Source: an uncultured cyanobacterium (lineage in GTDB: Bacteria > Cyanobacteriota > Cyanobacteriia > Phormidesmidales > Phormidesmidaceae). Taken from it: DNA of 64,000 nt. The stretch lies in assembly GCA_963803535.1 (NCBI GenBank), contig CAWDNC010000009.1, positions 140,571 to 204,570 on the forward strand. Direction: 5' to 3'. Of the stretch, positions 1 through 64,000 are shown piece by piece. The notes beneath the pieces are model-generated. The model saw only the letters and a list, made by a program, of their open reading frames with translations. It did no database searches and had not been told where the DNA came from. How positions within the stretch are numbered: position 1 is the first letter of the stretch; every line of letters starts with the position of its first letter. A program made the translations under genes and the position numbers.

Positions 1-3000
1 TGGAAAATTGGGAACCTACGCCTCCAGCAAATAGACTCGCAGGATGAACAGATTTCCCAGAAAACGTCAAAAGAAACGTTAAAAAAGACATTAGAAGAGA
101 ACATTTTTGAAATCGTCAATCCGTTAAACCGAGGCAAAGCACTGGCCACAACGGACGCTGAGCGCTATTTGATGGCGGATTTGAACTGGCAGGCAGGCCG
201 CAAAGCCAAAGCCGCCAACGCTTATGAGAGCGCGCTAAGCTACTTTGATACGGGCGTTTCACTACTGCCCGATGAAGCTTGGCAAACGCACTATGAGCGC
301 ACGTTTGCACTCTATCGAGACGTTTCTGAATGTGCCTATCTCTGCGGTCAGTTTGAGCGAGCAGAGCAGCTATTTGAACAGGCGATCGCCCAGGCAGCTT
401 CCGCCATCGATCAGGCAACCATTCAGCTAATCCGTATCGTCCTATACGACAATCAGGGCAAGTTTACTGAAAACCTAAGCGTTGGCGGCGAAGCCTTACG
501 AAACTTGGGCCTGAGCTGGCCAAATACCGCCGATGACACGGCCGCTATTCTTGAGAAAGAACAGATTGTCTATCAGCAGCAGCTCGCAGAACATTCCGAT
601 ATTTCTCGCCTAGTAGAACAGCCCGAGATGACGGACGTAACCGCTCGCACCTGTATGCAGCTACTGGTGAGTATGACAGGGCCTGCGTACTTTACAGACC
701 CCACCCTAGTTACGCTAATCACGTTAAAAATGTCTGTTTTATCCATGCAGTATGGCAGCTCACAGTGGGCCGCGCAGGGATATGTATTTTGGGGAGCAAT
801 GCTCTCAGCAGCTTATCAAGACTACAAAACAGCCTATGCCTTTGGGAAAGTGGGTCTACAGCTCACCGAACGCTACAACAACTACAACGAATCCAAAACG
901 CTGAACTCTTATGTTGGATTTATTAGCCACTGGCACGTTCCACTAGAAAAAGACATTCCCCTGTTGCGCAGAGGCTACTTAGCAGGCGTCGAGATTGGCG
1001 ATGTTTTTACCGGCTATGTAGCACACGTGCTGTCGCTACACCTTATTTTAATGGGCGCAGAACTCAGTGAGATTCAAGCTGAGGTCAGTCTTCTATCAGC
1101 CTATCTTCACAAGAGTCAAAATCAAGTTTTTGCTCAGCAGATGCAGGCCTACCTTTACTGCATTTCGGCCTACCAAACCGGTACATTTTCTCATAAAAAA
1201 GGGAGTCTAAGAGACTTTGACGAAGCCCGCTGTCAGCAGCTTTTCCAGGACAATCAGTATTTTACGGGCGTTGCAACCCTGCTATTGCTCAAAGTCGTCT
1301 ATCACTTTTTGTTCGAGCAATACGAGAAAGCGCTGGCGCTGTGTGAGGAGAATGAACAGTTCATTGTGTTTGTAGCTGGACTAGCCGCCGAATCAGAGCA
1401 TGTCTTCTACCATTCTTTGGTACTCACGGCGCTATACGACACCGCCAGCATCTCGCAGCAGCGCACCTACTGGGCCATTCTAGAAAAGCATCTCATTCGG
1501 CTGCAAGGCTGGGCCAAAAGCTGCGCAGCAAACTACCAGCATAAATATCTGCTGGTGGCCGCTGAAATGGCGCGGTTGTCTCATCAGCCTAGCGATGCGC
1601 TGGACTATTACGACCAGGCAATCACCTCAGCGCAGACGTATGGCTTTATTCAGAACATGGCGATCGCGAACGAAAAAACCGCTCAGTTCTGGCGCTCTAG
1701 AGGCAACAACAATGTGGCTATCACCTATGCCAGATCGGCTTACCATGCCTACAAACAGTGGGGCTCTACGGCCAAGGCTAATGCAATCGCCGCGCACTAT
1801 CCAGGGTTGCTAGTCACTAGCACGCCCCGTACCATCTCATCGGATAACAATCGTCTTAGCAGTGCTAATCAAACAACCTTGTCAGCCAGCGAAGGCGAAG
1901 AGAACCGACTGGATCTGGCAACCGTGATGAAAGCTTCTCAGGCGATCGCCAGCGAAATTCGCTTAGAAGGCCTCCTGCAAACGCTCATGCAAATTGTGAT
2001 AGAAAATGCCGGAGCCCAAACCGGCGTTTTGCTACTGCGCCCAGAAGGCATCTCAGATCCCGATCGCCCCTGGGTGGTTGAAGCGCTTAGCAATCACGAG
2101 GGCAACATTCTGACGCAACAGGTGCAGTCCATCGAGATATCGAAGGTGATGCCCGTTGCGATTATGAACTACGTGGCCAGAACACAAGAAGCGGTCGTGC
2201 TGGCCAATAGTCTTACGTCCGATACATTCTCCCCCGATCCTTACATCACCCAGCACCAGCCAAAATCCATTCTCTGTATGCCCATTGGCTACCGGGGCCA
2301 GCTTATCGGCCTGCTGTACCTCGAAAATAACTTAACCACCGGAGCCTTCACGCCCGAAAGGCTAGAAGTGTTGAGTCTGCTCTCTGCTCAGACGGCTATT
2401 TCGCTGACCAACGCTAGGCTGTACGAACAGATGCGATCGCTCAACAGCAATCTGCAACAGGAAGTAGCCCGTCGGCAAGCCAGCGAAACTATCCTTAGAG
2501 ACAATGAGCAGCGCCTCACTCAGCTCCTAGAAGGTATTCCAGTTGGGGTATTTGTTGTAGACGCGCAGGGCCAGCCTTACTATGCCAACCAGGTTGCCCA
2601 GCAAATCTTAGGCAAGGGGCTCTATCCCCAAGTCGCTCAAAATAATCTCACCGAAATCTACCAGGCCTATCAAGCAGGGACATCTCGCCTGTACCCAACC
2701 AATCAGCTGCCTATTGTCCAAGCGCTGCGTGGCGAAAGCGTTACCGTTGACGATATGGAAGTGCATCAGGGCGATCGCATCATCCCTTTAGAAGTCTCTT
2801 CTACCCCTGTATTCAACGCCAAAGGAGACATCACCTACGCTATCACCGCCTTTCAAGACATTACCCTGCGCAAACAAGCCGAACAACAGCGCACTCGAAT
2901 TTACCCGCACGCTAGAGCAAAAGGTACAAAACCGCACCCAGGAACTATCTCAAACGCTGGCGGTGCTCAAAGCTACTCAGGCAGAACTTGTCATTGAAAA

Positions 3001-4129
3001 TGCCTTACTCAGAACAGACGAAGCAGATGCTACCTACGACTATCAGGTCGGTGGATCGCTCGCGACAGACGCACCCACCTACGTTGTGCGTCAGGCCGAT
3101 CGCCAGCTCTATAAGGCACTTCGGCACCAGCAATACTGCTACATTTTCAACGCCAGACAAATGGGCAAGTCGAGTTTGCGCGTACAGATGATGAAGCGCA
3201 TGCAAACCGAGGGCGCTGCGTGCGTGGCAATCGATCTCTCTGTCATTGGCAATCGCCAAACCACTCAAGAGCAATGGTATGCAGGCTTCATGTACGTCTT
3301 GGCCAGCGGCCTAAGCCTGAGTCAAGCGGTAGATATCCGAGCCTGGTGGAAAGATCACATGCTGTTATCCCCGCTTCAGCGGCTAGACGAATTTGTTCGT
3401 CAAGTGATTCTTGCTAAGGTCTCTAAAAACATTGTTGTATTTATCGATGAAGTCGATAGCGTTATGGGTCTCGACTTTGAGGCCGATGATTTCTTTATCT
3501 GGCTGCGCACCTGTTTCAACCAGCGTGCCGATGATTCTAGCTATCAGCGACTCACCTTTGTTCTATTAGGCGTAGCTACCCCCTCTCAGCTCATTCAAGA
3601 TGCTCATCGAACCCCGTTTAACATTGGCCAAGCCATAGAACTTAAAGGCTTTCAGCTTCATGAGGCACATCCACTTTTACAAGGATTGCCTGAAACCGTG
3701 GCTCGACCTCAAAGCGTACTTGCCGAAGTGCTTGCTTGGACAGGAGGGCAGCCGTTTTTGTCACAGAAAATTTGTCAGATGATTCGACATTCAAAGCAGC
3801 CGATTGCAGAAGGAGAAGAGCGCGCGTGTGTGGAGGAGTTGGTGCGATCGCGAATTATTAATAATTGGGAAACTAAAGACGATCCAGAGCATTTGAAGAC
3901 GATACGCGATCGCCTACTCAGCTACCCCGCCCAAACCAAAGCCATGCTATCTCTCTACCAACAGCTCCTATCAGACATGCCAGTCCCCGTTGACGATAGC
4001 CCTGAACAAACTGAACTACGCCTATCCGGACTAGTTGCTCGGCAGCCTAATCAGCTAAGTATCGCCAATCGTATCTACGCAATGGTTTTTAATCAGCACT
4101 GGGTGACTCAAACCTTACAGTTACTGTAA
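1..4129 (+). CDS. Large signalling protein, 5'-truncated by the window: helical/TPR-like region + GAF + PAS + coiled coil + C-terminal AAA_35-type NTPase; split by an apparent +1 frameshift near 2897
   Basis: Frame 1 is open from base 1 (WKIGNL...EENIFEIVN...AGRKAKAANAY, like the post-AAA region of cyanobacterial Ser/Thr kinase-AAA-GAF hybrids). GAF motifs (KASQAIASEI...LYLENN...F) and PAS (GVFVVDAQGQPYYAN). Removing one C in 'actcgaattt' gives EFTRTLEQKVQNRTQELSQTLAVLKATQAEL, joining ORF 2963-4129, which has Walker A RQMGKSS and Walker B VVFIDEVD. Confidence 0.8.
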
Positions 4130-4201
4130 GCAATCGTCGCTCCAAAGCTGTGAAATAGACGATGGTGTTTCCGTTCGTAAAGTAAAAGAGGCAGTGCTTT
4201 T

Positions 4202-5231
4202 TTACAACCTATTGTTTACAATCTCAGCTCGTGGATCGGTAGAGCGACTATCACAGATTTGCTGGTACAGCGCCTTCTCTTTATCGCTAATATTCTTAGG
4301 TGGCGTAATCACGACTTTCACAAGCTGATCGCCACGGTCTTTACCCTTTTTCCCAGGCCAACCCTTCCCACGCAACCGCAAAGACTGCCCAGACTTCACG
4401 CCTGCCGGAACGCTCACCGTGACACTGCCATCTGGCGTAGGCACGTCGACCTTTGCACCCAGCACGGCTTCATCTGGTGCAATCGGCACTTCACAAACTA
4501 AGTTGTCGCCATCCAGCTCAAAAAAACCGTGCGACAACAGCTCAACAGAGAGGTACACATCCCCACGCTGCTTGGTTTGAGGGTTAGTCGCCCCTTTTCC
4601 CTTAATCCTAATTTTGCTGCCTGACCTTACGCCCGCTGGAATCCGAACCTTTACAGACTCAGAGCCAATCGTAAACCGCTTCTCAGTGCCCCGAAAAGCT
4701 TCTGACATACTCAGCTTCAGATCGGCTTCCTGATCAAAAGCACTACGCCCCGAAGCAGATCGGCTGCTCGCACGACTCGCCGTCCTTGCGCCCGCTCGTG
4801 GATCAAAGCCACCCGGCCCCTGCTGATAGCTATAGGTCTGCCGCCCAGCGCCCGCGCTGCGCCCCATCAACTCATTAATAAAGTCTTCAAAGCTACCGTA
4901 CGCACCAAAATCAAAGCCACCTACGCCGCCTGAACCACCACCGAATCCACCTGGCCCACCGAAGCCAGAAGAACTCGCCCGCACCTGCTCGACCCGCCTG
5001 CTGCCAATACTGACCAAACTGATCGTATTTCTTACGCTTATCGTCGTCTGAAAGGACTTCGTAGGCCTCACTGACCTCTTTAAACTTAGCTTCAGCCGCT
5101 TTATTATCAGGATTAACGTCAGGGTGATACTTTCGTGCCAGCTTACGAAAGGATTTTTTAATATCGCTGGCATCGGCTGTTTTGCTGACCCCTAAAATGG
5201 CGTAGTAATCTTTGAAGTCAGTTGCAGCCAT
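4202..5231 (-). CDS. dnaJ: DnaJ/CbpA-type co-chaperone (J domain, G/F-rich linker, DnaJ_C, no zinc finger); apparent frameshift near 4975
   Basis: [15 protein letters not shown]...HPD motif in ORF 4911-5261; G/F linker and DnaJ_C (VKVRIPAGV...GDVYL...GDQLV) in ORF 4202-5173; one-base removal joins them. Confidence 0.88.
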
Positions 5232-5343
5232 ATTTAGCCTCCCTCCTAAAGTCGAACCCAATCTAAAACTTGAGATTTTAGCCTAGCAAAGCTTGTCTGC
5301 TTAGGAGGTTCGGTTAGGAGGTTCGGTTTACTGGCGATCGCGC

Positions 5344-6852
5344 CTAGTCCGAATCGCGCGCCCGCCCGTACAGCTCGGTCATCTGCTTAAGCTGTTCGCT
5401 CATAGTGGGCGTCAGCATTGCCTGCGAGTAGCGCCATTCCCAGTTGCCGTTGCCCACGCCGGGGGTATTCATACGAGCCTGAGAGCCGAGGCCTAATAGG
5501 TCTTGCAAAGGTGTAACCGCTTGGTTAGCCGTAGATGACATCGCCAGCCGAATCATTGACCAGTGAACGCTGTCAGGGTTAAAAGCGCCGATGTAGGCCG
5601 CAAGACGCTGCTTTTCGTACTCGGTGGCTTGCGCGAACCAGCCGACAGTGGTGTCGTTGTCATGGGTGCCGGTATAGACAACAAAGTTATTGTCTATATT
5701 GAATGGAAGGTATGGGTTCTTGTGGTCGCCGCCAAAGGCAAACTGAAGAATTTTCATACCAGGCAAATCAAACTTGTCGCGCAAGACTTCAACGTCTTCG
5801 TCAATCAAACCCAGGTCTTCTGCTAAGAAAGGAAGCTGGCCAAGCTCTCTTTCGACCGTCTCAAAAAAGGCCTCACCAGGCGCTTTAATCCATTCACCGT
5901 CCATCGCGGTTTCGTGACCCGCAGGCACTGCCCAAAAGGCCGCAAAGGCTCGGAAGTGGTCGATGCGGATGATATCTACCTGCTCAAGCGAAGCCTGAAG
6001 ACGCTGTAACCACCATTTGAAGCCGCCAGCCTCAACGGCCTCCCAGTTGTAGGTGGGATTACCCCATAGCTGACCCGTGGCGCTGAAGTAGTCGGGCGGT
6101 ACCCCAGCCATTTGTGAAGGCTCTAGGGTCTCTGGGTCAAGCATAAAGTTTTCGGGGCGTGCCCATACGTCAGCGCTGTCGTGGGCGACATAGATAGGCA
6201 TGTCGCCCACAATTTTGATGCCGCGAGCGTTGGCGTAGTTTTTGAGGCCAGACCACTGCCGGTAAAATTCGAACTGCATGTACTCGTGAAAGAAGATTTC
6301 GCCAGCCAGATCGACTCTGTACTGGTTGAGCACGAAGGGATCGCGCTGGGCGATCGCACTATCCCACTGCGACCAGGGCACGCCCCCGTTCTCATCTTTT
6401 AGCGCCATAAACAGGCCGTAATCTTCTAGCCAGTTGCGGCAGTGCTTCCGAAAGTCATCAAATTCTTTGCGATCGCCCTCACTCGCGATATCCTTAAACC
6501 GCTCAGACGCCTTCTTCAGCAGTGAAAGCTTAAACGCATACACTGCCTGATAATCCACCGCCTGATCTGAAAATCCCTGGCCCAGGGTAAAATCCTCAGC
6601 GTCTAGTAAGCCCTGCGCCTGAAGGTTTTCTAAATTAATCAGCAGCGGATTGCCCGCCATTGCCGAATAGGCCATGTAGGGAGAGTTTCCATGTCCCGTT
6701 GGCCCCAGCGGTAAAATTTGCCACAGTGACTGCTGAGAATCTTCTAAAAAGTCTACAAAGCGGTAGGCCTGCGCGCCCAAATCTCCAATGCCATAGCGGC
6801 CCGGTAGCGAGGTAGGGTGTAGCAAAATGCCGCTGGATCTGGGAAAGGACAT
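5344..6852 (-). CDS. malQ: 4-alpha-glucanotransferase (amylomaltase, GH77)
   Basis: RSSGILLHPTSLPG, GDMPIYV, RIDHFR, AEDLG and YTGTHDNDT motifs. Confidence 0.96.
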   Translation of the reverse strand: MSFPRSSGILLHPTSLPGRYGIGDLGAQAYRFVDFLEDSQQSLWQILPLGPTGHGNSPYMAYSAMAGNPLLINLENLQAQGLLDAEDFTLGQGFSDQAVDYQAVYAFKLSLLKKASERFKDIASEGDRKEFDDFRKHCRNWLEDYGLFMALKDENGGVPWSQWDSAIAQRDPFVLNQYRVDLAGEIFFHEYMQFEFYRQWSGLKNYANARGIKIVGDMPIYVAHDSADVWARPENFMLDPETLEPSQMAGVPPDYFSATGQLWGNPTYNWEAVEAGGFKWWLQRLQASLEQVDIIRIDHFRAFAAFWAVPAGHETAMDGEWIKAPGEAFFETVERELGQLPFLAEDLGLIDEDVEVLRDKFDLPGMKILQFAFGGDHKNPYLPFNIDNNFVVYTGTHDNDTTVGWFAQATEYEKQRLAAYIGAFNPDSVHWSMIRLAMSSTANQAVTPLQDLLGLGSQARMNTPGVGNGNWEWRYSQAMLTPTMSEQLKQMTELYGRARDSD

Positions 6853-6977
6853 AAATACTTCTGTGGCATTTTTTTGACGACGCCAAAAACTCTATCACGG
6901 GCAGCTGAACCCAAAACTCTACTTTTTGAAAGAAGCAGGTGAGAGAATGTCAAAACTTGAATAGATTCGATGCAATT

Positions 6978-7481
6978 ATGACCTCTTCAGACACCCCAGA
7001 TAACTTAGATACCCCACAGGGTCGTAGCTATAGAAATCCCGCGCCTACGGTAGATCTCATTATCGAAATGATAGATCGCCCTCATAGGCCTATCGTTTTA
7101 ATTGAGCGACTGAACACGCCCTTCGGCTGGGCGTTACCAGGTGGCTTTGTAGACTACGGCGAATCGGTAGAAACAGCAGCCGTGCGAGAAGCCCAAGAAG
7201 AAACGAACTTAGCCGTCACGCTCGTAGAGCAGTTCTATGTATATTCAGATCCAGCCAGAGACAAGCGCAAACATACGCTAAGCATTGTCTTTATTGCAAC
7301 GGCCACTGGGGAGGCCACCGCTCAAGACGACGCCAAAAGTCTAGCCGTTTTAAACCCGTGGGAAATGCCCGATTCTTTATGCTTCGACCACGACAAAATC
7401 CTACAGGACTACTGGCGCTATCGTCATTACGGTCACCGTCCAACGGTTTCTCCCACAGGTTCATCAAGCACCGCCGTGTAG
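6978..7481 (+). CDS. NUDIX hydrolase
   Basis: Nudix box [24 protein letters not shown]. Confidence 0.93.
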
Positions 7482-7549
7482 CTAGGAACATTGCGAGCTT
7501 GAAGCCTCACCCCTTAGAATAAGCCTCGACCTAAATTTATATAGATGCT

Positions 7550-7939
7550 GTGCGCAAAATTATTCAGACCGATCAAGCCCCTGCTCCGGTTGGCCCCTAC
7601 AATCAAGGCGTCGTTGCTTCAGGCGCAATGCTATTTGTCGCCGGACAAATTCCATTGGACGCGGCCACAGGTGAACTAGTCGGTGAAACGGTTTCTGAGC
7701 AGACTGAAAAAGCGCTACAGAATTTAACAGCCGTGATTGAAGCGGCAGGCTCAGATATCTCTCAAGTGGTTAAAACCTCTGTCTTTTTAAAGGACATGAA
7801 CGACTTTGTAGAGATGAATAAGGTCTATGCCAAGCACTTTGGTGATGAAAGTGCGCCTGCTCGCGCCTGCGTTGAAGTAGCTCGTTTGCCTAAAGACGTT
7901 TTGGTTGAAATTGAGTGTATTGCGATGGTGGAAAGCTAA
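7550..7939 (+). CDS. ridA: RidA/YjgF/UK114 family enamine/imine deaminase
   Basis: APAPVGPYNQG, VAGQIPLD, PARACVEVARLPKDVLVEIE. Confidence 0.92.
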   Translation: MRKIIQTDQAPAPVGPYNQGVVASGAMLFVAGQIPLDAATGELVGETVSEQTEKALQNLTAVIEAAGSDISQVVKTSVFLKDMNDFVEMNKVYAKHFGDESAPARACVEVARLPKDVLVEIECIAMVES

Positions 7940-8020
7940 AAGATACAGCGCTAATCTCATAGCTTTCAACAGCTTTTTAGATTTTATTAACTAGTTCAGT
8001 ATATTTTTCACGAGGGACAT

Positions 8021-9418
8021 ATGGCGGATTCATTGGCGATCGCAATTCTAGCAGCAGGCAAAGGCACCCGCATGCGCTCATCACTGCCCAAAGTGCTCCA
8101 TCGTCTCAGCGGCCTCACCCTCGTTGAAAATGTCCTCGCTAGCACTTCGCTAGTCAGCCCCACTCGCAAGATCGCCATCATCGGCTACGAAGCCGAACAG
8201 GTAAAAGCAGCCCTCTCCAAAGTGGCCGATCTAGAGTTTGTTGAACAAACCGAACAGCTCGGCACGGGTCATGCCGTACAGCAGGTGATTCCGGCGCTAG
8301 AAGGCTTTGAGGGCAACTTACTGGTGCTCAACGGCGACGTGCCACTGCTGCGACCTGAGACCATCGAGAGCATGCTGAAAACTCACAACGACAACGGTAA
8401 CGCAGCCACCATCCTCACCGCGCAAATGGACGAGCCAACCGGCTATGGCCGCGTCTTTTGCGACAACAATCTAATTGTTGAAGAGATTATTGAGCACCGA
8501 GACTGTACCGACGAGCAGCGTAACAACAATCGAACCAACGCTGGCATCTACTGCTTCAGCTGGTCTGCGCTGATGACGATTCTGCCCCACCTCAAGTCAG
8601 ACAACGACCAAAACGAGTACTACCTCACAGATGTGATTAAAGAACTCTCGCCCGTGATGGCTATGGACGTTTCGCCCTCAGAGGTTGCGGGTATCAACAA
8701 CCGCAAGCAGCTTTCAGAAGCAGAAGCGGTAATGCAAAAGAGAATTAAAGACGAGCTGTTGCTCTCGGGCGTAACGCTCATTAATGCACAGAGTATTACC
8801 ATTGATTCGACAGTCATCGTAGAGCCTGACGTTATTTTGGAGCCGCAGACAAACCTGCGCGGGAATTCTATTATTAAATCCGGCTGTCGGATTGGCCCAG
8901 GGTCTTTTATTGAAAACAGCACGATTGGAGAGAACACGCTGCTCGTTCACTCCATGGTGACAGATAGTGAAGTCGCAGCAGGTGGACGTATTGGGCCATT
9001 TGCGCACATTCGCGGAAAGGCGAGCGTAGGCGAGAACTGTCGAATTGGCAACTTTGTTGAAATTAAGAAGTCAACGATTGGCGCGAACTCTAATATGGCG
9101 CATCTTTCTTATCTAGGAGATGCTGAGCTAGGCGAGAAGGTGAACGTTGGAGCTGGAACTATTACGGCAAATTATGACGGGAAGTATAAACATAAGACGG
9201 TGATAGGCGATCGCACAAAAACTGGCGCAAACACCACCCTAGTCGCCCCTATCACTATCGGCGCAGATGTCACCATCGCCGCAGGCTCCACGCTCACCAA
9301 AGACGTAGAGTCCGACTGCCTAGCGCTCACCCGCACCCCTCAAAAAACGCTGCCAGGTTGGAAACCAAGCTATCTAAGAAGCGAAGGCTCACCCGACAGC
9401 AGCGCCATCACGACGTAG
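8021..9418 (+). CDS. glmU: Bifunctional UDP-GlcNAc pyrophosphorylase / glucosamine-1-P acetyltransferase
   Basis: [18 protein letters not shown], hexapeptide repeats, [12 protein letters not shown]. Confidence 0.97.
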
Positions 9419-9570
9419 GGATACGATCTGCTCAGACGCTTAGGTTTATGAGTTTTCTAATTAAGAAAAGTTTATAAACCCACGACTTTCTATAGTTCGT
9501 CTAAAGGTTGATTTCTGAATCCAAAACGCCTTCTTAAGATAAAGACATCTCAGAATCTTAAGGATGTTAC

Positions 9571-10665
9571 ATGGCAGCTACTCGCTATCAGCCCACCGCA
9601 GACGAATCTTCAGCCAGCGAACTAGAAGGCTCACTAGGTCGTGACAGCATGACGCTCTCACAGCACGTCTTGCAGCAGCTCGATAGCTTCGGCCCCGAAG
9701 CGCAAGACTTAAGCGCCATCATGAATCGGATCGCCTTTGCCGGAAAGCTCGTATCCCGCAGACTCACCAGAGCAGGTCTAGTAGAAGACGCTATGGGCTT
9801 TACCGGGCGTCAAAACGTTCAAGGTGAATCCGTCAAAAAGATGGACGTGTATGCCAACGACGTTTTTATCTCCGTATTCAAGCAAAGCGGCCTAGTCTGC
9901 CGGCTTGTCTCTGAGGAAATGGACGATATCTACTACATGCCCGACAGCTGCTCTATTAGCCGCTACACGCTTTTATATGATCCCATTGACGGCTCCTCTA
10001 ACGTAGATATCAACCTCAACGTAGGTTCTATTTTCGCGCTGCGCCGACAGCAGGGCGACGACCTCGATAAAACCGGCGCTGACTTACTGACCCCTGGAAA
10101 AAATCAGCTGGTAGCAGGCTATATTCTCTACGGCCCTAGCACCGTTTTTGTATATACCATCGGCAAAGGGGTTCACGCCTTCACGCTCGATCCCAGCCTG
10201 GGCGAGTTCATCCTAGCCAGCGAAAATATTCAGATCCCCAAGCACGGCCCCAACTACAGTGCCAACGAAGGAAACTTCTGGCAGTGGCACGATCCCTATC
10301 GCGACTACATTCGCTACATGCACCGTCATGAGGGCTATTCGGGTCGCTACAGCGGCGCACTGGTTGGCGACTTTCACCGCATTCTGATGCAGGGCGGCGT
10401 ATTTCTGTATCCCGGCACCGAGAAAAAGCCCGAAGGCAAGCTAAGACTGCTGTATGAGTCTGCGCCACTGGCATTCTTAGCCGAGCAGGCGGGTGGAAAA
10501 GCCACCACTGGCGAGCAGGCAGTCCTAGACGTGCAACCGACTCAAATTCATATGAGAACGCCGCTGGTGATTGGTAGCGCCGAAGATGTGGAGCTAGTAA
10601 AATCGTTCCTTCAAGACAGCAAGCTGGAAAGGCCGCCTGAAGCCGTCGGCTCGTCAGCTAGCTGA
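9571..10665 (+). CDS. fbp: Fructose-1,6-bisphosphatase class I
   Basis: [34 protein letters not shown]. Confidence 0.96.
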
Positions 10666-10871
10666 TTTGGCCAAGGCAACCTAAATAAAATGACCGAGAT
10701 AAACTGATATAGAGGTAACAGACTTGGCACGTGCAAGTTAGGTAGTCTACCCAAAGTGATTTTTATCTGTAGTCATATTTTCTAACGTCCTGCTCACGGT
10801 TCACCAAACGCACAGCTCACCAAACGCACTAAACTCTTCCCAAGCACTCTTCTTTTAAAGCTACTTTCGAT

Positions 10872-12404
10872 ATGGTCTCACTTCTCGAAAACCCACTCCG
10901 CGTTGGCCTCCAACACGACCGCATTCCTGCCCCCCAAATTCTGGTCATCTTCGGCGCATCTGGCGACCTTACCCAGCGTAAGCTTGTCCCCGCACTGTAC
11001 CAAATGCGGCTAGAGCGGCGCCTGCCGCCAGAACTCACAATTGTGGGGGTCGCTCGTCGTGAGTGGAGCCACGACTACTTCCGCCAGCATATGAAAGAAG
11101 GAGTCGAGGAGTTTGGCGGCGGCTTGGGACCGGATAGTTCTGTATGGGATAAGTTTGCCGAAGGCCTGTTTTACTGTCCTGGCAACATCGATACACCTGA
11201 AGACTACCAGCGGCTCAAGCAATTCTTAGCCGAGCTGGATGAAAAAAGAGGCACGCAGGGCAACCGAGTATTTTATCTTTCCGTTGCGCCTCGGTTCTTT
11301 GCAGAAGCAGCCCAGCAGCTAGGGGGCGCTGGAATGCTGGCTGATCCGAGTAAACAGCGGTTAGTCATTGAAAAGCCTTTTGGTCGAGATTTAGCTTCCG
11401 CGCAAGCCCTGAACTACAAGGTGCGTAACGTTTGCGCTGAGGAGCAAATTTACCGGATTGACCACTACTTAGGCAAAGAAACGGTTCAGAACCTATTGGT
11501 GTTTCGCTTTGCAAACGCGATCTTCGAACCTCTGTGGAACCGTCAGTTCGTAGACCACGTGCAAATTACGGTAGCTGAAACGGTCGGACTTGAAGGTAGA
11601 GCGGGCTACTACGAAACCGCAGGTGCCATTCGTGACATGGTACAAAACCACCTGATGCAGCTCTTTAGCCTAACGGCGATGGAGACACCTAACTCATTAG
11701 ACGCAGCCAGCATTCGCAGTGAAAAGGTAAAGGTGTTGCAAGCAACTCGCTTGGCCGACGACACCGATCTTTCTAAGTCAGCGGTGCGCGGACAGTATTC
11801 TCCAGGCTGGATGAAAGGAAAACAGGTTCCTGGCTACCGCGAGGAGGAAGAAGGCATTGAAGAATCGACCAACAACACGTTTGCCGCACTTTCACTAAGA
11901 GTCGATAACTGGCGCTGGCAGGGAGTTCCGTTCTATCTGCGCACGGGCAAGCGCCTGCCGAAAAAAGTCTCTGAAATCTCGATCCACTTCAAGTCTGTGC
12001 CTCACCTGATGTTTCAGTCGGCGACCAAGCAGCTGAACAACAACATTTTGGCGCTACGCATTCAGCCGAATGAAGGCATTGCCATGCGCTTTGAGGTAAA
12101 AACGCCGGGGTCTTCTTTGCGCACGCGTTCGGTAGAAATGGACTTTCGCTATGATGCAGCCTTCGGTCAGCCCAGCACCGATGCCTATAGCCGCCTGCTC
12201 ATTGATGCGATGCTTGGCGACCAAACTTTGTTCACCCGAGGCGACGAAGTAGAACAGTCTTGGCGTGTGCTGACACCGCTGTTAGAAGTCTGGGATGCAC
12301 CTGCACCGCCTAACAGCATTCCTTTATATGAGGCAGGTACTTGGGGGCCAATTGAAGCCGAGCTACTGCTCAACCGCACCCGTCGCCGCTGGCGCAGACT
12401 TTAA
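10872..12404 (+). CDS. zwf: Glucose-6-phosphate 1-dehydrogenase
   Basis: [37 protein letters not shown]. Confidence 0.98.
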
Positions 12405-12463
12405 AGATAGGCAAACGCATTTGCTATTTTCCTTAGTCCTTCTAAACACTCTTCTGGGTAACC

Positions 12464-13828
12464 ATGACAACTACTAAATACAAGCCACCTGTTGCAACCT
12501 CTACGCTGGCGCTCCAAAAGCCTAAAAACATCTCGCCGAGTGATATCGAGACAGAGCTACAGAATATTTGGCAGACGCAGGAAGGCGATCGCAACACCCC
12601 CAGCGTCAAACGGGCCGATACCTTCACCATGGTCATCTACGAGCCAGAAGAAATTCAGCAGCTGCTCGGCACCCTGAGCTTTTACAAAAATGACATCGAC
12701 GGCCTGCATCGCTCAGAAACCAGAGAAGCGATTTTGTTGGCACAAAAAGCCTACAATTTAAGGCTCACGGGGCGAGTAGATACTGCGACGCTCGCTAAGC
12801 TACGCGAAGAAGTCAGTAACCTACCGCTCGAACAGCGAAAGCTCAAAAATGCTGACATTCGCGGGTTTAACTTTGACGGGCCTTTGGCGGCTCAAAACCC
12901 AGCTCGGGTGATTACGCTTTGTCCAACCTTTGGTGAAGACACGGGCGTTACCGCACAAGTATCTGCTTACTGCCCAGTGCAAAAGGCCGGTAGTGGCAAA
13001 ATGGTGTGCTGCGAGTACATTACTTTGCGGGGGACTAAAGAAGCACTAGAAGGCGTCGGCGATTTGGTGAACTCGCTAGTTATTGGCGATTTGCCTAAGT
13101 TTGTATGGTGGAAGGGAACGCCCAATCCTGAGCAAACGTTGTTCCAAACGCTAGCGCTCACCAGCAGCTGCTTAATTTTAGACTCCAGCTACTACGGTGA
13201 CGCGGGCGCTGAGATTGTCAAAATTCAGAAGCTGGTAGACGAGCACACAAATATTGCCGACCTCAACTGGTATCGCCTCGCCCCCTGGCAAGAGCTGGCT
13301 GCGGCTGCTTTTGATCCACCAGAGCGGCGGATGGCGCTTAAAGAGGTTGATAGAGTTGGCATTGATTATGAGAAAGGCAATCCGGCGCAGGCGCTGATGA
13401 TGTTGGGCTGGCTGGCGAGTCGGATGGAGTGGACGCTGAAGTCGTATGAGTACGAGGGTGGTGATTATGATGTGGAGCGGGTTTATTTTGTCGGGGAAGG
13501 CGATCGCACCATCGAAGCCGAACTCGCAGGCATTCCTGTTATCGACCAGGGCGAAGTCACGGGCGATCTCACCGGCGTACGCTTGCAATCGACCAATCCT
13601 CAGGCCAACTGCAACACTATTTTGTGTTCTGAAACGGTGGGCTGTATGAGAATGGAGTCGGGCGGCAGCGCCCAAAGTAGCCTCGTAAAAGAGGTCACGT
13701 CTCTCTCCGATCAGCGCTCAGACCTACTGCTGGGCCAGCAGCTACAGCGATGGGGCGAGGACGTTCTCTTTGAAGAAAGTCTGTCTGTCACCTCAGACAT
13801 TTTAGAAGTGATTACACAGCACCGTTAG
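12464..13828 (+). CDS. opcA: G6PDH assembly/activator protein OpcA
   Basis: Directly after zwf; CPV...CCEYITL, DLPKFVWWKG, IADLNW.RL.PWQE motifs. Confidence 0.93.
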   Translation: MTTTKYKPPVATSTLALQKPKNISPSDIETELQNIWQTQEGDRNTPSVKRADTFTMVIYEPEEIQQLLGTLSFYKNDIDGLHRSETREAILLAQKAYNLRLTGRVDTATLAKLREEVSNLPLEQRKLKNADIRGFNFDGPLAAQNPARVITLCPTFGEDTGVTAQVSAYCPVQKAGSGKMVCCEYITLRGTKEALEGVGDLVNSLVIGDLPKFVWWKGTPNPEQTLFQTLALTSSCLILDSSYYGDAGAEIVKIQKLVDEHTNIADLNWYRLAPWQELAAAAFDPPERRMALKEVDRVGIDYEKGNPAQALMMLGWLASRMEWTLKSYEYEGGDYDVERVYFVGEGDRTIEAELAGIPVIDQGEVTGDLTGVRLQSTNPQANCNTILCSETVGCMRMESGGSAQSSLVKEVTSLSDQRSDLLLGQQLQRWGEDVLFEESLSVTSDILEVITQHR

Positions 13829-14199
13829 TCAGCATCGCTGATTGTCTAAAAAAAAAAACAAAACAAAAAAGAGGCTACAGCTGGTAGGTCTGGCAGTCCG
13901 GCGACATAAATGGATCAACTTACATGCTGATGGGAGTCGGGCCGAGTGCATCAACGCCTCGCAAAGCTCTCTGGAATCCGGGATCAGCGCCAATTATCGC
14001 GCAGATCGGAGTTTTCAACGCTCGCTGCGAGCTGATGAAAAATAGCGATCTTTGATAAGAAACGCTAATCGTTAAATGAGCGATTATGATTACGTGATTT
14101 TAACAGAATAAATTGGTAGGATGCAGAGCGGCTTGGACAGTTAAGTTAAGTTCTCGAGAGTTCTTTCGGTGAAAATTGTGCTGCAAAGGTGTAGATAAA

Positions 14200-14640
14200 T
14201 CAGCTAGAGGCTGTTCCAGCAAATTTCTCATCAAAGCTTCGATTTCTTTTTTGCCGCTCTAGCTCTAGGATGTTCTCAAAATCGGCTAAGCGATTTGTGA
14301 GCCACTCGTAAATAGGTGGTATTTTTACCTTGCGACTTAAATAGTAAGGCAGCAGATTGCTCGAACACCTCACAACCAGCACAGCTTTCTGCAAATTAGC
14401 ACTGAGATCTCTGGCAAAATAGCTGGATAGCAGCGGTCAAAACAATTGAAGCGACCGATCTTGCAAAGCAAAAATATCGTCTTCATCTAGGCTACTATTT
14501 CTCGGTCGTCATTCACACCAACAACTAGCTTGCCACCACTTGTATTGGCAAAAGCTACGACCGTTTTCACAATCTGGTTGTGCTGAGGAAGCTGTAATTT
14601 CAGCTCTATCGTTTTGCTTTCGCCTGTTGAATTTGATTGA
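14200..14640 (-). pseudogene. Decayed AlbA_2 (Schlafen-like) DNA-binding protein, N-terminal remnant
   Basis: ESKTIELKLQLP...KTVVAFANTSGGKLVVGVNDD, continuing across several frames (LDEDDIFALQDR / FDRCYPAILPEI / PYYL...TNR...FENILELERQKRNRSFDE) with stops; no downstream half. Confidence 0.75.
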
Positions 14641-14758
14641 GCAGGTTCATAGCAGTTGCAGACGTTCAACTTCGTGCCTAAACAAAAAACGAGGAAGGGC
14701 ATATTTAGCACTTTCCTCGTTTTGTTTAAGCTAGTTTTTTGGGATAGAACAGCCGCCC

Positions 14759-15265
14759 TTAGCCAACCAAGTGCGCCTCTAAGAACCAGAGGCGCTTGTC
14801 GATAGTGCGAGAAATTTCGACGTACAGATCGTTAGTGTCCTGATCGCCCAAGTCATCGGCTTTATCGATGCTTTCACGGAGGTGCTTGGCGTAGAGTGCA
14901 TAGCGATCGGCTAGGGCCGCGACATGCTCCATGCCACCCACGGCGTCAAAGTCGTACTCGGGCAAAATGGATTCGCTGGCCGCCATGCGGACGGTGCCCA
15001 TAGCAGTTCCAGCTAGGGCCGTGACGCGCTCGGCTACCATGTCGCTGTATTCTTCTAGCTCGCCTGCCATTTCATCGAAAAGGAGATGGAGCTGGTAGAA
15101 GTCTTTGCCTTTGACGTTCCAGTGGGCCTGCTTGGTTTGAGTACGCAAGTCGGTGGTGGCCGCGAGTGTGCCGTTGAGCATGGCGACGACTGACTGGCGC
15201 GTGTCTAGCGGGAGATCGATGCGGGTGGGGTAGAAAGAAGTTTTGGAAGCTGTGGTTGAAGCCAT
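14759..15265 (-). CDS. dps: DNA starvation/stationary phase protection protein Dps
   Basis: KQAHWNVKG.DFYQLHLLFDE...D.VAER ferroxidase signature; WFLEAHL C-terminus. Confidence 0.95.
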   Translation of the reverse strand: MASTTASKTSFYPTRIDLPLDTRQSVVAMLNGTLAATTDLRTQTKQAHWNVKGKDFYQLHLLFDEMAGELEEYSDMVAERVTALAGTAMGTVRMAASESILPEYDFDAVGGMEHVAALADRYALYAKHLRESIDKADDLGDQDTNDLYVEISRTIDKRLWFLEAHLVG

Positions 15266-15507
15266 AAGAGTCTCCAGAGTTAAGGGTCTAAGTACCTTTA
15301 GAGCTTTGCTGTTACAGCAGCTGTAAAGGGTGTATCAGAGCAGCGAGATATATAGACAGTAGCGCACACAGTAGCACGCTATGTTTTGAGCTATTGTTTC
15401 ACGCTTGACTGAAATTGTAAGACCTTAGTTGAACTTCTATATTATACTCATAACGACTTCGCTTTAGAGGAAATATTTTAGAAGGATGTGGCTGCTGGTA
15501 GAGCTTG

Positions 15508-15513
15508 TATAAT
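15508..15513 (+). promoter_or_regulatory. Perfect -10 hexamer 7 bp before the ATG, suggesting a leaderless MNT-HEPN transcript
   Basis: TATAAT at 15508-15513, ATG at 15521, no Shine-Dalgarno in between. Confidence 0.5.
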
Positions 15514-15520
15514 TCTGGCT

Positions 15521-16426
15521 ATGAAAGCTTCTCACACTGAACAAGCTATCTCTGAAGAACTTCGGCCTTATGTTGAGCGTCGGCAACGGGTTAAGGCTGA
15601 GGGGCGATCGCGTCTAAAAAAGCGCCACCAGTCTGGCCTAAAACAAGCAAAAGAACTCGCTGACGTTCTCAAAACAGACTTTGGCGTAACCAAAGTCGTC
15701 CTGTTCGGCTCCATGCTTTCGGTCAACAATACTCACATGAGTTCAGATATTGACCTAGCCGTATGGGATTTGCCGTCAAAAGACTATCTAGAGGCTCTGA
15801 GTGCTCTAGTAGATAGATCTAAAGCGTTTCGCGTTGATTTAGTGCGCATTGAAGAAGCTTCAGACAGTCTGATGTCTTATATCGCGCGGGCAGGCCTAAT
15901 ACTGGGCGCGAGCATTCCTGAAAGCGATATGTTGACGAGAGACAACCCCTCTATGCCAAACTACACAGCCTTAGCAGGCCGCATCCATCGGGAACTGAAA
16001 GATATAGATGTCCAATATATACAGACACGCGGTCAGCTAGAAACGGCTAGAGAAACCGATCAAGTTGCTTACTGGATGGCTGTAAGCCTTGGCTTGCACG
16101 GAATCTATACCGGGCTAGAGAAAATATTTGAGCAAATCGCTCGCGATGCAGACGGGTATATCGATAAAAAGTCTGATCGCTGGCATAAGGATTTGTTAGA
16201 GCAGATGACGGCTACTATGCCGAATATTCGCCCCGCTGTCATTGATGAAAAAACGTTCCGCGCTCTGGAACAATATTTAGCCTTTCGCCATGTTGTTCGG
16301 AGCAGCTACGCCTACAGACTTGAGCCCAAAAGGATCGATGAAAACTTTCAGATCCTTGAGAATTGCTACGACTCTCTGGTTAAGCAGCTCAACGCGTTCT
16401 GCAATTTTTTACTCTCTGTTAGTTAA
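15521..16426 (+). CDS. Fused minimal nucleotidyltransferase (MNT) + HEPN/HepT-like RNase domain protein
   Basis: N-half has VVLFGS-x11-DIDLAV; C-half (from Met at 15953) has LHGIYTGLEKIFEQIA...WHKDLLEQM...FRHVVRSSY; one uninterrupted frame. Confidence 0.82.
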   Translation: MKASHTEQAISEELRPYVERRQRVKAEGRSRLKKRHQSGLKQAKELADVLKTDFGVTKVVLFGSMLSVNNTHMSSDIDLAVWDLPSKDYLEALSALVDRSKAFRVDLVRIEEASDSLMSYIARAGLILGASIPESDMLTRDNPSMPNYTALAGRIHRELKDIDVQYIQTRGQLETARETDQVAYWMAVSLGLHGIYTGLEKIFEQIARDADGYIDKKSDRWHKDLLEQMTATMPNIRPAVIDEKTFRALEQYLAFRHVVRSSYAYRLEPKRIDENFQILENCYDSLVKQLNAFCNFLLSVS

Positions 16427-16526
16427 GCATTACGGTTTTACACAATTCAGTTGATGGCTATAGAGCTACAATAACCCGTGTAAAACCCATCTATATATAG
16501 CCACCCCATCCACACTAGAAGCCTCT

Positions 16527-18017
16527 ATGACTGCCGCCGCACCTGCAAAGACAAATGCCGTCACTGAATACGAAGCCGTTATCGGTTTAGAAACGCACTG
16601 TCAGCTCAGCACGGAAACTAAGATTTTCTCCACAAGCTCTGCTGCCTTTGGCGCTGACCCAAACACCCACGTAGACCCTGTGACAATGGGGTTACCTGGC
16701 GTGCTGCCTGTTCTAAACGAAAAAGTTTTGGAATACGCCGTCAAAGCAGGCCTTGCGCTGAACTGTCAGATCGCGCCCTACAGCAAGTTTGATCGCAAAC
16801 AGTACTTCTATCCTGACTTGCCTAAAAACTATCAGATCTCTCAGTTTGACCTGCCGATTGCTGAGCATGGCTGGCTAGAAATTGAGACGTTGAAAGACGG
16901 TGAGCCGGTTCGGAAGCGGATTGGGGTGACGCGACTGCATATGGAAGAAGATGCGGGCAAGCTGGTGCATGCTGGCAGCGACTTGGCCGGTTCGTCTTAT
17001 TCGCTGGTGGACTATAACCGGGCAGGCGTGCCGCTCATTGAGATTGTGTCGGAGCCGGATATTCGCTCGGGTGAGGAAGCAGCGGCATATGCAGAAGAGA
17101 TTCGGCGGATTATTCGCTACTTGGGCGTGGGCGATGGCAACATGCAGGAGGGCTCGCTGCGCTGTGATGTGAATATTTCGGTGCGGCCGGTGGGGCGTGA
17201 GGAATTTGGCACGAAGGTTGAGATTAAGAACATGAATAGCTTTAGTGCGATCGCTAAAGCCATTGATTACGAAATTGAACGCCAAATCGCCGCGGTAGAA
17301 GCCGGTGAGCCCATCTACCAGGAAACGCGCCTGTGGGAAGAAGGGCCGAACCGTACGAAAAGCATGCGAATGAAGGAAGGCTCTAGCGACTATCGCTATT
17401 TCCCTGAGCCTGATTTGCCACCGATTGAAGTGTCCGCCGATCAGCTCAATGAATGGAAGTCTGAGCTGCCTGAATTACCCGCTGAAAAACGTAAGCGCTA
17501 CGTAGATGAGCTAGGCCTATCGCCTTATGATACGGGGGTAATTGCGGACGATCGCGCGGTAGCCGAATACTTTGAAAAGGCTATTTCTACGGGAGCTGAC
17601 ACCAAGCTAGTCGTGAACTGGATTATGAGCGACATTGCCGGGTACCTTAATGCCGAAAAGCTAAGCATTAACGAGATTAAGCTAACGCCTGAAGCCTTGG
17701 CTGAGATGGTGAAGCTGATTGAGGACGGCACTATTAGCAATAAGATCGGTAAAGATATTCTGCCGGAGCTATTAAATAATGGCGGATCTCCGAAGAAAAT
17801 CGTGGAAAGTAAAGGGCTAAGCCAGATTTCAGACCCGGCTGAGATCGAAGCTATGATTGACGAGGTATTGGCCGCTAACCCTGATGAACTCGCCAAGTTT
17901 AGAGCGGGTAAAACGAAGCTTAAAGGCTTTTTTGTTGGTCAGGTGATGAAGCGCACGGGCGGTAGAGCCGATCCTAAATTGACCAATCAGCTACTAGGTA
18001 AGAAGCTAGCGGGCTAG
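16527..18017 (+). CDS. gatB: Asp-tRNA(Asn)/Glu-tRNA(Gln) amidotransferase subunit B
   Basis: [47 protein letters not shown]. Confidence 0.98.
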
Positions 18018-18116
18018 GCCGATTGCTTAAAGCCAGGTGTTCTATACAACGGATTGCCGGTGATTATGCTCACAAATTCTAGAATACGAACGTATAAATT
18101 CTAGAATAAGTACAGA

Positions 18117-18142
18117 AGAGGGGTTACGCCCCCCACCCCTCT
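18117..18142. terminator. GC-rich hairpin between convergent gatB and helicase genes
   Basis: AGAGGGGT (18117-18124) pairs with ACCCCTCT (18135-18142); no clear U-tract. Confidence 0.4.
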
Positions 18143-18273
18143 CATGCCATACTGTGGTCATGTAGATGCACCCTGATGGTAGGGAGAGTCACCGGCATTA
18201 GTTCGGGGCTCTCCTTTTTTCTTTTTAAAGCCATTTTCAAACCGTCTACATTCAAACCGTCTACAAAGGGGCG

Positions 18274-20715
18274 CTATCGATCCCACTGCTGCTTTAGGCG
18301 CTCGATGCGATCGCGCAAGCTCTCACTCGTCAGCCTCGAACTCAGCCGCTCCACCAGTAGCGGGAACCCAAACGGCGACGGTCGCTCCACATCCATCCAC
18401 ACCAGCTCCATTGCCTTCATCCGCTTCAGCGCTGCGGTCAGCCTCGGTGCCTCTAGCTGCGTTTCAATCACCTCTCGCTCCGCCTGCTGAAGCAATAAAT
18501 TCTCCGGCTCATACTTACTAAACACCTCATAGATCAGCGACGAACTAATCTGCACCTGATTCGCCGTTTTCTTAGACCCCGGATAGCCCTTAAATACCAG
18601 CCCTGAGACCTGAGAGATTCCTCTAAATCTCCGCTGCGTCAGCTCAGAAATATTCAAGCTCTCTTTTATCTCCGCATACAAGTCTCGCGTTGAGAAAAAG
18701 TCTGCGCTAAATAACGCCTTAAACGGATAGTCCTTTGGCGCTAAAATCTCAAAGCCATAGTCATTCACCGACACCGTAAACGTAGCCTTTTGCAGCTGCG
18801 AAAGTCGGTAGGCCCACAAAAAGCCAATACCTTCGTGTACATTGCGCCCTTCAAACGGATACACATATAAGTGCTGTCCTTCTCTAGTTCGGCAGCATTC
18901 CATCAAAAACTGACCCACTCCTGGCAAATGTGAAATACTGTCTTGGGTCGCCAAAATTGGCATAATACAGGCCACCTCAGGGCTGACGTTGCCTTCTTTT
19001 ACCTGCGTAATTTCTTCTCGTATGTACTGGCTTAGCCGATCTGAAATCGCTAAATACCCGCCGCTCCACACCGGCACCACGCTAGACTTCTTCTTCGCGT
19101 TTTTCACATACAGCGTCATATCCTTCATTTGAAAAAATTCAAGCTGCCTGCCCGCAAAAAAGAACACATCCCCTTTCTTTAATCGAGAGACAAAGCTCTC
19201 TTCTACCGTGCCAATAGACTTTCCCTTAGCATAGGTAATTTTCACCTGCTGATTGCCCGTAATCGTGCCGATGCTCATCTTATGCATCCGCAAAATTCGC
19301 CCGTCTTCTACCCGATACACACCGGCTTCCAACACAATCTTTTGATAGCGTGGATACGCCTTCAGACACTTTCCCCCTTTCTCTAAAAAGTTCAGCATCC
19401 AGCCAAACTCTTCTTTCGTTAAGTCTTGGTAGGAGAATGTCTTTGTTACAGCATCAAAAGTCTCATCGGGCGCAAAGCCATCACCGCAGGCTAACGTTAC
19501 CAAATGCTGAAGCAGCACGTCATAAGGCTTATTTAGCGTATGTCGTGACTCAATATCGCCTGCCTTCAGTCCCCGCCTAAACGCAGATATTTCCAACAGC
19601 TCCAGCGCATTAGTCGGTAGAAAGAACACTTCAGAGGTTCCGCCCGGTAAGTGCGCTGAACGGCCTGCTCTTTGCAGCAGTCGGGCTAGATTCTTTGCGC
19701 TGCCGACCTGCACCACACGCTCTACAGGCTGAAAGTCTACGCCCAGATCTAAGGAGGAAGTGCATACCACCCACTTTATTTTGCCTGCTTTGAGTCCCGC
19801 TTCGATGGCAAGACGAGTGTTGAAATCGATAGAGCCGTGATGCAGCGCGATCTGGTGTTCGTGATCGGGCATGGAAAAGGTAAGGGCTTGAAACCATTTC
19901 TCTGCCTGCGATCGGGTGTTCGTAAAAATCAGCGTAGAGCGCTCAATATCCAGCACGGCCACCAGTTCTTCAAACATTCTTAGGCCTAAGTGCCCTGCCC
20001 AAGGAAAGCTATCGACAGACGCGGGCAGTACGCTGGTAATCACCGTCTTACGCTTAATTTTTGACTGGATGACAACGGGATTGCTACCGATGCCCGTTGC
20101 CGCCTCGGCCGCCTCCTGCAAGTTCCCGAGCGTGGCTGAAATGGCCCACGTCTGTACGGCTGGCTGAAGCGATCGCACGCTCGACATGCACAGCTCCACC
20201 TGCGTCCCTCGTTTAGACGACATCAGCTCATGCCACTCGTCTAAAATCACGCAGCGCAGCGACTCAAACCGCTTTGCAGATCCCTTGTAAGACAGCAGCA
20301 CTGACAGCGACTCAGGCGTGGTAATCAACACGTTCGGCATCTTTTTAATTTGCCGACTCTTCACCGAAGCTTTGGTGTCACCCGTACGCGACTCCACCGT
20401 AATCGGCCAGCCCATCTCTTCAATTGGCCGCTTAATTGAGATTTCGATGTCTCGTGACAGCGCCCGCAATGGCGTGATGTACAGCAGCTGGAGACCACTT
20501 AGGGGCTTACCTGCTTTCTCTCCTGTCTTTTCTGCGGCGGCCAGCATTTGGGCCACTGGCCCCATAACCGCCCCGTAAGTTTTCCCTGAGCCAGTGGGAA
20601 CCTGAATGATACCGCTATGGCCCGACAGATAGGCCTGCCAAGTCTTTTTTTGAAAGGCGATGGGCTTCCAGTTTTGCTGGTCAAACCATTTCGTAACCGG
20701 GGTAAGGATCGCCAC
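18274..20715 (-). CDS. lhr: Lhr-like DEXH-box helicase of the ligase-associated DNA damage response type (Lhr-core)
   Basis: PTGSGKT, ITPLRALSRD, TTPESL, LDEWHE, SATLGN, HHGS, SSLDLGVD, QRAGRS; ~810 aa. Confidence 0.9.
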   Translation of the reverse strand: MAILTPVTKWFDQQNWKPIAFQKKTWQAYLSGHSGIIQVPTGSGKTYGAVMGPVAQMLAAAEKTGEKAGKPLSGLQLLYITPLRALSRDIEISIKRPIEEMGWPITVESRTGDTKASVKSRQIKKMPNVLITTPESLSVLLSYKGSAKRFESLRCVILDEWHELMSSKRGTQVELCMSSVRSLQPAVQTWAISATLGNLQEAAEAATGIGSNPVVIQSKIKRKTVITSVLPASVDSFPWAGHLGLRMFEELVAVLDIERSTLIFTNTRSQAEKWFQALTFSMPDHEHQIALHHGSIDFNTRLAIEAGLKAGKIKWVVCTSSLDLGVDFQPVERVVQVGSAKNLARLLQRAGRSAHLPGGTSEVFFLPTNALELLEISAFRRGLKAGDIESRHTLNKPYDVLLQHLVTLACGDGFAPDETFDAVTKTFSYQDLTKEEFGWMLNFLEKGGKCLKAYPRYQKIVLEAGVYRVEDGRILRMHKMSIGTITGNQQVKITYAKGKSIGTVEESFVSRLKKGDVFFFAGRQLEFFQMKDMTLYVKNAKKKSSVVPVWSGGYLAISDRLSQYIREEITQVKEGNVSPEVACIMPILATQDSISHLPGVGQFLMECCRTREGQHLYVYPFEGRNVHEGIGFLWAYRLSQLQKATFTVSVNDYGFEILAPKDYPFKALFSADFFSTRDLYAEIKESLNISELTQRRFRGISQVSGLVFKGYPGSKKTANQVQISSSLIYEVFSKYEPENLLLQQAEREVIETQLEAPRLTAALKRMKAMELVWMDVERPSPFGFPLLVERLSSRLTSESLRDRIERLKQQWDR

Positions 20716-20772
20716 AAAAGAAAAGTTGGGATGAGTAGATTTCTCTACCAGCCTAGCGGAACTTTAGTGTCC

Positions 20773-23232
20773 CTAGACGCTCGCCATCGCCTTAGCAGCT
20801 TGCATTTTGCTGAAGGCTCTAACCGGTCGCTTAATCTCTAACGATTCAATATCAATCGCCTCGCCTGCTGCAACGGCTTCGTTGATAGCTGCGATCGCCT
20901 CCAGTTCAGCCTCAGCCTGCTCTCTTTCCGCCCTATCTAGCTCAGCGGCCATAGGAGAGAGCCCCAAGTCCTTAATCACCCAGTCAATGGCCTGGTCTGC
21001 AAACAGATTAACGCTGTCTATGGGTAGGGTAATCGGCGCAATCTCGGTCGGCTCATTTTCCTGGTTCGAGCGCGACTCGGCTGCGATGTCCAAGTCCGGG
21101 GTGTTCAAGAACATCTCATGCAAATCACGAGACATCATTTCAATGCTCAAGCTATCCTCTAAAGAATCAACGGTCAGCTCAGCAGGGGCCTCTGTTAGTC
21201 GAACAGACTGCCCGGTTATCTCTTGCAGTTCAGCCAATATGCGCTGTTCAAAGGCATCAGTACTTTCTTGCTCTCTAGCGCGTTCCGCCTGCCCTTCTCC
21301 AGCCAAGATTTCTTCCAGGCTAAGCGGCCGAGTGAATGGAATCGTTGTAGGGACTTCGGCTTCACTATCAGCTTGAGTACGGTCTATTTGAAGATCGTCT
21401 AGTTGAAGATCATCTATTTGAGGCTTGTCTAGTTGAGAGAGGTCTACCTGAGCACTGGCTATTGGAGAATGACCCAGCTGGGAACGGTTCACAGCCGTAT
21501 GGTTCACAGCCGTAATCACATCCATGGGCTTTACTTCCAACGGACTAACAGACAGCTGGCCGATGCTTGAAAAACCTAGCGTAGAAGCAGTGGCGTTCAG
21601 TTCTAGAAGCTTGTTAATAGAGAGATATTGAGTGGGCTGAATGATTGATGGCCCAGTAGCTGCGAGCTGTAAGTCTGGTGCCAGCGCGCTGGCGAGGCCT
21701 GCATTTTTGAAACGCGCCTTGTGCAGGTCGCCATTTTGAAAGCCTGACTTTTGCAGGTTGGGATCATGAAAGCGGTCAGGCTGTAGGTTCAGCGTGGGGA
21801 CAAAGGCGCGCTGTTTGGAGCGGCGGTAGGCAGAAATTGTGGCGATCGCCCCTGCCGCTAGCACCGTGTAAATAATGGCCTGAGCGCTAGAATCTTTGGG
21901 AAGCTGAGGCGCCAGCTTTTTCGCCCGGGCCATTACCAAATCACTGCCCGCCTCCTGTCGCGGTAAAGGCTGCTTATCAACAATTGCCTGACGCTCGGCC
22001 TCATACTGACTCACCATCTGTAGTGCCGTCTGCTCTGCCCGCTGAAGCTGCTCGTATTCTCCAACGTTTCCAGCCAGCTGACTTTGGCGAGTTTTGAGCT
22101 TTTGCTCAATGTTGGCAATGGTCTCCTGGCGCAGCAGCTGCACTTGCTGATCGTGAGTGGCCGTCACCAGGCTTTGCACAACGTTGAGTGAGTCTGGCAC
22201 GCGCTGAATAAAGCTAGGAATGACCGTGTTAGGGTTCATCAAGTATGCGCCCAGCACTTCGGTGGCCACGCCTTGCAGCGCCTGCTGGTTGTACTCGTAG
22301 TCATCGTAAATTTCGTTGAGCGCCGTCGCGTCAATTTTGGCTCGACTGAATTCTTCCAGCAGATTTTGCTCGGTGAGCTTCAGCTTCTCCCACTTAGCCT
22401 GGTACTCCGAACTTTGGTCTAAGGCTCTTTGTGCTAAGCCAACCTCAGCATCCATGCTAGCTAGCTGCTGCTTAAGGTTGCCAACACGCTGCTGCGTTTG
22501 TTCAATCGTGATCGCCAGCTTACTTTTCTGCTGAATAATTTCCGTCAGGCGATCGGCGAGCACCTGCTGGTAGGCCGTCATATTCTGCTGCGCGTGCGCG
22601 GCCTCAAAATCTCGTAGTTTGGCCTGAGCAGCCTTCACCTGCTGCCGTGCCTTTGGCAGCTGCCTATCGATGTAGTCAATGCCTGTACAGCGACTGCCTG
22701 AGCACTGACTAGCTGTTTGGCCAGCTGCTTGATCCGTTTTTGGGCTGTTTTTTGGGCTAGCTTCCTGAGTCAGGTTTCTAAGCGTCGACTGCGTTTCAGC
22801 TGACTGGCCGGCACTGCCGGCTGGAGCCGATAGTGTCCAGCTGCCATCGTCTGCCTGCTTTATGAGGGGCGCCGATTCGCTTTGAGTGCTAGCAGCAGCG
22901 TTGCTAGCAGGGCTAAAATTCGCCTGAGCGACCGGAGAAGTTTGGGCTAAGACGGCACGGCCCTGACTGATCGCATCGGTAACGGTGCTTTTATTGGTCT
23001 GCGCGGTTTGTGCGGGTGAAATTGTCTCAGCAGGAGCGGGTTGATAGGCGATCGCGGGCTCTGCGACCAGCGGTAGGACGACGCCTGCGGCTGCACTGGT
23101 AATAGTTCCAGCCTGCACCCAGCCATGCTTTATAGCCCAGTGCTTAGCACTATCCGATAGAGGCGATCGCGCTTCCAAACGGTGACTTACTTTCAATCCA
23201 TCCATTACTCTGGCGTCTTTGGGAGGCTGCAT
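20773..23232 (-). CDS. Membrane-anchored protein with a GumC/Wzc-like coiled-coil region and long acidic tail, no kinase domain
   Basis: N-terminal hydrophobic segment, 'IDYIDRQLPKARQQVKAAQAKLRDFE' resembles GumC periplasmic helices, one TM (AIIYTVLAAGAIATISAY), D/E-rich C-terminus. Confidence 0.6.
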   Translation of the reverse strand: MQPPKDARVMDGLKVSHRLEARSPLSDSAKHWAIKHGWVQAGTITSAAAGVVLPLVAEPAIAYQPAPAETISPAQTAQTNKSTVTDAISQGRAVLAQTSPVAQANFSPASNAAASTQSESAPLIKQADDGSWTLSAPAGSAGQSAETQSTLRNLTQEASPKNSPKTDQAAGQTASQCSGSRCTGIDYIDRQLPKARQQVKAAQAKLRDFEAAHAQQNMTAYQQVLADRLTEIIQQKSKLAITIEQTQQRVGNLKQQLASMDAEVGLAQRALDQSSEYQAKWEKLKLTEQNLLEEFSRAKIDATALNEIYDDYEYNQQALQGVATEVLGAYLMNPNTVIPSFIQRVPDSLNVVQSLVTATHDQQVQLLRQETIANIEQKLKTRQSQLAGNVGEYEQLQRAEQTALQMVSQYEAERQAIVDKQPLPRQEAGSDLVMARAKKLAPQLPKDSSAQAIIYTVLAAGAIATISAYRRSKQRAFVPTLNLQPDRFHDPNLQKSGFQNGDLHKARFKNAGLASALAPDLQLAATGPSIIQPTQYLSINKLLELNATASTLGFSSIGQLSVSPLEVKPMDVITAVNHTAVNRSQLGHSPIASAQVDLSQLDKPQIDDLQLDDLQIDRTQADSEAEVPTTIPFTRPLSLEEILAGEGQAERAREQESTDAFEQRILAELQEITGQSVRLTEAPAELTVDSLEDSLSIEMMSRDLHEMFLNTPDLDIAAESRSNQENEPTEIAPITLPIDSVNLFADQAIDWVIKDLGLSPMAAELDRAEREQAEAELEAIAAINEAVAAGEAIDIESLEIKRPVRAFSKMQAAKAMASV

Positions 23233-23486
23233 GTAGACCTGCTGGGATGTGAGAACAAGCAGTTGTGTCAATAAAAAAAACACTTTTTCTTACCCCTCTA
23301 TACAAGAACTGAACGCGGCCCTCCGGGTGATAGCCTGTACGTGTACTAGAACGAGCTTTGCACCTAGAGCTTTGCACCTAGACCTACGGTGCCCAAAGCG
23401 ACAAAACAAATAAACTTGTTTTAACTCTATTTTCTATAGACCTTCTCGAATCGTTCTGTGAGACCCGCGCTGCTAGCACTTTGAAA

Positions 23487-24668
23487 ATGGCTTTTGACTT
23501 TACAACGCTCTCATCACTCTACAAATCCACGCTGTTAGACAACGTTGTCCCCTTTTGGGAACAACATTCTATCGACCAGAAATACGGCGGCTATTTTACC
23601 TGCCTCGCACGTGATGGCAGCGTATACGACACCGACAAGTTTATCTGGCTGCAAAACCGTCAGGTGTGGCTATTTTCGATGCTGTGCAATCAGCTTAAAG
23701 ATCAGCCTGAACAGAAGAAGCGGTGGTTAGCGATCGCACAGGGAGGCGCTGACTTTTTAGCCGCTCACGGACGCGACGCCGAAGGCAACTGGTACTTCTC
23801 TCTCAACCGAGAAGGCCAGCCCCTGGTGCAGCCCTACAACATTTTTTCAGACTGCTTCGCTGCCATGGCATTTAGTCAATACGCGCTGGCCTCGGGTGAA
23901 GACGCCGCCAAAGAAATTGCGTTGCAGGCTTATCACAACGTTCTGCGCCGTCAGGACGATCCTAAGGGCAAGTACAACAAAGCTTATCCAGGCACCCGGC
24001 AGCTTAAGTCCTTAGCGGTTCCTATGATTCTCGCCAATCTCTCGTTAGAGATGGACTGGCTCCTGGCTGATGCTCAGCTAGATGCGGTGCTAGATAAAAC
24101 GGTTCATGAGGTGATGGAAGATTTTTTGCACGGCGGCCTAATGTATGAGCACATCACGCCAGAGGGAAAGCAGGTGGACTGCTATGAAGGGCGACTGATC
24201 AATCCAGGACATGGAATTGAGGCGATGTGGTTCATGATGGCGATCGCCCAAAGAAAGAACAACAAAGCTCTCAGCAACCGAGCCACCGATGTTGTCCTCA
24301 ACATTCTCAACTACGCCTGGGATGAGCAATACGGCGGCCTCTACTACTTCATGGACGCCCAGGGCCATCCGCCGCACCAGCTGGAGTGGGATCAAAAGCT
24401 GTGGTGGGTGCATTTAGAAACGCTGGTGGCGCTGGCAATGGCCTACAAAATAACCGGGCGTGAAGACTGCTGGATTTGGTACCAGAAGGTGCATGAGTAC
24501 ACCTGGAATCACTTTGCAGATGCTGAAGCGGGTGAGTGGTATGGCTATCTCAACCGGCGGGGGGAAGTGCTGCTGCCTTTAAAAGGGGGAAAGTGGAAGG
24601 GCTGTTTTCATGTGCCTAGGGCACTGTATTTGTGCTGGCAGACGTTTGAGGAATTGAGTCAATGTTAA
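23487..24668 (+). CDS. N-acylglucosamine 2-epimerase (AGE family)
   Basis: [53 protein letters not shown]. Confidence 0.93.
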
Positions 24669-25079
24669 AAATCTCCAGTATGGTTTCGATTCCAGACAGT
24701 GAGATTGAGATGAGTGCGATGCGATCGCAGGGCGCGGGCGGTCAAAATGTAAACAAGGTAGAAACCGCCGTTCACTTGCGTTTCGATATCGACAGCCTCT
24801 TCGCTGCCCGACTATTACAAACGGCGGCTGCTGAAGCTGCGCGATAAGCGGATGACTAAAGATGGCGTGATTGTGATCAAGTCGCAACAGCATCGCTCTC
24901 AAATGCGCAACCGGGAAGACGCTTTGGCGCGCTTGCAGGAAATGGTGAAGTCGGTGACGGTGCTGCCGAAAAAACGAAAGCCAACGAAGCCAACGAAGGG
25001 AGCGAAGCGGCGGCGGCTAGAAGGGAAAAAGAAGCGATCGCAGCTTAAGGCCACCCGAAAAAATGTCGATATGGAATAG
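24662..25079 (+). CDS. arfB: Alternative ribosome rescue peptidyl-tRNA hydrolase ArfB; apparent frameshift near 24792
   Basis: [12 protein letters not shown] (GGQ motif); basic tail [21 protein letters not shown]; removing one A in 'gacagcc' restores ...[13 protein letters not shown]... Confidence 0.9.
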
Positions 25080-25209
25080 CCCCAGAACTTACATCGGTGC
25101 TTTACGGTGGCTCCACCTAATCGCTTCCTAATCGCTTCACTTACTTAGCCGAACATGGGAAGCTGTTACTTCAGGCTACATGCTACCGATAGAAGCGGGA
25201 ATTTTCCGT

Positions 25210-25977
25210 ATGACCAGTGCGCACCCTCATCTGAAGATTGCTAAAGAACTCGATTTGGAGTCGCTAAACCAAACCTTTGACCAGGCAAAAGCCACCGAAC
25301 TCATTAAGTGGGGGCATGACACCTTTGGTGAAGGGCTGGTGATGAGCACCAGCTTCGGCATTCAGTCAGCGGTGATGCTGGGCCTGGTGACCAGCGTAGT
25401 CCCTGATATCCCAGTGATTTGGGTCGATACGGGCTACTTACCGGTAGAAACCTATCGCTTTGCCGAAAAGCTGATCAAGCGTCTGTCGCTCAATATCAAG
25501 GTGTATCAGTCGCCGCTGAGTCCGGCGCGGATGGAAGCGCTATATGGGCGGCTATGGGAAGAGGGCACAATTGAGGCTTTTAATAAGTACGACAGCATTC
25601 GGAAGGTAGAGCCCATGCACAGGGCGCTAAAAGACTTAGGCGCAACGGCTTGGCTGACAGGGCTGCGGGCAAAGCAAACAGACCATCGTAAAACGCTTGA
25701 CCGCATTGAGATGCAGGCAAATCGATACAAGCTACTGCCGATTCTGCACTGGACATCGAGAGATGTGTATATGTATTTGAAGGCGAATGATCTGCCCTAT
25801 CATCCGCTGTGGACGGAGGGCTATGTGAGCGTGGGTGATGCACACTCCAGCAGGCCGCTCGGCGCAGATGATAAGGACGGTAGGGCCACGCGGTTTAACG
25901 GGCTAAAGCAGGAGTGCGGCATTCATATTCCGCAGACGCCGGAAGAGGCTGAGAGCTTGAATTCTAGTTCGCTGTAG
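25210..25977 (+). CDS. cysH: Phosphoadenylyl-sulfate reductase
   Basis: [36 protein letters not shown]. Confidence 0.95.
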
Positions 25978-25990
25978 GAGGGTTTGAAAG

Positions 25991-27157
25991 ATGATGGATG
26001 ATGACTTGCGAGAGATTGCGCAGCAGTTTGCGAATGGGCATGAGGTGAAGGCGATCGCACCTTTAGGCAACGGCAACATCAACAGCACTTTTTTAGTAAC
26101 CATTGAGCCTATAGCTGAGCAGGCAGCCGCGCCGACAGAAGACGCCACTCCGCGATTTGTCCTTCAGCGTATCAACCGGCAAGTTTTTCGCCAGCCTAAG
26201 CTCGTCATTCAAAATATGGTGACACTGAGCAATCACCTGAGCAATCACCTGAGCAATCACCTGGACGATCACCTGGGCCAGTCAGCTATCAAGCCGTCTC
26301 GCCGTTGGGAAACGCCCCGCATTCTGCCCACCCAGCAAGGCGAACATTTTTGGATAGATACAGCAGGTGAATACTGGCGAGCCATTAGCTTTATTGAAGG
26401 CGCTCACGTCTTTGAAACCGTCACGAATGTTGCCCACGCCAAAGAAATCGGCTACGGCCTCGCCATGTTCCACCGCCTAATTAGCACGCTACCGGCCAAT
26501 CAGCTGGCAGACACGCTACCGGGCTTTCACATCACGCCGACTTACCTAGCAGACTATGAACAGATATTGAACGAGCGTCACCCAGATCTTTTAGAAAAAG
26601 ACTCCAAAGAAACTCAATTCTGTCTAGCGTTTATCGCCGCGCGCAAGGATGGGGCGAATGTGTTGGAGCAAGCAAAAGCGAACGGACATTTACAGCTACG
26701 CCCGATTCATGGCGATCCAAAGGTAAACAACATCATGATGGGCGCTAACGGCGAGGCGGTGAGCCTAATTGACTTAGACACTATCAAACCTGGGCTGGTT
26801 CACTACGATATTGGCGACTGCCTGCGATCAGGGTGCAACCCGCTGGGTGAGGAAACAGAGGACTGGGAGCAGGTCGTTTTCGATGCAGACTTAGCGCGGG
26901 CAATGCTGCAAGGCTATCTATCCTTAGCAGGCGATTTTTTGACTGAGAAAGACTACGACTACCTGTATGACGGCATTCGCCTGATTGCGTTTGAGCTGGG
27001 GCTAAGATTTTTTACGGACTACCTGGCAGGCAATGTGTACTTTAAGGTGAAGCATCCAGCGCACAATCTCACTCGCGCGCTGGTACAGTTTAGACTTACT
27101 GAAAGCATTGAACAGCAGGCGGATACGCTACGGGCCATCATTCAGGCGCTGCGATGA
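25991..27157 (+). CDS. Aminoglycoside-phosphotransferase-fold kinase (N-acetylhexosamine kinase-like)
   Basis: LGNGNINSTF, FVLQRIN, IHGDPKVNN and IDLDT motifs; contains 12-bp tandem (LSNH)x3. Confidence 0.8.
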   Translation: MMDDDLREIAQQFANGHEVKAIAPLGNGNINSTFLVTIEPIAEQAAAPTEDATPRFVLQRINRQVFRQPKLVIQNMVTLSNHLSNHLSNHLDDHLGQSAIKPSRRWETPRILPTQQGEHFWIDTAGEYWRAISFIEGAHVFETVTNVAHAKEIGYGLAMFHRLISTLPANQLADTLPGFHITPTYLADYEQILNERHPDLLEKDSKETQFCLAFIAARKDGANVLEQAKANGHLQLRPIHGDPKVNNIMMGANGEAVSLIDLDTIKPGLVHYDIGDCLRSGCNPLGEETEDWEQVVFDADLARAMLQGYLSLAGDFLTEKDYDYLYDGIRLIAFELGLRFFTDYLAGNVYFKVKHPAHNLTRALVQFRLTESIEQQADTLRAIIQALR

Positions 27158-27771
27158 AGGACACTGCGATGAGGGCGCTAGGCACGTTTGTATTGCAGCC
27201 GTTTGCAGCAGATGGCCAAGCAGATGGCCAGACAGATGGCCAAGCAGATGGTCAAACAGATAAACAGACAGCTGAGCTGTCGCTAAACGCTGAGGTTTCT
27301 CGGAGCCAGACCCTGCTCTCTATTGTCTATACGCTGTCGGGACACCTGAGTTCGGTGGTGATTCCGGCAGTAGGGCAAAGCTCGGAAAGGCGCGATCGCC
27401 TGTGGGAAAAAACCTGCTTCGAGTTCTTCATTATGCAGGGAGAAAAGCCTTCCAAAACATCGCCCTACTGGGAGTTCAACCTATCTCCTACGGGTGAGTG
27501 GAATGTGTTCGCACTCAGCGGCTATCGAGACGGCTTGAAAGAAGAATCGGCCTTCTCTACTATGCCTTTCACAGTGCGCACTTCACCCACTGAGCTATAT
27601 CTACAGATATCAGTAGATATAGCTTCGCTGCCGCTGACCGCCGAGCCCCTGTTTTTGGGCGTGAGCGCGGTTCTTTTACTGGCAAAAGAACGAGAGACTT
27701 TTTGGGCCGTTGCCCATTCGCCTTCAGAAGCCGACTTTCATCATCCTGATAGCTTTGTGATTCCGCTTTAG
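27154..27771 (+). CDS. DOMON-like domain protein
   Basis: LWEKTCFEFF, YWEFNLSPTGEWN...F.GYR, FWAVAH...ADFHHPDSF; ATGA overlap with the upstream kinase. Confidence 0.8.
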   Translation: MKDTAMRALGTFVLQPFAADGQADGQTDGQADGQTDKQTAELSLNAEVSRSQTLLSIVYTLSGHLSSVVIPAVGQSSERRDRLWEKTCFEFFIMQGEKPSKTSPYWEFNLSPTGEWNVFALSGYRDGLKEESAFSTMPFTVRTSPTELYLQISVDIASLPLTAEPLFLGVSAVLLLAKERETFWAVAHSPSEADFHHPDSFVIPL

Positions 27772-27846
27772 GTAAATACCGCATGGTACGGTAGGAAAGT
27801 ATTGCGCCAAGCTCCAAAACGTCAAAAAAATCCTCAAACGCAAGCG

Positions 27847-28143
27847 ATGTCTGTCCCGACCCAAGGCCAATCTCCGGCCAAAACTGTTTTTTTGCTAGCC
27901 TCTATGGTGGGCTGGCTGATTGTTGGCGCTTCGCTGATCTATTTAGTGCCCGCCGCTGCGAATTCATTCAACCCTTCTGAGCTCACCGCGACCTGGATGG
28001 AAACGCTGGGCCGAAGTGGCTATAACCCAAAAATGGCGGTAATTGGCGGCGGCGCAGCATTCGTGCTCACCGTAGCCGGAAACGCGCTGTGGTACCAAAC
28101 CCTGCAAGATAAGTACCAGGCAAAACCTAAACGCAAGGCTTAG
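27847..28143 (+). CDS. Small hypothetical membrane protein (2 TM)
   Basis: Two hydrophobic segments; co-oriented within the gene run. Confidence 0.65.
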   Translation: MSVPTQGQSPAKTVFLLASMVGWLIVGASLIYLVPAAANSFNPSELTATWMETLGRSGYNPKMAVIGGGAAFVLTVAGNALWYQTLQDKYQAKPKRKA

Positions 28144-28149
28144 CTCGTC

Positions 28150-28845
28150 ATGAAAACGATTGGATTGCTGGGCGGCATGAGCTGGGAATCAACCATTGAG
28201 TACTACCGGCTGCTGAATCAAATGGTCAAAGCCGAGCTGGGCGGACTGCACTCTGCCAAAATTCTGATGTACTCGTTTGACTTTGAGGAGCTGGTTTACC
28301 TTAAGCACAAAGGTGACTGGAGCAGAATCGGACGGCTGCTGGCTGAGGCCGCTGTTGATTTGGAAGGCGGGGGCGCGGACTGCATTTTGCTAGCCACCAA
28401 TACGATGCACAAAGTTGCCGATGCGATTACGGTGGCCACGTCTATTCCTTTAATTCACATTGCCGATGCGACGGCCGAAGAGATTAAGCGGCAGGGCGTG
28501 AATAGAGTGGGACTGTTGGGAACGCGCTTTACGATGGAAGAGTCTTTTTATAAGGATCGGCTGATATATCAGCATGGGCTGGCGGTGCAGGTGCCCAATG
28601 GAGAGGAGCGCGATCTGGTTCACGATGTGATTTATGATGAGCTGTGTTTGGGAGATATTCGGCAGCGATCGCGCGATCGCTATCGCCAAGTCATCAACAA
28701 TCTGGTTAACTCAGGCGCTGAAGCGATCATTTTAGGCTGCACGGAAATCGGCCTGCTGGTGAAGCCCGAAGATAGCCCAGTGCCGCTGTTTGACACCACC
28801 GAAATTCATGCCGCCGCAGCCGTAAAGTGGGCAATTTCCGAGTAG
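28150..28845 (+). CDS. Aspartate/glutamate racemase family (YgeA/RacX-like)
   Basis: MKTIGLLGGMSWEST, ATNTMH, VGLLGTRFTME, IILGCTEI; first catalytic position reads A-T-N-T instead of C-T/A-N-T. Confidence 0.9.
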   Translation: MKTIGLLGGMSWESTIEYYRLLNQMVKAELGGLHSAKILMYSFDFEELVYLKHKGDWSRIGRLLAEAAVDLEGGGADCILLATNTMHKVADAITVATSIPLIHIADATAEEIKRQGVNRVGLLGTRFTMEESFYKDRLIYQHGLAVQVPNGEERDLVHDVIYDELCLGDIRQRSRDRYRQVINNLVNSGAEAIILGCTEIGLLVKPEDSPVPLFDTTEIHAAAAVKWAISE

Positions 28846-29763
28846 CTATAGAGACTTTAGCCATTGATCTAAATCGCCTAAGTCTTTGAGATCAAATATC
28901 GCTTCACCGAGTGCCTCTAAGCTCGCAGTAGGTAGCTCAAACACAGACTTCTGAAGCGTGCTTGAAAGGGTTCCAAAGCGCTTCGTTAGCATCCTATTAA
29001 TAAGGTTTGCCGCTTCTTCTCGACGGCCCTGCTCAATGCCTTGCTCAATGCCTTGCTCAATGCCCTGCTCAATGCCCTTAACAAGACCTTGCTCAAGACC
29101 TTTTTTTTCTGCGGCTTCTTTGACTTCTTGATAAACCCGCGTCTCTTCAAAGGTAATATCTAGCATCGCCTCTACCTCTTTTGTACTTAGCTGTTTGAAC
29201 TTGTATGAGATGATCGTGGTGACCATTTCTATGATGGCACGACTTTCAGATTGATGAACTTCTCGCTCTGATCTCTCAATGATGTAGCGAGCCTCCGACG
29301 GGGCCTGTTTTTCCTTCACCGTTGTGAGCATCATAAGTGCGACCCAGATAGGTTGGCTTCTGATGTTGCCTAGCTGGTCAAGAAAAATGCGATGTGTCTG
29401 CCCGTTATTTAGTAAGCTGCGATGAGGATACAGCTTGTTTTGCTCAGTGCTTCGCGATGGGTAGATAACGACCACCTGCCAGTCACTGAACTTTTCACAG
29501 TTACGGTAAAAGTATAGTGCTGTTTCGGCAAAGATTCTTTCGTAAAGCTTTTCATCTTTTTGAAACTGAACTTCAACAAAGAAAACGGGGTCTATACTAC
29601 CTTCTGGTGGGAGCAGTACGCCGTCAATCTCAAATTTTGGCTCTTTGACAGCTACCGAATCAAAGCGGTAGCGATCTGCGTTGTCAGGGATCGTAGGAAC
29701 CAGTTCAAATAAAAGAGTTGGTGACTGCCTAAACAGCTTGTAGAAAATAGTATCTCGCTTCAT
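28846..29763 (-). CDS. DUF2887/Rpn-type PD-(D/E)XK nuclease-like protein with C-terminal DUF4351-like region
   Basis: MKRDTIFYKLF, Y.F.SVAVKE..F.IDG, FVEVQFQKD; (GIEQ)n 12-bp repeats at about 29027-29077. Confidence 0.85.
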   Translation of the reverse strand: MKRDTIFYKLFRQSPTLLFELVPTIPDNADRYRFDSVAVKEPKFEIDGVLLPPEGSIDPVFFVEVQFQKDEKLYERIFAETALYFYRNCEKFSDWQVVVIYPSRSTEQNKLYPHRSLLNNGQTHRIFLDQLGNIRSQPIWVALMMLTTVKEKQAPSEARYIIERSEREVHQSESRAIIEMVTTIISYKFKQLSTKEVEAMLDITFEETRVYQEVKEAAEKKGLEQGLVKGIEQGIEQGIEQGIEQGRREEAANLINRMLTKRFGTLSSTLQKSVFELPTASLEALGEAIFDLKDLGDLDQWLKSL

Positions 29764-29817
29764 ATGGTTGCGATCGCGACGATGAATGAGCTGCCTGAAC
29801 GTGAAGAAGCTATTGTA

Positions 29818-32278
29818 CTACTGTGCAGGTGGCAGCGGAAGCCGCCAGGTACCGCTGCCCCAGGAAGCGATATAGAGATGGGTTTCTGCGGTCACGGGGT
29901 CAGTGATGATTTTGGTGCGAAATGACTTTGGAAAAGAGAGATCGCCTGTGATGTCGAGAATGTTGGAGGCTTTGTTGTTGGCTAAAGTGACTTCGTACAT
30001 GCCGTGACCCAGGTTTGTTGGTGCGAGTGTCTGTGCGCTGAGATAAACTTTGTCGTCAAGACCTGAAACTGCAAAGATGATGGGGCTGACCTCGCTGAAA
30101 TCGAACAGCGGTTTGCGGCGGGCGGTAAGATCGTTTACATCTAACAAAGGTTGCCAGCGATCGCCCCCATTATCTGAAAGCTGTAGCTGCCAGCGATCGC
30201 CTGATTTTGTGGCCGCTGCAACCACCGTTGTGCCCGCCTGATCCCACGCATCAAACGTCACCAGCGCATCTGAAGAGAGAATCGGTGTCCATGTCCAACG
30301 CTGTTCTTTCAGCGGTAAATTACTGTTACCGTCACGCGCGCCTTTGTACAGCGTATTGCCGTCAGCAACATAAAGCACTTTGTTGTTGTTAGGATCAAGC
30401 ACCATAGAACCCTCGTATTCGTTTGCACTAGGGCTATCAGGCAGGCGTGGGAAATAGTCGAGTGCTAAGTCGTTCAAACGAGCGTAGTAGAGGTAAGCAA
30501 TATCAGGAATGACATAGATTCCCTGACCGCGCGTGCTGATATACACGCGTCCCGGCTCACTGGGATCGGCAACAATGTTGGTGTATACGTCGCTCGCCAG
30601 TCCGCGCCCGTCACCGTATTTTCCGGTGCCTCCTGCCAAAAAGTACCAGCGCACTGGCTGTGGATTCGCCGGGTCGATTTGCGCGGCCCACAGTTCGCCT
30701 TCGGTATTGTTGGCCCCAAAGTCGAAGGGGCCACTGTAGTGCGCTAGCAGATAAACGTCGTCGCCTTTTGTGACGATGGCATTCGCTTGAGACTTGGCGC
30801 GGCGCGGGCTAGAGACATCTTCCCAGCTTTGCCCGCCATCCCAGCTCATCGTAACGCCGTGGTCTGCTCCCGAGCGCATCACCACGTTGCCGTAGCGGCT
30901 GATGTCCATGTCTACGGTGCTTTGCCAGCCAATGCTGTGGTAGGTGTCGATTTGATCCACCGTGGCGATCGCATCTCCCATAAAGGCCGCATTTACCGGC
31001 ACCTCAGTAAAGGTCGTCTGCGGCGGGCTGGTGTAGATCGGTTCCCAGCTGTTGTGCCAGTTCGCCGCACTTGGGCTCGCTTCGTCTACTTTGAACAGGG
31101 TTTGATCGCCTGCTGTCCAGATGCTGCGATCGCCCCAAGGCAAAGGCGCATACTGATAGGCCAGCGCGCGAGGCTTGTTCCCATAAATGCCGCCTTCCCA
31201 GCCGATTCCAAAGGCCGCTGTGCTGCGCTGGTCGTACCAAAATACCTGCTCCCAACTAGCCACTGGCTGAGCGACTGGCTGGCTGTTTTGCCAGCTGATG
31301 GTGACTTCGTAGAGTCCGGTTCGCTGCTCGCCGTCTGCGACGAGTAGGCTGTGGCGATCGCGACTACGCGGATCAACGACAATATTGCGAAAGGCCGCTT
31401 CAGGGTCGTCTGGCATTCCGTTTCCGGCCAAAGCCTGCCAGGTTGCACCCTGATCGCGACTGACAAACAGGGCGGTGCCTGCTGAGTCCGCGCGACCAAA
31501 CGCAGCATACAGCGTGCCGTCTGGCGCTACGGCTACGCCCTCTACTCGGGCAGAAGTGTTGGCAGGATTGGTGAACCTGTGACCATTGGCCAGACGCACC
31601 AAAGCCATCGCCTCGCCACAGTCCGCCTGCCGCCGTCGCTGCAAATACGGTCTGCCGGGTGGGGTCTTGTGCCAGCTGTAAAATGCTTTTGTCTTGCTCA
31701 GAGACTGGCCCAAAGCGAACGGTGCTAAACGTGGAGCCGCCGTCTGCGGAGCGAAACACTGCGGCCTGCGTGAGGGTGCTATCGCGCTTGTTGCCTACAC
31801 CCGCGATCACCTGCCGATTGTTTGTAGAATCCACCAGTACGCTACCAACTGCAAGTTCTTCATCACGGTCAGTTTTTGTCAGTAGCTCAGGATGGGCGCG
31901 ACGACTGGTATCCGAATGTAGCTGCCAGGAACGCCCGCCATCGCGAGAGGTATGCAGGCCTACTGTGGTGCCTAAATAAACTCGATTGGCATTTTTGGGG
32001 TCGTAGGCCAAGCTGAGCGCGTTGGTTCCCGCAAGGCCGCGTGAGGCGTAAGTCCAGCTGCTGCCGCCGTCAAGCGTGTGATAAAGGCCGTCTACATCAG
32101 AGAGGACGAAGGCGCGATCGCTGTTGAGCGGATCGAGCACAACGTCTTGGATTTGGCCGCCTGCGCCTGGGTTTAGCGACTCCCAGTTTTGGGCTGAGGC
32201 CGGATGACTGGTGATGATAAAAGTAGCGATCGCTCCAGCGATCGCGGCCCCCATCAGTAATTTTTTGAAGGTTTTCAT
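29818..32278 (-). CDS. Secreted BNR/Asp-box beta-propeller protein (GH74/VPS10-like); apparent frameshift near 31572
   Basis: Signal peptide (MKTFKKLLMGAAIAG...ASA), Asp-boxes (TLDGGSSW, SRDGGRSW, SADGGSTF, SRDQGATW, SWDGGQSW, SDNGGDRW); removing one base joins GQWSQV-TNPANTSARVEG. Confidence 0.78.
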
Positions 32279-32461
32279 ACCTTTGTCTTTTGGTTGAGTA
32301 AGGCCATTGGTGCCAGCAGTCGCAAAGTATTTTACAAAGCAAATAGAATGCTGTCCGAACGAATCACGACGGCTTCACACGTTCGGCCACCTCATCTCGT
32401 TATTTTACTCACGAATAAAGTTAAGCGGAGCGGCACAAAGCCAAAACCTACAGGCCCACTA

Positions 32462-35400
32462 TCAACTTCTCAAGTCTTTAATTACATACAACAGCTCGTT
32501 ATTGTATGTGTCCCCATTGCTAAGGTCTCGATAGTGCACGCGCTCTATCTCATCCGGAATTTCGCACGCCGAAATCAGCACCGGAACAATCTTTTTCTCT
32601 ACCATCCGCGCCATTTCTAGCTCCCACTCCACATAAGTCGAGGCAACGGCACCGGGCGTTAGCAGCACAACAACCGCATTCACTTCACGTAAAGCCTTTC
32701 GCAGCTGTGCTTTCCACTCTTTGCCGCCCTCCATATCCGTAATGTCTTGCCACACCGAAAATCCGGCAGCGCCCACTTCATCTCGAAACCGTTTTGCGGC
32801 TGCGGTTCCATCAGCGCGAGCGTACGAGAGAAAGATGTTCTTTTTTGACTCAGGAACAGTGACATCAGCTAAAATCTTTTCTCGCTGAACAGCGGGCGGC
32901 TGTGTGTAATAGCCTTTAAATTGCTTGTCTATTTGGCCATAGCCGCGCCCACCTTCTTCTATGTCATAGCGGGCAGCTCGGTCGCTAACATCACTCATCA
33001 AGCGGCGAACATCTACTTTTTTATAGCTTTTTCGGCAGTCAATATCGTACTGATGATCGCCAATATATTTCATCAGCAAATCGTAAGGATAAGACTCTGG
33101 CTGGGCGCTGTCTTTGCACTGCTCGCAGTTGCAGGGAATTAGCTCGTCGTATTGTAAGCGCTCGTAGGATTCGTGAATTTTCCAAAGCTCGTGACGGACG
33201 TTTTCGAGTAGGGGCTTTTTGTTGCTACCACTGACGCGGACGTTGATTTCATTTTTGGGATAGTTTTCAATTACCTGAGCGCGCGCCCATTTGTCAGATA
33301 GGACAACGCCATTTTTCCAAACGTGGTTTTGATCTTCTATCAGCGAATGCGTTTCTACGATGAAGCGGGTGAGAATGCCTTTTGGCATGAAGTCGTAGCG
33401 GTAGCGAATGATGAGATTGTTGCTATCTTCCCAAGGAAAGTCGGGCTTGCTGATAGGGAGGAGTTGAGGCGCGATGTATTGGCCTTGTTGTCCGGGGATT
33501 TCGTAGGCGAGCTTGAAGCGCATCATCAGCTGAAGAAGTTCATCGCGTAGCTCCGAGTACTGGCTGTCGCTCCAGATATTTTCAGTGTCTTGCTCGGTGA
33601 AGCGGCCTTTGCTGTTGCGGACGATATCGCTGTCGGCAACTTTGTAGACGGCGGCGGTGGCCCATTCGGGACTGAGGATGACCGTGCGTTTTAGAATTTT
33701 GTCGTCTTGGAAGTGGAGGCATACGCCGAGATCGTGAAGATAGCTGCTGAGGGACAGCATCTGTTGTTTGTCGGCAAAGCCGTTTTGGCGGCAGATATCG
33801 AAGTATTGATCTACGGTGATGGTGTTGCAGTTTTGGGCGTAGTTTTCTAGGGCGGCGCGGACGCGAACCCAGATTTTAGGCAGCGGCTGGCCGACGTGGG
33901 GAAGTTTGCTGATGTGGTAGCGGATGGCGTCTTTGATGTCGTTGAGGCCGCGATTATCTTTTAGGTTGGTGGGCAGGTAGTCTTTGAGGTTGTTGAACTG
34001 GCTTTTAAATTGGCCTTCGTCAATTTCGCATTGGCGGTTTTGCTTTTCGTTTTTGATCACTAACACGGGGCTGCTGTCGCTGAGGAGTTCGACTATTTTT
34101 AGCCAGTAGTAGAAGTCGGTATTTTCCTGGCGGGTGTCGGCAACTAGAAGATATAGGGAGCGTTTGGTGAGGAAGAACTGGTGTGTGGCGTGATAGATTT
34201 CTTGTCCGCCAAAGTCCCAAATGTTGACGCGGAAGGTGTTGCCGTCAGATAGCGGGAAGTCCCAGCGGATTACGTCAATGCCTTCGGTTGAGGCTTCGTC
34301 CTCGGGTAGCTCGTAGGCTTCGTCATCAATTTTCTTAGCTAGGGACGTTTTGCCTGCACCGCCTTCGCCTACAAGAATAAGCTTTGCTTCGTACAGAGGT
34401 GTAGAGCCTTGTTCTGCTTGTAGTGAAAAGTAAAAGCCTAGTGTTTCTATTGCAGGGCTAGGCTTTTCGTAGCTTTCTTTTGGCCCTAATATTTCTGGTG
34501 GAATAGGTAATGGGTTCCCGCGCATGTCTAGCGTCTCTAATCTTTCTAGCGATTTAGCCCAGATTGGTAAGGTGCTGAGCTGATTGCCACTGAGGTTGAG
34601 CGTTTGCAGGTTCGTTAGCTGTCCGATGACCTCGGGCAAGGTGCTGAGCTGATTGAAACTGAGGGAGAGCGATTGCAGGTTCGTTAGCTGACCGGTTATC
34701 TCGGGCAAGGTGCTGAGCTGATTGCTCATGAGGGAGAGCGATTGCAGGTTCGTTAGCTGACCGATTACCTCGGGCAAGGTGCTGAGCTGATTGCTCCTGA
34801 GGGAGAGCGATTGCAGGTTCGTTAGCTGACTGGTTACCTCGGGCAAGGTGCTGAGCTGATTGCTTATGAGGTCGAGCGATTGCAGGTTCGTTAGCTGACC
34901 GATTACCTCGGGCAAGGTGCTGAGCTGATTGCTCATGAGGTAGAGCGATTGCAGGTTCGTTAGCTGACCGATTACCTCGGGCAAGGTGCTGAGCTGATTG
35001 TCACTGAGGTAGAGCGATTGCAGGTTCGTTAGCTGACCGATTACCTCGGGCAAGGTGCTGAGCTGATTGCTCATGAGGTCGAGCGATTGCAAGTTCGTTA
35101 GCTGACCGATTACCTCGGGCAAGGTGCTGAGCTGATTGCTCATGAGGTCGAGCGATTGCAGGTTCGTTAGCTGACCGATTATCTCGGGCAAGGTGCTGAG
35201 CTGATTGCTCATGAGGTCGAGCGATTGCAGGTTCGTTAGCTGACCGATTACCTCGGGCAAGGTGCTGAGCTGATTGCTCCTGAGGTCGAGCGATTGCAGG
35301 TTCGTTAGCTGACCGATGACCTCGGGCAAGGTGCTGAGCTGATTGCTCATGAGGTCGAGCGATTGCAGGTTCGTTAGCTGACCGATTACCTCGGGCAAGG

Positions 35401-35656
35401 TGCTGAGCTGATTGCTCCTGAGGGAGAGCGATTGCAGGTTCGTTAGCTGACCAAGTTCACGGGGCAACGCTGTTAAGTTGTTGCCAATAATTTTCGACTG
35501 CTTACGATCAATTTTTCCTAGTACGAGTGTCTCTAACTTTGTCAGTCTTCCAATTTCTGGCGGTAGCTCATCCAGCTTCATACCGGCCAAATCTAGCGTC
35601 GTTCGTTCGTCTGCTGCTGCCTCATCAATCAGTCTAAGCAATTCTTCTTGAGTCAC
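32462..35656 (-). CDS. LRR-Roc-COR-TIR protein (Roco GTPase with C-terminal TIR_2 domain)
   Basis: About 15 LRRs; Roc P-loop GEGGAGKTSL, switch STEGID and WDFGGQE; COR region; CNCEQC motif; TIR 'IFLSYAR...VW.D...G.EW...S.YVEWEL' with the conserved Glu. Confidence 0.93.
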   Translation of the reverse strand: MTQEELLRLIDEAAADERTTLDLAGMKLDELPPEIGRLTKLETLVLGKIDRKQSKIIGNNLTALPRELGQLTNLQSLSLRSNQLSTLPEVIGQLTNLQSLDLMSNQLSTLPEVIGQLTNLQSLDLRSNQLSTLPEVIGQLTNLQSLDLMSNQLSTLPEIIGQLTNLQSLDLMSNQLSTLPEVIGQLTNLQSLDLMSNQLSTLPEVIGQLTNLQSLYLSDNQLSTLPEVIGQLTNLQSLYLMSNQLSTLPEVIGQLTNLQSLDLISNQLSTLPEVTSQLTNLQSLSLRSNQLSTLPEVIGQLTNLQSLSLMSNQLSTLPEITGQLTNLQSLSLSFNQLSTLPEVIGQLTNLQTLNLSGNQLSTLPIWAKSLERLETLDMRGNPLPIPPEILGPKESYEKPSPAIETLGFYFSLQAEQGSTPLYEAKLILVGEGGAGKTSLAKKIDDEAYELPEDEASTEGIDVIRWDFPLSDGNTFRVNIWDFGGQEIYHATHQFFLTKRSLYLLVADTRQENTDFYYWLKIVELLSDSSPVLVIKNEKQNRQCEIDEGQFKSQFNNLKDYLPTNLKDNRGLNDIKDAIRYHISKLPHVGQPLPKIWVRVRAALENYAQNCNTITVDQYFDICRQNGFADKQQMLSLSSYLHDLGVCLHFQDDKILKRTVILSPEWATAAVYKVADSDIVRNSKGRFTEQDTENIWSDSQYSELRDELLQLMMRFKLAYEIPGQQGQYIAPQLLPISKPDFPWEDSNNLIIRYRYDFMPKGILTRFIVETHSLIEDQNHVWKNGVVLSDKWARAQVIENYPKNEINVRVSGSNKKPLLENVRHELWKIHESYERLQYDELIPCNCEQCKDSAQPESYPYDLLMKYIGDHQYDIDCRKSYKKVDVRRLMSDVSDRAARYDIEEGGRGYGQIDKQFKGYYTQPPAVQREKILADVTVPESKKNIFLSYARADGTAAAKRFRDEVGAAGFSVWQDITDMEGGKEWKAQLRKALREVNAVVVLLTPGAVASTYVEWELEMARMVEKKIVPVLISACEIPDEIERVHYRDLSNGDTYNNELLYVIKDLRS
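34571..35452 (-). repeat. Tandem array of 13 near-identical 69-bp LRR-coding units
   Basis: Unit core (+ strand) ggtgctgagctgattg...gagcgattgcaggttcgttagctgaccga..acctcgggcaa recurs every 69 bp. Confidence 0.97.
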
Positions 35657-35672
35657 CTTTTTCTGCCACTAT

Positions 35673-35868
35673 TGCTGTTGACAGCATACCGCAGTCAATC
35701 AGCTGTATTGCGAGGGTTATCGTGACAATTGCGTCGAAAATACTATTGCAAGGCTACTAAATACAACAATATTCAGTCAATACTGTTTTTCATAAAACGA
35801 GCTCACTACGCATTTGTGAGGATTTCATGTCAAATAATTGACAGCACCGATACCGTAGCGCTACGCTA
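35673..35868. promoter_or_regulatory. Palindrome-rich divergent intergenic region between the TIR gene and the small ORF
   Basis: TTGAC-N11-GTCAA (35678-35698), TGTCAA-N4-TTGACA (35828-35843), direct repeat TTGACAGCA at 35678 and 35838. Confidence 0.45.
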
Positions 35869-35988
35869 ATTTCCATAGCTGTTGTTCGGCACTCATCCGA
35901 ATGCGCAGCAGCGAAACCGCCCCGAAAAACTTAGCCACTGACGACGACTGCTACCAACAATCGCCGCCAGCTCGCCCCCAGACCGTCT

Positions 35989-36063
35989 AGCCCGGTCAGC
36001 GGGTTGTGTCAATGATGACACAGCCACCCTGACTCTTGGCAAGTTGAGGGTGGCTATTTTTTT
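35989..36063 (+). promoter_or_regulatory. Attenuator-like structured leader: three overlapping hairpins, the last followed by T7
   Basis: agcccg/cgggtt (35989-36005), ggttgtgtca/tgacacagcc (36002-36025), agccaccct/agggtggct (36022-36055), then TTTTTTT (36057-36063); AGGAG at 36088. Confidence 0.6.
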
Positions 36064-36098
36064 CGTGCGGCTTTTCTACCCCACAAAAGGAGAGCCCC

Positions 36099-36422
36099 AT
36101 GAAATCCACTAACCCATTGACTGGCCTATCTTCCACAGGTCAGCCACAGCACCCAATGCCCACAAAAATACCACCCGAACAAGCCATCGCCGCCCACCTG
36201 CGCCCGCTGCCCCAGTTCGCCCCCTCCGGCACCCCACCCAAAAAATCCATCCGCCACATCCTGCTAGGCGAACCCGAGGCCATTCGCCAAACCATCCACC
36301 TACTCCACACCCTCCACTACACCGAAACCATCCTATGGACGCCTGTTTTATCCATTGAGGAGCCACTGATAATTGCGCCCGCTCAAAGCGAAGCCATTAG
36401 TCTGTTGCGAAAGCAATTGTGA
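36099..36422 (+). CDS. Small cyanobacterial hypothetical protein (RHILLG.P.A...TIH.LH.L.Y...W-type)
   Basis: SD AGGAG before the ATG; the C-terminal 60 aa resemble a family of uncharacterised small cyanobacterial proteins (recalled, not searched). Confidence 0.7.
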   Translation: MKSTNPLTGLSSTGQPQHPMPTKIPPEQAIAAHLRPLPQFAPSGTPPKKSIRHILLGEPEAIRQTIHLLHTLHYTETILWTPVLSIEEPLIIAPAQSEAISLLRKQL

Positions 36423-36615
36423 TCTGATTGGTGAGTTGCGTAGCGTTCTATTTCTATGCGTGCGTGCAACTATGAGGTTGTTGGCTGAGGGCCACAGGTG
36501 CCGACCCACCTCGCATCCCAAAAAATATAAGGGCACTCCTCCCAAGAGGAGATCTTTCTGGGCTGCGTGTTTGAAGGAGATTCAACAACATCTATCTTCA
36601 CAGCCCAAAGAAAAT

Positions 36616-36677
36616 CCCCTCCATCGGAGGGGTGGCGCGTAGCGACGGGGTGGGTCGGCAACCTAAGCGACCCACCC
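36616..36677. repeat. REP-like/short dispersed palindromic element
   Basis: CCCCTCC-ATC-GGAGGGG followed by GGGTGGGTCG...CGACCCACCC (perfect 10-bp stem); a similar ctcctc/gaggag hairpin near 36535. Confidence 0.6.
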
Positions 36678-36752
36678 ACACCAAACACACACAAGACGAC
36701 ATCTTCAATAGCCACTTCATAGCCTGCTTCGATTGCGGCTACAGAAAATAGA

Positions 36753-37250
36753 CTAAACAGATATTTCGCCACTTGGCTTTTCGCTGCTGACCGTGGCGTA
36801 TACGGCGATCGCACCCGTAATCGCACTCACCCAAACGTTGTTACCGTAAACAGGCATTACCCCAAATACAGAATTAGTGATAGGCAACAGACCCACCAAA
36901 GCACCCAGCGGCAGGAAAACCGCGCAGAAGCGATTGTAGTTGTAGCTGCCGCGATCGCCCGTAGAAGAATACAGGCCAATAAGGCCTAGCGCTGCGCCCA
37001 AAATATTGTGCAGCGTATTGGTTGGGAAAATTCCAAACAGATAGCCAAATCCACGAACAAAGCCATCAACATAGTCCGTTCCCGCAGTCAGTGAAACGTC
37101 GCCGCCGGTCAGAGGCGCGCCTGAGCTGACCGCGTTAGCAGGCAGCGATACAAAATCAGGAACAAAGCCCGCGAAGCCAAGAACTGTAAAAACTAGGCCA
37201 ATTACCAGCGCACAAATACGCCCAGTCGTCAGAGTGTTATCAGTACTCAT
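36753..37250 (-). CDS. DUF4383-like membrane protein
   Basis: Four hydrophobic segments; GYLFGIFPTNTLHN, LPITNSVFGVMPVYGNNVW. Confidence 0.75.
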   Translation of the reverse strand: MSTDNTLTTGRICALVIGLVFTVLGFAGFVPDFVSLPANAVSSGAPLTGGDVSLTAGTDYVDGFVRGFGYLFGIFPTNTLHNILGAALGLIGLYSSTGDRGSYNYNRFCAVFLPLGALVGLLPITNSVFGVMPVYGNNVWVSAITGAIAVYATVSSEKPSGEISV

Positions 37251-37418
37251 AGATAAATTTAGAGTGTGAGGTTAACTCTTTTATCAATACTGAATCTGTT
37301 CGGCGGATAGTCTCTTCCTAAAGGCAAGGCTTGCTGAATGTTATCGCCAGCGGTATAGATGGCATCGTTCTCTCTTTTGCTATCTATTCCCTTTGTCAGA
37401 ACTGAATACCGAAAAAAG

Positions 37419-37811
37419 CTAGGCCAAAATTCGCCATACGATAACGCCAACGCCGATGATTGAACCAAAGTAAGCTAGCGATCGCACCAAACTAATCCCC
37501 GCATAATACGCCGCCCCATGCAGCACCCGGCACACCAAAATCGCGATCGACGCCTTTGCCGTCACATCATCTGCCTGCCCCGTCACCGCCGCCGTCAAAA
37601 TCACCACCGCAATCATCGCCAAATTATCATGATGGTTCCGCTGCGCCCGATCCGCTCTACCCACCCACGGCGCACCATCTACCGCCTTCTCACGATTGCT
37701 CGCGGCCCACTCAATGCCCGCATCCGCCACTCTACCGAAGGCCGGAATATGGTTCAGCGGAATTGACCACAGCGCCAGTGCCAGCAAGCAAAACAAATCA
37801 GTCGTCATCAC
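37419..37811 (-). CDS. MAPEG family membrane protein
   Basis: NRE...W.GRA.RAQRNH.DNL, CRVLHG..Y. Confidence 0.85.
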   Translation of the reverse strand: MMTTDLFCLLALALWSIPLNHIPAFGRVADAGIEWAASNREKAVDGAPWVGRADRAQRNHHDNLAMIAVVILTAAVTGQADDVTAKASIAILVCRVLHGAAYYAGISLVRSLAYFGSIIGVGVIVWRILA

Positions 37812-37889
37812 AAGTTCCTTTACAACGCATCATCTGGGGCGCGATCGCGAATAAGATCGCTCATAAGCCCCTTCTTATCATCACCTGCA

Positions 37890-40427
37890 ATGGACGCTGC
37901 CGCGCGCGCAAATTGGCTACAGACCCACACGATTTTTCGCGATTTGCCTAATGACTTGGTGAACGCGATCGCCCCTTGCCTCACCACCGTTCCCTTCGCC
38001 GCCAACCGCCGCCTCATTCTCGAAGACACCGAGCCCGACGCCCTCTACATTCTCAAATCTGGACGATTAGAAAGCTACCGAACCCGCAAAAATAGCGCCG
38101 CGCAGGTCACTGAGCTAGAGCCTGGTTACGTTTTACACTTGCGATCGCTCCTCCTCAACGAACCCACCAGCCAAACGCTGGTCTCCCTCACAGACTGCAC
38201 CCTCTGGCGATTAGACAAAGGCAGATTTCAAGAACTTGCTGAAGAATTCTCAGAACTTAGCCAAGAACTCTCTCGCCTGCTCGCTAACGAACTTGAAGAA
38301 GTCTCCAAACAGCTCGCCCAAGAACAAGAGCGTCAGCTTGCACTTAGGCCTTACTTAGTGGCTCGGGTGAAGCGTGGCGTGGTCGGCGGCAGTCGGTACG
38401 CAATTCGGCTCAGAAAAGATATTCGTGAGGCGACAAAAGCCGAGCCCAAAAGTAGCAGGCGCGCGCCTATTCTCATATCAGGCGAACCTGGACTGGGTAA
38501 AGACAACCTCGCAGCGCTGATTCACTTTGGCTCCAGCAACAAAGCTAAGCCAATGATTCAGGTGAACTGCGAGCGGCTGAGAGCCCAAGATCTGTTTGGC
38601 AAAGGAGATCAGCCTGGATTGTTGGACTGGCTCGCTGATGGCACGCTGCTGTTGAACAATGTGCAAGATTTAGACGAGGCGCTGAAAAAGCCGATTGTAC
38701 AGCTGATAGAAACCGGGCAATATCAGCCGGTTTCTCGTGAAGGTGACGCGCCGTTGCCTCTGAGAACATCGCGAGCCTGGGTTTTGATGGTGGCTGAAAA
38801 TGCGGTGCCTGATATTAGGCGATGCGATCGCATCAAGCAAATCAAAGTACCGCCTCTGCGCGTGAGAAAAGCGGACATAGAAACGCAGGTAAATCTACTT
38901 TGCACAGCTGCTGTGTCGTGAGCAGGGACTGTGCAAAAAGAAGCTGGAGACCGAAGCGCTGCGGCGACTGCAAAGCTATGACTTTCCCGGTAACATTACT
39001 GAATTAGAAAATATGGTGGAGCGGGCGGTGGGTCAGTCGGGCGATCGCACTACCCTCACCGAAGATGTTTTCTGGGCCGCTGAAAAACAAAGCCGTCGCT
39101 TTCGCTTCAATCTCCTTCAGGGCTATCCCAAGCTCAAAAAGTTTCTCCTCAGCCCGTGGTGGCCCGATCAGGATCAACTACGGCTTCACGCTCTGGTTCT
39201 ACCCGATCGTTGTTGCCATTTTGATGTGGGGGCCACAAACGCGCGATCAAAACTTCGCCCTAAACTTCTTCTGGGCCTGGTGGTGGCCGCTCATTCTCCT
39301 CAGCTTTCCGTTTGTCGGCAGGCTGTGGTGCGCCGTTTGCCCCTTTATGATCTACGGCGAAGTCGCGCAGTTTCTCTCACTCAAAATATGGCCCAGAAAG
39401 CTACGAGGCTGGCCCCGCGCGTGGGCCGAACGCTGGGGCGGCTGGATTTTATACGGCGGCTTCGCGCTCATTCTGTTGTGGGAAGAGCTGTGGAATTTAG
39501 AAAATACCGCCTATCTCTCCGGCTGGCTACTGCTGATTATTACCGCTGGAGCCGTGATTTGTTCTGTTCTGTTTGAAAGAAGATTCTGGTGCCGCTATCT
39601 CTGTCCTATTGGCGGCATGAACGGCCTGTTTGCCAAGCTTTCTATGGTAGAGCTGCGGGCACAGCAAGGCATCTGTTCGGCTAGCTGCAACACCTACCAC
39701 TGCTACAAAGGCGGGCCTGCTGAAGGCGTTGGCCAAGCGACAAATGGCTGTCCTATTTACTCACATCCCGCGCAGCTTACGGACAATCGCAACTGCGTGC
39801 TGTGTATGACCTGTGCCAAGGCCTGCCCCCATCAGTCAGTAGAGCTAAACCTGCGCCCGCCGGGAATAGAGCTGTGGACGACGCACAAAGGAACCAGCTA
39901 TGAAGTGGCTCTGTTGTTGTTGCTGTTGGGCGCGGTGTTTTTGCATCGACTGCCGCAGTTGACAACTTTGGTATTGGGAGATGCGAGCGTGTTAGATGGA
40001 TTTTGGGGACATGCGATCGCCTCAATCATTGCTTTGTTTTTACCGAGTGCGATCGCCCTTTTTGCCGATCAGCTACGGCTTCAAATCCAAGGCACAGGCG
40101 CTAAACGCACCTTCATAGAGCTTGCCTACGGTTACCTCCCCCTTCTACTATTTGCCAGCCTCGCCCACTACCTACTGCTTAGGTCTCACCGAAGCCGGAC
40201 AGATCATCCCCGTGATGGAAACCACACTAGGCCTTTCCATTACGGATATTAGTTTCGTCGCGCATCCTGCCGTGATCGCATTCTTACAGGGCACAGCGTT
40301 ATTACTGGGCACGCTACTCAGCATCGTACTTACTCAAAAAATTGCTCGTCAACCTTGGCCAAAGCTAATGCCACAGCACAGCCTCACACTAGGCTTAACG
40401 GTCGCGCTTTGGCAGCTCATCGTTTGA
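37890..40427 (+). CDS. cNMP-binding + degenerate sigma54-activator-like AAA+ + membrane polyferredoxin (4Fe-4S) protein; three apparent +1 frameshifts (about 38896, 39169, 40181)
   Basis: cNMP-binding N-terminus, GEPGLGKD, YDFPGNITELENMVERAV, CAVCP, WCRYLCPIG, C..C..C.KACP; each junction is repaired by deleting one base. Confidence 0.82.
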
Positions 40428-40446
40428 GCATCAAAAAACAATTTAT

Positions 40447-40668
40447 TTATTTCGTCACCTCAAAAGACTCAACCTCTAGCACTGGCCCAATCATCGCCAT
40501 CGTCATCACGTCTTCGCGAATCGTGCCAGTAATTGACACCTTTTGCCCTTCAGTATCCAATGCTTCAGCTTTCGACCCGTACAGCTCATAGGTTTGCCCA
40601 TCATCACCAGAGAGCGCCCAGGTGCCGGTGCCCATCTCTACCCAAGTAATCGTGCCGGTAATTGTCAT
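40447..40668 (-). CDS. Small conserved hypothetical protein (OB-fold-like)
   Basis: MTITGTITWVEMGTGTWAL..DDGQTYEL...V.ITG.IREDVMTMAMIGPVLEV. Confidence 0.75.
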   Translation of the reverse strand: MTITGTITWVEMGTGTWALSGDDGQTYELYGSKAEALDTEGQKVSITGTIREDVMTMAMIGPVLEVESFEVTK

Positions 40669-40778
40669 CGCCTCAGCCCCTCACAACATTTTCGATATTT
40701 TCGATCATTAAACCAAAAATCGGCTGCAACACTCCCCCGCAATTAGAGAGGTTGCAGCCGATCTATCTTGTACACCGC

Positions 40779-42555
40779 CTAAGCAGACTCAGTAATCGTT
40801 TTGAGCCCAAGATACGCAATCAACAAGCTCAAAGCAGCATTCACGGCTAAAAATAGCTGTGCCCCGACTCCCGACCCAATCCAAACCAGGTGAGGATACA
40901 AAAATACGCTCACGCCAAGGGTCGCGGCCACACCGACGCTCGCCCCTATCGTGATCCAGCCCAAACGGGGATGACTCAGCAAAAGCGCCAGCATCACAAA
41001 AGGAATCTAGCGCGCTAGCCGTCAGTGGATGCAGCTTAGCAGAGTGAAAGACAACATTGCCCAGCTCAGGAAGAGAGCTACCTACTAAACGTAAAGGCCA
41101 GTGAGGCAGGTCGAATAGGTGCAGCGGTGGAATCAAGAAGAGGCCGACGCTGCCAAGAACCGCGCCCAGCCAGTAATCTGCGTTCCAGTTGTAATGATCA
41201 GCGGCCTTACTCACGGCCCAGGTTAGCGCCATCGTCACGCTCCAAAGAATGACGATCTTTTTCCACTGAATGGCGCCCCAGTTATACCAGATACGGCTGT
41301 TGAGTGGATTGGTTGCACTGCTCACAAAAGAGAAGGGTAGCTTGCCTTTGCGAGCCAGATTCACAGCGGCGGCCGCGTCTAATCGGCCGGAGCCAAAAAA
41401 GTTACGCTCATCACCCGGCACTGACAAAGATGACTTCTGCAAAATAGCCCACACCCGCTCAGGCTCTTTTACGCCCAACGCCTTTACCGCCGCTGCAACC
41501 CCTGCCACGTGAGGCGCAGCCATGCTAGTCCCCTGAAAATACTTAAAGGCCGATCCCTTTTGACGATCCACCGTTTCTTGCAAAATGCCGCCTGCTTCAC
41601 CCTCGCGAGTATTGCCACCGGGCGCAGAGATATCAACGCCAGCCCCATAGTTTGAATAGGGCGCTTTTGCATTCTTCGCATCGGTCGCAGAAACGCCCAT
41701 GACGTGAGCGTATCTAGCGGGGTACGAGGCTGCATTTTGTCCGGCGTTACCCGCGGCTGCAATGATGAAAACGCCTTTGTTATAGGCATAGTCAATCGCG
41801 TCCTGCATAAGCTGAGACTTGCCGCCGCCGCCCAGGCTCATATTGATCACATCTGCGCCATTGTCAGCGGCAAAGCGAATGGCCTCAGCAATGTCAGCCG
41901 TGGTGCCGCCACCCTGAGCGCTGAGCACCTTAAGCGGCATAATTTTTGCTTCGTAAGCAATACCGGCTACGCCATAGCGGTTATTTGTAGACTGGGCGAT
42001 GGTGCCTGCCACGTGGGTGCCGTGGCCGTTGTCATCGTCGGCTTTTTCGCGGTCGTTTACAAAGTCGTAGCCGGGGACAAACTGCGTGTTGCTTAAGTCT
42101 TTTACCTGGGTGACGCCTGTGTCAATCACCGCCACGGTTACGCCTTTTCCCCTGCTTACCTTCCAGGCATCTTGTGCATTGATGTTTGTGAGGTTCCACT
42201 GCTTGGCAAAGTCAGGATCGTTAGGGCCACCAAAAAAAGTGCTGTAGATGTAGTTAGGCTCTACAAATTCTAGAAATTCGGATAGATCTGACTGACGAAA
42301 GCGGTCGATGGTAGCGCGATCGCCCTTCGCCACATATACATGATCCTCCGTCGAAAACTTGCTGTTCGGCGTCAGCGCTAGCCCAAACTTTTGCGCCGCG
42401 TTTTCTACCTGCGCCACGGCTGCCGGATTGTCTCTAAAGTCCAGAACAATCGAATCAAATTCGCCCGTTCGAGCAAGACTCCCGCTAAACTTAAAAATGC
42501 CGACTATCCCGGCAATGACAAGCCCTAAAAAGAACAGGGGTATAAGACGCCGCAT
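40779..42555 (-). CDS. Subtilisin-like S8 serine peptidase with C-terminal TM segments; apparent frameshift near 41008
   Basis: Catalytic triad motifs VAVIDTG, HGTHVAG, GTSMAAPHVAG; one-base removal gives ASALIPFVMLALL, joining ORF 40779-40997. Confidence 0.9.
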
Positions 42556-42665
42556 AAGGTCTCCGAAAGGTAAATTAGATAAGGGAAAGGGCACAGGCCA
42601 CCTTTTATTAGAGTAGCCACTATGCTTATTCAGTAACAAATGTTGGATTTACGGACGGTACTGGC

Positions 42666-43112
42666 ATGAAACAACAAAACTTATTAAGACAGGCACAGGT
42701 CGCAGGACTTGCTTTTCTATTAACAAGCAGCGTTGTGCTCTCTAGCTGCGCGGGGCCAGCCAAAGCACCCGTTGCTGATCCAAATCCAACGGAGCCTACT
42801 GATGTTTCTGTCCCTGTCGAAGCGCCACCCGTCGGCAACACAGCGCTACCCACTTCTGTAGAAACCAGTGTTCTTCAAGACATTGCCAGCACGTCTAATG
42901 TTCCAGCTGAGTCGATACAGGTGATTTCATATCGGCCTGAGGCTTGGCCAGATGGCTGCTTAGGATTAGGTGGCCCTGACGAGATCTGTACTTTTGCAAT
43001 CGTTGACGGCTGGGAAGTCACCGCCAGCAGTGGAGAAGAGCAGTGGGTGTATCGGACTGATTTAGATGGCTCGGTGGTGAGATCTACCGGTAGTGCAGAA
43101 ATCGCAGAATAA
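42666..43112 (+). CDS. Hypothetical lipoprotein
   Basis: Lipobox VLSSC; WPDGCLGL...CT.A.V.GW; YRTD.DG. Confidence 0.75.
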   Translation: MKQQNLLRQAQVAGLAFLLTSSVVLSSCAGPAKAPVADPNPTEPTDVSVPVEAPPVGNTALPTSVETSVLQDIASTSNVPAESIQVISYRPEAWPDGCLGLGGPDEICTFAIVDGWEVTASSGEEQWVYRTDLDGSVVRSTGSAEIAE

Positions 43113-43136
43113 ACAGTTTATGGAGAACTAAAAACG

Positions 43137-44228
43137 TTGAGTAGCCACCACACAGATATTAGGGATATCAGGACAGATATCAGAAGTAAAATCTATAAAT
43201 TGACGATAGGTGCGATCGCCCTTGTCACAGCTAATCTTATTAACCCAGTCATCAGGCCCGCTGATGCTGCCGACTATCAAAGCACTACCACTCTCTCTCA
43301 GCGCGATTCTCTACCGGTAGATACAGGCGCTGAAAACACCGTCAAGCTGGATCAGCCAGAGCAAGTTATCATCCCAGGCACCAGCGTTTCACTATCACCG
43401 CCACCAGGCTTTACACTCTCAGAACGGTTTTCAGGCTTTGTCAGTGAAGCAAACCTATCCAGCATTGTACTCACCGAACTACCTCTAGAAGCCTATTCAG
43501 AATTGGCAGAGGCGCTATCGTCTACACCTGAAGAGATTACTGAACTCTTTGCAAGTCAGGGCATTGTGCTAGACGTAGAAAACGTTTCTAGTATTTCAGT
43601 AGAAGGCACTCAAGCCCCCTTCGTAGAGGGCACTCAGACAATTTCGGGTATGCAGGTCAAAAAATATTTTGCGCTGCTAGGGGAAGAAAGTACCGTTCTA
43701 CTAACGTTCAATGTATTAGATGAAAATCAGCTTAGCGAGCAGAGCGTCATCGACACCGTTCAATCTGTCGAGACTAGGCCCGTGCTCTCTATTCAACAGA
43801 AAGTTGCTGAACTCCCTTTTACGTTTGCGATCGCTGACCCCTTCAAAGTGTTCGATGTTCTCCTAGGTTCAAGTGTCGTGCTGAGTTCCAACCATGGGTC
43901 AGTGGCTTCTGACGACGATTCACTCATTATTATCGCTAGCTCAATTAGCCCTGTACAAACGACTGACATAGCCGAGTATTCTACCTATCTACTCAACAGC
44001 ACAGCCGGTTTTGAGGCGGCAGTTGTGACTGAACAATCGCCCATAGAGTTTGCCGGGAGCGACGGCTATTTTGTATCAGCTGAGCTGCAAGACAATGTTG
44101 TTATTCAATACTTAGCGGTACAGCCTAACAACTTCTACATAAGAATGATTGTCATCGCAGCAGCAGCAGAGATAGACCAGCTCTTACCTGTCGTTCAGGA
44201 AATTCAAGAATCGGTTGCGGCAAGGTAG
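43137..44228 (+). CDS. Hypothetical exported protein
   Basis: Long ORF with a signal-like segment (IGAIALVTANLI...ADA); start uncertain. Confidence 0.65.
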   Translation: MSSHHTDIRDIRTDIRSKIYKLTIGAIALVTANLINPVIRPADAADYQSTTTLSQRDSLPVDTGAENTVKLDQPEQVIIPGTSVSLSPPPGFTLSERFSGFVSEANLSSIVLTELPLEAYSELAEALSSTPEEITELFASQGIVLDVENVSSISVEGTQAPFVEGTQTISGMQVKKYFALLGEESTVLLTFNVLDENQLSEQSVIDTVQSVETRPVLSIQQKVAELPFTFAIADPFKVFDVLLGSSVVLSSNHGSVASDDDSLIIIASSISPVQTTDIAEYSTYLLNSTAGFEAAVVTEQSPIEFAGSDGYFVSAELQDNVVIQYLAVQPNNFYIRMIVIAAAAEIDQLLPVVQEIQESVAAR

Positions 44229-44356
44229 CTTGTTCAAACGTACTTGAAAAACAGCGATTAGTAGCCTGTGTTACGAGCTGGGAGAAAAAGATAGAAATTT
44301 ACGTCTAATCGAGAGTAACCTTCTCTTAAGCTTCTGTTACAGGAAGTAGATTTTTC

Positions 44357-45140
44357 ATGGCCTAATACTCAGTCAGGCACCAACACCGGTACTGGCGGCA
44401 GTGACAGCTTTTCAAATATTATTGAGGAACAAAATGCACCGGCTGATCGCCTCAGCGTGGCGGCTTTTGAGTCAACCGATTTTAGAACATTCGGCGGTAA
44501 CGATAGCGTTGAAGGGCTCGCCAGCGTTAGCTCCTGGCTCAGCGCCGAAGGCACCACTGGCATTGGCATCGTAGACTCTGTTGTTGATGTAGGCACAGAT
44601 AATGACAGCGTAACGTTCACAGGCTCAGGGAACGGCGTTCAGTTTGGCAAAGGCTTCGGGCTACTGCGGACTACGGTGCAGGGCCGAGCCGGAGATGACA
44701 CGCTAGAGATTGTCGCAGATAGCTCGGCGATCAACGCGGCTTCTACTGCCGTCAACGAGTCTGAAGTGTTTGGTGGGGCAGGTGATGACATCGTTAACGT
44801 GAGCGCTTCTGCTTCGGGCTTTAGGTCGGCCTCTAGCATAGGGCTTGATAACAACTCGACGCTCTTTGGTGGTGAAGGAAACGACGCTATCACGATTTCA
44901 GCGACCAACTCAGCAGCACCGACTGCGTTTGACGTGCAGTCTATCGGCATCAGAAATTCTGCGGTTAATGGTGGACAAGGCAGCGATACGATTGTTATCT
45001 CAGCAGCCGATCGCGTACAGAATTCTTCGATTAGCACAGGCGCTGAAAACGCTCAGATTAGAGGCGGCGAGGGTGACGACACCATTGAAGTCTCTTCTAG
45101 AGCTGGCGGCGGGTTTGCGCCTGGTACGTCAACCGGGCAT
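44357..45140 (+). pseudogene. RTX-like glycine/aspartate-rich repeat protein, truncated at the 3' end by a transposase remnant
   Basis: GGAGDDIVNVSA, GGEGNDAITISA, GGQGSDTIVISA, GGEGDDTIEVSS repeats; removing one G after the ATG at 44357 opens MPNTQSGTNTG...; the repeat pattern stops near 45140. Confidence 0.65.
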
Positions 45141-45345
45141 GGCGATAGCCATTGGCTGCCTGCTGCGGTCTCCCAAAAGCTCGATTCTGGGTATTGATTG
45201 CGGCGCTTTATGGCCTGCCGGTGTCGATGCACACTGCTTTTACTAATACCGGTCGTTACGGCGATCTTTCTGAGTGTCTCTCGTACATTTGCGTCGACAC
45301 AAGCGGCAACTTTCTGGCTCCGTGCTCTTATACTGATGATCATCG
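45140..45345 (-). mobile_element. N-terminal fragment of a cyanobacterial transposase-like (DUF6399-type) gene
   Basis: SIRARSQKVA...LRKIAVTTGISKSSVHRHRQAIKRRNQYPESSFWETAAGSQWL (HTH-containing N-terminus), then loss of similarity; no catalytic domain or clear terminal repeats. Confidence 0.6.
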
Positions 45346-45489
45346 TGCCCTTGTTTTAACTTGTTAGGGTGACGATACATGGCTCTGGGCTTTGCCGCAG
45401 AGCTTTTTTAATGTGCTTATTGATACAGCTTTGTCAGCACCTTCTGTCCCGCTTTAAGTTGCTACCCCTAAGGGGTTGAACACAAATGG

Positions 45490-46650
45490 TTAGATAATGC
45501 TGAACTGAGCGGATGGCAGTGTGGTTATATCTGCATTGGCCAGGGCTATAGTCGCATCGCTATCAAAGACATCATCGCTGCTAAACAAAGCAGAAGCGTC
45601 CGAACCTAAGCTGTTCTCGTAAGCATAGGTCACAATAAAATCGAGCTTTCCATCGCCATCGTTATCGCGTGTCTCGCTGATGAAACTGCCAGCGGCGTCG
45701 TAAGCGAACCTAGTGATGCCATCAGGCGTACCATCGGCATTGCGATCAACAAAGACGCCAGTAATTTGGTCAGCTTCGTTGTAGGTATAGGTTGTCAAGC
45801 TATCAGGCGTACCGTCTGCATTGCTGTCGATAGATTCGCCGGTAAAATTGCCGTTGCTATCGTAAGTATAGGCAGTAGCGTAGTCTAAGATGCCGTCTGC
45901 ATTGTCGTCTGTGGTTGTCCCAATGATGCTTCCGTCTGCATTGTACGTATAGGTATAGATGGTTTCAATTTTTCCATCTGCGTCGCTGTCTACCGAGAGA
46001 GTTCTGGTAAGGCTCTCAGCGGCGTCATAGATATACTCGGACGCTGCGAGGTAATTAGGCACGCCGTCTTGGTCATAGTCTATAGACAAGCTGGTTTCAA
46101 GGCCAGATGCGTTGTAGGCATATGTGCTGAGAGTCGATACTTCGGGTGTACCATCTCTATTAAAATCAAAAGTATTAAATAGGGTGTTGAGGCTGCCAGC
46201 AGAGTCGTAGGTGTAGGTCGTTGTCTGAGTGGGTATACCTCCAGAGAAGCCTGTTGAGTAAGCGGCAACCTTTCCGGCTTCGTTGTAGGTTAGCAAGTAG
46301 ATGGGTTGGTCGGATATACCGTCACTGTTGGTATCGACAGATTGACCCGTTACGTTGCCTGACTCATCGTAAGTGTAAAGTATTGTGATACCGCCAGATT
46401 GATTTTGAGCGATTAGATTGCCGACTTCATCATAGGTATAAGTAATACTAAAACTAAAGCCAGGAACGTCTCCACCGGAGAAGGCTGCATTCTGGAAGGT
46501 AACTCTGTCCGCTGTATCGTAGGCGTAAGTTACTACAATGTTATCGATTCCATTTCCATCTGTATCTACGTTGGCTTGCTTTAAGAGAGGCTTTGAAACG
46601 ACGGATGTGCTAGGGATCAAGGCAGTAGACGTAGCTGTTGAAGCTGACAT
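45490..46650 (-). CDS. YD-like repeat protein with DxDxDG calcium-binding-like loops
   Basis: Repeats of D.N/D.DG..D....Y.Y[DN]..G (e.g. DSNADGTPDSLTTYTYNEAD). Confidence 0.75.
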   Translation of the reverse strand: MSASTATSTALIPSTSVVSKPLLKQANVDTDGNGIDNIVVTYAYDTADRVTFQNAAFSGGDVPGFSFSITYTYDEVGNLIAQNQSGGITILYTYDESGNVTGQSVDTNSDGISDQPIYLLTYNEAGKVAAYSTGFSGGIPTQTTTYTYDSAGSLNTLFNTFDFNRDGTPEVSTLSTYAYNASGLETSLSIDYDQDGVPNYLAASEYIYDAAESLTRTLSVDSDADGKIETIYTYTYNADGSIIGTTTDDNADGILDYATAYTYDSNGNFTGESIDSNADGTPDSLTTYTYNEADQITGVFVDRNADGTPDGITRFAYDAAGSFISETRDNDGDGKLDFIVTYAYENSLGSDASALFSSDDVFDSDATIALANADITTLPSAQFSII

Positions 46651-47077
46651 GGGTGTCTCCGTTGAGAGGGGTGTCTCAAAGTAGGGTTAGGTTAAAATCT
46701 CAGAGCGTTTGTTTCTCAAAATCGGGCGCAAGCAAAACACGGTCAAGCATAAATTTACCGCTGTTTAATTTGGGTAAATCTGCTGAGAAGCCAATATTGT
46801 TGATAAATTCATCGTTCCTTGATATTCTGCCTGGCTGAATCATCCGGAAGTCTTTAAAGGGCCACTCTGGTGTAGATGAGATGGTAGTGTGCATTGGGTG
46901 TAATTAAAAGTGAAAGTCAGGATGCTAAGACCCTTGAAAACTCGTTCATAAGCAGCACGTATTTGCTAGCCTTTGAGGAGGTGTTTTAGAAAAAATTTCA
47001 CTTTTAATTGCACCCTGAGCTAGGAGAAGGTTCAGGTGTAGATGGCATAGCGATCGCACCTGTATAAAATGACGAGA

Positions 47078-47299
47078 TTAGTAGAGCGGGTCATCAAACA
47101 GCGGAAGTTTCTCTGTAAGAACATTCAAGTACGCTTCATTTTCACGGTTCAATCTAGCATCGTAAATACCGGCACTGCGGAAGACTCGCGTTGAGGTACG
47201 ACCTACAAAAATCTTAGCAGGCTCTAGCATGGTGCCGAAAGGGAGAAGTAAAGGAGCCATCGCAAAAATTCGTCTAAACGAGAAATTCCGAAAGTTCAT
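47078..47299 (-). CDS. Possible small hypothetical protein
   Basis: 73-aa ORF in an otherwise empty region; perfect 18-bp palindrome AAAGGGCGATCGCCCTTT at 47321-47338 just upstream. Confidence 0.35.
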   Translation of the reverse strand: MNFRNFSFRRIFAMAPLLLPFGTMLEPAKIFVGRTSTRVFRSAGIYDARLNRENEAYLNVLTEKLPLFDDPLY

Positions 47300-47416
47300 A
47301 GCGATACCTTAATAGAGAAAAAAGGGCGATCGCCCTTTATCGCGACGATCGCCCTAGTGTGATAGATGTGAGGTTCGTAATACTTCAGTTGAAATTCAGC
47401 AAAAAAGAATGGCTGG

Positions 47417-47599
47417 CTAGGATTTTGACATCTTCGCAACGGGTTGCAAATAGTGAGATTTTTTAGAGGGATGATAGACTTCACCGCTGTAGGGCTGGAC
47501 GCCTGCAAGCGGATAGGAGTCGTGGTTAGGACTAAAGATCTCTAATGAGCCTTCAGCGATGTATCCAAGAGCGCTGGTGAATCCTGTGAAAAGTTTCAT
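47417..47599 (-). CDS. 60-aa small protein, copy 1 (FSPNHDSYP..G.QPYSGE motif)
   Basis: 44/60 identical to 58996-59178, mostly conservative substitutions; SD-like AGAGG upstream. Confidence 0.85.
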   Translation of the reverse strand: MKLFTGFTSALGYIAEGSLEIFSPNHDSYPLAGVQPYSGEVYHPSKKSHYLQPVAKMSKS

Positions 47600-47733
47600 A
47601 ACAAGTGGCCTCTTTTGAAGATGCTATGACTATATCCAGAGCATGTGTCAGGAATATGACCAACATTATTCAAAGCTGTGACAGTTGCCTCTATGGCCGT
47701 TTTTAATGCGGTATTTTAGGGAGGATATGTTGA
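47600..47733 (-). promoter_or_regulatory. Conserved upstream region of small gene copy 1
   Basis: The reverse complement shares TAAAATACCGCATTA, CTG[TA]CACAGCTTT, GGTCATATTCCTGACACATGC and CATCTTCAAAAGAGGCCACTTGTTATGAAACTT with 58861-59004. Confidence 0.8.
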
Positions 47734-48150
47734 GACCAGATGCCTTTGAGTCTTCGCTGTGAAAATTGTAGTTTTTATTAGAGAAAGCTTAGGAGAGAGG
47801 TGTTTGTGTGTTTCATAAGGAAGATGCGTATCCCTGAAATTGCAGCGGGTAGCTCTTTCTATACCACTGATCCAAAAATGATCTAAAAACTCAAAGAAGT
47901 TGACCTGCTTTACAAAAAGAACTCTCTGGCGATCGCACGCGCTAAACTTTCGCTTCTACTTGAGCTGTCTCAGTAGCACCAAGCACCAAAGCAGCCAGCG
48001 AGGTAATCGGTGTTCCATCTCGGCGCTCTCCTACGAACCTGTTGTTTGTAATAGACCGATCACATCGTATCAGCCATGCCTGTTGTTTTACATAGCCCTG
48101 TGGTGTCATTAGCCACAAGGTAATTGCGGCGCAAAAACCGTGGGCTAGAA

Positions 48151-49783
48151 CTAACGATGAATAGATTCAAAAGCCTTTATCATAGCCTCAACTATCCCTG
48201 GCGGAAATTCTATAGGCAGTGTTCCGCTACGCAAGTGCAGATCGCGCTGGGGATAAGGAATTTCAATACCATTATCTCTTAAAATCTCTTCTATTCGAAA
48301 ATATAGGTCGCTGCGAATTTTAAGGTGGAGTTCTGGATTGCGAATCCATACCATCAGGTCAAACTCAATCGCGCTATCGCCAAACGTTTTGAGATAGACT
48401 TCTGGCAGCGGCTTTGGTAAAACTTCTCCATGTTCTCGCGCGGCCTCCAATAGCGCAGCTTTTACCACTTTACAGTTGCTGCCATAGGCGATCCCTACGT
48501 TTAAGTGTAGGCGAGAGACCGGATGATCGTGATTCCAGTTCATCACCAAGCATTCGATTAAATGCGCGTTAGGCACCAGCACCGAAATGTTATCAAGATT
48601 TCGCAGGGTAATACTTCTGGTACCAATACGCTCTACGACACCCATATGAGGTTCAATTTCGATAAAGTCTCCTACCTGGATAGAGCGTTCAAATAAAAGC
48701 ACTAAGCCACTACCAAAGTTTTTAGCGATATCTTGAAAGCCAAACCCGATACCAATTCCCAAGGCACTTCCTAAGAGCGCAACAGATCGCAAGTCAATGC
48801 CCCATGCCTGCAAGATAATTAATAAGCCAACGGCAAACGTACTGTAGCGATACGTTTGCGTAACGACCTCTTTAGCTCCCCGCGCTAGCTGCGTGCGCCT
48901 AAGAATTTGAGTACTCAAAACTCTGGCAGATACCTGAATGAGAACAAACAATCCCCAAATCAAGCAGACTAATATGAGTAAGTCGGCTAGCGTATAGGCC
49001 TGTCCGCCCACGCTTACAACCGGCGCACGAATACCTGCGGTGGAACTGTTTAGCAAGGTATATCGCCTTTGCCGTAGCGTCGGAAATAGGGAGGAAACGA
49101 ACCACGCAAAGCTCACCCAAACCAAAAACCTGACAAATGCTAGCTTGAGCTTCAGCACAAAATGAAAGTCTTGCGCACCGGGCATTCCTGTCTTCGGAAT
49201 TTTAGGAATGACTTGCCTAAGCACCCTCCGTAGGGGACGCTGCCAAAAATAGCCCAGTCCGTAGTGGAGAGAGATGGCCACTAAAGCCGCAAACCCTGTT
49301 AGCCAGGTGGCATACAGCATATAGTCCGGTTCTCTTTCTAACCGAGCTTGACGAAGCACGATCTCAATTTGGTTAGCCCACTCTTCCGCCTGCTCCGAGG
49401 GCGTTTTGTCTAGCGTTGTATAGCGTTGTATCTAAATCTGTCACGGTTAGTAGGTACTGCCCGTTAGCAACAATAGTGGGCTGCTGATTGCGTTCAACGA
49501 CCTTCACGCTGGTTTCTTTCACCAAATTTGCCAGCAGCAACAGCTGCCTATTAGCCTGATTTGCTCGCTGCTGGGCCGTGTACGCCTGCGACGGCTCAAC
49601 ACGAAAAACCGGACGCCCATCTACAACTACACTGGCGTTTGTTGTGTCTATAGTTTTAAGAGCGTGAGAAGCTGGCGCGAGCATTAGGCATAGGCTGATA
49701 GCAATTAATAGGAAAAGGCAAAGCCGGTAGGGTTTCTTTAACCACGTGGCCACGGCCCGAAGTGCTGTTTGAGATAAACGCAT
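48151..49783 (-). CDS. mscS: MscS-family mechanosensitive channel with N-terminal extension, interrupted by a 10-bp tandem duplication
   Basis: GIGIGFGFQDIAKNFGSGLVLLFERSIQVGDFIE, GIEIPYPQRDLH; TAGCGTTGTA x2 at 49411-49430; removing one copy puts ORFs 49373-49783 and 48151-49359 in frame. Confidence 0.85.
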
Positions 49784-50428
49784 AGATGCTTTCTTGCCTT
49801 AATAAATTGTCCAGTCGCCTCCCTTAATAATGAGTGGTTTGTCTAATTCTGTAAGTGTCTACGCTTAATAAGCGAGATGAAGCACCTTTCAGCGCTAGTT
49901 CATTTCAGAAGCCAGCGATAGCTCAGGTGATATCTGCTTTTGTCTTAGCTTCTGGCGTACGGGCCGAGACTGCGGCTCGCCCACTAAGTGACCGATTTCT
50001 TACCCGCGTTTGGTACAGCTTTGTTGTGCGCGGGCCATACACATGCAGCGCTTCTGAAACGGACTCTACCAAAAACAACATAGCCAAACTACTCTATGAC
50101 AGGGCTAGATAATGCATAGCGGACAACCAGGGCACTCCGATCTGGTCGTCTGTGTTGAGGTATTTGTCGAAATATTGATCGTTGCTGGACTTAAACGTGG
50201 CTACATAGTCCGACTGCCGCTGATTTTTTTGCTCTATCTAGAGAAGGAGTTCTCATTTGAGAAGCGGCCTTTGCCTTTCGCAGTCCCTTGTATGGTAGCT
50301 TTTATAGCTACTCCGCTTTTGCTTTTGCGATCGCTCATAATCTCCACTAACATCAAAGCCCCTGTGGCTGCGGGTGCATAGTCTCCTAGTTTCGTCCGCA
50401 ATATTGTCATATAAATAGCTTATCTACT

Positions 50429-52711
50429 TTGGATTATAAGAAAGTGTCGCCTTCCACCGCTGGTTCCAAGTCCACTTTTGCCAAGCTAGGGGCTTACCTC
50501 TATCGCTACCGAGTCTGGACGCTTATTGTCTGGGCAGTCGTTACCCTAGTGAGCTTGGCCGCAGCGCCTCGTCTGGAAAATTCGCTGCAAGAGGTTAAGG
50601 TTGCCGATGAAACAGGCGAGGCCAACCGCACCGAACAGCTCATACAGCAAGCATTTGATGTTGATCCCAATGCGCTGACGATTGTTTTTAAGCAAGCACC
50701 AAGCCTGGATAAATCTGAGGCGTTAGAAGAGATAGAGGCTACCCTTGACTCAATTAGTGAGCGATCGGATGTCAGTGCGATCGCCCGCCCAAGCGAATAC
50801 CCTGAGTACATCAGCGCCGACGGCCAAACTCAGTATGGCATCATCAATCTGAAGCCATCAGGCACCGACACCATTGAACAGATAGAACAGCTCATTGCCG
50901 ATCGCCCAACTCAAAACGTAGATATCTATTTAACAGGCAAGCCCGCTGTCGATCGAGCCGTTCAGCGCGTCAGCAAAGCCGACCTGCGCAGAGTAGAGCT
51001 AGCCGTTCTCCCCATTACGCTAGTCGTTTTAGTGCTTGTGTTTGGTTCAGCTGTCGCTGCTACTATGCCAATCGCTATGGGCATTGTGGCGGTTTCTGTC
51101 ACGCTGGGGCTGCTTTACCTAGTCGCCCAAAGACTCAGCGTTTCTGTCTTTGCACTCAACCTCACCAGTATGCTCGGGCTCGGGCTCGGCATTGACTACG
51201 CCCTGCTAATCGTCAATCGCTTTCAAAAAGAGCTGGCCGCTCACTCCGTAGAGGAAGCTATCAGCATTACCTCAGATACCGCCGGACGCGCCATCTTCTT
51301 CTCTGGCATTACCGTCTGCATTAGTCTCTTTGGGCTTATTCTCTTTCCCATTCGCCTCCTCCAATCTCTTGGCATCGCTGGGGCAATTGTCGTCTCCCTG
51401 TCCGTCCTCACGGCGCTGACCCTGCTGCCTGCTTTACTGAGCGTCATTGGTCACGGTATTCACTACGGCAGCCTTTTTTCAAGAGGTAACAAACAGCCAA
51501 AGTTCTGGGGCAAAGTTGCCCGCGCCGTTATCCGCCGTAGCGTTCTTTTTACGCTGCTGGTTCTGTTGGTTGTCGCCGGACTCACTGCGCCTTTTTTCTC
51601 TGCCAAATTCGGCGTAGGCAACGCTGATATCCTACCTGTTTCTGCGCCTGCTAGGGCGGGCGTAGACCAGATAACACAGGCGTTTGGCCCAGGTGAAACC
51701 GCGCCTATTTTGCTGACCGTTCAACCGGGCGCTGCCGATGAACCGCTCCTCTCTACCGAGCACATAGCCACCTTATATAACTTTGTAGACAGCCTACAGC
51801 AAGATCCGCGAGTGAGTAGCGTACAGAGCATTGTCAACCTCGATCCTACGCTGACGCTGCAAAACTACCAGCAGCTATACGCCAACCCCGACCAAATTCC
51901 ACTGCCTCAAATTGCCGCCGCACTCGATCGGCTTACGGAGCAGAAAACAACATTGGTTATTGTCAAAAGTAAGACCGACCAGCAGTCCGAGGCGACTCGC
52001 GAGCTAGTTCAAGACTTTCGCAGTACAGCGTTAGAAGATTTGAACATTCAAGTAGCCGGACAAACCGCTAGCGAACTAGACGTTATCGCGGCGATTGAAC
52101 GCCGCCTACCCCTAGTGCTGAGCCTGATTATGGTGGCGACGTTTATCACGCTTAGCCTGTTACTGCGATCGCTCGTGCTACCCATCAAGGCCATCATCAT
52201 GAATCTGCTCTCTATGGGGGCGTCCTTTGGTGCGTTGGTCTTCATTTTTCAAGAAGGACACTTCCAGCGCCTGCTCAACTTCGAGCCGGTTGGCTACATA
52301 GATATTCTGCTGCCGGTGGTGCTTTTTTGCGTGTTGTTTGGTCTCAGTATGGACTACGAGGTCTTTTTGCTAACGCGCATTAAGGAAACCTATGACGCGC
52401 TAAAGCACAATGGAGAGCCCGCGAATAAGAACAATACGGCCAGCGTCATCATCGGATTAGAACAGACAGGTCAGCTCATCACCAGCGCTGCTTTGCTGGT
52501 GATTATTGTGACGAGTGCTTTTGCTTTCACTAGCCTGATCTTTGTGAAGGCGCTGGGTTTGGGTGTTGCGATCGCCATCGCCATCGACACAACGCTTATC
52601 CGCATTATCCTGGTTCCAGCCAGCATGAAGTTAATGGGCAAGTGGAACTGGTGGTCGGGGTCATTCTTCCAAAAGTCTGCGAGCAAAGCGCCCAATGCGA
52701 AGCTGCGTTAG
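50429..52711 (+). CDS. MMPL family (RND superfamily) transporter
   Basis: GLGLGIDYALLIVNRF, TAGRAIFFSG, FGLSMDYEVFLL.RIKE, TG.LITSAA, DTTLIR.ILVPA. Confidence 0.92.
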   Translation: MDYKKVSPSTAGSKSTFAKLGAYLYRYRVWTLIVWAVVTLVSLAAAPRLENSLQEVKVADETGEANRTEQLIQQAFDVDPNALTIVFKQAPSLDKSEALEEIEATLDSISERSDVSAIARPSEYPEYISADGQTQYGIINLKPSGTDTIEQIEQLIADRPTQNVDIYLTGKPAVDRAVQRVSKADLRRVELAVLPITLVVLVLVFGSAVAATMPIAMGIVAVSVTLGLLYLVAQRLSVSVFALNLTSMLGLGLGIDYALLIVNRFQKELAAHSVEEAISITSDTAGRAIFFSGITVCISLFGLILFPIRLLQSLGIAGAIVVSLSVLTALTLLPALLSVIGHGIHYGSLFSRGNKQPKFWGKVARAVIRRSVLFTLLVLLVVAGLTAPFFSAKFGVGNADILPVSAPARAGVDQITQAFGPGETAPILLTVQPGAADEPLLSTEHIATLYNFVDSLQQDPRVSSVQSIVNLDPTLTLQNYQQLYANPDQIPLPQIAAALDRLTEQKTTLVIVKSKTDQQSEATRELVQDFRSTALEDLNIQVAGQTASELDVIAAIERRLPLVLSLIMVATFITLSLLLRSLVLPIKAIIMNLLSMGASFGALVFIFQEGHFQRLLNFEPVGYIDILLPVVLFCVLFGLSMDYEVFLLTRIKETYDALKHNGEPANKNNTASVIIGLEQTGQLITSAALLVIIVTSAFAFTSLIFVKALGLGVAIAIAIDTTLIRIILVPASMKLMGKWNWWSGSFFQKSASKAPNAKLR

Positions 52712-52732
52712 GTATTGCATCAGGCCTGTAGA

Positions 52733-52790
52733 GATGACACACAGATGACACATTTTAGACACTTGCATCGCCCAAAGCTCACGATAGACT
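52733..52790 (+). promoter_or_regulatory. Three GACAC boxes at exact 11-bp period followed by a -35/-10-like pair
   Basis: GACAC at 52736, 52747 and 52758; TTGCAT (52763-52768), 16 bp, TAGACT (52785-52790). Confidence 0.6.
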
Positions 52791-52899
52791 AAAGCTGCCA
52801 TAACCGGCTACGATGCTCAGGCCCTGCGGTATTTGCAGCAGTCCTTCATCAATTTTCTCTCTTATTTTGAAGTCAGCTGACTTTCAAGGAAATCTGTCC

Positions 52900-53322
52900 A
52901 TGTTCAGTCGTAACAAAATTCTCGCGTTGGGTTTGGTGAGCGCTCTCGGTTTGTTCTCACTCACGGGCTGTAGTGCTTCTCCAGAAGCTGAAGTCAGCTC
53001 TTCTGCGCCAGTTGCCGAGACGAGCCAGCCGACTGTTGCTGATACCTCTGACTTAGAGATGATGTCAAAACTAGTCGTAGATACGAAGGCAGCCGTTGAG
53101 GCGGATGATTGGCGTACGGCTAAAGTTTTGGGTGGGCAAATTGAAGGCGACTGGAAAGATGTAGAAGACGACATCAAGGATACTAACAAAGCGGCCTATG
53201 ACACGGTAGAAACTCATATAGACGGGCTCAATAGCGCCCTCAAGGAAGATAATCCTGACAAGGCAATGGTGGTTGATCATCTCAGCGAACTAGAAACAAC
53301 ATTAGCAACCGTTTCGCAATAG
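52900..53322 (+). CDS. Helical-bundle lipoprotein (DUF4363-like)
   Basis: Lipobox LTGC; acidic helical C-domain (W..VED.IK..NK.AY..VE). Confidence 0.75.
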   Translation: MFSRNKILALGLVSALGLFSLTGCSASPEAEVSSSAPVAETSQPTVADTSDLEMMSKLVVDTKAAVEADDWRTAKVLGGQIEGDWKDVEDDIKDTNKAAYDTVETHIDGLNSALKEDNPDKAMVVDHLSELETTLATVSQ

Positions 53323-53377
53323 AGCCTGTCGTCGATCAGCATTTTTGCTAAACACTATTTTTTGGAAGAGGCCTCCC

Positions 53378-53683
53378 ATGAAACGTTTGCTTCGTAAGTA
53401 TCACCGCTGGCTAGCGCTGGTGATACTTGCGCCTTTGAGCTTAACTGTTATTACCGGAATGCTGACGACGATGAGCCAGGAATGGCCTGTTAATCTGGGC
53501 CTTAGCTCTCGCTTTTTGCTGAAGCTGCACACGGGAGAGCTGTTCGGTTTGCAGGCTATCTACCCTATTTTCAACGGCATAGGCGTGATTGGGCTGCTGG
53601 TGACAGGAGCCTCTATGCTAGGGCTGTTTGGCCGCTCTCAAGGTAAGTCCTCTCAAGTCGTTGAGGGAGTCGTTGAAGCTTAG
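53378..53683 (+). CDS. Small PepSY-associated TM-helix protein
   Basis: RKYHRWLA...TG, LHTGE.FGL...Y....G.G...L..TG. Confidence 0.8.
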   Translation: MKRLLRKYHRWLALVILAPLSLTVITGMLTTMSQEWPVNLGLSSRFLLKLHTGELFGLQAIYPIFNGIGVIGLLVTGASMLGLFGRSQGKSSQVVEGVVEA

Positions 53684-53714
53684 GGTATTTTTTAATACGC
53701 TAATTTTTTACACT

Positions 53715-53769
53715 AATTGATAATTAATGTCGATAGTGTTCTATGATCTAAGACATTCTTTAGATCATA
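53715..53769 (+). promoter_or_regulatory. Fur-box-like AT-rich site plus a perfect 10-8-10 inverted repeat upstream of feoA
   Basis: AATTGATAATTAATGTCGAT (53715-53734); TATGATCTAA-N8-TTAGATCATA (53742-53769). Confidence 0.55.
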
Positions 53770-53785
53770 AAAGCGTTTCAACTCA

Positions 53786-54307
53786 ATGAGAAAAAAGGGT
53801 TTTGTCGAAACTGCTGAGCGCTGTCTCTCTGTGGAGAACGCAGGCTTTCTGCTATCAGCGGCTAAATTGGGTGATCGCCTTGAAATTGTTGCACTATCTG
53901 GACAAAACGATAACGCTCGGCTGCTGGGCATGGGGCTGATTCCGGGCGTCTTGTTAGAAGTCGTCAACACAGATGTTCGAGGGTCTATTGTGGTTGCTCT
54001 GAACCATCAAAGACTTGCGTTAGGCCTCGAAATTGCTGAGAGAATTCGGGTTGAGCCCGCGATCGCTCCGTCAACTATTCGGCTAAAAGATCTGGCCGTT
54101 GGCAGCACCGCCGAAGTCGTGGGCTATAGCCCAGCAGCTCGCCCCTACCGACGCAAGCTGCTGGCGATGGGTCTAACGAAAACAACTCAGTTTACCGTTG
54201 TCAGGCGAGCACCCCTTGGTGACCCAATTGAAATTCGAGTTCGCGGCTTTAGCCTAAGCCTACGCAAAGACGAGGCCGATGCGCTACTAGTGCAGCCCCA
54301 TGCCTAA
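53786..54307 (+). CDS. feoA: Tandem two-domain FeoA
   Basis: RLLGMGLIPG...V and RRKLLAMGL.KTT...VVRRAPLGDPIEIRVRGFSLSLRK.EA. Confidence 0.92.
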   Translation: MRKKGFVETAERCLSVENAGFLLSAAKLGDRLEIVALSGQNDNARLLGMGLIPGVLLEVVNTDVRGSIVVALNHQRLALGLEIAERIRVEPAIAPSTIRLKDLAVGSTAEVVGYSPAARPYRRKLLAMGLTKTTQFTVVRRAPLGDPIEIRVRGFSLSLRKDEADALLVQPHA

Positions 54308-56723
54308 CCCTATCTCTAGTCCTGTATCTAATCCTACTACTAGCCCTGTGATTGGATTAGTCGGCAATCCCAACTGTGGCAAAACCACTCTGTTCAATGC
54401 GCTCACAGGCGCTAATCAGCGGGTAGGGAACTGGCCAGGGGTCACCGTAGAGCGCAAAGAAGGCCGCTACCGACAGCAATCACAGGGATCAGAACAAACG
54501 GTTGTTGTTGTAGACTTGCCGGGTGTGTACTCGTTAGATGCTGAAGATACAGCCACCGGACTCGATGAACTGGTCGCGAGAGACTATCTGCTAGCGGGCG
54601 AGGCCGATGTCATTATCAATATCGTTGACGCGTCTAATCTAGAGCGTAATCTCTATCTCACAACGCAGATACTGGAGATGGGGGTGCCGCTGATTTTGGC
54701 GCTGAATATGATGGATATCGCCCGCAAACGCGATATCAAGATTGATGCGATCGCCCTAGCAGAAAAGCTAGGCTGCCCGGTCGTTTCGCTGAGTGCGGCC
54801 TCTGGTCAGGGTGTCTCACAGCTCAAGCGCTGCGTGCAAACGCAAGGGACTCACCTAGCGGTACCTGCGGCGCAAGTGGTGTACGCACCAGAAATTGAGG
54901 CGGCGATCGCGGCAATCATTCCCACGCTGCAACAGACCCACCAAAACAACGCTGTAGATTGTCGCTGGCTCGCCATTAATCTGTTGAGTGATGAGACCGG
55001 CAGCGCCACAGCTCACTATGGTGAGGCGGTAGTCCGCATCGTCAGCGCTCACCGGCAGTCAATAGAAGTCGCGCTTGAAGAAGATCTTGATTTGCTAATT
55101 GCTGACTATCGCTACAGCTACATCCGTCAGCTAGTCGATAGCGTTGTGCAGGCCAGTCAAGAAGTCACCACCCATTTTTCTGATCGCATTGATCGGATCG
55201 CGCTAAGCCGCTGGTGGGGAATTCCAATTTTTCTGCTGGTGATGTACGTCATGTTCACAATCTCTATCAACGTAGGCGGCGCTTTTATTGACTTCTTTGA
55301 TATCAGCTTTGGCAGTGTCTTTGTAGATGGCGTGGCTCATCTGCTTCAGCAAGCCCAGGCCCCTGGCTGGCTAATTGGCATCCTCGCCGATGGCATTGGC
55401 GGCGGCATTCAAACCACCGCGACCTTTATCCCGCAAATTTTTCTGTTGTTTGTGCTGATGTCTGTTCTAGAAGATTCGGGCTATATGGCAAGAGCAGCGT
55501 TTGTGATGGATCGGCTAATGCGCTTTGTGGGCTTACCAGGAAAGTCTTTTGTGCCGATGCTGGTGGGCTTTGGCTGCAATATCCCAGGGGTGATGGCCAC
55601 GCGAACGTTGGAGAATAAGCGCGATCGCTTTATGACTATTATGATGAATCCGTTTATGTCTTGCAGTGCCCGCCTCACGGTGTACGCGCTGTTTTGTGCG
55701 GCGTTTTTCCCCGTCGGCGGACAAAACAAAGTCATGGGCCTTTATCTGCTTGGCATTTTGGCTGCTATTTTCACCGGACTAGTGCTCAAACACACCCTGC
55801 TCCCCGGCGAAGTGGCTCCGTTTGTGATGGAGCTACCTCCCTATCACGTTCCTAAGCTCAAAAGCGTGCTGCTCAGAGGCTATGAAAGAACAACTGCTTT
55901 TGTGACAAAAGCGGGCAAGGCAATTGTTTTAGTCGTGATGATTCTAGGCTTTTTAAATGCTGTGGGCACCGACGGCTCCTTTGGCAAACACAACAGCCAG
56001 GATTCTTTACTCAGTACGGTTGGTCGCACGGTGACGCCTGCCTTTGCGCCCATGGGCATTACGAACGAGAACTGGCCTGCTACGGTTGGTCTAATGACGG
56101 GAGTACTGGCTAAAGAGGTGATGGTAGGCACGCTAAATTCTCTCTATGGAGAACTCGCGCAGGCGCAGACAGCCGCAACGGCTATGCCCGATCCGCCCTA
56201 TCGTTTTTGGGACAGTATCGGTCAGGCATTTGCCAGCATTCCTAAAAACCTAACGACTGAAGTGCCCCAGCTACTGCTCGATCCCTTTGGCTTTGGCAGC
56301 GCCAACACCCAAGGACTTAGCTCAGAAGATATCGCCCGCTCAGAGGCTAAAGCCCAGTCTGTTGCAACAGCCCAAGGCGTTTCGCTTAGCACCTACGGCC
56401 AAATGGCCCAGCGGTTTGGCAGCACGCAGTCGGCGTTTGCCTATCTGTTGTTTGTGCTGCTGTATTTTCCCTGCGTGTCAGCAACGGGCGCTATTTACCG
56501 CGAAACAAACTTGGGGTGGACGGTCTTTATCAGCTGTTGGACAACCGGCCTAGCCTATGGAGTGGCCGTTGCCTATTACCAGATGGCCACTTTTGCGGCT
56601 CATCCGTTTTCATCGCTGCTGTGGGTCGGTGGCTTAGCGGTTGTTCTATCGGCTGTCATCTTAGGGCTAAAGCTGGCGGCTCCAGAGGTCAGGCAGAATC
56701 GCGCGGCGCTCAAGCTGCCATAA
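54300..56723 (+). CDS. feoB: Ferrous iron transport protein B
   Basis: GNPNCGKT, NWPGVTVE, DLPGVYSL, LNMMD, GFGCNIP, PFMSCSAR, ELPPY, LYFPCV. Confidence 0.97.
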   Translation: MPNPISSPVSNPTTSPVIGLVGNPNCGKTTLFNALTGANQRVGNWPGVTVERKEGRYRQQSQGSEQTVVVVDLPGVYSLDAEDTATGLDELVARDYLLAGEADVIINIVDASNLERNLYLTTQILEMGVPLILALNMMDIARKRDIKIDAIALAEKLGCPVVSLSAASGQGVSQLKRCVQTQGTHLAVPAAQVVYAPEIEAAIAAIIPTLQQTHQNNAVDCRWLAINLLSDETGSATAHYGEAVVRIVSAHRQSIEVALEEDLDLLIADYRYSYIRQLVDSVVQASQEVTTHFSDRIDRIALSRWWGIPIFLLVMYVMFTISINVGGAFIDFFDISFGSVFVDGVAHLLQQAQAPGWLIGILADGIGGGIQTTATFIPQIFLLFVLMSVLEDSGYMARAAFVMDRLMRFVGLPGKSFVPMLVGFGCNIPGVMATRTLENKRDRFMTIMMNPFMSCSARLTVYALFCAAFFPVGGQNKVMGLYLLGILAAIFTGLVLKHTLLPGEVAPFVMELPPYHVPKLKSVLLRGYERTTAFVTKAGKAIVLVVMILGFLNAVGTDGSFGKHNSQDSLLSTVGRTVTPAFAPMGITNENWPATVGLMTGVLAKEVMVGTLNSLYGELAQAQTAATAMPDPPYRFWDSIGQAFASIPKNLTTEVPQLLLDPFGFGSANTQGLSSEDIARSEAKAQSVATAQGVSLSTYGQMAQRFGSTQSAFAYLLFVLLYFPCVSATGAIYRETNLGWTVFISCWTTGLAYGVAVAYYQMATFAAHPFSSLLWVGGLAVVLSAVILGLKLAAPEVRQNRAALKLP

Positions 56724-56760
56724 TTTCAACTTTCAATACGTTGCTAAAGGCGTAACCAAC

Positions 56761-56994
56761 ATGATCGTCACTGAACTACAACAATACTTAAGGACTCAGC
56801 ACAAGGTCTCTATGTCTGAGCTACAGCTACACTTTCGGATGGAGGCGGATGCCCTGCGCGGTATTTTGAGCCGATTGATTCGTAAAGGGCGCGTGAGTAG
56901 AGAAGACGGTAAGCTATGCGGGGGGTGCCGTAGCTGCGCGCCTGAGGCGATTGAATTTTATGGCTGGGTTGAGCGCGATCGGCTGCGGCTATAA
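56761..56994 (+). CDS. feoC: FeoC-like winged-helix protein
   Basis: LQ.YL....KVS..EL..HF....DALRG.L..L.RKGRV...CGGC.SC; directly after feoB. Confidence 0.85.
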   Translation: MIVTELQQYLRTQHKVSMSELQLHFRMEADALRGILSRLIRKGRVSREDGKLCGGCRSCAPEAIEFYGWVERDRLRL

Positions 56995-58086
56995 GAGGGT
57001 TTTAGGTAGCCAAAATTGGAAAGTTGTTCCTTGATTAGGCTGACTTTCGACAAAAATTTCACCGCCTTGCAGTTCTACAAGCTGGCGGGTAATGGTCAGA
57101 CCAATGCCGGTGCCGCTGCGGTGCTGCGATCGCGCCTTTTCAGACCGCCAAAATCGCTCAAATACATGGGGCAGTTCACTGGCCGACAGCCCGCAGCCCG
57201 TATCAATCACCGATATCCAAACCCGCTCACCCGCTGACCAGGCTTTGAGAGTAATGCTTCCTTGTTGCGTGTGCCGAATGGCATTGCCTAGCAGATTGAC
57301 GAGAATTTGCTCAGTGCGATCGCTATCTGCCCACACCTTCGGTAAATCAGCCGGACAGTCCAACCGCAGCCCTGGCCCTTCGTCCATGATTTGAGACTCG
57401 AATCGCTCTATCAGTTCAAAGAGTAAAGGCGGCAACGGCAGCACCTGAAGCGATATAGGTAAGCTACCGGATTCAGCCTTAGACAGATCTTGTAGATTGT
57501 TGACCAGGCGCTGTAGCCGCTTAGTTTCACCCAGCAGGCGTTTGCGAATGTCGGGCGTGGGCTGAATGCGATCGCTATCCATTTCTTCTAAATAGCCTCG
57601 AATCACCGTCAAAGGCGTTCGCAGCTCGTGCGAGAGATCCGTCACGATCTCTCGGCGTCGGGCCTCAGCATCTTCAAGCGCACCGACCATCTGATTCAAG
57701 CTTCTTCCTAGCCGCGCTAGCTCAGGGATTTCGCTGGTAGGTACGCGCTCGTTTAAATGTCCGTTGGCTAAGCGATAAGCCGCCTGTTCAATTTCTACTA
57801 GAGAGTGATTAATCCGAGAGGCTATCCAGTCGCTTAAAAGTGCAGCGATCGCAATACCAACAATCAAGGCTAGCAGCGTGCTGTAGTTCCAGGCCCAGTC
57901 GAAGCCTTGCACCAGATCCGTCCGAGCGTCTTGAATAGAAAAACCATTGCTCTCTAGGCTATCTAGATGGCGTGAGAACAGATGCGCCGAAGAGAGATTG
58001 CTAATCGCGGCGAAGCTCAGTAGTCCTAGCAACAGCACTGACAGATGAGAAACAAACAGTCGATAGTGCAGATTCAGTCCAGGCAT
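56989..58086 (-). CDS. HAMP-HisKA-HATPase sensor histidine kinase
   Basis: SHELRTPL, QILVNLLGNAIRHT, DTGCG, FERFWR, GTGIGL. Confidence 0.95.
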   Translation of the reverse strand: MPGLNLHYRLFVSHLSVLLLGLLSFAAISNLSSAHLFSRHLDSLESNGFSIQDARTDLVQGFDWAWNYSTLLALIVGIAIAALLSDWIASRINHSLVEIEQAAYRLANGHLNERVPTSEIPELARLGRSLNQMVGALEDAEARRREIVTDLSHELRTPLTVIRGYLEEMDSDRIQPTPDIRKRLLGETKRLQRLVNNLQDLSKAESGSLPISLQVLPLPPLLFELIERFESQIMDEGPGLRLDCPADLPKVWADSDRTEQILVNLLGNAIRHTQQGSITLKAWSAGERVWISVIDTGCGLSASELPHVFERFWRSEKARSQHRSGTGIGLTITRQLVELQGGEIFVESQPNQGTTFQFWLPKTLL

Positions 58087-58130
58087 ATCGCGCTTTCTCA
58101 GAGGATGTTTTCACTTAAATGATCTTTGAC

Positions 58131-58859
58131 TTAAGCATCTTCAAACTTATAGCCCACGCCCGTGACGGTTTTAATAAACGTCGGCTGAGCTGGGTTAGGC
58201 TCTACCTTTTTCCGCAGCCTAGCTACCTGAGTATCCACCACCCGGTCATCTCCAAAAAAATCATCGCCCCACAGGCTCTCAATCAGCTGGCTGCGCGTCC
58301 AGGCTCTACCTGGATGGCTCAAAAACGTCGCCAGCAGCTTAAACTCCAAGGCCGCAAGCGCCAGCGTTTCAACAGGCTGATTGTCCAGCAAGCGCTGAGC
58401 CTTATGCTCCTCAACATTCACACTAAAGTGCGGGCTTTGATAAACCTGCGCGCTAACCGTTTCACGCAATCTACGGCGGAGCAACGCCCGCACTCTAGCC
58501 ACCAGCTCAATCGGGCTGAAGGGCTTTACCAGGTAATCATCTGCGCCCGTTGAAAGGCCAATTACCCGGTCAATCTCCTCCCCTCTAGCCGTCAGCATCA
58601 GCACATACGGATCGGCCTGACTCGAATGATGGCGAATGCGCGTGCAAATTTCCAAACCATCTAGCTCACCCGGCAGCATCCAGTCCAATATCACCAGATC
58701 GGGCTGAGCGCTTTCAAAAGCTGCGATCGCTAGCGCCCCCTCACCACAGTGCTGACAGCTAAAGCCTTCCTTTTCAAGAAGCTGCTGAATCAAATGCGCA
58801 ATTTCAATTTCATCTTCAACAATCAGTATCTGCTTATTCACACGCTCAAAGCCCTTCAC
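58131..58859 (-). CDS. OmpR/PhoB-family response regulator
   Basis: ILIVEDE, LDWMLPG, GADDYLVKPFS, wHTH 'EFKLL...TR.QL...WG...VD..VARLRKK.E...TV.GVGY'. Confidence 0.96.
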   Translation of the reverse strand: MKGFERVNKQILIVEDEIEIAHLIQQLLEKEGFSCQHCGEGALAIAAFESAQPDLVILDWMLPGELDGLEICTRIRHHSSQADPYVLMLTARGEEIDRVIGLSTGADDYLVKPFSPIELVARVRALLRRRLRETVSAQVYQSPHFSVNVEEHKAQRLLDNQPVETLALAALEFKLLATFLSHPGRAWTRSQLIESLWGDDFFGDDRVVDTQVARLRKKVEPNPAQPTFIKTVTGVGYKFEDA

Positions 58860-58860
58860 A

Positions 58861-58995
58861 TCAACACATCCCTCTAAAATACCGCATTAGAAAACGGCAG
58901 CAAAAGAAAACTGACACAGCTTTTGATGCAATCGGTCATATTCCTGACACATGCCATCGCTATATTAGTCACATCTTCAAAAGAGGCCACTTGTT
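58861..58995 (+). promoter_or_regulatory. Conserved upstream region of small gene copy 2, divergent from the response regulator
   Basis: GACAC 58913, GTCAT 58935, GACAC 58946, GTCAC 58968 (offsets 0/22/33/55). Confidence 0.75.
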
Positions 58996-59178
58996 ATGAA
59001 ACTTCTCAACGGACTTGTTAGCTCTCTCGGATATCTCGCTGAAGGGTCACTAGAACTCTTTAGCCCCAACCACGACTCATACCCTACCGTAGGTATACAG
59101 CCCTACAGCGGTGAAGCCTATCGTCCTTCTAAAAAGTCTCACTATCAAGACCCGGTTGCTAAAATGACACCTTCTTAA
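58996..59178 (+). CDS. 60-aa small protein, copy 2
   Basis: Paralogue of 47417-47599. Confidence 0.85.
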   Translation: MKLLNGLVSSLGYLAEGSLELFSPNHDSYPTVGIQPYSGEAYRPSKKSHYQDPVAKMTPS

Positions 59179-59311
59179 TTACAAGTACTTCTGTCCTCAA
59201 ATATCTTAATAAAGCATTCAAGACTCACACCTTTATATTGGGGCATTTATCGTTCTGTGATGAGTGCCCTTTTCTGTTGTTATTTATTCTCAACGTTTAC
59301 GTGAATTAATC

Positions 59312-59342
59312 AAAGTCCGGAGAAATTCTTCGGACTTTTTTT
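59312..59342. terminator. Probable bidirectional intrinsic terminator
   Basis: AAAGTCCG...CGGACTTT stem followed by a T-run, between convergent genes. Confidence 0.7.
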
Positions 59343-59372
59343 CTGCTTCCTGTTTAACAACTCTGTATTAGG

Positions 59373-60071
59373 CTAAGAGCCTTGTAGGACAAGAATGACG
59401 GCTTGGGTGCGATCGCGTACATTCAGCTTTTGCAAAACAGCATGAACATGCACGCGCACCGTCCCAACCGTAATGTTTAACCATTCAGCAATCTCCTGGT
59501 TGTTATGTCCCTGTGCCATCAGAGATAAAATCTCTCGTTCTCGCTGCGTCAGTAAATTCATACCATCAGCAGTTGATTCTCGACGCGGTAGTGCGTCAGC
59601 TTTTAAGCCAGATATAGACGGCTCGCTTGTTTTCGACTGAGCAGCATAGGCTGTATGAATTTCTTTTGTGCTGCGCCGATCCCACCAAGAGGCTCCAGCA
59701 GCGACCGATCGCAAAGCCAAAAACAGCGTATCTGCCTCAATTCCTTTAAGGCAGAAACCGCTAGCCCCTGCGGCGATGAGCTGTTCTATCAGCGACTTTT
59801 GAGAATGCGCCGTTAAAACAAGAATGGGAAGGTCGGGATGCTGTTGCTTGATGCGGCGACAGGTTTCTACGCCACCGATACCCGGCAGTCCTACATCGAG
59901 GAGTACAACGTCCGGCTGTGTATGGTTGGTAAGGGCGATCGCGCTTTCACTATCCACGGCTTCTGCCACCACCTGAAGAGAATTCTCTCGCTGAAAGCGA
60001 GTAGAGAGTCCTAAGCGAAATAGCTCATCATCTTCAACAATAAGAATCCGCAGCGTTTTTTCAACGGTCAT
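59373..60071 (-). CDS. NarL/LuxR-family response regulator
   Basis: ILIVEDD, LLDVGLPG, LT.RE.EIL.L.AQG.NN.EIAE.L.ITVGTVRVHV. Confidence 0.95.
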   Translation of the reverse strand: MTVEKTLRILIVEDDELFRLGLSTRFQRENSLQVVAEAVDSESAIALTNHTQPDVVLLDVGLPGIGGVETCRRIKQQHPDLPILVLTAHSQKSLIEQLIAAGASGFCLKGIEADTLFLALRSVAAGASWWDRRSTKEIHTAYAAQSKTSEPSISGLKADALPRRESTADGMNLLTQREREILSLMAQGHNNQEIAEWLNITVGTVRVHVHAVLQKLNVRDRTQAVILVLQGS

Positions 60072-61191
60072 GGGTCGTCGCCGGTAGACAGCAGTAAAAG
60101 ATTGCGCCCTGCACGCTAGAGGAAGGAGAACTAGACTCGGCGGAATTCTCAGCCCAAATTTTACCGCCGTGGGCTTCAATAATTTGACGGCTGAGATAAA
60201 GCCCCAGTCCGTAGCCTTTACCCTGACGGCCGCTATGGCCTTGATAGAACCGGATGAAAAGGTAAGGCAGCTCTCGAGGGTCGATACCGGGGCCGCAGTC
60301 TCGAATTTGTATCTGCCACTGGCGTTCGTAGCGGTATTCAGCAGTTTGTAAAATGACCTCTACCTGCGTGCCTGTCGGTGTGTGGCTGATTGCGTTGGCA
60401 AGAAGGTTTTCAAAAACGCGCCGTAGCTGTAGCGCGTCACCTGAGATCCAGAACTCTGGGCTTTTGGGCGTCAGATTGACTTGAACCTGACGAGACTGGG
60501 CTAGCGAGGTGAGGGCGGTGATTGTATCCGTCAGTAGCGATCGCAGCTCAACCGGCGATCGCGCCAAGCTCAAACCCTCTGCATCGTTGCGATAAACATC
60601 CAGCATGGCTTCGACTAGCTGTAGGGTGTCGTCGTGCGATCGCGCCATCAAATCTAAAACCTGGTGCTGGCCTGAGCTAACGCTCCCGAACTGCTCCAGT
60701 CGAAAAGACTTTATCGTTTCAATTGCGCCCAAAAGTGGCGTCTTGAGATCGTGAGTTAGCGTAGAGGCAAAATCTTCTCGAAGCTCGGCAAGCTGCGCTT
60801 GGGTGCGAATATGCGCCTGCTGCTGGGCAATCTCACTTTCATAAAAGCGGTTGCGCTCGGTGAGATAGCCGGTGATGAGTAGGGCTGCGATCGCAATTAA
60901 GCGGTTCGCCAGCGTCGGCAAACTACGAAGCTCAACGCTTGGAAATACCAGGTTGAATAAAGTCAGCGCTGCCGCCGCTAAGGTGACGCTCACAACCTGT
61001 CGGCGGCCCAGGTGGCGATAAGTCAGGATAATCGCACCCGTATACAAATAGCCAAAAACATAGACTGAAGGCGTTGTGTACTCCAGCCAAATAACGGCTA
61101 AAAAGATAATCGTAATCCAACCATAAACCGACTGCCGCCGCCGAATAGATAGAGGCCATAAGCGCGACTTTTTCGGAGCAATAGGCGTCAT
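60061..61191 (-). CDS. Membrane sensor histidine kinase
   Basis: N-terminal TM segments; THDLKTPL, RVFENLLANAI, DCGPG, GYGLGL. Confidence 0.93.
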   Translation of the reverse strand: MTPIAPKKSRLWPLSIRRRQSVYGWITIIFLAVIWLEYTTPSVYVFGYLYTGAIILTYRHLGRRQVVSVTLAAAALTLFNLVFPSVELRSLPTLANRLIAIAALLITGYLTERNRFYESEIAQQQAHIRTQAQLAELREDFASTLTHDLKTPLLGAIETIKSFRLEQFGSVSSGQHQVLDLMARSHDDTLQLVEAMLDVYRNDAEGLSLARSPVELRSLLTDTITALTSLAQSRQVQVNLTPKSPEFWISGDALQLRRVFENLLANAISHTPTGTQVEVILQTAEYRYERQWQIQIRDCGPGIDPRELPYLFIRFYQGHSGRQGKGYGLGLYLSRQIIEAHGGKIWAENSAESSSPSSSVQGAIFYCCLPATTHDR

Positions 61192-61423
61192 AGCCGTAGT
61201 TTGGAAGCTTAAATCAAAGGTTTGCAGGCAGCCGCTGTAGCTGCCTATATCAAATGATATAGAGATATGCGCCGCTTAACAGCTGAGGCACTAGCAGATA
61301 GCTGCATTTTCCTATATCTATTCATATAGCGCACAAATATATTGCCTGATATATTCACAAGCTGAGGGAAAAGCGACAGGATAAAAGCCTGCAAAGTCCA
61401 CCCGCTTTTGTTTTGACTCCCTT

Positions 61424-63337
61424 ATGAAGCTACAGGCCAAAATCCTATCGGGCTACGCTGCGAGCTTAATGCTGGTTGTGCTGGTAGGGCTTTGGGGTGT
61501 CTTTAATCTCAGGCAGCTAGGGCAGGCTAGCAGAAATATTTTGCAGGACAACTATCGCAGCATTCGCGCAGCTGATGGCATGATTGACGCGTTAGAACGC
61601 CAGGACAGCGCCACTTTAATTCTGTTACTAAACGATGCCGCCTCGGGCCGCGCCCTTTTTCAAGAAAATGAAATTCTCTTTTTGCAGCGGCTGGGTCGTG
61701 CCAAGGATAACGTCACGCTCGACAATGAGGCAAAAACGCTAGAAACGCTAGAGACAGCCTATATCAGCTATCTAACCCGCGTTGATGAACTCACGCTACT
61801 CGCAGGAGAAGCTCAGCCAGAAAATAGCGATATCGCTGTGTATGAAGCTCAGGTGCGTCCTGCCTTTCAAACCGTCCGAGACGCCGCAACGCAGCTCCGC
61901 GACCTTAACCAAGAGGCGATGAGCCTAGCCTCACAGCGAGCTAGCGTCACCTCTCGAAACGCAATTCTTTCGGTCGCGATCGCTGGTTTCACAGCCTCAC
62001 TCATAGGCCTTATCATCAGCTGGATTCTCTCTCGCAATCTGGTTCGTCCCGTTCAGGCAATGTACAGCGCCACTGAGCAAATCGCCGATGGCAATTACGA
62101 CATTCAGCTCGACGTGAATACGACCGATGAGCTAGGCCAGCTAGCGAGAGAAATCAACGAGATGAGTCAGCGGCTTCAATCTTTTAAGGCGCTGAACCTT
62201 AACAAGCTTGTTGCCGAAAAGCAGCGAAGTGAGGCGATTATTCATAGCCTGACGGACGGTATTGTTGTAATTGACGATCGGCTGCACGTGGTTGCTATTA
62301 ACCCAGTAGCCGCCGCTATATTTGAAACCAAACCCAGCCTTGCCCAAGGTCGCCACTGCCTAGAAATTATTGAGAACAAGGGGCTATATACTCAAATTCA
62401 GTCAGCGCTCTCTCACAGGGCCACCGCAGAGGCTACAGACACTCAATCTGCTGAGACTCAATCTGAGCTAACCGTTGAAGGCGTTACAACAGAACACTAT
62501 CAGTATCTCATCACCCCAGTTACAACAGAAGAGCATCAACAGCTAGGCGTCGTGCTACTGCTGCAAAATGTGACTAACTTAAAACAGCTCGACCAGCTCA
62601 AAAGTGAGTTTGTAATGACCGCCTCTCATGAGCTAAGAACGCCGCTCACCGGCATGGCCATGAGCATAGACCTGCTGCAAGAAACCGCACAGACAAAGCT
62701 GTCTGAGGTAGAGCAAGAGCTGCTAAAAACAGCTCAGGAAGACGTTCAGCGACTAAGAGATCTTGTCAATGATCTCTTAGATCTTTCTAAAATAGAATCT
62801 GGCAAAATTGATCTCGACATTGAAGTAGTCGATCCTAAGCAAATCATTGAAAAGGCAGTTGACCTGCTAAAAGTTCAGTCAGATAAAAAAGAGATTGAGG
62901 TGAGTACTCAGATAGCAAACAATCTCTCTCAAGTGAACGCTGATCCTAACAAAGTGACCTGGGTGCTCACCAACCTAATTGCCAACGCGCTGCGCTACGC
63001 AAATAGCACCATAGAAATTACCGCAAAGCCTCACGGCAGCTGGATTTCTATCACAGTTATAGACGACGGCCCCGGCATTGATCCTGCCTACCAAAGCAAA
63101 ATATTCGATAAGTTTGTGCAGGTAAAAACAGAAAAGGACGTGGGTGGAACAGGACTTGGGCTCGCCATCTGCAAGGAAATGATCAAAGCCCACGGTGGCA
63201 CCATCTGGGTTGATTCAACACCTGGTCACGGCTGTAAATTCGCGTTCACACTACCCGCTGTATCGGCGTCCGCTGCTTCCGTCTCTCAAACGTCTACATC
63301 CCAAACCTCTATATCACAGGAGATTCACCATGCCTGA
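61424..63337 (+). CDS. Sensor histidine kinase (periplasmic helical bundle, HAMP, PAS, HisKA, HATPase)
   Basis: NYRSI.AA..MIDALERQDS, DELGQLA, SHELRTPL, WVLTNLIANA, DDGPG, GTGLGL. Confidence 0.93.
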   Translation: MKLQAKILSGYAASLMLVVLVGLWGVFNLRQLGQASRNILQDNYRSIRAADGMIDALERQDSATLILLLNDAASGRALFQENEILFLQRLGRAKDNVTLDNEAKTLETLETAYISYLTRVDELTLLAGEAQPENSDIAVYEAQVRPAFQTVRDAATQLRDLNQEAMSLASQRASVTSRNAILSVAIAGFTASLIGLIISWILSRNLVRPVQAMYSATEQIADGNYDIQLDVNTTDELGQLAREINEMSQRLQSFKALNLNKLVAEKQRSEAIIHSLTDGIVVIDDRLHVVAINPVAAAIFETKPSLAQGRHCLEIIENKGLYTQIQSALSHRATAEATDTQSAETQSELTVEGVTTEHYQYLITPVTTEEHQQLGVVLLLQNVTNLKQLDQLKSEFVMTASHELRTPLTGMAMSIDLLQETAQTKLSEVEQELLKTAQEDVQRLRDLVNDLLDLSKIESGKIDLDIEVVDPKQIIEKAVDLLKVQSDKKEIEVSTQIANNLSQVNADPNKVTWVLTNLIANALRYANSTIEITAKPHGSWISITVIDDGPGIDPAYQSKIFDKFVQVKTEKDVGGTGLGLAICKEMIKAHGGTIWVDSTPGHGCKFAFTLPAVSASAASVSQTSTSQTSISQEIHHA

Positions 63338-63980
63338 GACTACTATCCTGGTTGCCGACGATGAAAAAAGTATTCGTCTCACCATTCAGCAAGCGCTTTC
63401 TACGCAGGGCTACAAGGTGAACACTGCCGTCGATGGCCGTACGGCTTTAGAACAGCTCGAAGCTGACCCTACCGATCTGCTGCTACTAGATATTCAAATG
63501 CCTGGGATGGACGGGATTGAAGTGCTGCAAGCGGCAATGGCACAGCAGCCCTCGCTAAAGGTGATTATGGTATCGGCCCACGGCTCTATCGACAGCGCGG
63601 TAGATGCGATGAAGCTAGGCGCAGTGGACTATCTGCAAAAGCCGTTTACGCCCTCTGAGCTGAGAGAAGCGGTAGACCGAGTGCTTAACCGCGAGGCGAT
63701 GCCCGCCGATGATTATGATGCGCAGATTGAGCAGGCTCGGGGGATGGCGAGCAATAGTCAGTATGAGGATGCGATCGCCCTGGCAAAACAGTGCATCGGC
63801 TCCCATCCTGAAAATGCCGCTGGATTCAACCTACTCGGTGAGCTGTTAGAAGCCAGTGGCGATCAGGCTGAAGCGCTCAAAAACTATCGCGTCGCGTTGG
63901 ATTTAGACCCCACTTGCAAATCAGCTAGCGACAACCTAAGTCGAGCGGCCATGAACCCCAAGTCTAGGCCTAGTTTCTAA
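63330..63980 (+). CDS. Response regulator with C-terminal TPR (no DNA-binding domain)
   Basis: ILVADDE, LLDIQMPG, YLQKPF; TPR 'AAGFNLLGELLEASGDQAEALKNYRVALDLDP'; ATG overlaps the kinase stop region. Confidence 0.9.
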   Translation: MPETTILVADDEKSIRLTIQQALSTQGYKVNTAVDGRTALEQLEADPTDLLLLDIQMPGMDGIEVLQAAMAQQPSLKVIMVSAHGSIDSAVDAMKLGAVDYLQKPFTPSELREAVDRVLNREAMPADDYDAQIEQARGMASNSQYEDAIALAKQCIGSHPENAAGFNLLGELLEASGDQAEALKNYRVALDLDPTCKSASDNLSRAAMNPKSRPSF

Positions 63981-64000
63981 ATCCATTGTTCATCCAAGCA

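Follow-up and report, generated by a model that had tools for sequence, protein, structure and literature searches.

The question raised by this locus is whether one cyanobacterial gene may combine a sensor, a switch and a lethal effector, and against what such a receptor would be directed. The gene lies in a window of 64,000 nucleotides (the whole stretch of DNA that was analysed) and had been outlined in a preliminary description as an intact ORF of 1064 aa with LRR, Roc, COR and TIR domains. This outline holds: the frame is uninterrupted, LRR, Roc, COR-A, COR-B and TIR_2 all exceed the Pfam gathering cutoffs in an HMM search (Table 1), and the quoted motifs were all found (GEGGAGKTSL at residues 430–439, WDFGGQE at 480–486, CNCEQC at 842–847 and STYVEWELE at 1006–1014). 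The strand had not been given; the gene is located on the minus strand and begins with GTG. STYVEWELE had been taken for the end of the protein and is in fact followed by 50 further residues. The GTG start call is right because the N-terminus, VTQEELLRLIDEAAAD, agrees with the homologue start MTQ(D/E)ELLRLIDEAAAD. The full-length AF2 model (pLDDT 82.6) has as its best Foldseek match the LRR-Roc-COR structure of CtRoco (6hlu, E 7e-41), followed by LRRK1 and LRRK2. No sigma-70-like match was found on the strand of the Roco gene in the upstream intergenic region.

Table 1. Features of the Roco-TIR gene and its upstream region (positions in the window; aa, residues of the protein).
Feature	Position	Strand	Details
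Complete ORF, LRR-Roc-COR-A-COR-B-linker-TIR	32462..35656	-	1064 aa, GTG start, TGA stop
Upstream intergenic region, presumed promoter	35657..36098	.	Between Roco gene and divergent orf107 (36099-36422); ORF map
N-terminal helical cap and LRR solenoid, aa 1-400, predicted sensor	34457..35656	-	Pfam LRR_4/LRR_8/LRR_14
12 near-identical 23-aa (69-bp) LRR units, aa 71-346	34619..35446	-	TRF, codon table
Roc GTPase domain, aa 425-537	34046..34384	-	Pfam Roc E 1.8e-24
Roc P-loop GEGGAGKTS	34343-34369	-	
Roc G3 motif DFGGQ	34202-34216	-	
Non-canonical G4 motif NEKQN, aa 536-540	34037..34051	-	NKiD in CtRoco, MbRoco2
COR-A, aa 593-733	33458..33880	-	Pfam E 1.9e-46
COR-B, aa 746-888	32993..33421	-	Pfam E 2.7e-41
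Four-Cys module CNCEQC...C (C842, C844, C847, C874), COR-B C-terminal end	33035..33133	-	
Linker, aa 889-936, tethers TIR to COR-B	32849..32992	-	AF2 pLDDT <50 for aa 895-936
TIR, aa 937-1064	32465..32848	-	Pfam TIR_2 aa 941-1052, E 4.2e-21
D971	32744-32746	-	Aligned to SARM1 D594
BB-loop Gly G978	32723-32725	-	Aligned to SARM1 G601
Candidate catalytic Glu E1012	32621-32623	-	Aligned to SARM1 E642

Proteins of this kind have been described by Kaur, Iyer, Burroughs and Aravind (2021, eLife, PMC8195603, Fig. 6D) as prokaryotic conflict proteins with AP-GTPase and COR domains, in which the N-terminal LRR is fast-evolving and the C-terminal effector variable (at least 24 domains, including TIR, caspase-like domains and EADs); the family was predicted to act as a counter-invader system. 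The present gene is a member and differs from them in nothing fundamental. This kind of fusion has already been predicted as an immune or cell-death receptor, and novelty is limited because the architecture is both published and common. To this description are added here the exchange of C-terminal modules among positional orthologues, figures for the LRR variation, a TIR of a rare subtype and an adaptor-like tail for which Pfam has no model.

Dozens of cyanobacterial homologues share the same architecture. Among close relatives the Roc-COR cores are 64–83% identical and the C-termini differ, consisting of a TIR (P0002), a CHAT protease (P0068, P0072) or a helical adaptor-like tail of about 83 aa (P0004-6, P0012, P0014, P0016). 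Related genomes carry at the same chromosomal position a Roco with either the TIR or the tail, within the shared order 395-aa gene, cNMP regulator, MAPEG, orf107 and Roco (an orf107 homologue stands upstream of the Roco gene in loci L001 and L007). In locus L015 the upstream genes are those of the window (395-aa gene 80%, cNMP regulator 63%, MAPEG 73% identical) and the downstream genes are common with L001; its Roco bears the tail and those of the window and L001 a TIR. The C-terminal module is thus exchanged in place between positional orthologues. Compared by domain with the orthologue P0002, identity is 86% in Roc, 84% in COR-A, 72% in COR-B, 62% in TIR, 58% in LRR and 35% in the linker, beside 72% for the neighbouring MAPEG.

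The Roco gene is not a single-copy housekeeping gene: single Nostoc strains hold several distinct homologues (e.g., P0029 and P0043 in Nostoc sp. KVJ3) and 12 plasmid records include COR-domain genes with a query coverage above 55%. The window is no defence island and the neighbours are metabolic or housekeeping genes; homologue loci show nothing more than scattered toxin-antitoxin and Uma2 genes. In the window PADLOC, proposed earlier as a check, returned generic-domain matches only, and it has no whole-protein model for the LRR-Roc-COR-TIR architecture. ThsA and SIR2 are not adjacent in the window, as had been noted, and neither such a partner nor a conserved partner gene was found in the six Roco loci examined. 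A scarcity of HIP1 sites, previously taken as a hint of lateral origin, is real: the window has 76 sites against 1.6 expected by chance, none falls in the gene (nominal P 0.022) and the largest gap (32238-36805) spans it. This is weak evidence, since an equally large gap arises somewhere in the window in 25% of random placements. The lateral origin itself is not supported, given that GC and GC3 of the gene are ordinary, the tetranucleotide deviation is lost without the LRR tandem array (48 of 155 windows being as deviant or more), HIP1 depletion is absent from homologous genes at four of five other loci, and the position is syntenic.

The predicted sensor is recognized by LRR families of Pfam over residues ~20–390 (E 2e-56), is modelled by AF2 as a regular strand/helix repeat with pLDDT mostly above 90, and in Foldseek resembles LRR proteins of Leptospira and the LRR of CtRoco. 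Its tandem array (TRF, 34569-35452, 12.8 copies, 94% identity) varies between units, according to the codon table, almost exclusively at positions 8, 10 and 11, which correspond to x5, x7 and x8 of LxxLxLxxN and to the predicted concave face. There pN is 0.33 and pS 0.033 (pN/pS ~10), against 0.017 and 0.041 (pN/pS ~0.4) at the remaining positions, values that are indicative only because repeats inside one gene are not independent lineages; the concentration of differences on the concave face has a hypergeometric P of 5e-4. The pattern recurs in homologues P0002, P0072 and P0034 and not in P0051 (3/4), whose 11 units are all identical, so that it reflects in part repeat homogenisation and not selection alone.

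The Roc domain aligns to MbRoco2 (4wnr, 3e-37) and CtRoco, and its GTPase switch is apparently intact, as G430, G435 and K436 of the P-loop and D481–Q485 (DFGGQ) are invariant across 63 homologues. The G4 motif departs from NKxD throughout the clade; position 540 is Asp in 55/63 homologues, Asn in six (including this protein) and Gly in two, and Asn in place of Asp could weaken guanine binding. COR-A is modelled with pLDDT of about 83–93, and COR-B can be aligned with CtRoco as far as residue 842. In Rocos studied so far dimerisation takes place via the C-terminal half of COR (PMC6337361). The CNCEQC motif had been listed apart, after COR and before TIR; it is located inside the Pfam COR-B envelope as part of a set of four cysteines predicted to bind zinc. 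Three of these (C842, C844, C874) are kept in 63/63 homologues, the fourth (C847) in 62/63. The linker that follows is probably flexible according to the model; the GDNxAGDK...TQ motif, which P0002, L003 and tail-bearing relatives share, is missing from it.

The TIR (AF2 pLDDT 81) belongs to a rare subtype, found in 2 of the 63 Roco-TIRs of the alignment and otherwise in short stand-alone TIR proteins. In the subtype profile a V-E-W-E consensus aligns with V-H-K-E(642) of SARM1, and E1012 is kept in 13/13 close members. By sequence, TIR-SAVED and SARM1 are the closest PDB entries, the best PADLOC match is the SAVED-TIR effector model (6e-15), and TIR-1/SARM1 and SPARTA TIR-APAZ are matched in Foldseek at TM 0.7–0.8, the enzymatic SARM1 and SPARTA TIRs ranking high. 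The top structural match is Hydra TRR-2, a metazoan Toll-related receptor TIR which, in the profile alignment, has Thr and not Glu at the catalytic position. With its catalytic residues intact, the TIR would by sequence be competent as an NAD-cleaving effector.

Together with the domain architecture, the catalytic motifs kept in both GTPase and TIR, the exchange of the C-terminal module and the pattern of LRR variation, these data lead us to favour, with moderate confidence, a single gene that encodes sensor, GTPase switch and NADase and causes growth arrest or cell death. We infer every functional step: which ligand is bound, in which direction the nucleotide switch works, that the TIRs oligomerise and act as an NADase, and that a defence phenotype results. 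The sensor-switch-effector reading had been put forward in the preliminary description; it agrees with the published family prediction (PMC8195603) and fits the C-terminal exchange, the concave-face LRR variation, the conserved TIR residues and the lack of a partner gene. As a member of the prokaryotic Roco ("AP-GTPase-COR") family of conflict systems, the protein would act in the cytoplasm as a receptor made of a single polypeptide. The concave face of the LRR solenoid, where the repeats differ, may bind an invader-derived or danger-associated protein, which would free the LRR or turn it at the LRR-Roc hinge and shift the nucleotide state of Roc; this would in turn alter COR-B-mediated self-association. 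As the TIR is tethered at the C-terminal end of COR-B, by a presumably flexible stretch of ~45 residues, a change in COR-B association would alter TIR-TIR proximity. In paired or clustered TIRs a composite active site may then arise around E1012 and hydrolyse NAD+, whereupon growth arrest or death of the cell would follow, in the manner of abortive infection or regulated cell death. Oligomerisation is required for TIR catalysis (PMC10899771); CtRoco, the one structurally studied bacterial Roco, becomes a monomer upon GTP binding, in its "active" state (PMC11052575), which is hard to reconcile with a TIR that has to oligomerise. No experiments on any Roco-TIR protein were found in the literature searched, where the only experimental precedent is a Runella Roc-COR-CHAT protease that cleaves bacterial gasdermin (Johnson et al., bioRxiv 10.1101/2021.06.07.447441).

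The mechanism above would make the TIR a terminal effector. It might instead produce a cyclic-ADPR-type or related nucleotide, like ThsB of Thoeris, that activates an effector encoded elsewhere, NAD+ depletion not being the killing step. A marginal Pfam ThsB_TIR match (22.9 bits, cutoff 21.2), partial PADLOC ThsB matches (down to 6.7e-10), a partial NCBIfam match to the Thoeris type III ThcB4 (1.6e-14, far under its cutoff, 53.5 against 220 bits) and the frequency of cADPR isomers among the products of bacterial TIRs (PMC10022894) point in this direction. We nevertheless consider it unlikely: ThsA, SIR2, SLOG and Macro are absent beside the gene of the window, the Roco genes of five other loci and stand-alone TIRs of the same subtype, the C-terminal slot is occupied in relatives by a CHAT protease and in the literature by other terminal effectors, and similarity to the SAVED-TIR effector type at least equals that to ThsB. 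Thoeris (ThsB TIR plus ThsA) is resembled through weak ThsB-model similarity, but here a ThsA-type partner is absent, and sensor and switch are part of the same polypeptide as the TIR.

Somewhat less improbable, though still rather doubtful, is a role other than anti-phage defence, in regulated cell death, kin recognition or stress signalling of filamentous cyanobacteria, with a TIR that may be mainly a protein-interaction scaffold. The gene is syntenic among ordinary genes, no match occurs among 50,697 phage records, the closest TIR structure is that of a metazoan receptor, and the family is enriched in multicellular prokaryotes according to Kaur et al. (PMC7159879, PMC8195603). A pure scaffold, however, would have no need of E1012, G978 and D971, which are kept across the subtype, the swapping with CHAT or the adaptor tail is, together with LRR diversification on the concave face, characteristic of conflict systems, and infection-triggered regulated cell death would overlap the sensor-switch-NADase explanation, not replace it. 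That this copy is weakened or decaying, its switch uncoupled from the effector by the G4-like D540N and the loss of the linker motif, is suggested by the minority residue, by the linker comparison above and by the frameshifts that break the related locus L003; it appears very unlikely in view of an intact 3.2 kb ORF with all other catalytic motifs kept, the tolerance of Asn540 in 6/63 homologues and the clade-wide departure from NKxD. Secretion of the protein as an LRR effector of virulence or adhesion was also considered, given partial NCBIfam LRR matches to XopAC, XopL, SlrP and a Leptospira fibronectin-binding protein (E 3e-16 to 4.5e-60) and Leptospira LRR proteins as best PDB sequence matches. 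These NCBIfam matches are confined to the LRR and far under cutoffs (e.g., 204 against 450 bits), outside the LRR the protein consists of a GTPase of intracellular type and a TIR, and secretion-system genes are absent nearby; domain coverage effectively refutes this reading, which retains hardly any probability.

Among characterized systems, the Runella protein, compared by description, likewise fuses Roc-COR to a C-terminal death effector, and the LRR-Roc-COR-CHAT homologues P0068 and P0072 are 64% identical to the present protein in Roc-COR; there, however, the CHAT protease acts on a separately encoded gasdermin, whereas here a TIR stands without a partner gene. SARM1, TIR-SAVED (7qqk) and SPARTA TIR-APAZ share the TIR fold, with equivalents of D594/G601/E642 present here at a sequence identity of only about 20%, and are oligomerisation-activated NADases in which a sensor controls a terminal TIR. 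Their controllers are an ARM/SAM octamer, a cyclic-nucleotide-bound SAVED filament and Argonaute, in place of which a Ras-like GTPase and COR are found here. Bacterial STAND receptors (bNACHT, Avs) and plant TIR-NLRs also join a repeat sensor and an NTPase switch to a death effector such as TIR, and the term NLR-like used in the preliminary description can be kept by analogy but not as membership, the switch being a Ras-like Roc GTPase and no STAND ATPase; relative to plant TNLs the domain order is reversed, the LRR coming first and the TIR last. CtRoco of Chlorobium tepidum (6hlu, 8r4b, 3dpu), a structural model for LRRK2, has the same LRR-Roc-COR-A-COR-B order and fold (sequence E about 1e-65) and dimerises through the C-terminal COR half in a nucleotide-dependent monomer-dimer cycle (PMC6337361, PMC11052575), but lacks the TIR and the four-Cys module (it reads IPL where this protein has IPC842) and has a canonical G4. 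The Roc-COR GTPase switch of human LRRK2 is similar to that of this gene.

The Roco gene of the window is a single uninterrupted reading frame of 1064 codons with a GTG start and a TGA stop. The ORF map and Pfam confirm the intact LRR-Roc-COR-TIR protein of the preliminary description, every reported domain scoring above cutoff, with the detail that the gene lies on the minus strand. All the motifs quoted there occur in the protein; STYVEWELE, taken for its end, is followed by 50 further residues, and CNCEQC, correctly noticed, is located inside the Pfam COR-B envelope as part of a set of four cysteines. A scan for promoters and terminators found no signal beyond that expected from shuffled sequence.

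Location of the features discussed (window nucleotides, unless residues of the Roco protein or a homologue locus, L-number, are indicated)
Feature	Position	Strand	Remark
Roco ORF	32462-35656	minus	
LRR families	aa ~20-390		above Pfam gathering cutoffs
Roc	aa 425-537		Pfam 1.8e-24, above gathering cutoff
COR-A	aa 593-733		Pfam 1.9e-46, above gathering cutoff
COR-B	aa 746-888		Pfam 2.7e-41, above gathering cutoff
TIR_2	aa 941-1052		Pfam 4.2e-21, above gathering cutoff
NEKQN (G4 position)	aa 536-540; 34037-34051	minus	
orf107	36099-36422	plus	divergent from Roco gene
BNR/sortilin-like repeat protein	29818-32278	minus	ORFs 31400-32278 and 29818-31713
Segment resembling L001 8379-8709	45142-45467		~330 bp
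Lhr-type helicase	18274-20715	minus	WH_Lhr, DEAD_assoc
DUF2887/DUF4351 protein	28846-29763	minus	
Helical tail copies	L007 12239-12568 and 13180-13506; L001 14349-14675; L015 8209-8457		
DUF4926 protein	L007 12919-13509		
IS element	L001 13310-14163		DUF4096, DDE_Tnp_1
Third locus with same TIR subtype	L003 5047-8318		

The protein is a bacterial Roco. A full-length AlphaFold2 model built on a 63-sequence alignment (mean pLDDT 82.6) comprises four parts: a confident LRR solenoid, the Roc-COR body, a low-confidence stretch (aa 895-936) and the TIR. Its best Foldseek match is the LRR-Roc-COR crystal structure of the Chlorobium tepidum Roco, CtRoco (6hlu, E 7e-41); LRRK1 and LRRK2 come next, and 3dpu also matches (E 1e-24). 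Sequence searches of the PDB concur (CtRoco, MbRoco2, LRRK2). The NTPase is a Ras-like Roc with a P-loop and a DxxGQ switch II that aligns to the Roc domains of MbRoco2 and CtRoco, and COR-A and COR-B stand directly C-terminal to it (Pfam, Foldseek). Membership in the AP-GTPase-COR (Roco) family is hardly in doubt. The label "NLR-like" holds as an analogy and fails as a statement of STAND membership, since Pfam finds this Roc/Ras-like NTPase and no NACHT, NB-ARC or AAA_16 match.

The P-loop residues G430, G435 and K436 (GEGGAGKTS) and the DFGGQ of switch II (481-485) are invariant across 63 homologues. The canonical G4 motif [NT]KxD, present as NKiD in CtRoco and MbRoco2, is replaced in the window protein by NEKQN; the cyanobacterial clade has an invariant K-N-E-K, then Q and usually D, residue 540 being D in 55, N in six (including the window protein) and G in two of the 63 homologues. 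The altered motif may affect nucleotide affinity or specificity. Roco membership stands, because G4 is typical of GTPases but does not define the family. C842, C844 and C874 of the four-cysteine set are kept in 63/63 homologues and C847 in 62/63; the set, absent from the solved bacterial Roco CtRoco, can reasonably be taken as a putative zinc-binding site.

Both the architecture and its immune interpretation follow from the description of prokaryotic AP-GTPase (Roc)-COR conflict systems by Kaur et al. (2021; PMC8195603) and have thus already been published as a prediction, a counter-invader function being predicted there for the family. Of the features described by these authors, the rapidly evolving N-terminal LRR is present in the window protein and the variable C-terminal effector position (TIR, caspase-like, EADs, others) is found among its close relatives. 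The gene therefore joins a known, computationally predicted kind, as one ordinary member of a large described family. A 2019 review attributed a simple LRR-RocCOR arrangement to all prokaryotic Rocos (PMC6337361). The literature offers one experimental precedent for Roc-COR effector fusions, a "Roc-COR-CHAT" protease of Runella which cleaves a bacterial gasdermin (bioRxiv 10.1101/2021.06.07.447441), and no other was found; nor did the literature on Roc-COR/RocCOR with phage and TIR yield experimental work on a TIR-bearing Roco. PADLOC v2 has no whole-protein model of LRR-Roc-COR-TIR, and its matches are confined to the TIR part.

At least dozens of cyanobacterial LRR-Roc-COR-TIR_2 proteins occur among the matches listed for the Roc-COR-TIR part used as query (50-57% identity, 91-97% coverage), many annotated by NCBI as "COR domain-containing protein" or "TIR domain-containing protein". 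Species-representative genomes, a collection scanned without the source genome itself, hold 63 related loci, about 13 of which reach into the TIR. They are mostly cyanobacterial, with a minority in Anaerolineales, Thermoflexales, Melioribacteraceae, Spirochaetota and one Halobacteriota MAG, and the nearest (75-79% identity) belong to uncultured or Phormidesmis-like cyanobacteria, consistent with the HIP1-rich window. The systems of Kaur et al. are described as having several paralogues per genome that differ in effector. No second Roco copy lies within the 64-kb window; several per genome occur elsewhere (Nostoc sp. KVJ3, P0029 and P0043; Nostoc sp. UIC 10630, P0023, P0085 and P0097). COR-domain genes that span >55% of the query occur in twelve plasmid records; among 50,697 phage records there is no match. 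The relative in the archaeal MAG (L061, contig JAXHTN010000017.1; 34% identity over query residues 93-1021, into the TIR region) would be an LRR-Roc-COR-TIR-like gene outside Bacteria, provided that the binning is correct.

The closest relatives among the listed matches, with Roc-COR identities of 74-83%, extend over only ~75% of the query and have no TIR. They share the end of COR-B (IPCNCxxCK...IECRxSY...VDVRRL), and divergence begins after it, with three endings: a TIR (P0002), a CHAT protease (P0068, P0072) or a helical tail of ~83 aa (P0004-6, P0012, P0014, P0016). Positional orthologues differ in the same way, the TIR being found in the window and in L001 (P0002) and the tail in L015 and L007. 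The window carries, upstream of its Roco gene, genes for a 395-aa membrane protein, a cNMP-binding/sigma-54-type regulator and a MAPEG protein, as well as the small orf107; L015 (Cyanobacteria bacterium J06598_1) has upstream matches to the first three (80%, 63% and 73% identity) and shares its downstream genes with L001 (HepT-like, ShlB/POTRA, FAD oxidoreductase, RRF, UMP kinase), and the tail-bearing L007 (P0014) retains an orf107 homologue upstream of its Roco gene. The swap of C-terminal modules can be seen at one chromosomal position. The window protein and P0002 are 86% identical in Roc, 84% in COR-A, 72% in COR-B, 62% in the TIR, 58% in the LRR and 35% in the linker (72% for the neighbouring MAPEG proteins), from which a conserved switch core with faster-evolving sensor and effector ends is concluded. 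The neighbours of the CHAT-bearing P0072, inspected for a gasdermin, gave no Pfam matches.

The product of orf107 has no Pfam or PADLOC match; its homologues upstream of Roco genes are 68% identical over 71 aa in L007 and 61% over 31 aa in L001. It is a small gene whose place beside the Roco gene is conserved.

The helical tail is not restricted to Rocos. The tail of P0014 shares 49% identity with the C-terminal end of the DUF4926 protein encoded two genes downstream, and an 80%-identical copy of this partner's tail occurs on a 164-aa ORF 1 kb downstream of P0002, past an IS element; the window itself holds no copy. A word-based search with the 84-aa tail returned no matches, and the census rests on the exhaustive HMMER profile search that followed, which detected the tail in 722 sequence clusters, nearly always at the very C-terminal end. 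Tail-bearing members of at least 180 aa (n = 97) include 26 with COR-B, 14 with pentapeptide repeats, two with EAD7 and two with TRADD-like N domains. Pfam gave no match on the tail regions of the partner proteins or on that of the first member scanned, and no earlier description of the domain was found. By its distribution the tail resembles the adaptor domains that Kaur et al. call effector-associated. The IS element in L001 lies between P0002 and the orphan tail-bearing ORF and may mark a rearrangement that altered the locus.

The TIR subtype of the window protein is rare among Rocos (two of 63 proteins in the homologue alignment). Its nearest relatives are fragments of other Roco-TIR genes (P0121, and P0123 of L003) and short stand-alone TIR proteins (46-60% identity) adjoining large or TPR genes; ThsA was never adjacent to the latter in the loci inspected. 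Pfam TIR_2, AlphaFold2 and Foldseek agree on a flavodoxin-like TIR fold, the TIR-only model (pLDDT 81) matching Hydra TRR-2, C. elegans TIR-1, SARM1 and SPARTA TIR-APAZ at TM 0.7-0.8. A pairwise HMMER alignment to SARM1 is out of register at the catalytic region; in the correct register, given by the subtype profile, V-E-W-E falls on V-H-K-E642, G978 on G601 and D971 on D594. E1012 in the alpha-C region, the equivalent of SARM1 E642, is kept in 13 of 13 close subtype members, and E1014 is variable. The substitution G601P impairs SARM1 activity. The equivalent BB-loop glycine, G978, does not vary in alignment A2; a SARM1 entry of the PDB, 6o1b, bears the title "TIR domain G601P mutant". Judged from sequence, the TIR catalytic machinery is intact. 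A third LRR-Roc-COR-TIR locus with the same subtype (67-69% identity) lies in L003, on the same contig as L053, and carries frameshifts in the LRR array and in a repetitive GDNIAGDKV linker, a breakage attributable either to long-read assembly error or to real decay.

In the LRR, a 69-bp unit is repeated in tandem 12.8 times with 94% identity. Codons are identical nearly everywhere in the 12 core units, and of the 12 nucleotide columns that vary, six belong to the codons of unit positions 8, 10 and 11 (hypergeometric P = 5e-4). These correspond to x5, x7 and x8 of LxxLxLxxN and are predicted to lie on the concave face formed by the beta-strands. At these positions pN is 0.33 and pS 0.033 (pN/pS ~10), elsewhere 0.017 and 0.041, values to be read, like the P values, with the caveat that repeats within one gene are not independent lineages. 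Three of four homologues have the same pattern, namely P0002 (P = 0.002, on seven core units, two degenerate terminal units being left out), P0072 (P = 0.006) and P0034 (P = 0.05); it is absent from P0051, which has 11 identical units. The array is read as a product of concerted evolution with diversified, putatively ligand-facing residues.

Other readings of the gene were weighed against its context. The preliminary description had seen a hint of lateral origin in the scarcity of HIP1 sites, and the tetranucleotide composition of the gene does deviate. This deviation stems from the LRR array alone. Random placement yields a HIP1 gap of the size seen in 25% of cases, four of five homologous genes have no HIP1 depletion, the gene is typical in GC and GC3, and the locus is syntenic with relatives; none of these lines supports a recent lateral transfer. 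A secreted LRR effector, to which certain NCBIfam matches point, is rejected because these are confined to the LRR and far below their cutoffs. Membership in Thoeris could draw on ThsB-type similarity (Pfam ThsB_TIR 22.9 bits against a cutoff of 21.2, partial PADLOC ThsB matches), with the Thoeris family ThcB4 of NCBIfam at 53.5 against 220, and is rejected because no ThsA-type gene is present: none (SIR2/SLOG or Macro/TM) lies within ~12 kb in the window, nor is there one in L001, L005, L006, L007 or L008, bearing out the earlier remark that a ThsA or Sir2 partner is not adjacent.

A location within a defence island, for which the preliminary description had proposed a PADLOC and neighbourhood check, finds little support: PADLOC gives only generic-domain matches on the window neighbours (an Lhr-type helicase, GlcNAc 2-epimerase, Asp/Glu racemase, DUF2887/DUF4351, BNR-repeat, DUF4383 and MAPEG proteins), and the five homologue loci have no conserved neighbour, just scattered toxin-antitoxin (HEPN/MNT), Uma2 and CHAT genes. 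On the whole, the observation first made on this gene was upheld and its interpretation supported in part.

On the observed anatomy, conserved motifs, exchangeable C-terminal slot and LRR variation a mechanism can be built whose further steps are drawn from established knowledge. Dimerization of Rocos is mediated by the C-terminal half of COR (PMC6337361). CtRoco binds and hydrolyzes GTP in a nucleotide-dependent dimer-monomer cycle, GTP producing an open monomer via a hinge at the LRR-Roc linker (PMC11052575), and oligomerization is required for TIR catalysis (PMC10899771). In the window protein a ligand would bind the concave face of the LRR, the nucleotide state of Roc and the association of COR-B would change, the TIRs would pair and NAD+ would be consumed. 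A probably flexible tether of ~45 residues joins the TIR to the end of COR-B, and COR-B self-association should therefore set TIR proximity. We lean, by a modest degree, towards an NADase and cell-death function. The analogy with CtRoco suggests as lethal state either a GDP-bound or empty dimer, because GTP-bound CtRoco is monomeric, or ligand-bound open monomers assembling into a larger form; should the GDP-bound or empty dimer kill, a collapsing GTP pool would likewise elicit a response from the protein.

The lineage may alternate between an effector in cis (TIR or CHAT) and recruitment in trans via the helical adaptor tail, which is common to small partner proteins. That the COR-B monomer-dimer cycle gates the TIR NADase and that cis/trans switching occurs in place is, as a joint proposal, tentative and rather unlikely. 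If true, gating by a GTPase would give TIRs a route of activation other than STAND resistosomes, SAVED filaments or Argonaute tetramers, and the locus would clearly illustrate, in nature, the exchange of cis and trans effectors at one chromosomal position. Bacterial Rocos serve as structural models for human LRRK2, and their cellular role is not addressed in the Roco literature cited here. A Roco with a TIR output would offer a simple enzymatic readout of Roc-COR activation, NAD+ consumption, which could probe the transmission of LRR ligand binding and nucleotide state through COR, as well as the 2021 prediction that Rocos are immune or cell-death receptors of multicellular prokaryotes. Positional orthologues in which TIR and adaptor tail are swapped are natural chimeras for experiments of this kind. 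The family has no tested TIR member in the literature and offers a tractable readout of Roc-COR signaling, though this gene is one of many.

Some further features of the window deserve mention. Immediately downstream of the Roco gene, the BNR/sortilin-like repeat gene is broken into two ORFs that overlap. The last part of the first ORF and the opening part of the second resemble out-of-frame sequence: a frameshift, which reflects either a pseudogene or a sequencing error. The Lhr-type helicase has strong partial PADLOC matches to SngC, DpdJ and BrxHI (~1e-53 to 4e-62); it is probably a housekeeping Lhr, since PADLOC matches nothing in the same-strand gene upstream of it and the next ORF on the other side lies on the opposite strand. 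A single-copy segment that lacks a long ORF matches, at 81% identity, a part of L001 that overlaps the 5' end of a DUF6399 gene, and is probably the remnant of a gene of that family. The DUF2887/DUF4351 protein is encoded at a GC content of 0.45 (GC3 0.46), lower in GC than its neighbours.

Follow-up and report, generated by a model that had tools for sequence, protein, structure and literature searches.

Described repeat receptors and the ROCO family

LRRK2 and DAPK have prokaryotic relatives in the bacterial LRR–Roc–COR–effector proteins, whose function as immune sensors is so far a prediction. In lamprey VLRs and plant NLRs, specificity is set by the residues that vary on the concave beta-sheet of the LRRs; VLR genes are built in somatic cells from donor cassettes at their flanks, by a deaminase-linked, gene-conversion-like process.

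The prokaryotic ROCO, or AP-GTPase–COR, conflict proteins described by Kaur, Iyer, Burroughs and Aravind (eLife 2021, PMC8195603) have N-terminal LRRs and variable C-terminal effectors, and their LRRs were already termed rapidly evolving (PMC8195603). Comparable behaviour is documented for the highly internally conserved (HIC) repeats of fungal and bacterial NLR-like receptors, namely HET-E/NWD WD40, ANK and TPR repeats (Paoletti 2007; Dyrka 2014, PMC4986451; further sources are Daskalov/Dyrka 2020, bioRxiv 10.1101/2020.01.06.895854, and Ament-Velásquez 2026, PMC13449251). The units of these receptors are 80–90% or more identical, with a handful of hypervariable surface positions under positive selection, and close relatives have gained, lost and shuffled them, for which unequal crossing-over or gene conversion has been proposed (PMC4986451, 10.1101/2020.01.06.895854, PMC13449251). 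In brown algae, LRR-ROC-COR (ROCO) genes carry shuffled LRR exons (Zambounis 2012; Teng 2024, PMC11378527) encoding 23-aa LRR units, with positive selection at x3, x5, x7 and x8 of the concave face, and unit shuffling was proposed as a source of receptor diversity (PMC11378527).

The gene studied here lies in a stretch of 64,000 nucleotides (the window) and encodes a ROCO protein with a C-terminal TIR domain. It shares the LRR–Roc–COR order and the C-terminal effector slot, here occupied by TIR, with the prokaryotic ROCO conflict proteins, whereas the structural prototype CtRoco (PDB 6HLU, 3DPU, 8R4B) has no TIR; DNA-level unit homogenisation and within-unit variable codons, both seen in the window gene, are not mentioned in PMC8195603. 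With the HIC receptors it shares units that are at least about 80% identical and hypervariable surface positions with a non-synonymous excess, and HIC-type repeat-number polymorphism among close relatives is seen in other members of the ROCO family. However, the window protein has a central Roc-COR GTPase and a C-terminal effector, whereas the HIC NLR-like receptors have a NACHT or NB-ARC STAND ATPase and an N-terminal effector, and its repeats are LRRs, which are typically missing from prokaryotic NLRs according to a 2020 survey (10.1101/2020.01.06.895854). The brown-algal ROCO genes belong to the same protein family and have the same 23-aa LRR unit and the same selected motif positions, but there each unit is a separate 72-bp exon, alternative splicing adds diversity and no TIR is present (PMC11378527), while the window gene is bacterial and its units follow one another without interruption in the coding DNA. 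The donor cassettes and deaminase used by lamprey VLRs were not detected in the window, and the irregular LRRs of plant NLRs contrast with the homogenised ones observed here. The closest solved LRR domains are those of Leptospira LIC11098, LIC10831 and LIC12759 (PDB 4U08, 4U06, 4U09; target-normalised TM-score 0.89–0.91, identity 44–55%), which have the same regular 23-residue unit but are stand-alone proteins without Roc-COR or TIR.

The initial annotation had presented the array as a recombination-diversified receptor, a regime of which earlier descriptions exist for both repeat-homogenised receptor genes and ROCO LRRs. The LRR–Roc–COR–effector architecture, rapidly evolving LRRs and repeat-homogenised receptors have all been published before. 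Since the pattern is already known from other immune-receptor-like genes, the locus is a clean new example and not a new mechanism, and the array adds no new principle.

The ROCO–TIR gene and its array of 69-bp units

The gene and its parts, all on the minus strand, are as follows.
32462..35656, minus strand: whole gene, LRR–Roc–COR-A–COR-B–TIR, ROCO family, 1064 aa (ORF list, translation, Pfam, family alignment)
35447..35656, minus strand: N-terminal cap helix and two divergent LRRs, aa 1–70 (translation, AF2 secondary structure)
34550..35446, minus strand: LRR array, 13 units of 69 bp, 23 aa each, aa 71–369
34550–34618, minus strand: unit 13 of the array, diverged in its 3' half
34481..34549, minus strand: C-terminal capping LRR, LERLETLDMRGNPLPIPPEILG, conserved family-wide (translation, family alignment)
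33938..34384, minus strand: Roc GTPase domain, aa 425–573 (Pfam PF08477, E=1.8e-24; PF00071)
33458..33880, minus strand: COR-A domain, aa 593–733 (Pfam PF16095, E=1.9e-46)
32993..33421, minus strand: COR-B domain, aa 746–888 (Pfam PF25497, E=2.7e-41)
32501..32836, minus strand: C-terminal TIR domain, aa 941–1052 (Pfam PF13676 (TIR_2), E=4.2e-21; NCBIfam and PADLOC TIR matches)

The start codon is GTG, and the N-terminus, VTQEELLRLIDEAAA, agrees with the consensus MTxEELLQIIEQAA in the family alignment. The Pfam scores of LRR, Roc, COR-A, COR-B and TIR_2 are all well past their cut-offs, and the protein has both a Roc GTPase domain with a P-loop and a COR directly C-terminal of Roc, which define the ROCO family. 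The Roc motifs include the P-loop GEGGAGKTS and the switch II DFGGQ; the G4 position carries the non-canonical KNEKQ and not NKxD, and K535, N536, E537 and K538 are unchanged across the 30 family members aligned. Roc is predicted to act as a GTPase, with a nucleotide specificity that is uncertain given the G4 motif. Sequence matches in the PDB include M. barkeri Roco2, CtRoco and LRRK2, and the top fold match is the LRR-Roc-COR crystal structure of C. tepidum (6HLU, 929 columns). The TIR domain matches TIR-SAVED 7QQK and SARM1 in the PDB as well as ThsB-like TIRs, and the glutamates of its VEWELE motif align with the E-V-E of 7QQK; we take one of these glutamates to be the putative catalytic residue, and an NADase-type effector is predicted. 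A STAND ATPase (NACHT or NB-ARC) is absent from the protein by Pfam, its central position being occupied by Roc-COR, and the protein would thus be NLR-like in operation but is strictly speaking no NLR.

The initial annotation had placed 13 LRR units of 69 bp at 34571–35452, and this was confirmed by Tandem Repeats Finder (a single array at 34569–35452, period 69, 12.8 copies, 94% matches, zero indels) together with the translation, in which 13 in-frame units of 23 aa with the consensus LTNLQSLxLxxNQLSTLPEVIGQ run from 35446 down to 34550. A 21-mer from the unit framework matches the window 13 times, where chance alone predicts 0.01 matches, and the open reading frame is unbroken through the 13 units and all 1064 codons. 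The DNA identity among units 1–12 is 94%, and the mean pairwise protein identity of the units is 0.85. The x-x-x signatures S-RS, D-MS, D-RS, D-MS, D-MS, D-MS, Y-SD, Y-MS, D-IS, S-RS, S-MS, S-SF and N-SG had been read exactly. Units 1 and 10 are identical in sequence.

Variation within the unit was also found to lie where it had been reported, at the x positions of LQSLxLxxN. Among units 1–12, 12 of the 69 nucleotide sites are variable, and half of them (6/12, all six non-synonymous) fall in 3 of the 23 codons, namely codons 8, 10 and 11 (hypergeometric P=5e-4), which also hold 9 of the 15 minimal mutations (binomial P=2.6e-5). Only three synonymous variants occur among these units, in line with the near absence of synonymous divergence noted earlier. 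Codons 8, 10 and 11 correspond to x5, x7 and x8 of LxxLxLxxN, and in the AlphaFold2 model, the LRR part of which has a pLDDT above 90, the strand comprises unit positions 6–8 and positions 10–11 follow directly, so that the three variable positions lie on or beside the beta-strand, as expected from their assignment to the concave beta-sheet surface.

The gene is solitary amid housekeeping genes with no obvious defence island around it. Its locus can be recognised by conserved genes upstream, a cNMP-binding/sigma-54-activator-like one and a Fer4 one. An Rfam scan of the window gave zero matches, a promoter and terminator scan around the gene gave nothing exceeding shuffled expectation, and PADLOC-DB v2 returned no full-length system match, the TIR region alone (aa ~916–1047) matching TIR-containing models. 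Assembly from cassettes in the VLR manner was rejected, the gene being complete and intact with no LRR cassettes elsewhere in the 64 kb.

Concerted evolution of the units and probable selection at the variable codons

Cyanobacterial homologues number in the thousands by protein search, and 80 of them have at least six units (median unit identity 0.74). In most of these roughly 80 proteins the 23-aa array is conserved internally and varies where the window array does, and the within-array entropy across the family is highest at positions 8, 10 and 11 (1.7–1.9 bits), followed by 6, 22 and 19. The framework nucleotide distance is 0.06 inside the window gene versus 0.24–0.45 to other genes, the nearest neighbour of each of the 13 window units is another window unit, and identical residues are written in gene-specific codons. 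Because each gene has its own codon dialect, these data show that the 23-aa units are homogenised at the DNA level within the window gene, independently of its relatives, which is concerted evolution. The units at the array edge escape this homogenisation, and the N-terminal cap LRRs (aa 1–70), one of which carries an insertion, lie outside it.

For units 1–12, pN at the variable codons is 0.332, versus a framework pS of 0.041 and a framework pN of 0.017. Counted as minimal events, 9 non-synonymous changes in 7.8 sites stand against 3 synonymous changes in 15.2 sites (rate ratio 5.8, P=0.0045), although these statistics for the window gene come from only 12 variable sites in one array. Framework pS is below 0.1 (at most 0.08) in eight arrays including that of the window, and in all of them the variable-codon pN, 0.24–0.45, is at least four times the framework pS. 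Since non-synonymous change at the variable codons of the window array runs at about six to eight times the framework synonymous rate, the data point to diversifying selection acting on the variable codons of a recently homogenised array.

Unit turnover was evident among relatives. Within clusters of at least 90% identity, length differences are multiples of 23 aa, and unit indels and duplicated two-unit blocks are visible; L041, for example, has three units more than its relatives L002, L008 and L031, although part of these unit-number differences stems from metagenome assemblies, in which repeats can be collapsed. In the window array, the longest exact repeat (103 bp) has an offset of two units, which suggests block duplication, and neighbouring units show no more similarity than units far apart (permutation P=0.23). 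A similar array was not found in relatives by exact-protein look-up, in genome or metagenome contigs, or by protein searches with Roc-COR-TIR and with the LRR part; the best LRR match in the protein search has 68% identity. The closest relative, L050, is 92% identical in Roc-COR with an unrelated LRR region. Its pseudogene-like state and the swapping and loss of effectors among relatives are consistent with the birth-and-death evolution of conflict genes.

The proposal that recombination between units diversifies the receptor was upheld in part: unit gain, loss and homogenisation are supported by the family indels and the framework distances, whereas no sign of a programmed, VLR-like process was seen. 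In the recombination test on aligned units, 12 of 66 site pairs failed the four-gamete test, including the synonymous nucleotide 60 against the variable codons, but we do not take these failures as proof of recombination, given that a single mutation separates the alleles and that informative sites are scarce. Mosaic units (D+RS, Y+MS, S+MS) had also been cited as a sign of recombination; they are weak evidence for it, since the alleles of codons 8 and 10 are all connected by single-base steps and these codons are only 4–8 nt apart, so that single-base changes explain the mosaics equally well.

Alternative readings and proposed mode of action

A signalling or scaffold protein of the ordinary kind, its units amplified in tandem recently and neutrally, with neither diversifying selection nor an immune role, would agree with the housekeeping neighbours and with the regular 23-aa LRRs known outside ROCO proteins, such as the LIC11098 fold match. 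The x positions are the least constrained residues in LRR proteins generally, and 12 variable sites give the tests low power. However, relaxed constraint alone cannot raise non-synonymous change at the variable codons to six to eight times the framework synonymous rate, seven further low-divergence arrays show this excess too, and the TIR domain, the effector swapping and loss and the pseudogene-like L050 match birth-and-death in conflict genes; we consider a neutral origin unlikely. It is very improbable that the number and order of units arose in assembly through collapsed, expanded or wrongly joined repeats. Units 1 and 10 do not differ, exact repeats extend to 103 bp, and short-read contigs of orthologues (L018, L019, L020, L022, L028) stop inside their arrays, from which ROCO arrays appear hard to assemble; but with no exact repeat longer than 103 bp, 150-nt reads or k-mers above 103 suffice to order the units, the frame is intact throughout, and comparable arrays are present in complete chromosomes, e.g., those of Leptolyngbya BL-A-14 and Nostoc commune NIES-4072.

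Programmed or high-frequency recombination would reshuffle units within a culture or within filaments, so that cells carry different receptors as in VLRs or phase variation. The four-gamete failures, the 103-bp repeat, the unit indels between relatives at least 90% identical and a variable-codon pN of 0.24–0.45 even where synonymous divergence is almost nil speak for it, while the lack of donor cassettes or unit copies in the 64 kb, the lack of a recombinase, deaminase or reverse transcriptase beside the gene (40 ORFs scanned) and the single-base steps linking the variable-codon alleles speak against it. Moreover, P0099 and P0158 differ at 30 residues, none of them in the array, and the arrays are identical within the pairs P0059/P0121 and P0115/P0143; compared with strain divergence, turnover is therefore slow, and shuffling appears occasional and evolutionary, unlike the standing diversification of lamprey VLRs, which leaves the high-frequency process quite unlikely. 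Variable-codon diversity is near a plateau in eight independent genes while framework synonymous divergence is almost nil, and one could suppose that ROCO–TIR arrays are diversified actively in vegetative cells, through either frequent conversion inside the array or mutagenesis focused on particular sites within filaments. We regard this as a long shot; if true, it would provide a population-level receptor repertoire in a filamentous bacterium and a prokaryotic counterpart to somatically diversified LRR receptors, in place of ordinary selection acting on evolutionary timescales. Practically no credence is due to targeted hypermutation of the kind driven by a diversity-generating retroelement or a comparable template-based system. 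The variation is limited to few codons, with an NNC-like pattern in which codons 8 and 11 keep a constant third base, but a scan of 40 ORFs (including the 34 longest of the window) revealed no reverse transcriptase, no template or other unit copy occurs elsewhere in the 64 kb, substitutions between units involve all bases and are not adenine-specific, and the target is a tandem LRR array and not a C-type-lectin or Ig-type variable region; template-driven mutagenesis was thus ruled out, as the initial annotation had stated.

The array is probably the ligand-sensing LRR of a cytoplasmic, NLR-like ROCO–TIR sensor, with a homogenised scaffold and surface codons under diversifying selection. In such a sensor, the LRR solenoid would detect the ligand, Roc-COR would serve as GTPase switch and dimerisation module, and TIR would be the effector. 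Misaligned tandem units may undergo unequal crossing-over or gene conversion, which would homogenise them and change their number, and diversifying selection may then keep point substitutions at the surface codons, by which binding specificity would shift over evolutionary time on a fixed scaffold. A ligand on the concave LRR face could alter the state of Roc-COR and release NAD+ consumption by TIR, so that the infected cell stops growing or dies. An immune role is thus predicted for the protein; our literature search found no experimental report of anti-phage action by bacterial Roco or ROCO-TIR proteins.

The array flags the presumed ligand-contact residues, three per repeat on a fixed scaffold, and the gene is therefore a convenient entry to what LRR–Roc–COR sensors recognise. 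It also allows asking whether the part played by the STAND ATPase in NLRs can be taken by a Roc-COR GTPase, and whether coupling repeat homogenisation to diversifying selection is a general route to receptor evolution across life.

Outside the strand region, the AlphaFold2 model places a helix at unit positions 19–23. A second, minor cluster of variation, with five sites, was observed at codons 20–22 in this short helix of the repeat.

The LRR array and its protein

A single tandem array was detected at 34569-35452 by Tandem Repeats Finder (period 69, 12.8 copies, 94% matches, no indels); its coding strand is the minus strand, and the sole long ORF covering it is that at 32462-35656 (1064 codons). 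Read in frame, it comprises 13 units of 23 residues, LTNLQSLxLxxNQLSTLPEVIGQ, from 35446 down to 34550, and these match exactly the array and the x-position signatures listed in the initial annotation. A 21-mer of the framework, namely the unit outside its variable codons, occurs 13 times, always inside the array, with a chance expectation of 0.01 in the whole window. The array is a real feature and had been read correctly at the sequence level. Unit 1 does not differ from unit 10, the 3' half of unit 13 is divergent, and the LRRs flanking the array on both sides are quite unlike its units.

Among units 1-12, 12 of the 69 nucleotide positions are variable, and only three synonymous variants were observed. 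Six of the variable sites lie within codons 8, 10, and 11 (the x5, x7, and x8 positions of LxxLxLxxN), all six being non-synonymous, and this enrichment (P=5e-4 by sites, P=2.6e-5 by minimal mutations) bears out the earlier claim that variation concentrates at the x positions. The remaining sites comprise one in codon 4 and five in codons 20-22; the latter minor cluster was the sole feature overlooked earlier.

The 1064-aa product contains the following domains, all identified far above the Pfam threshold:

aa about 20-390, LRR repeats
aa 425-537, Roc
aa 593-733, COR-A
aa 746-888, COR-B
aa 941-1052, TIR_2

Of the proteins with a solved structure, M. barkeri Roco2, C. tepidum Roco, and LRRK2 come closest in sequence to the Roc-COR part, and TIR-SAVED and SARM1 to the TIR part. 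NCBIfam and PADLOC hits were confined to the generic LRR and TIR regions, and neither gave a whole-protein match to a catalogued defence system. No signal sequence or membrane segment was found in the protein. The AlphaFold2 model (pLDDT 79 overall, >90 through the LRRs) has the C. tepidum LRR-Roc-COR crystal structure as its best structural match, and its LRR part matches Leptospira 23-residue LRR proteins. As the strand of each modeled unit spans positions 6-8 and its short helix 19-23, codon 8 is predicted to lie in the strand, codons 10-11 just after it, and codons 20-22 in the helix.

Where small GTPases carry the guanine-specificity motif NKxD, the Roc domain has K-N-E-K-Q (aa 535-539, window 34039-34053); 30 family members all share its K, N, E, and K, and this sequence is therefore a family trait rather than a lesion.

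Homogenisation, probable selection, and unit turnover in the family

Using the Roc-COR-TIR part as a query, about 8000 relatives were retrieved, nearly all of them cyanobacterial "COR domain-containing proteins". At least six units in strict 23-residue register were present in 80 of the best 120 relatives, and the median unit-to-unit identity in those 80 arrays was 0.74. The consensus LTNLQSLxLxxNQLSSLPxEIxQ is common to different genera, and within-array entropy is highest at positions 8, 10, and 11 (1.7-1.9 bits), followed by 6, 22, and 19. As judged from these sequences, the variable-surface pattern is a property of the family and not of the window gene alone.

At the DNA level, synonymous divergence between units ranges from saturated to almost nil among arrays, and framework pS is at most 0.08 in eight of them, including that of the window. 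The same framework residues are encoded by gene-specific codons in each gene; the framework nucleotide distance is 0.06 inside the window array vs 0.24-0.45 when compared with arrays from other genes, and all window units have their nearest neighbour within this same array. Therefore, homogenisation or re-amplification of the units took place separately in each gene, long after the divergence of the genes. The divergent units at the array edges are consistent with homogenisation by misaligned exchange, which would be the underlying step.

For the variable codons of units 1-12, pN was 0.332, with a framework pS of 0.041 and a framework pN of 0.017; the minimal events were 9 non-synonymous over 7.8 sites vs 3 synonymous over 15.2 sites (rate ratio 5.8, P=0.0045). 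Relaxed constraint alone is ruled out as the cause, since the excess at the variable codons is at least 4-fold in all eight low-divergence arrays, including that of the window. Diversifying selection at the surface positions is the simplest reading of this non-synonymous excess. In the arrays of the window and of the relatives' loci L004, L008, L013, L014, L018, L022, and L035, pN at codons 8, 10, and 11 was 0.24-0.45 whether the framework synonymous divergence was 0 or 0.8. Surface diversity is either rebuilt very fast after homogenisation or spared by it.

In clusters of relatives at least 90% identical, proteins are longer or shorter than one another by multiples of 23 residues, and the unit signatures reveal clean insertions, deletions, and duplicated blocks. 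The homologous proteins P0095, P0148, and P0149 have 17, 13, and 18 units, respectively; the TDNS-FDKD pair is single in P0059 and present in three copies in P0124; and a one-unit difference was found in each of the pairs P0033/P0151, P0115/P0144, and P0104/P0138. Locus L041 carries three extra units among four related loci, with flanking synteny common to two pairs of loci. The evidence that units turn over among relatives is good but not perfect, as repeats can be collapsed in the metagenome assemblies that supplied part of it. In L018, L019, L020, L022, and L028 (Aphanizomenon / Dolichospermum / Anabaena), the short-read contig stops inside the LRR array, 84-408 nt before the Roc match on its upstream side; such arrays routinely break assemblies, which limits the comparison of repeat number between strains. 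Of the 30 residue differences between P0099 and P0158, none is in the array. Between P0071 and P0126, 21 of 107 differences are in the array, no excess over its length share, with positions 8, 10, and 11 accounting for 12 of the 21. Since some close pairs lack array change, turnover is episodic and not continuous.

The initial annotation had also read several units as mosaics produced by recombination. In the four-gamete test, 12 of 66 site pairs of the window array fail, with one synonymous site among those involved. Single mutations link all alleles at codons 8 and 10, and the spacing is only 4-8 nt, so recurrent point change explains the mosaics equally well. The proposal was right in spirit, in that recombination would homogenise the scaffold and the binding surface would be diversified; the mosaic evidence and the implied novelty were overstated.

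Proposed mechanism and comparison with known systems

Alongside the observed domain architecture, homogenised array, surface-focused non-synonymous excess, and unit turnover in the family, the following mechanism is proposed. The tandem units would undergo unequal crossing-over or gene conversion, which would homogenise the scaffold and alter the unit number, and new surface residues would be retained by selection. The LRR face would bind a non-self ligand, invader-derived or other, with Roc-COR serving as the switch; the TIR domain would consume NAD+ or make a signal, upon which the cell stops. The last three steps (surface-residue selection, ligand binding, and Roc-COR/TIR action) follow published predictions for the LRR–Roc–COR–effector architecture (PMC8195603), and no experimental support for them was found in the literature on bacterial Roco proteins.

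Fungal NWD/HET-E receptors are typified by highly internally conserved repeats that are shuffled and in which a few positions are under positive selection; this kind of repeat has also been reported for bacterial NLRs, in their WD and TPR repeats, and surveyed across life. Brown-algal ROCO genes have the same 23-residue unit, with positive selection at the same motif positions as in the window gene. The window gene works like these receptors and is a true ROCO member; lacking a STAND ATPase, its protein is not a strict NLR. Nor is the gene a VLR-type system. A diversity-generating retroelement target was rejected, in agreement with the initial annotation, as a scan of 40 ORFs, including the 34 longest of the window, revealed no reverse transcriptase. 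The window gene is chiefly a clean candidate for experiments on a bacterial sensor class of predicted function.

Nearest relatives and gene neighbourhood

The closest relative, the 3.3-kb locus L050 (ENA ERZ25039505 contig_6938, 1-3286), was compared with window 32462-35700. Upstream sequence and N-terminus are common to both, and DNA identity is 92% in Roc-COR vs only 67.5% in the N-terminal 540 nt. The LRR region of L050 is unrelated to that of the window: three near-identical units, among which codons 8, 10, and 11 are invariant, and a fourth divergent one are followed by about ten degenerate LRRs, and against the window consensus its units show 27-29 differences in 69 nt. One in-frame TGA and two frameshifts in L050 may represent a pseudogene or long-read indel errors. 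The abrupt identity step at the LRR/Roc junction suggests whole-module exchange between related genes.

The positional orthologue in Cyanobacteria bacterium J06598_1 is a ROCO gene with few LRR units and without the TIR domain. Its upstream genes (cNMP-binding/sigma-54-activator-like, Fer4) are syntenic with window 37409-40170 at 70-74% identity, and synteny is lost downstream. This TIR-less gene and the module step in L050 are consistent with birth-and-death evolution.

The surroundings are ordinary cyanobacterial chromosome, including zwf/opcA, fbp, gatB, malQ, and feoB. A terminator-like hairpin (GCCACCC-N18-GGGTGGC, then seven T) lies at 36023-36063 on the plus strand, in the intergenic region upstream of the ROCO gene and 35 nt upstream of a 107-aa ORF at 36099; it had no Rfam match, and no obvious plus-strand gene terminates there. 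The 836-aa ORF at 20773-23283 (minus strand) had no Pfam match whatever. At 15488-16426, a single ORF joins a nucleotidyltransferase (Polbeta/NTP_transf_2) to a HepT-like domain and is, by its predicted domains, an MNT-HepT toxin-antitoxin pair as one polypeptide. On the minus strand, an ORF at 28846-29763 contains DUF2887 plus DUF4351, and a 386-aa ORF at 45490-46650 contains RHS repeats.

Follow-up and report, generated by a model that had tools for sequence, protein, structure and literature searches.

Activation from direct repeats by PhoB-like regulators is a textbook mechanism, and the Pho box is said, after Makino and Wanner, to end 10 bp upstream of the −10 element. The cyanobacterial regulator SphR has a Pho box of its own, PyTTAAPyPy. 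CpxAR, CssRS and MprAB are two-component systems (TCS) of the envelope or secretion stress response that induce HtrA/DegP, and MgrB, PmrD and SafA are small feedback proteins induced by TCS. In E. coli, the PhoB half-site CTGTCAT is arranged in direct repeats with an 11-bp period (PMC4447250, PMC4415409). In Synechocystis, htrA is the reported sole target of Hik10-Rre3 under salt or osmotic stress (PMC3195437); slr1204 is down-regulated in the sll0649 mutant, and unphosphorylated Sll0649 produced no shift of the slr1204 promoter (PMC5559466). The C-terminus of Rre3, ..KFEDPD, can be read from a primer (PMC4361706). Our search of the literature returned no published binding motif for Rre3, and when the published primer was used to look for the sll0649 gene of Synechocystis, the matches listed were seven chance ones, in unrelated bacteria.

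The window analyzed here, a 64,000-nucleotide stretch of DNA from an uncultured cyanobacterium, encodes a TCS consisting of an OmpR/PhoB-family response regulator (RR; 58131..58859, minus strand) and its cognate histidine kinase (56989..58086, minus strand), which has two transmembrane helices, an outer loop of about 37 aa, and HAMP, HisKA and HATPase_c domains. Membership of the RR in the family follows from PF00072 (Response_reg, 1.3e-27) and PF00486 (Trans_reg_C, 1.7e-26), and its best relatives of solved structure are RegX3, MtrA and BaeR; all NCBIfam equivalog scores that could have given it a name are below cut-off. Judging from orthologues, which begin with MNKQ/MNNQILIVEDE, translation of the RR probably starts in fact at GTG 58841. 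We rejected a phosphate regulator of the PhoB/SphR type: the TIGR02154 score is 224.7, below the cut-off of 296.2, and the neighbors are feo, MMPL and the small genes, with no pst or pho genes. With moderate confidence, we read the G[AT]CA[CT] boxes found around this locus as a predicted operator of an OmpR/PhoB-family RR, such that the adjacent RR with its kinase would be the most likely binder at two small genes and would probably drive an operon that includes feo, the box class being shared with a paralogous regulator.

The small gene divergent from the RR (copy 2; 58996..59178, plus strand) encodes a 60-aa protein (..FSPNHDSYP..QPYSGE..) and has terminator-like hairpins downstream of it (59240-59270 and 59312-59338). 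The product of copy 1 (47417..47599, minus strand) is likewise 60 aa long and shares 73% identity with that of copy 2. Neither a Pfam or NCBIfam family nor a transmembrane segment or known domain was found for this protein, and the names 'nicotinate phosphoribosyltransferase' and 'isochorismate synthase' attached to 49-50-aa relatives look like annotation errors. A related 49-aa subfamily (MTFFQ..), which includes a gene of the same genome (C8:1223328), has no boxes and shows no linkage to the window's RR.

The sequence-only reading had described boxes upstream of both copies, and its letters and positions proved accurate. Upstream of copy 2, on the plus strand, GACAC, GTCAT, GACAC and GTCAC start at 58913, 58935, 58946 and 58968. 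Box 1 (58913..58917; CTGACACAGCTTT) is kept as TG[ACT]CA[CT] in six promoters; box 2 (58935..58939; GGTCATA), 22 nt after box 1, is kept as G[ACT]CAT; and the promoter-proximal box 3 (58946..58950; CTGACACAT), invariant in all seven orthologous or paralogous promoters, is followed, exactly 10 nt on, by a putative −10, TATATT (58961..58966). The fourth box (GTCAC, 58968..58972) is probably not a site: its position is past the −10, its counterpart in copy 1 is displaced, and orthologues do not have it. Boxes 1-3 of copy 1 (47645..47682, minus strand) are GTCAC (47682-47678), GTCAT (47660-47656) and GACAC (47649-47645), at offsets 0/22/33, with a putative −10, TATAGT (47629..47634), again 10 nt past box 3; an additional GTCAT (47630-47626) at offset 52 is out of phase with the fourth box of copy 2. 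Because the copies are paralogs, 87% identical over about 340 bp with the promoter part included, the boxes common to both are inherited rather than independent and amount to one piece of evidence. Even so, the spacing has been kept as the spacer diverged, in line with the earlier claim: 9 of the 17 positions between boxes 1 and 2 differ (a by-eye count), and orthologues agree.

The proposed regulon depended on orthologous promoters sharing the boxes, and in-phase boxes are indeed kept there. Six small-gene promoters from five genomes of the genus align without gaps from box 1 through the −10, and identity between clades is 0.80, 0.74 and 1.00 in boxes 1, 2 and 3, compared with 0.35-0.46 in the flanks and inter-box DNA. 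A seventh promoter, from another genus, carries CCCAC/GGCAC/GACAC at offsets 0/11/22, with TACAGT after a further 10 nt, so that exactly 10 nt separate the end of the proximal box from TAnnnT in 7/7 small-gene promoters. The same gap occurs at three non-homologous sites, those of a sigma factor in genome G032 and of a lipoprotein and a MarR protein in G028; at other phased sites (four, in relatives) the distance from box to TAnnnT is 21-22 nt. In 100 kb of RR- or small-gene-proximal DNA from six genomes, we counted 12 clusters with at least three of four boxes in phase against 0.35 expected, and 0-1 at the control periods of 8-10 and 12-14; half of these clusters (6/12) are not small-gene promoters, and in G028 and G128 they concentrate at most a few kb away from the local TCS. 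Positions of the box units that were not used for selection are also informative, with T at −1 in 31/42, A at +5 in 25/42 and C/T at −2 in 34/42, and these counts yield an extended core, yTGnCAyA.

Across the whole window, the density of G[AT]CA[CT] is 0.0027 per base per strand. The genome-wide scan for phased boxes that the sequence-only reading had proposed as a check found a single 0/11/22 triple in the entire 5.22-Mb genome, the feo site described below, and three 0/22/33 triples, two of them at the small genes and one elsewhere; control scans with periods of 9, 10, 12 and 13 gave 0-3 triples. All three window sites lie inside one 12-kb span that also contains the RR. The motif, its phase, its conservation, the fixed position of the −10 and the clustering around the locus are direct observations. 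The repeats lie on the same strand, are spaced by about 11 bp with a core of about 7 bp, and place the proximal unit at a fixed distance from the predicted −10. Period-11 enrichment, in-phase conservation and that fixed distance bear out the earlier prediction that the boxes are direct-repeat half-sites of the OmpR/PhoB type. We conclude that boxes at 11-bp spacing do exist here and are conserved, and that the regulon is a well-supported prediction of a familiar kind.

Under the proposed mechanism, the boxes would be half-sites of a direct-repeat operator in which the unit yTG(A/T)CAyA recurs every 11 bp on one face of the DNA. The last unit of each small-gene promoter ends 10 nt before the putative TAnnnT −10, and no −35 is present; at copy 2, a sigma-70 −35/−10 consensus promoter was not found. 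This spacing and the lack of a −35 suggest that the phosphorylated regulator would bind head-to-tail and recruit RNA polymerase, taking the place of a −35 contact in the manner of PhoB at Pho boxes. That the regulators bind, that they activate, and how the sites are divided between the paralogs are all predictions from sequence.

That the adjacent RR controls the small genes, as the sequence-only reading had it, is supported by linkage and by the enrichment of boxes near the RR/kinase locus; the assignment is weakened in that the boxes do not single out this RR. In G000, G006, G012 and G028, the RR and the small gene are next to each other in divergent orientation, and in G128 they are separated by 3.4 kb. 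Among the matches listed, close orthologues of the RR and of the small gene come from four of 36 congeners, the same four for both. This co-occurrence may be no more than the result of the two being inherited together in a single gene cluster. The suggestion that the RR also regulates itself through the divergent promoter found no support: in G032, where the RR and the small gene are not linked, no phased boxes precede the RR. As a separate observation, suggestive only, a single TTGACACAGCTTT box 21 nt ahead of TATAGT precedes a lipoprotein-RR-kinase operon in G128 and hints at autoregulation there.

The box architecture extends beyond the window. GCCAY-6-GTCAY-6-GTCAA-10-TAnnnT stands before an HtrA paralog genus-wide (in the same genome at C8:1691485-1691527, in canonical geometry), also, among the matches listed, in genomes without the window's RR, and in other genera it accompanies a conserved paralogous RR, being present in 4/6 RR-positive and 0/6 RR-negative genomes. 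This link of the box architecture to HtrA across the genus and other genera is a new observation. The conserved paralogous RR, probably of the Hik10-Rre3 type, is found in 35/36 congeners (in the same genome at C4:48764-49513, with its kinase at C4:47613-48734), and its recognition helix, RVVDTHIARLRKK, is almost identical to that of the window's RR, RVVDTQVARLRKK. The window's RR itself falls outside the conserved clade, in a paralog lineage of its own with a patchy distribution. Given the HtrA boxes in genomes without the window's RR and the near-identical helices, the boxes are not a unique identifier of the window's RR; the box class appears to belong to the regulator subfamily, apparently serving the conserved RR at HtrA promoters, and either paralog may bind the window sites.

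It follows that the conserved paralog could be the main or an additional binder of the boxes, with the small genes and feo included, together with htrA, in its envelope or salt-stress regulon, and with the adjacent RR having other targets or merely cross-talking. This alternative, which we take seriously yet consider unlikely, draws on the similarity of the helices, the genus-wide geometry at HtrA promoters and its occurrence with the conserved RR in other genera, the near-ubiquity of that RR among congeners, and the control of htrA by Hik10-Rre3 (PMC3195437) and response of slr1204 (PMC5559466) in Synechocystis. Moreover, G172 has the small gene, and G004 has box-bearing TMEM175-HtrA genes, including an HtrA copy that is 79% identical, and the local RR (in G004, the local TCS) was not detected in either; however, both loci lie at contig ends. 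The small gene is present in only a few genomes and is attached to the local RR and kinase in four of them, and the phased clusters of G028 and G128 lie near the local TCS, as expected if the local RR is the binder; in G012 and G028, an additional box-bearing HtrA copy adjoins this TCS. The half-sites differ as well: the variable position is A (GACAY) in 19/42 units of the local set, whereas in the conserved htrA operators it is nearly always C or T, which hints at different half-site preferences. A rule relating Gln or His in the recognition helix to specificity was weakened, given that the small-gene-linked RR of G128 has His.

The two regulators can be combined in a joint reading, which we offer as a tentative idea only. 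The yTGnCAyA array with its end 10 nt from the −10 would be the operator of the Rre3-type subfamily, explaining the control of htrA, and the window system would be an old, patchily retained and insulated paralog that preserves this DNA-binding design and has a mobile accessory regulon. Insulation possibly would come from GACAC-rich as opposed to G(C/T)CAY...GTCAA half-sites, through the Gln/His difference in the helix. The regulon may always contain the 60-aa protein and, in this strain, may also have recruited the lipoprotein-PepSY-feoABC iron-uptake operon.

Upstream of this operon, the sequence-only reading had noted three GACAC boxes with an exact 11-bp period, and they start, as stated, at 52736, 52747 and 52758 on the plus strand (52736..52762; ATGACACA, ATGACACA, TAGACACT), the first 25 nt past the MMPL stop codon. 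The genes, all on the plus strand, encode a lipoprotein (52900..53322; MFSRNKILALGLVSALGLFSLTGC..), the first past the boxes; a small PepSY_TM-like membrane protein (53345..53683; 112 aa, PF03929 below cut-off), whose orthologues in relatives are 71-82% identical; and FeoA (53786-54307), FeoB (54300-56723) and FeoC (56761-56994), together 53786..56994. No consensus promoter was found; a candidate −10, TAGACT (52785..52790), lies 22 nt past the last box, one helical turn farther than in the small-gene promoters, and its assignment is weak. Under our preferred reading, the adjacent RR would probably drive the operon from this triple. The orthologous feo promoter could not serve as a comparison: five close relatives (G006, G012, G028, G032 and G172) lack feoB, and the lipoprotein homologue of G012 is solitary, with no boxes found. 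Support for the feo site consequently comes from the statistics of its own genome and from an analogous site in another genus, at a PepSY-like gene of G128, with TGACAC/TGACAC/TGTCAT at an 11-bp period; the G128 contig with feoB ends at that gene. Thus, of the earlier claim that the RR controls the lipoprotein operon, the triple unique in the genome and the analogous G128 site stand in favor, and the lack of an orthologous operon in close relatives stands against. As a side observation, candidate targets of the box class include an efflux operon in one relative.

The feo triple might instead be an 11-bp tandem duplication made by slippage after MMPL, without regulatory role, feo being run from a Fur-like region before feoA and the small-gene sites being the only functional ones. 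We find this account doubtful. Units 1 and 2 are indeed nearly identical (GATGACACACA and GATGACACATT; 9/11 positions, or 10/11 in another register), TAnnnT was not found at the canonical 10-nt offset, one triple per genome fits the range of the other-period controls, and the missing feoB and box-free G012 homologue just mentioned leave the site without orthologues. However, the sole triple of the genome is intergenic, 6 kb away from the RR, and points toward the operon, its flanks match the extended motif (2/3 units have T at −1, and 2/3 have A at +5), four other sites likewise have TAnnnT at an offset of 21-22 nt, and the PepSY-like gene of G128 has an equivalent triple. Lipoprotein-PepSY pairs of other relatives are also preceded by 11-bp direct repeats, of another OmpR-type system; the PepSY orthologue in G032 has a different repeat, TCTTGCC-N4-TCTTAAC.

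That all boxes are chance matches combined with the shared ancestry of duplicated DNA, with no operator at all, is highly improbable: the motif, short and degenerate, was defined post hoc, the two small-gene copies are paralogs, and the two-box pattern GNCAY-N5-TGACAC (six matches in the genome, 3/6 being the window sites) shows no genome-wide excess over a reversed-pattern control, so that only location and geometry are informative, but the enrichment is specific to period 11, boxes are kept next to diverged spacers, the exact 10-nt offset recurs at non-homologous sites, unselected flanks are informative, and the architecture is repeated at HtrA promoters across genera.

If the preferred reading is correct, a TCS of a marine filamentous-type cyanobacterium gains a defined operator, its core target would be an unannotated family of 60-aa proteins whose database names are clearly wrong, and in this strain the TCS would be tied to ferrous-iron uptake. 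More broadly, the analysis yields a testable candidate motif for regulators of the Rre3/Hik10 type, and two paralogous regulators with one operator design would be useful for the study of insulation against cross-talk.

Compared with the known systems, the predicted operator resembles the E. coli Pho box in its head-to-tail 11-bp repeats with a 7-bp core (CTGTCAT there, yTG(A/T)CAy(A) here) and about four variable bases, and the small-gene promoters, like Pho-box promoters, have no −35; unlike the Pho box, it occurs in both 0/22/33 and 0/11/22 layouts. The window's RR shares 40% identity with PhoB of E. coli and retains R193, R201 and R203 of the recognition helix, but differs by T194V, V197T, H198Q and R200A and, in the wing, R219T. 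It resembles Rre3 (Sll0649) as a cyanobacterial OmpR-type RR with a similar C-terminus (..YKFED, the end of Rre3 being known from the primer), and the boxes precede HtrA genes where the conserved RR of the subfamily is present; however, the window's RR lies outside the conserved clade and is at most a paralog of the Sll0649/Slr0533 system. Although homology to CpxAR, CssRS, MprAB, MgrB, PmrD and SafA is limited to the family level, the locus is similar to the first three in pairing an OmpR-family RR with a kinase that has a short outer loop, and to the HtrA/DegP-inducing systems and the small feedback proteins in its candidate targets, namely HtrA, lipoproteins, membrane proteins and a tiny TCS-adjacent protein.

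The window (C9:140571-204570) comes from a cyanobacterial genome of 5.2 Mb and carries, on the minus strand, the genes of a histidine kinase (HK, 56989-58086) and of a response regulator of the OmpR/PhoB family (RR, 58131-58859), the latter divergent from a gene for a 60-aa protein (copy 2, 58996-59178, plus strand) that is followed by two terminator-like hairpins. The RR passed none of the NCBIfam equivalogs, the top one being PhoB at 224.7 bits (cut-off 296.2). A paralogous 60-aa gene (copy 1) lies at 47417-47599 on the minus strand, and the plus strand carries genes for an MMPL transporter (50429-52711), a lipoprotein (52900-53322) and a small PepSY_TM-like protein (53345-53683), followed by feoA, feoB and feoC (53786-56994). 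The small genes are part of an inverted duplication that includes about 135 bp of promoter (47417-47740 and 58860-59178, 87% identity) and flanks a block of about 11 kb containing mscS, MMPL, lipoprotein-PepSY-feoABC, HK and RR.

The sequence-only reading had proposed that G[AT]CA[CT] boxes phased at 11 bp mark a candidate regulon of this RR, and each box that it listed was found in place. In the genome-wide scan that it had called for, a triple with offsets 0/11/22 occurred once, before lipoprotein-PepSY-feoABC (the feo site), and a triple with offsets 0/22/33 occurred three times, twice at the small genes; control triples with periods of 9, 10, 12 and 13 occurred 0-3 times each, and three of the six genomic matches to GNCAY-N5-TGACAC were window sites. 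With 87% identity across some 340 bp, including the promoter, the loci of copies 1 and 2 were counted as a single observation, to which the feo site adds a second, independent one.

Of 36 congeners, only four (G006, G012, G028 and G032) were found to encode close orthologues of the small protein (69-74% identity), and a search of 173 genomes across the order added G172 and G128, the latter from another genus. The same four congeners have close orthologues of the RR (77-92%) among the 45 candidates scored per genome. The two genes are divergent neighbors in G000 (apparently the source genome), G006, G012 and G028; the distance between them is 3.4 kb in G128 and 220 kb in G032. The orthologous loci of the drafts G004, G006, G012 and G172 are on short contigs or at contig ends. 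The six in-genus small-gene promoters align without gaps from box 1 through the TAnnnT hexamer, with between-clade identities of 0.80 in box 1, 0.74 in box 2 and 1.00 in box 3 (CTGACACAT, invariant in all six), compared to 0.35-0.46 in the upstream DNA, the spacer between boxes 1 and 2, and the 10-nt spacer. In the G128 promoter, CCCAC/GGCAC/GACAC stand at 0/11/22, followed after 10 nt by TACAGT. Thus, phased boxes are retained within the genus while the spacers have drifted, and they recur in another genus. The fourth box proposed for copy 2 (58968) did not hold up, being located downstream of the −10 and not conserved. Upstream of the 49-aa MTFFQ.. subfamily, which is present in most genomes and has no local regulator, no boxes were found.

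Small proteins with the motif ..LAEG..(R/E)IFSP..D.YP..G.QP(Y/F).G.. form a family that is widespread in cyanobacteria and includes the 60-aa protein (window 58996-59178; loci L006, L009, L010, L013, L021, L025 and L026). Longer relatives (about 95 aa) have a Nif11-like leader at the N-terminus (TIGR03798, 3e-9), and those of 49-50 aa bear the public names 'nicotinate phosphoribosyltransferase' or 'isochorismate synthase', which look like misannotations. The small gene also has a conserved 5'-UTR element, (C/G)TCTTCAAAAGAG(G/A) (window 58974-58990 and 47605-47621; also loci L002 and L004), downstream of the predicted start and upstream of the ATG. The element is tandemly duplicated in G006, and insertions separate it from the ATG in G006 and G028.

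The last box is separated from TAnnnT by exactly 10 nt in all seven small-gene promoters. Three unrelated sites in relatives share this gap: one precedes a sigma-factor gene of G032, and the two in G028 precede a lipoprotein gene next to the TCS and a MarR-HlyD operon, the latter with four boxes at 0/11/22/33. At five other sites, the distance is 21-22 nt, one helical turn more; these include the window feo site with its candidate −10, TAGACT (52785-52790, plus strand). Transcription is predicted to begin near 58973 (plus strand) and 47622 (minus strand) at the small genes and near 52797 (plus strand) at the feo site. A consensus scan of both window promoters revealed no sigma-70 −35/−10 pair, which would be compatible with activator-dependent promoters. 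In a set of 42 in-phase units, drawn from non-redundant sites, the positions outside the selection pattern are informative as well (C or T at −2 in 34 units, T at −1 in 31, A at +5 in 25), so that the unit becomes yTG(A/T)CAyA.

Clusters, defined as at least three of four phased G.CA[CT] boxes, number 18 at period 11 in the whole genome. In 100 kb of RR- or small-gene-proximal DNA from six genomes, there were 12 period-11 clusters against 0.35 expected, and periods of 8, 9, 10, 12, 13 and 14 gave 0-1 clusters, matching expectation. Half of the 12 are outside small-gene promoters: the window feo site; three around the G028 locus (at a lipoprotein, at a TMEM175-like channel and before a glycoside-hydrolase region); and two in G128 (at a PepSY-like gene divergent from the small gene and at a PRC-barrel gene). 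As judged from these sequence comparisons, the boxes very probably function as operator half-sites for a regulator subfamily, and they would act in a Pho-box-like manner in promoters that have no −35.

More than one member of the subfamily is a candidate binder. A second regulator/kinase pair in the same genome (C4:47613-49513) is 61-65% identical to the window pair in the regulator and 46% in the kinase, with the recognition helix RVVDTHIARLRKK compared to RVVDTQVARLRKK in the window RR; 35 of 36 congeners and 14 of 25 sampled genera retain a pair of the C4 type. A genome scan for two boxes, 21 nt and TAnnnT found a match upstream of an HtrA/Deg protease gene (C8:~1691560), where the promoter (C8:1691485-1691527) reads GCCAT-6-GTCAC-6-GTCAA-10-TATATT. 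The array TTCACACGAT-GCCAY-N6-GTCAY-N6-GTCAA-N10-TAnnnT precedes orthologous HtrA in most congeners examined (loci L120-L141), including many without the window RR among the 45 candidates scored per genome. In other genera, two phased boxes, 10 nt and TAnnnT precede an HtrA paralog in four of six genomes with the conserved regulator (four matches in 16.6 kb against an estimated ~0.02 expected) and in none of six without it. In G012 and G028, the local system is accompanied by an additional HtrA copy, also with boxes at the canonical distance; a homologue of that copy (79% identity) in G004, a genome without a detected local system, has them as well. A second HtrA paralog of the source genome (C1:154951-155976) is preceded by five GACAY/GTCAC boxes packed into 49 bp (C1:~156300-156350) in two interleaved 11-bp series, 0/11/44 and 17/28; no clear −10 was seen there at the canonical offset.

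In the regulator tree, the window RR, its four orthologues, the small-gene-linked regulator of G128 and one G057 sequence fall outside the conserved-regulator clade (support 90/86), which indicates that the window system is an older, patchily retained paralog rather than a recent duplicate. Control of the small genes by the adjacent RR is favored by adjacency, co-occurrence and, in three genomes, a clustering of sites near the local system. This assignment is weakened because the recognition helix is shared with the C4 paralog, because co-occurrence could reflect mere co-inheritance, and because the local regulator was not detected in G172, which has the small gene, or in G004, which has a box-bearing TMEM175-HtrA, both loci being at contig ends of draft assemblies. 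At the variable box position, A occurs in 19 of the 42 local-set units, but the conserved htrA operators nearly always have C or T, a hint of differing box preferences. Given that the G128 small-gene-linked regulator has His, not Gln, in the recognition helix, specificity determined by Gln versus His is only a lead. Overall, the observation of phased boxes is confirmed, and its interpretation as an RR regulon is partly supported.

If anything, the evidence leans against autoregulation of the RR: the window boxes are oriented away from its gene, and no phased boxes were found upstream of the unlinked RR of G032. The lipoprotein-regulator-kinase operon of G128 is preceded by one TTGACACAGCTTT box, 21 nt upstream of TATAGT. 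Just upstream of the G032 regulator (L059:9090-9330), there are tandem arrays of ACGGACAATGGATT (four copies) and AAAATATGCAGAC (three copies). Elsewhere in the source genome (C1:166018-166155), GNCAY boxes at 0/11/22/33, with a fifth 2 nt off phase, occupy a 155-bp spacer between convergent genes; TAGATT follows at a non-canonical distance of 15 nt, and the next 78 nt fold into a 5' hairpin and a terminator-like hairpin ending in a U-run (z = −3.98), possibly representing a regulator-dependent small RNA.

For the feo site, there is no orthologous promoter to compare because feoB is missing from the five closest relatives. In G004, G017 and G031, lipoprotein-PepSY pairs are divergent from another OmpR-type system (loci L033, L034, L040 and L041), the regulator of which is 34-35% identical to the window RR, and have TCTTG(A/C/T)C-N4-TCTTGAC repeats with an 11-bp period. 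A repeat of this kind also accompanies the G032 PepSY orthologue (L100:1435-1460), and the repeat and this system make up a second candidate operator/regulator pair. The source genome has no close orthologue of that regulator (best match, 42% identity). It is reasonable to infer that the lipoprotein-PepSY module, here fused to feoABC, was re-wired to a GACAC-type operator; the TGACAC/TGACAC/TGTCAT array at the PepSY-like gene of G128 is an independent parallel. Alternatively, the GACAC triple may be a slippage product without function.

Taken together, the regulon is a well-supported prediction, with a putative mechanism of an already known kind. The distribution of the HtrA boxes fits the published record of Hik10-Rre3: under salt or osmotic stress in Synechocystis, htrA is the only gene reported to be controlled by this pair (PMC3195437), and in a mutant of sll0649, which encodes Rre3 (PMC4361706), the slr1204 (htrA) protein is reduced, with no shift of the slr1204 promoter by unphosphorylated His-Sll0649 (PMC5559466). 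A literature search found no published binding motif for Rre3, and a by-product of this analysis is a candidate operator for Rre3/Hik10-type regulators at htrA. The C-termini, the only part compared, are alike in Rre3 (..KFEDPD, from published primers; PMC4361706) and the window RR (..YKFED). The Pho box of E. coli has two CTGTCAT repeats of 7 bp separated by 4 bp; as redefined, it comprises two units of 11 bp, each containing a TGTCA tract (PMC4447250, PMC4415409). The yTG(A/T)CAyA unit closely resembles its half-site. In E. coli, the Pho box ends 10 bp upstream of the −10. The window RR is 40% identical to E. coli PhoB and, with changes at T194V, V197T, H198Q, R200A and, in the wing, R219T, keeps R193, R201 and R203 of the recognition helix.
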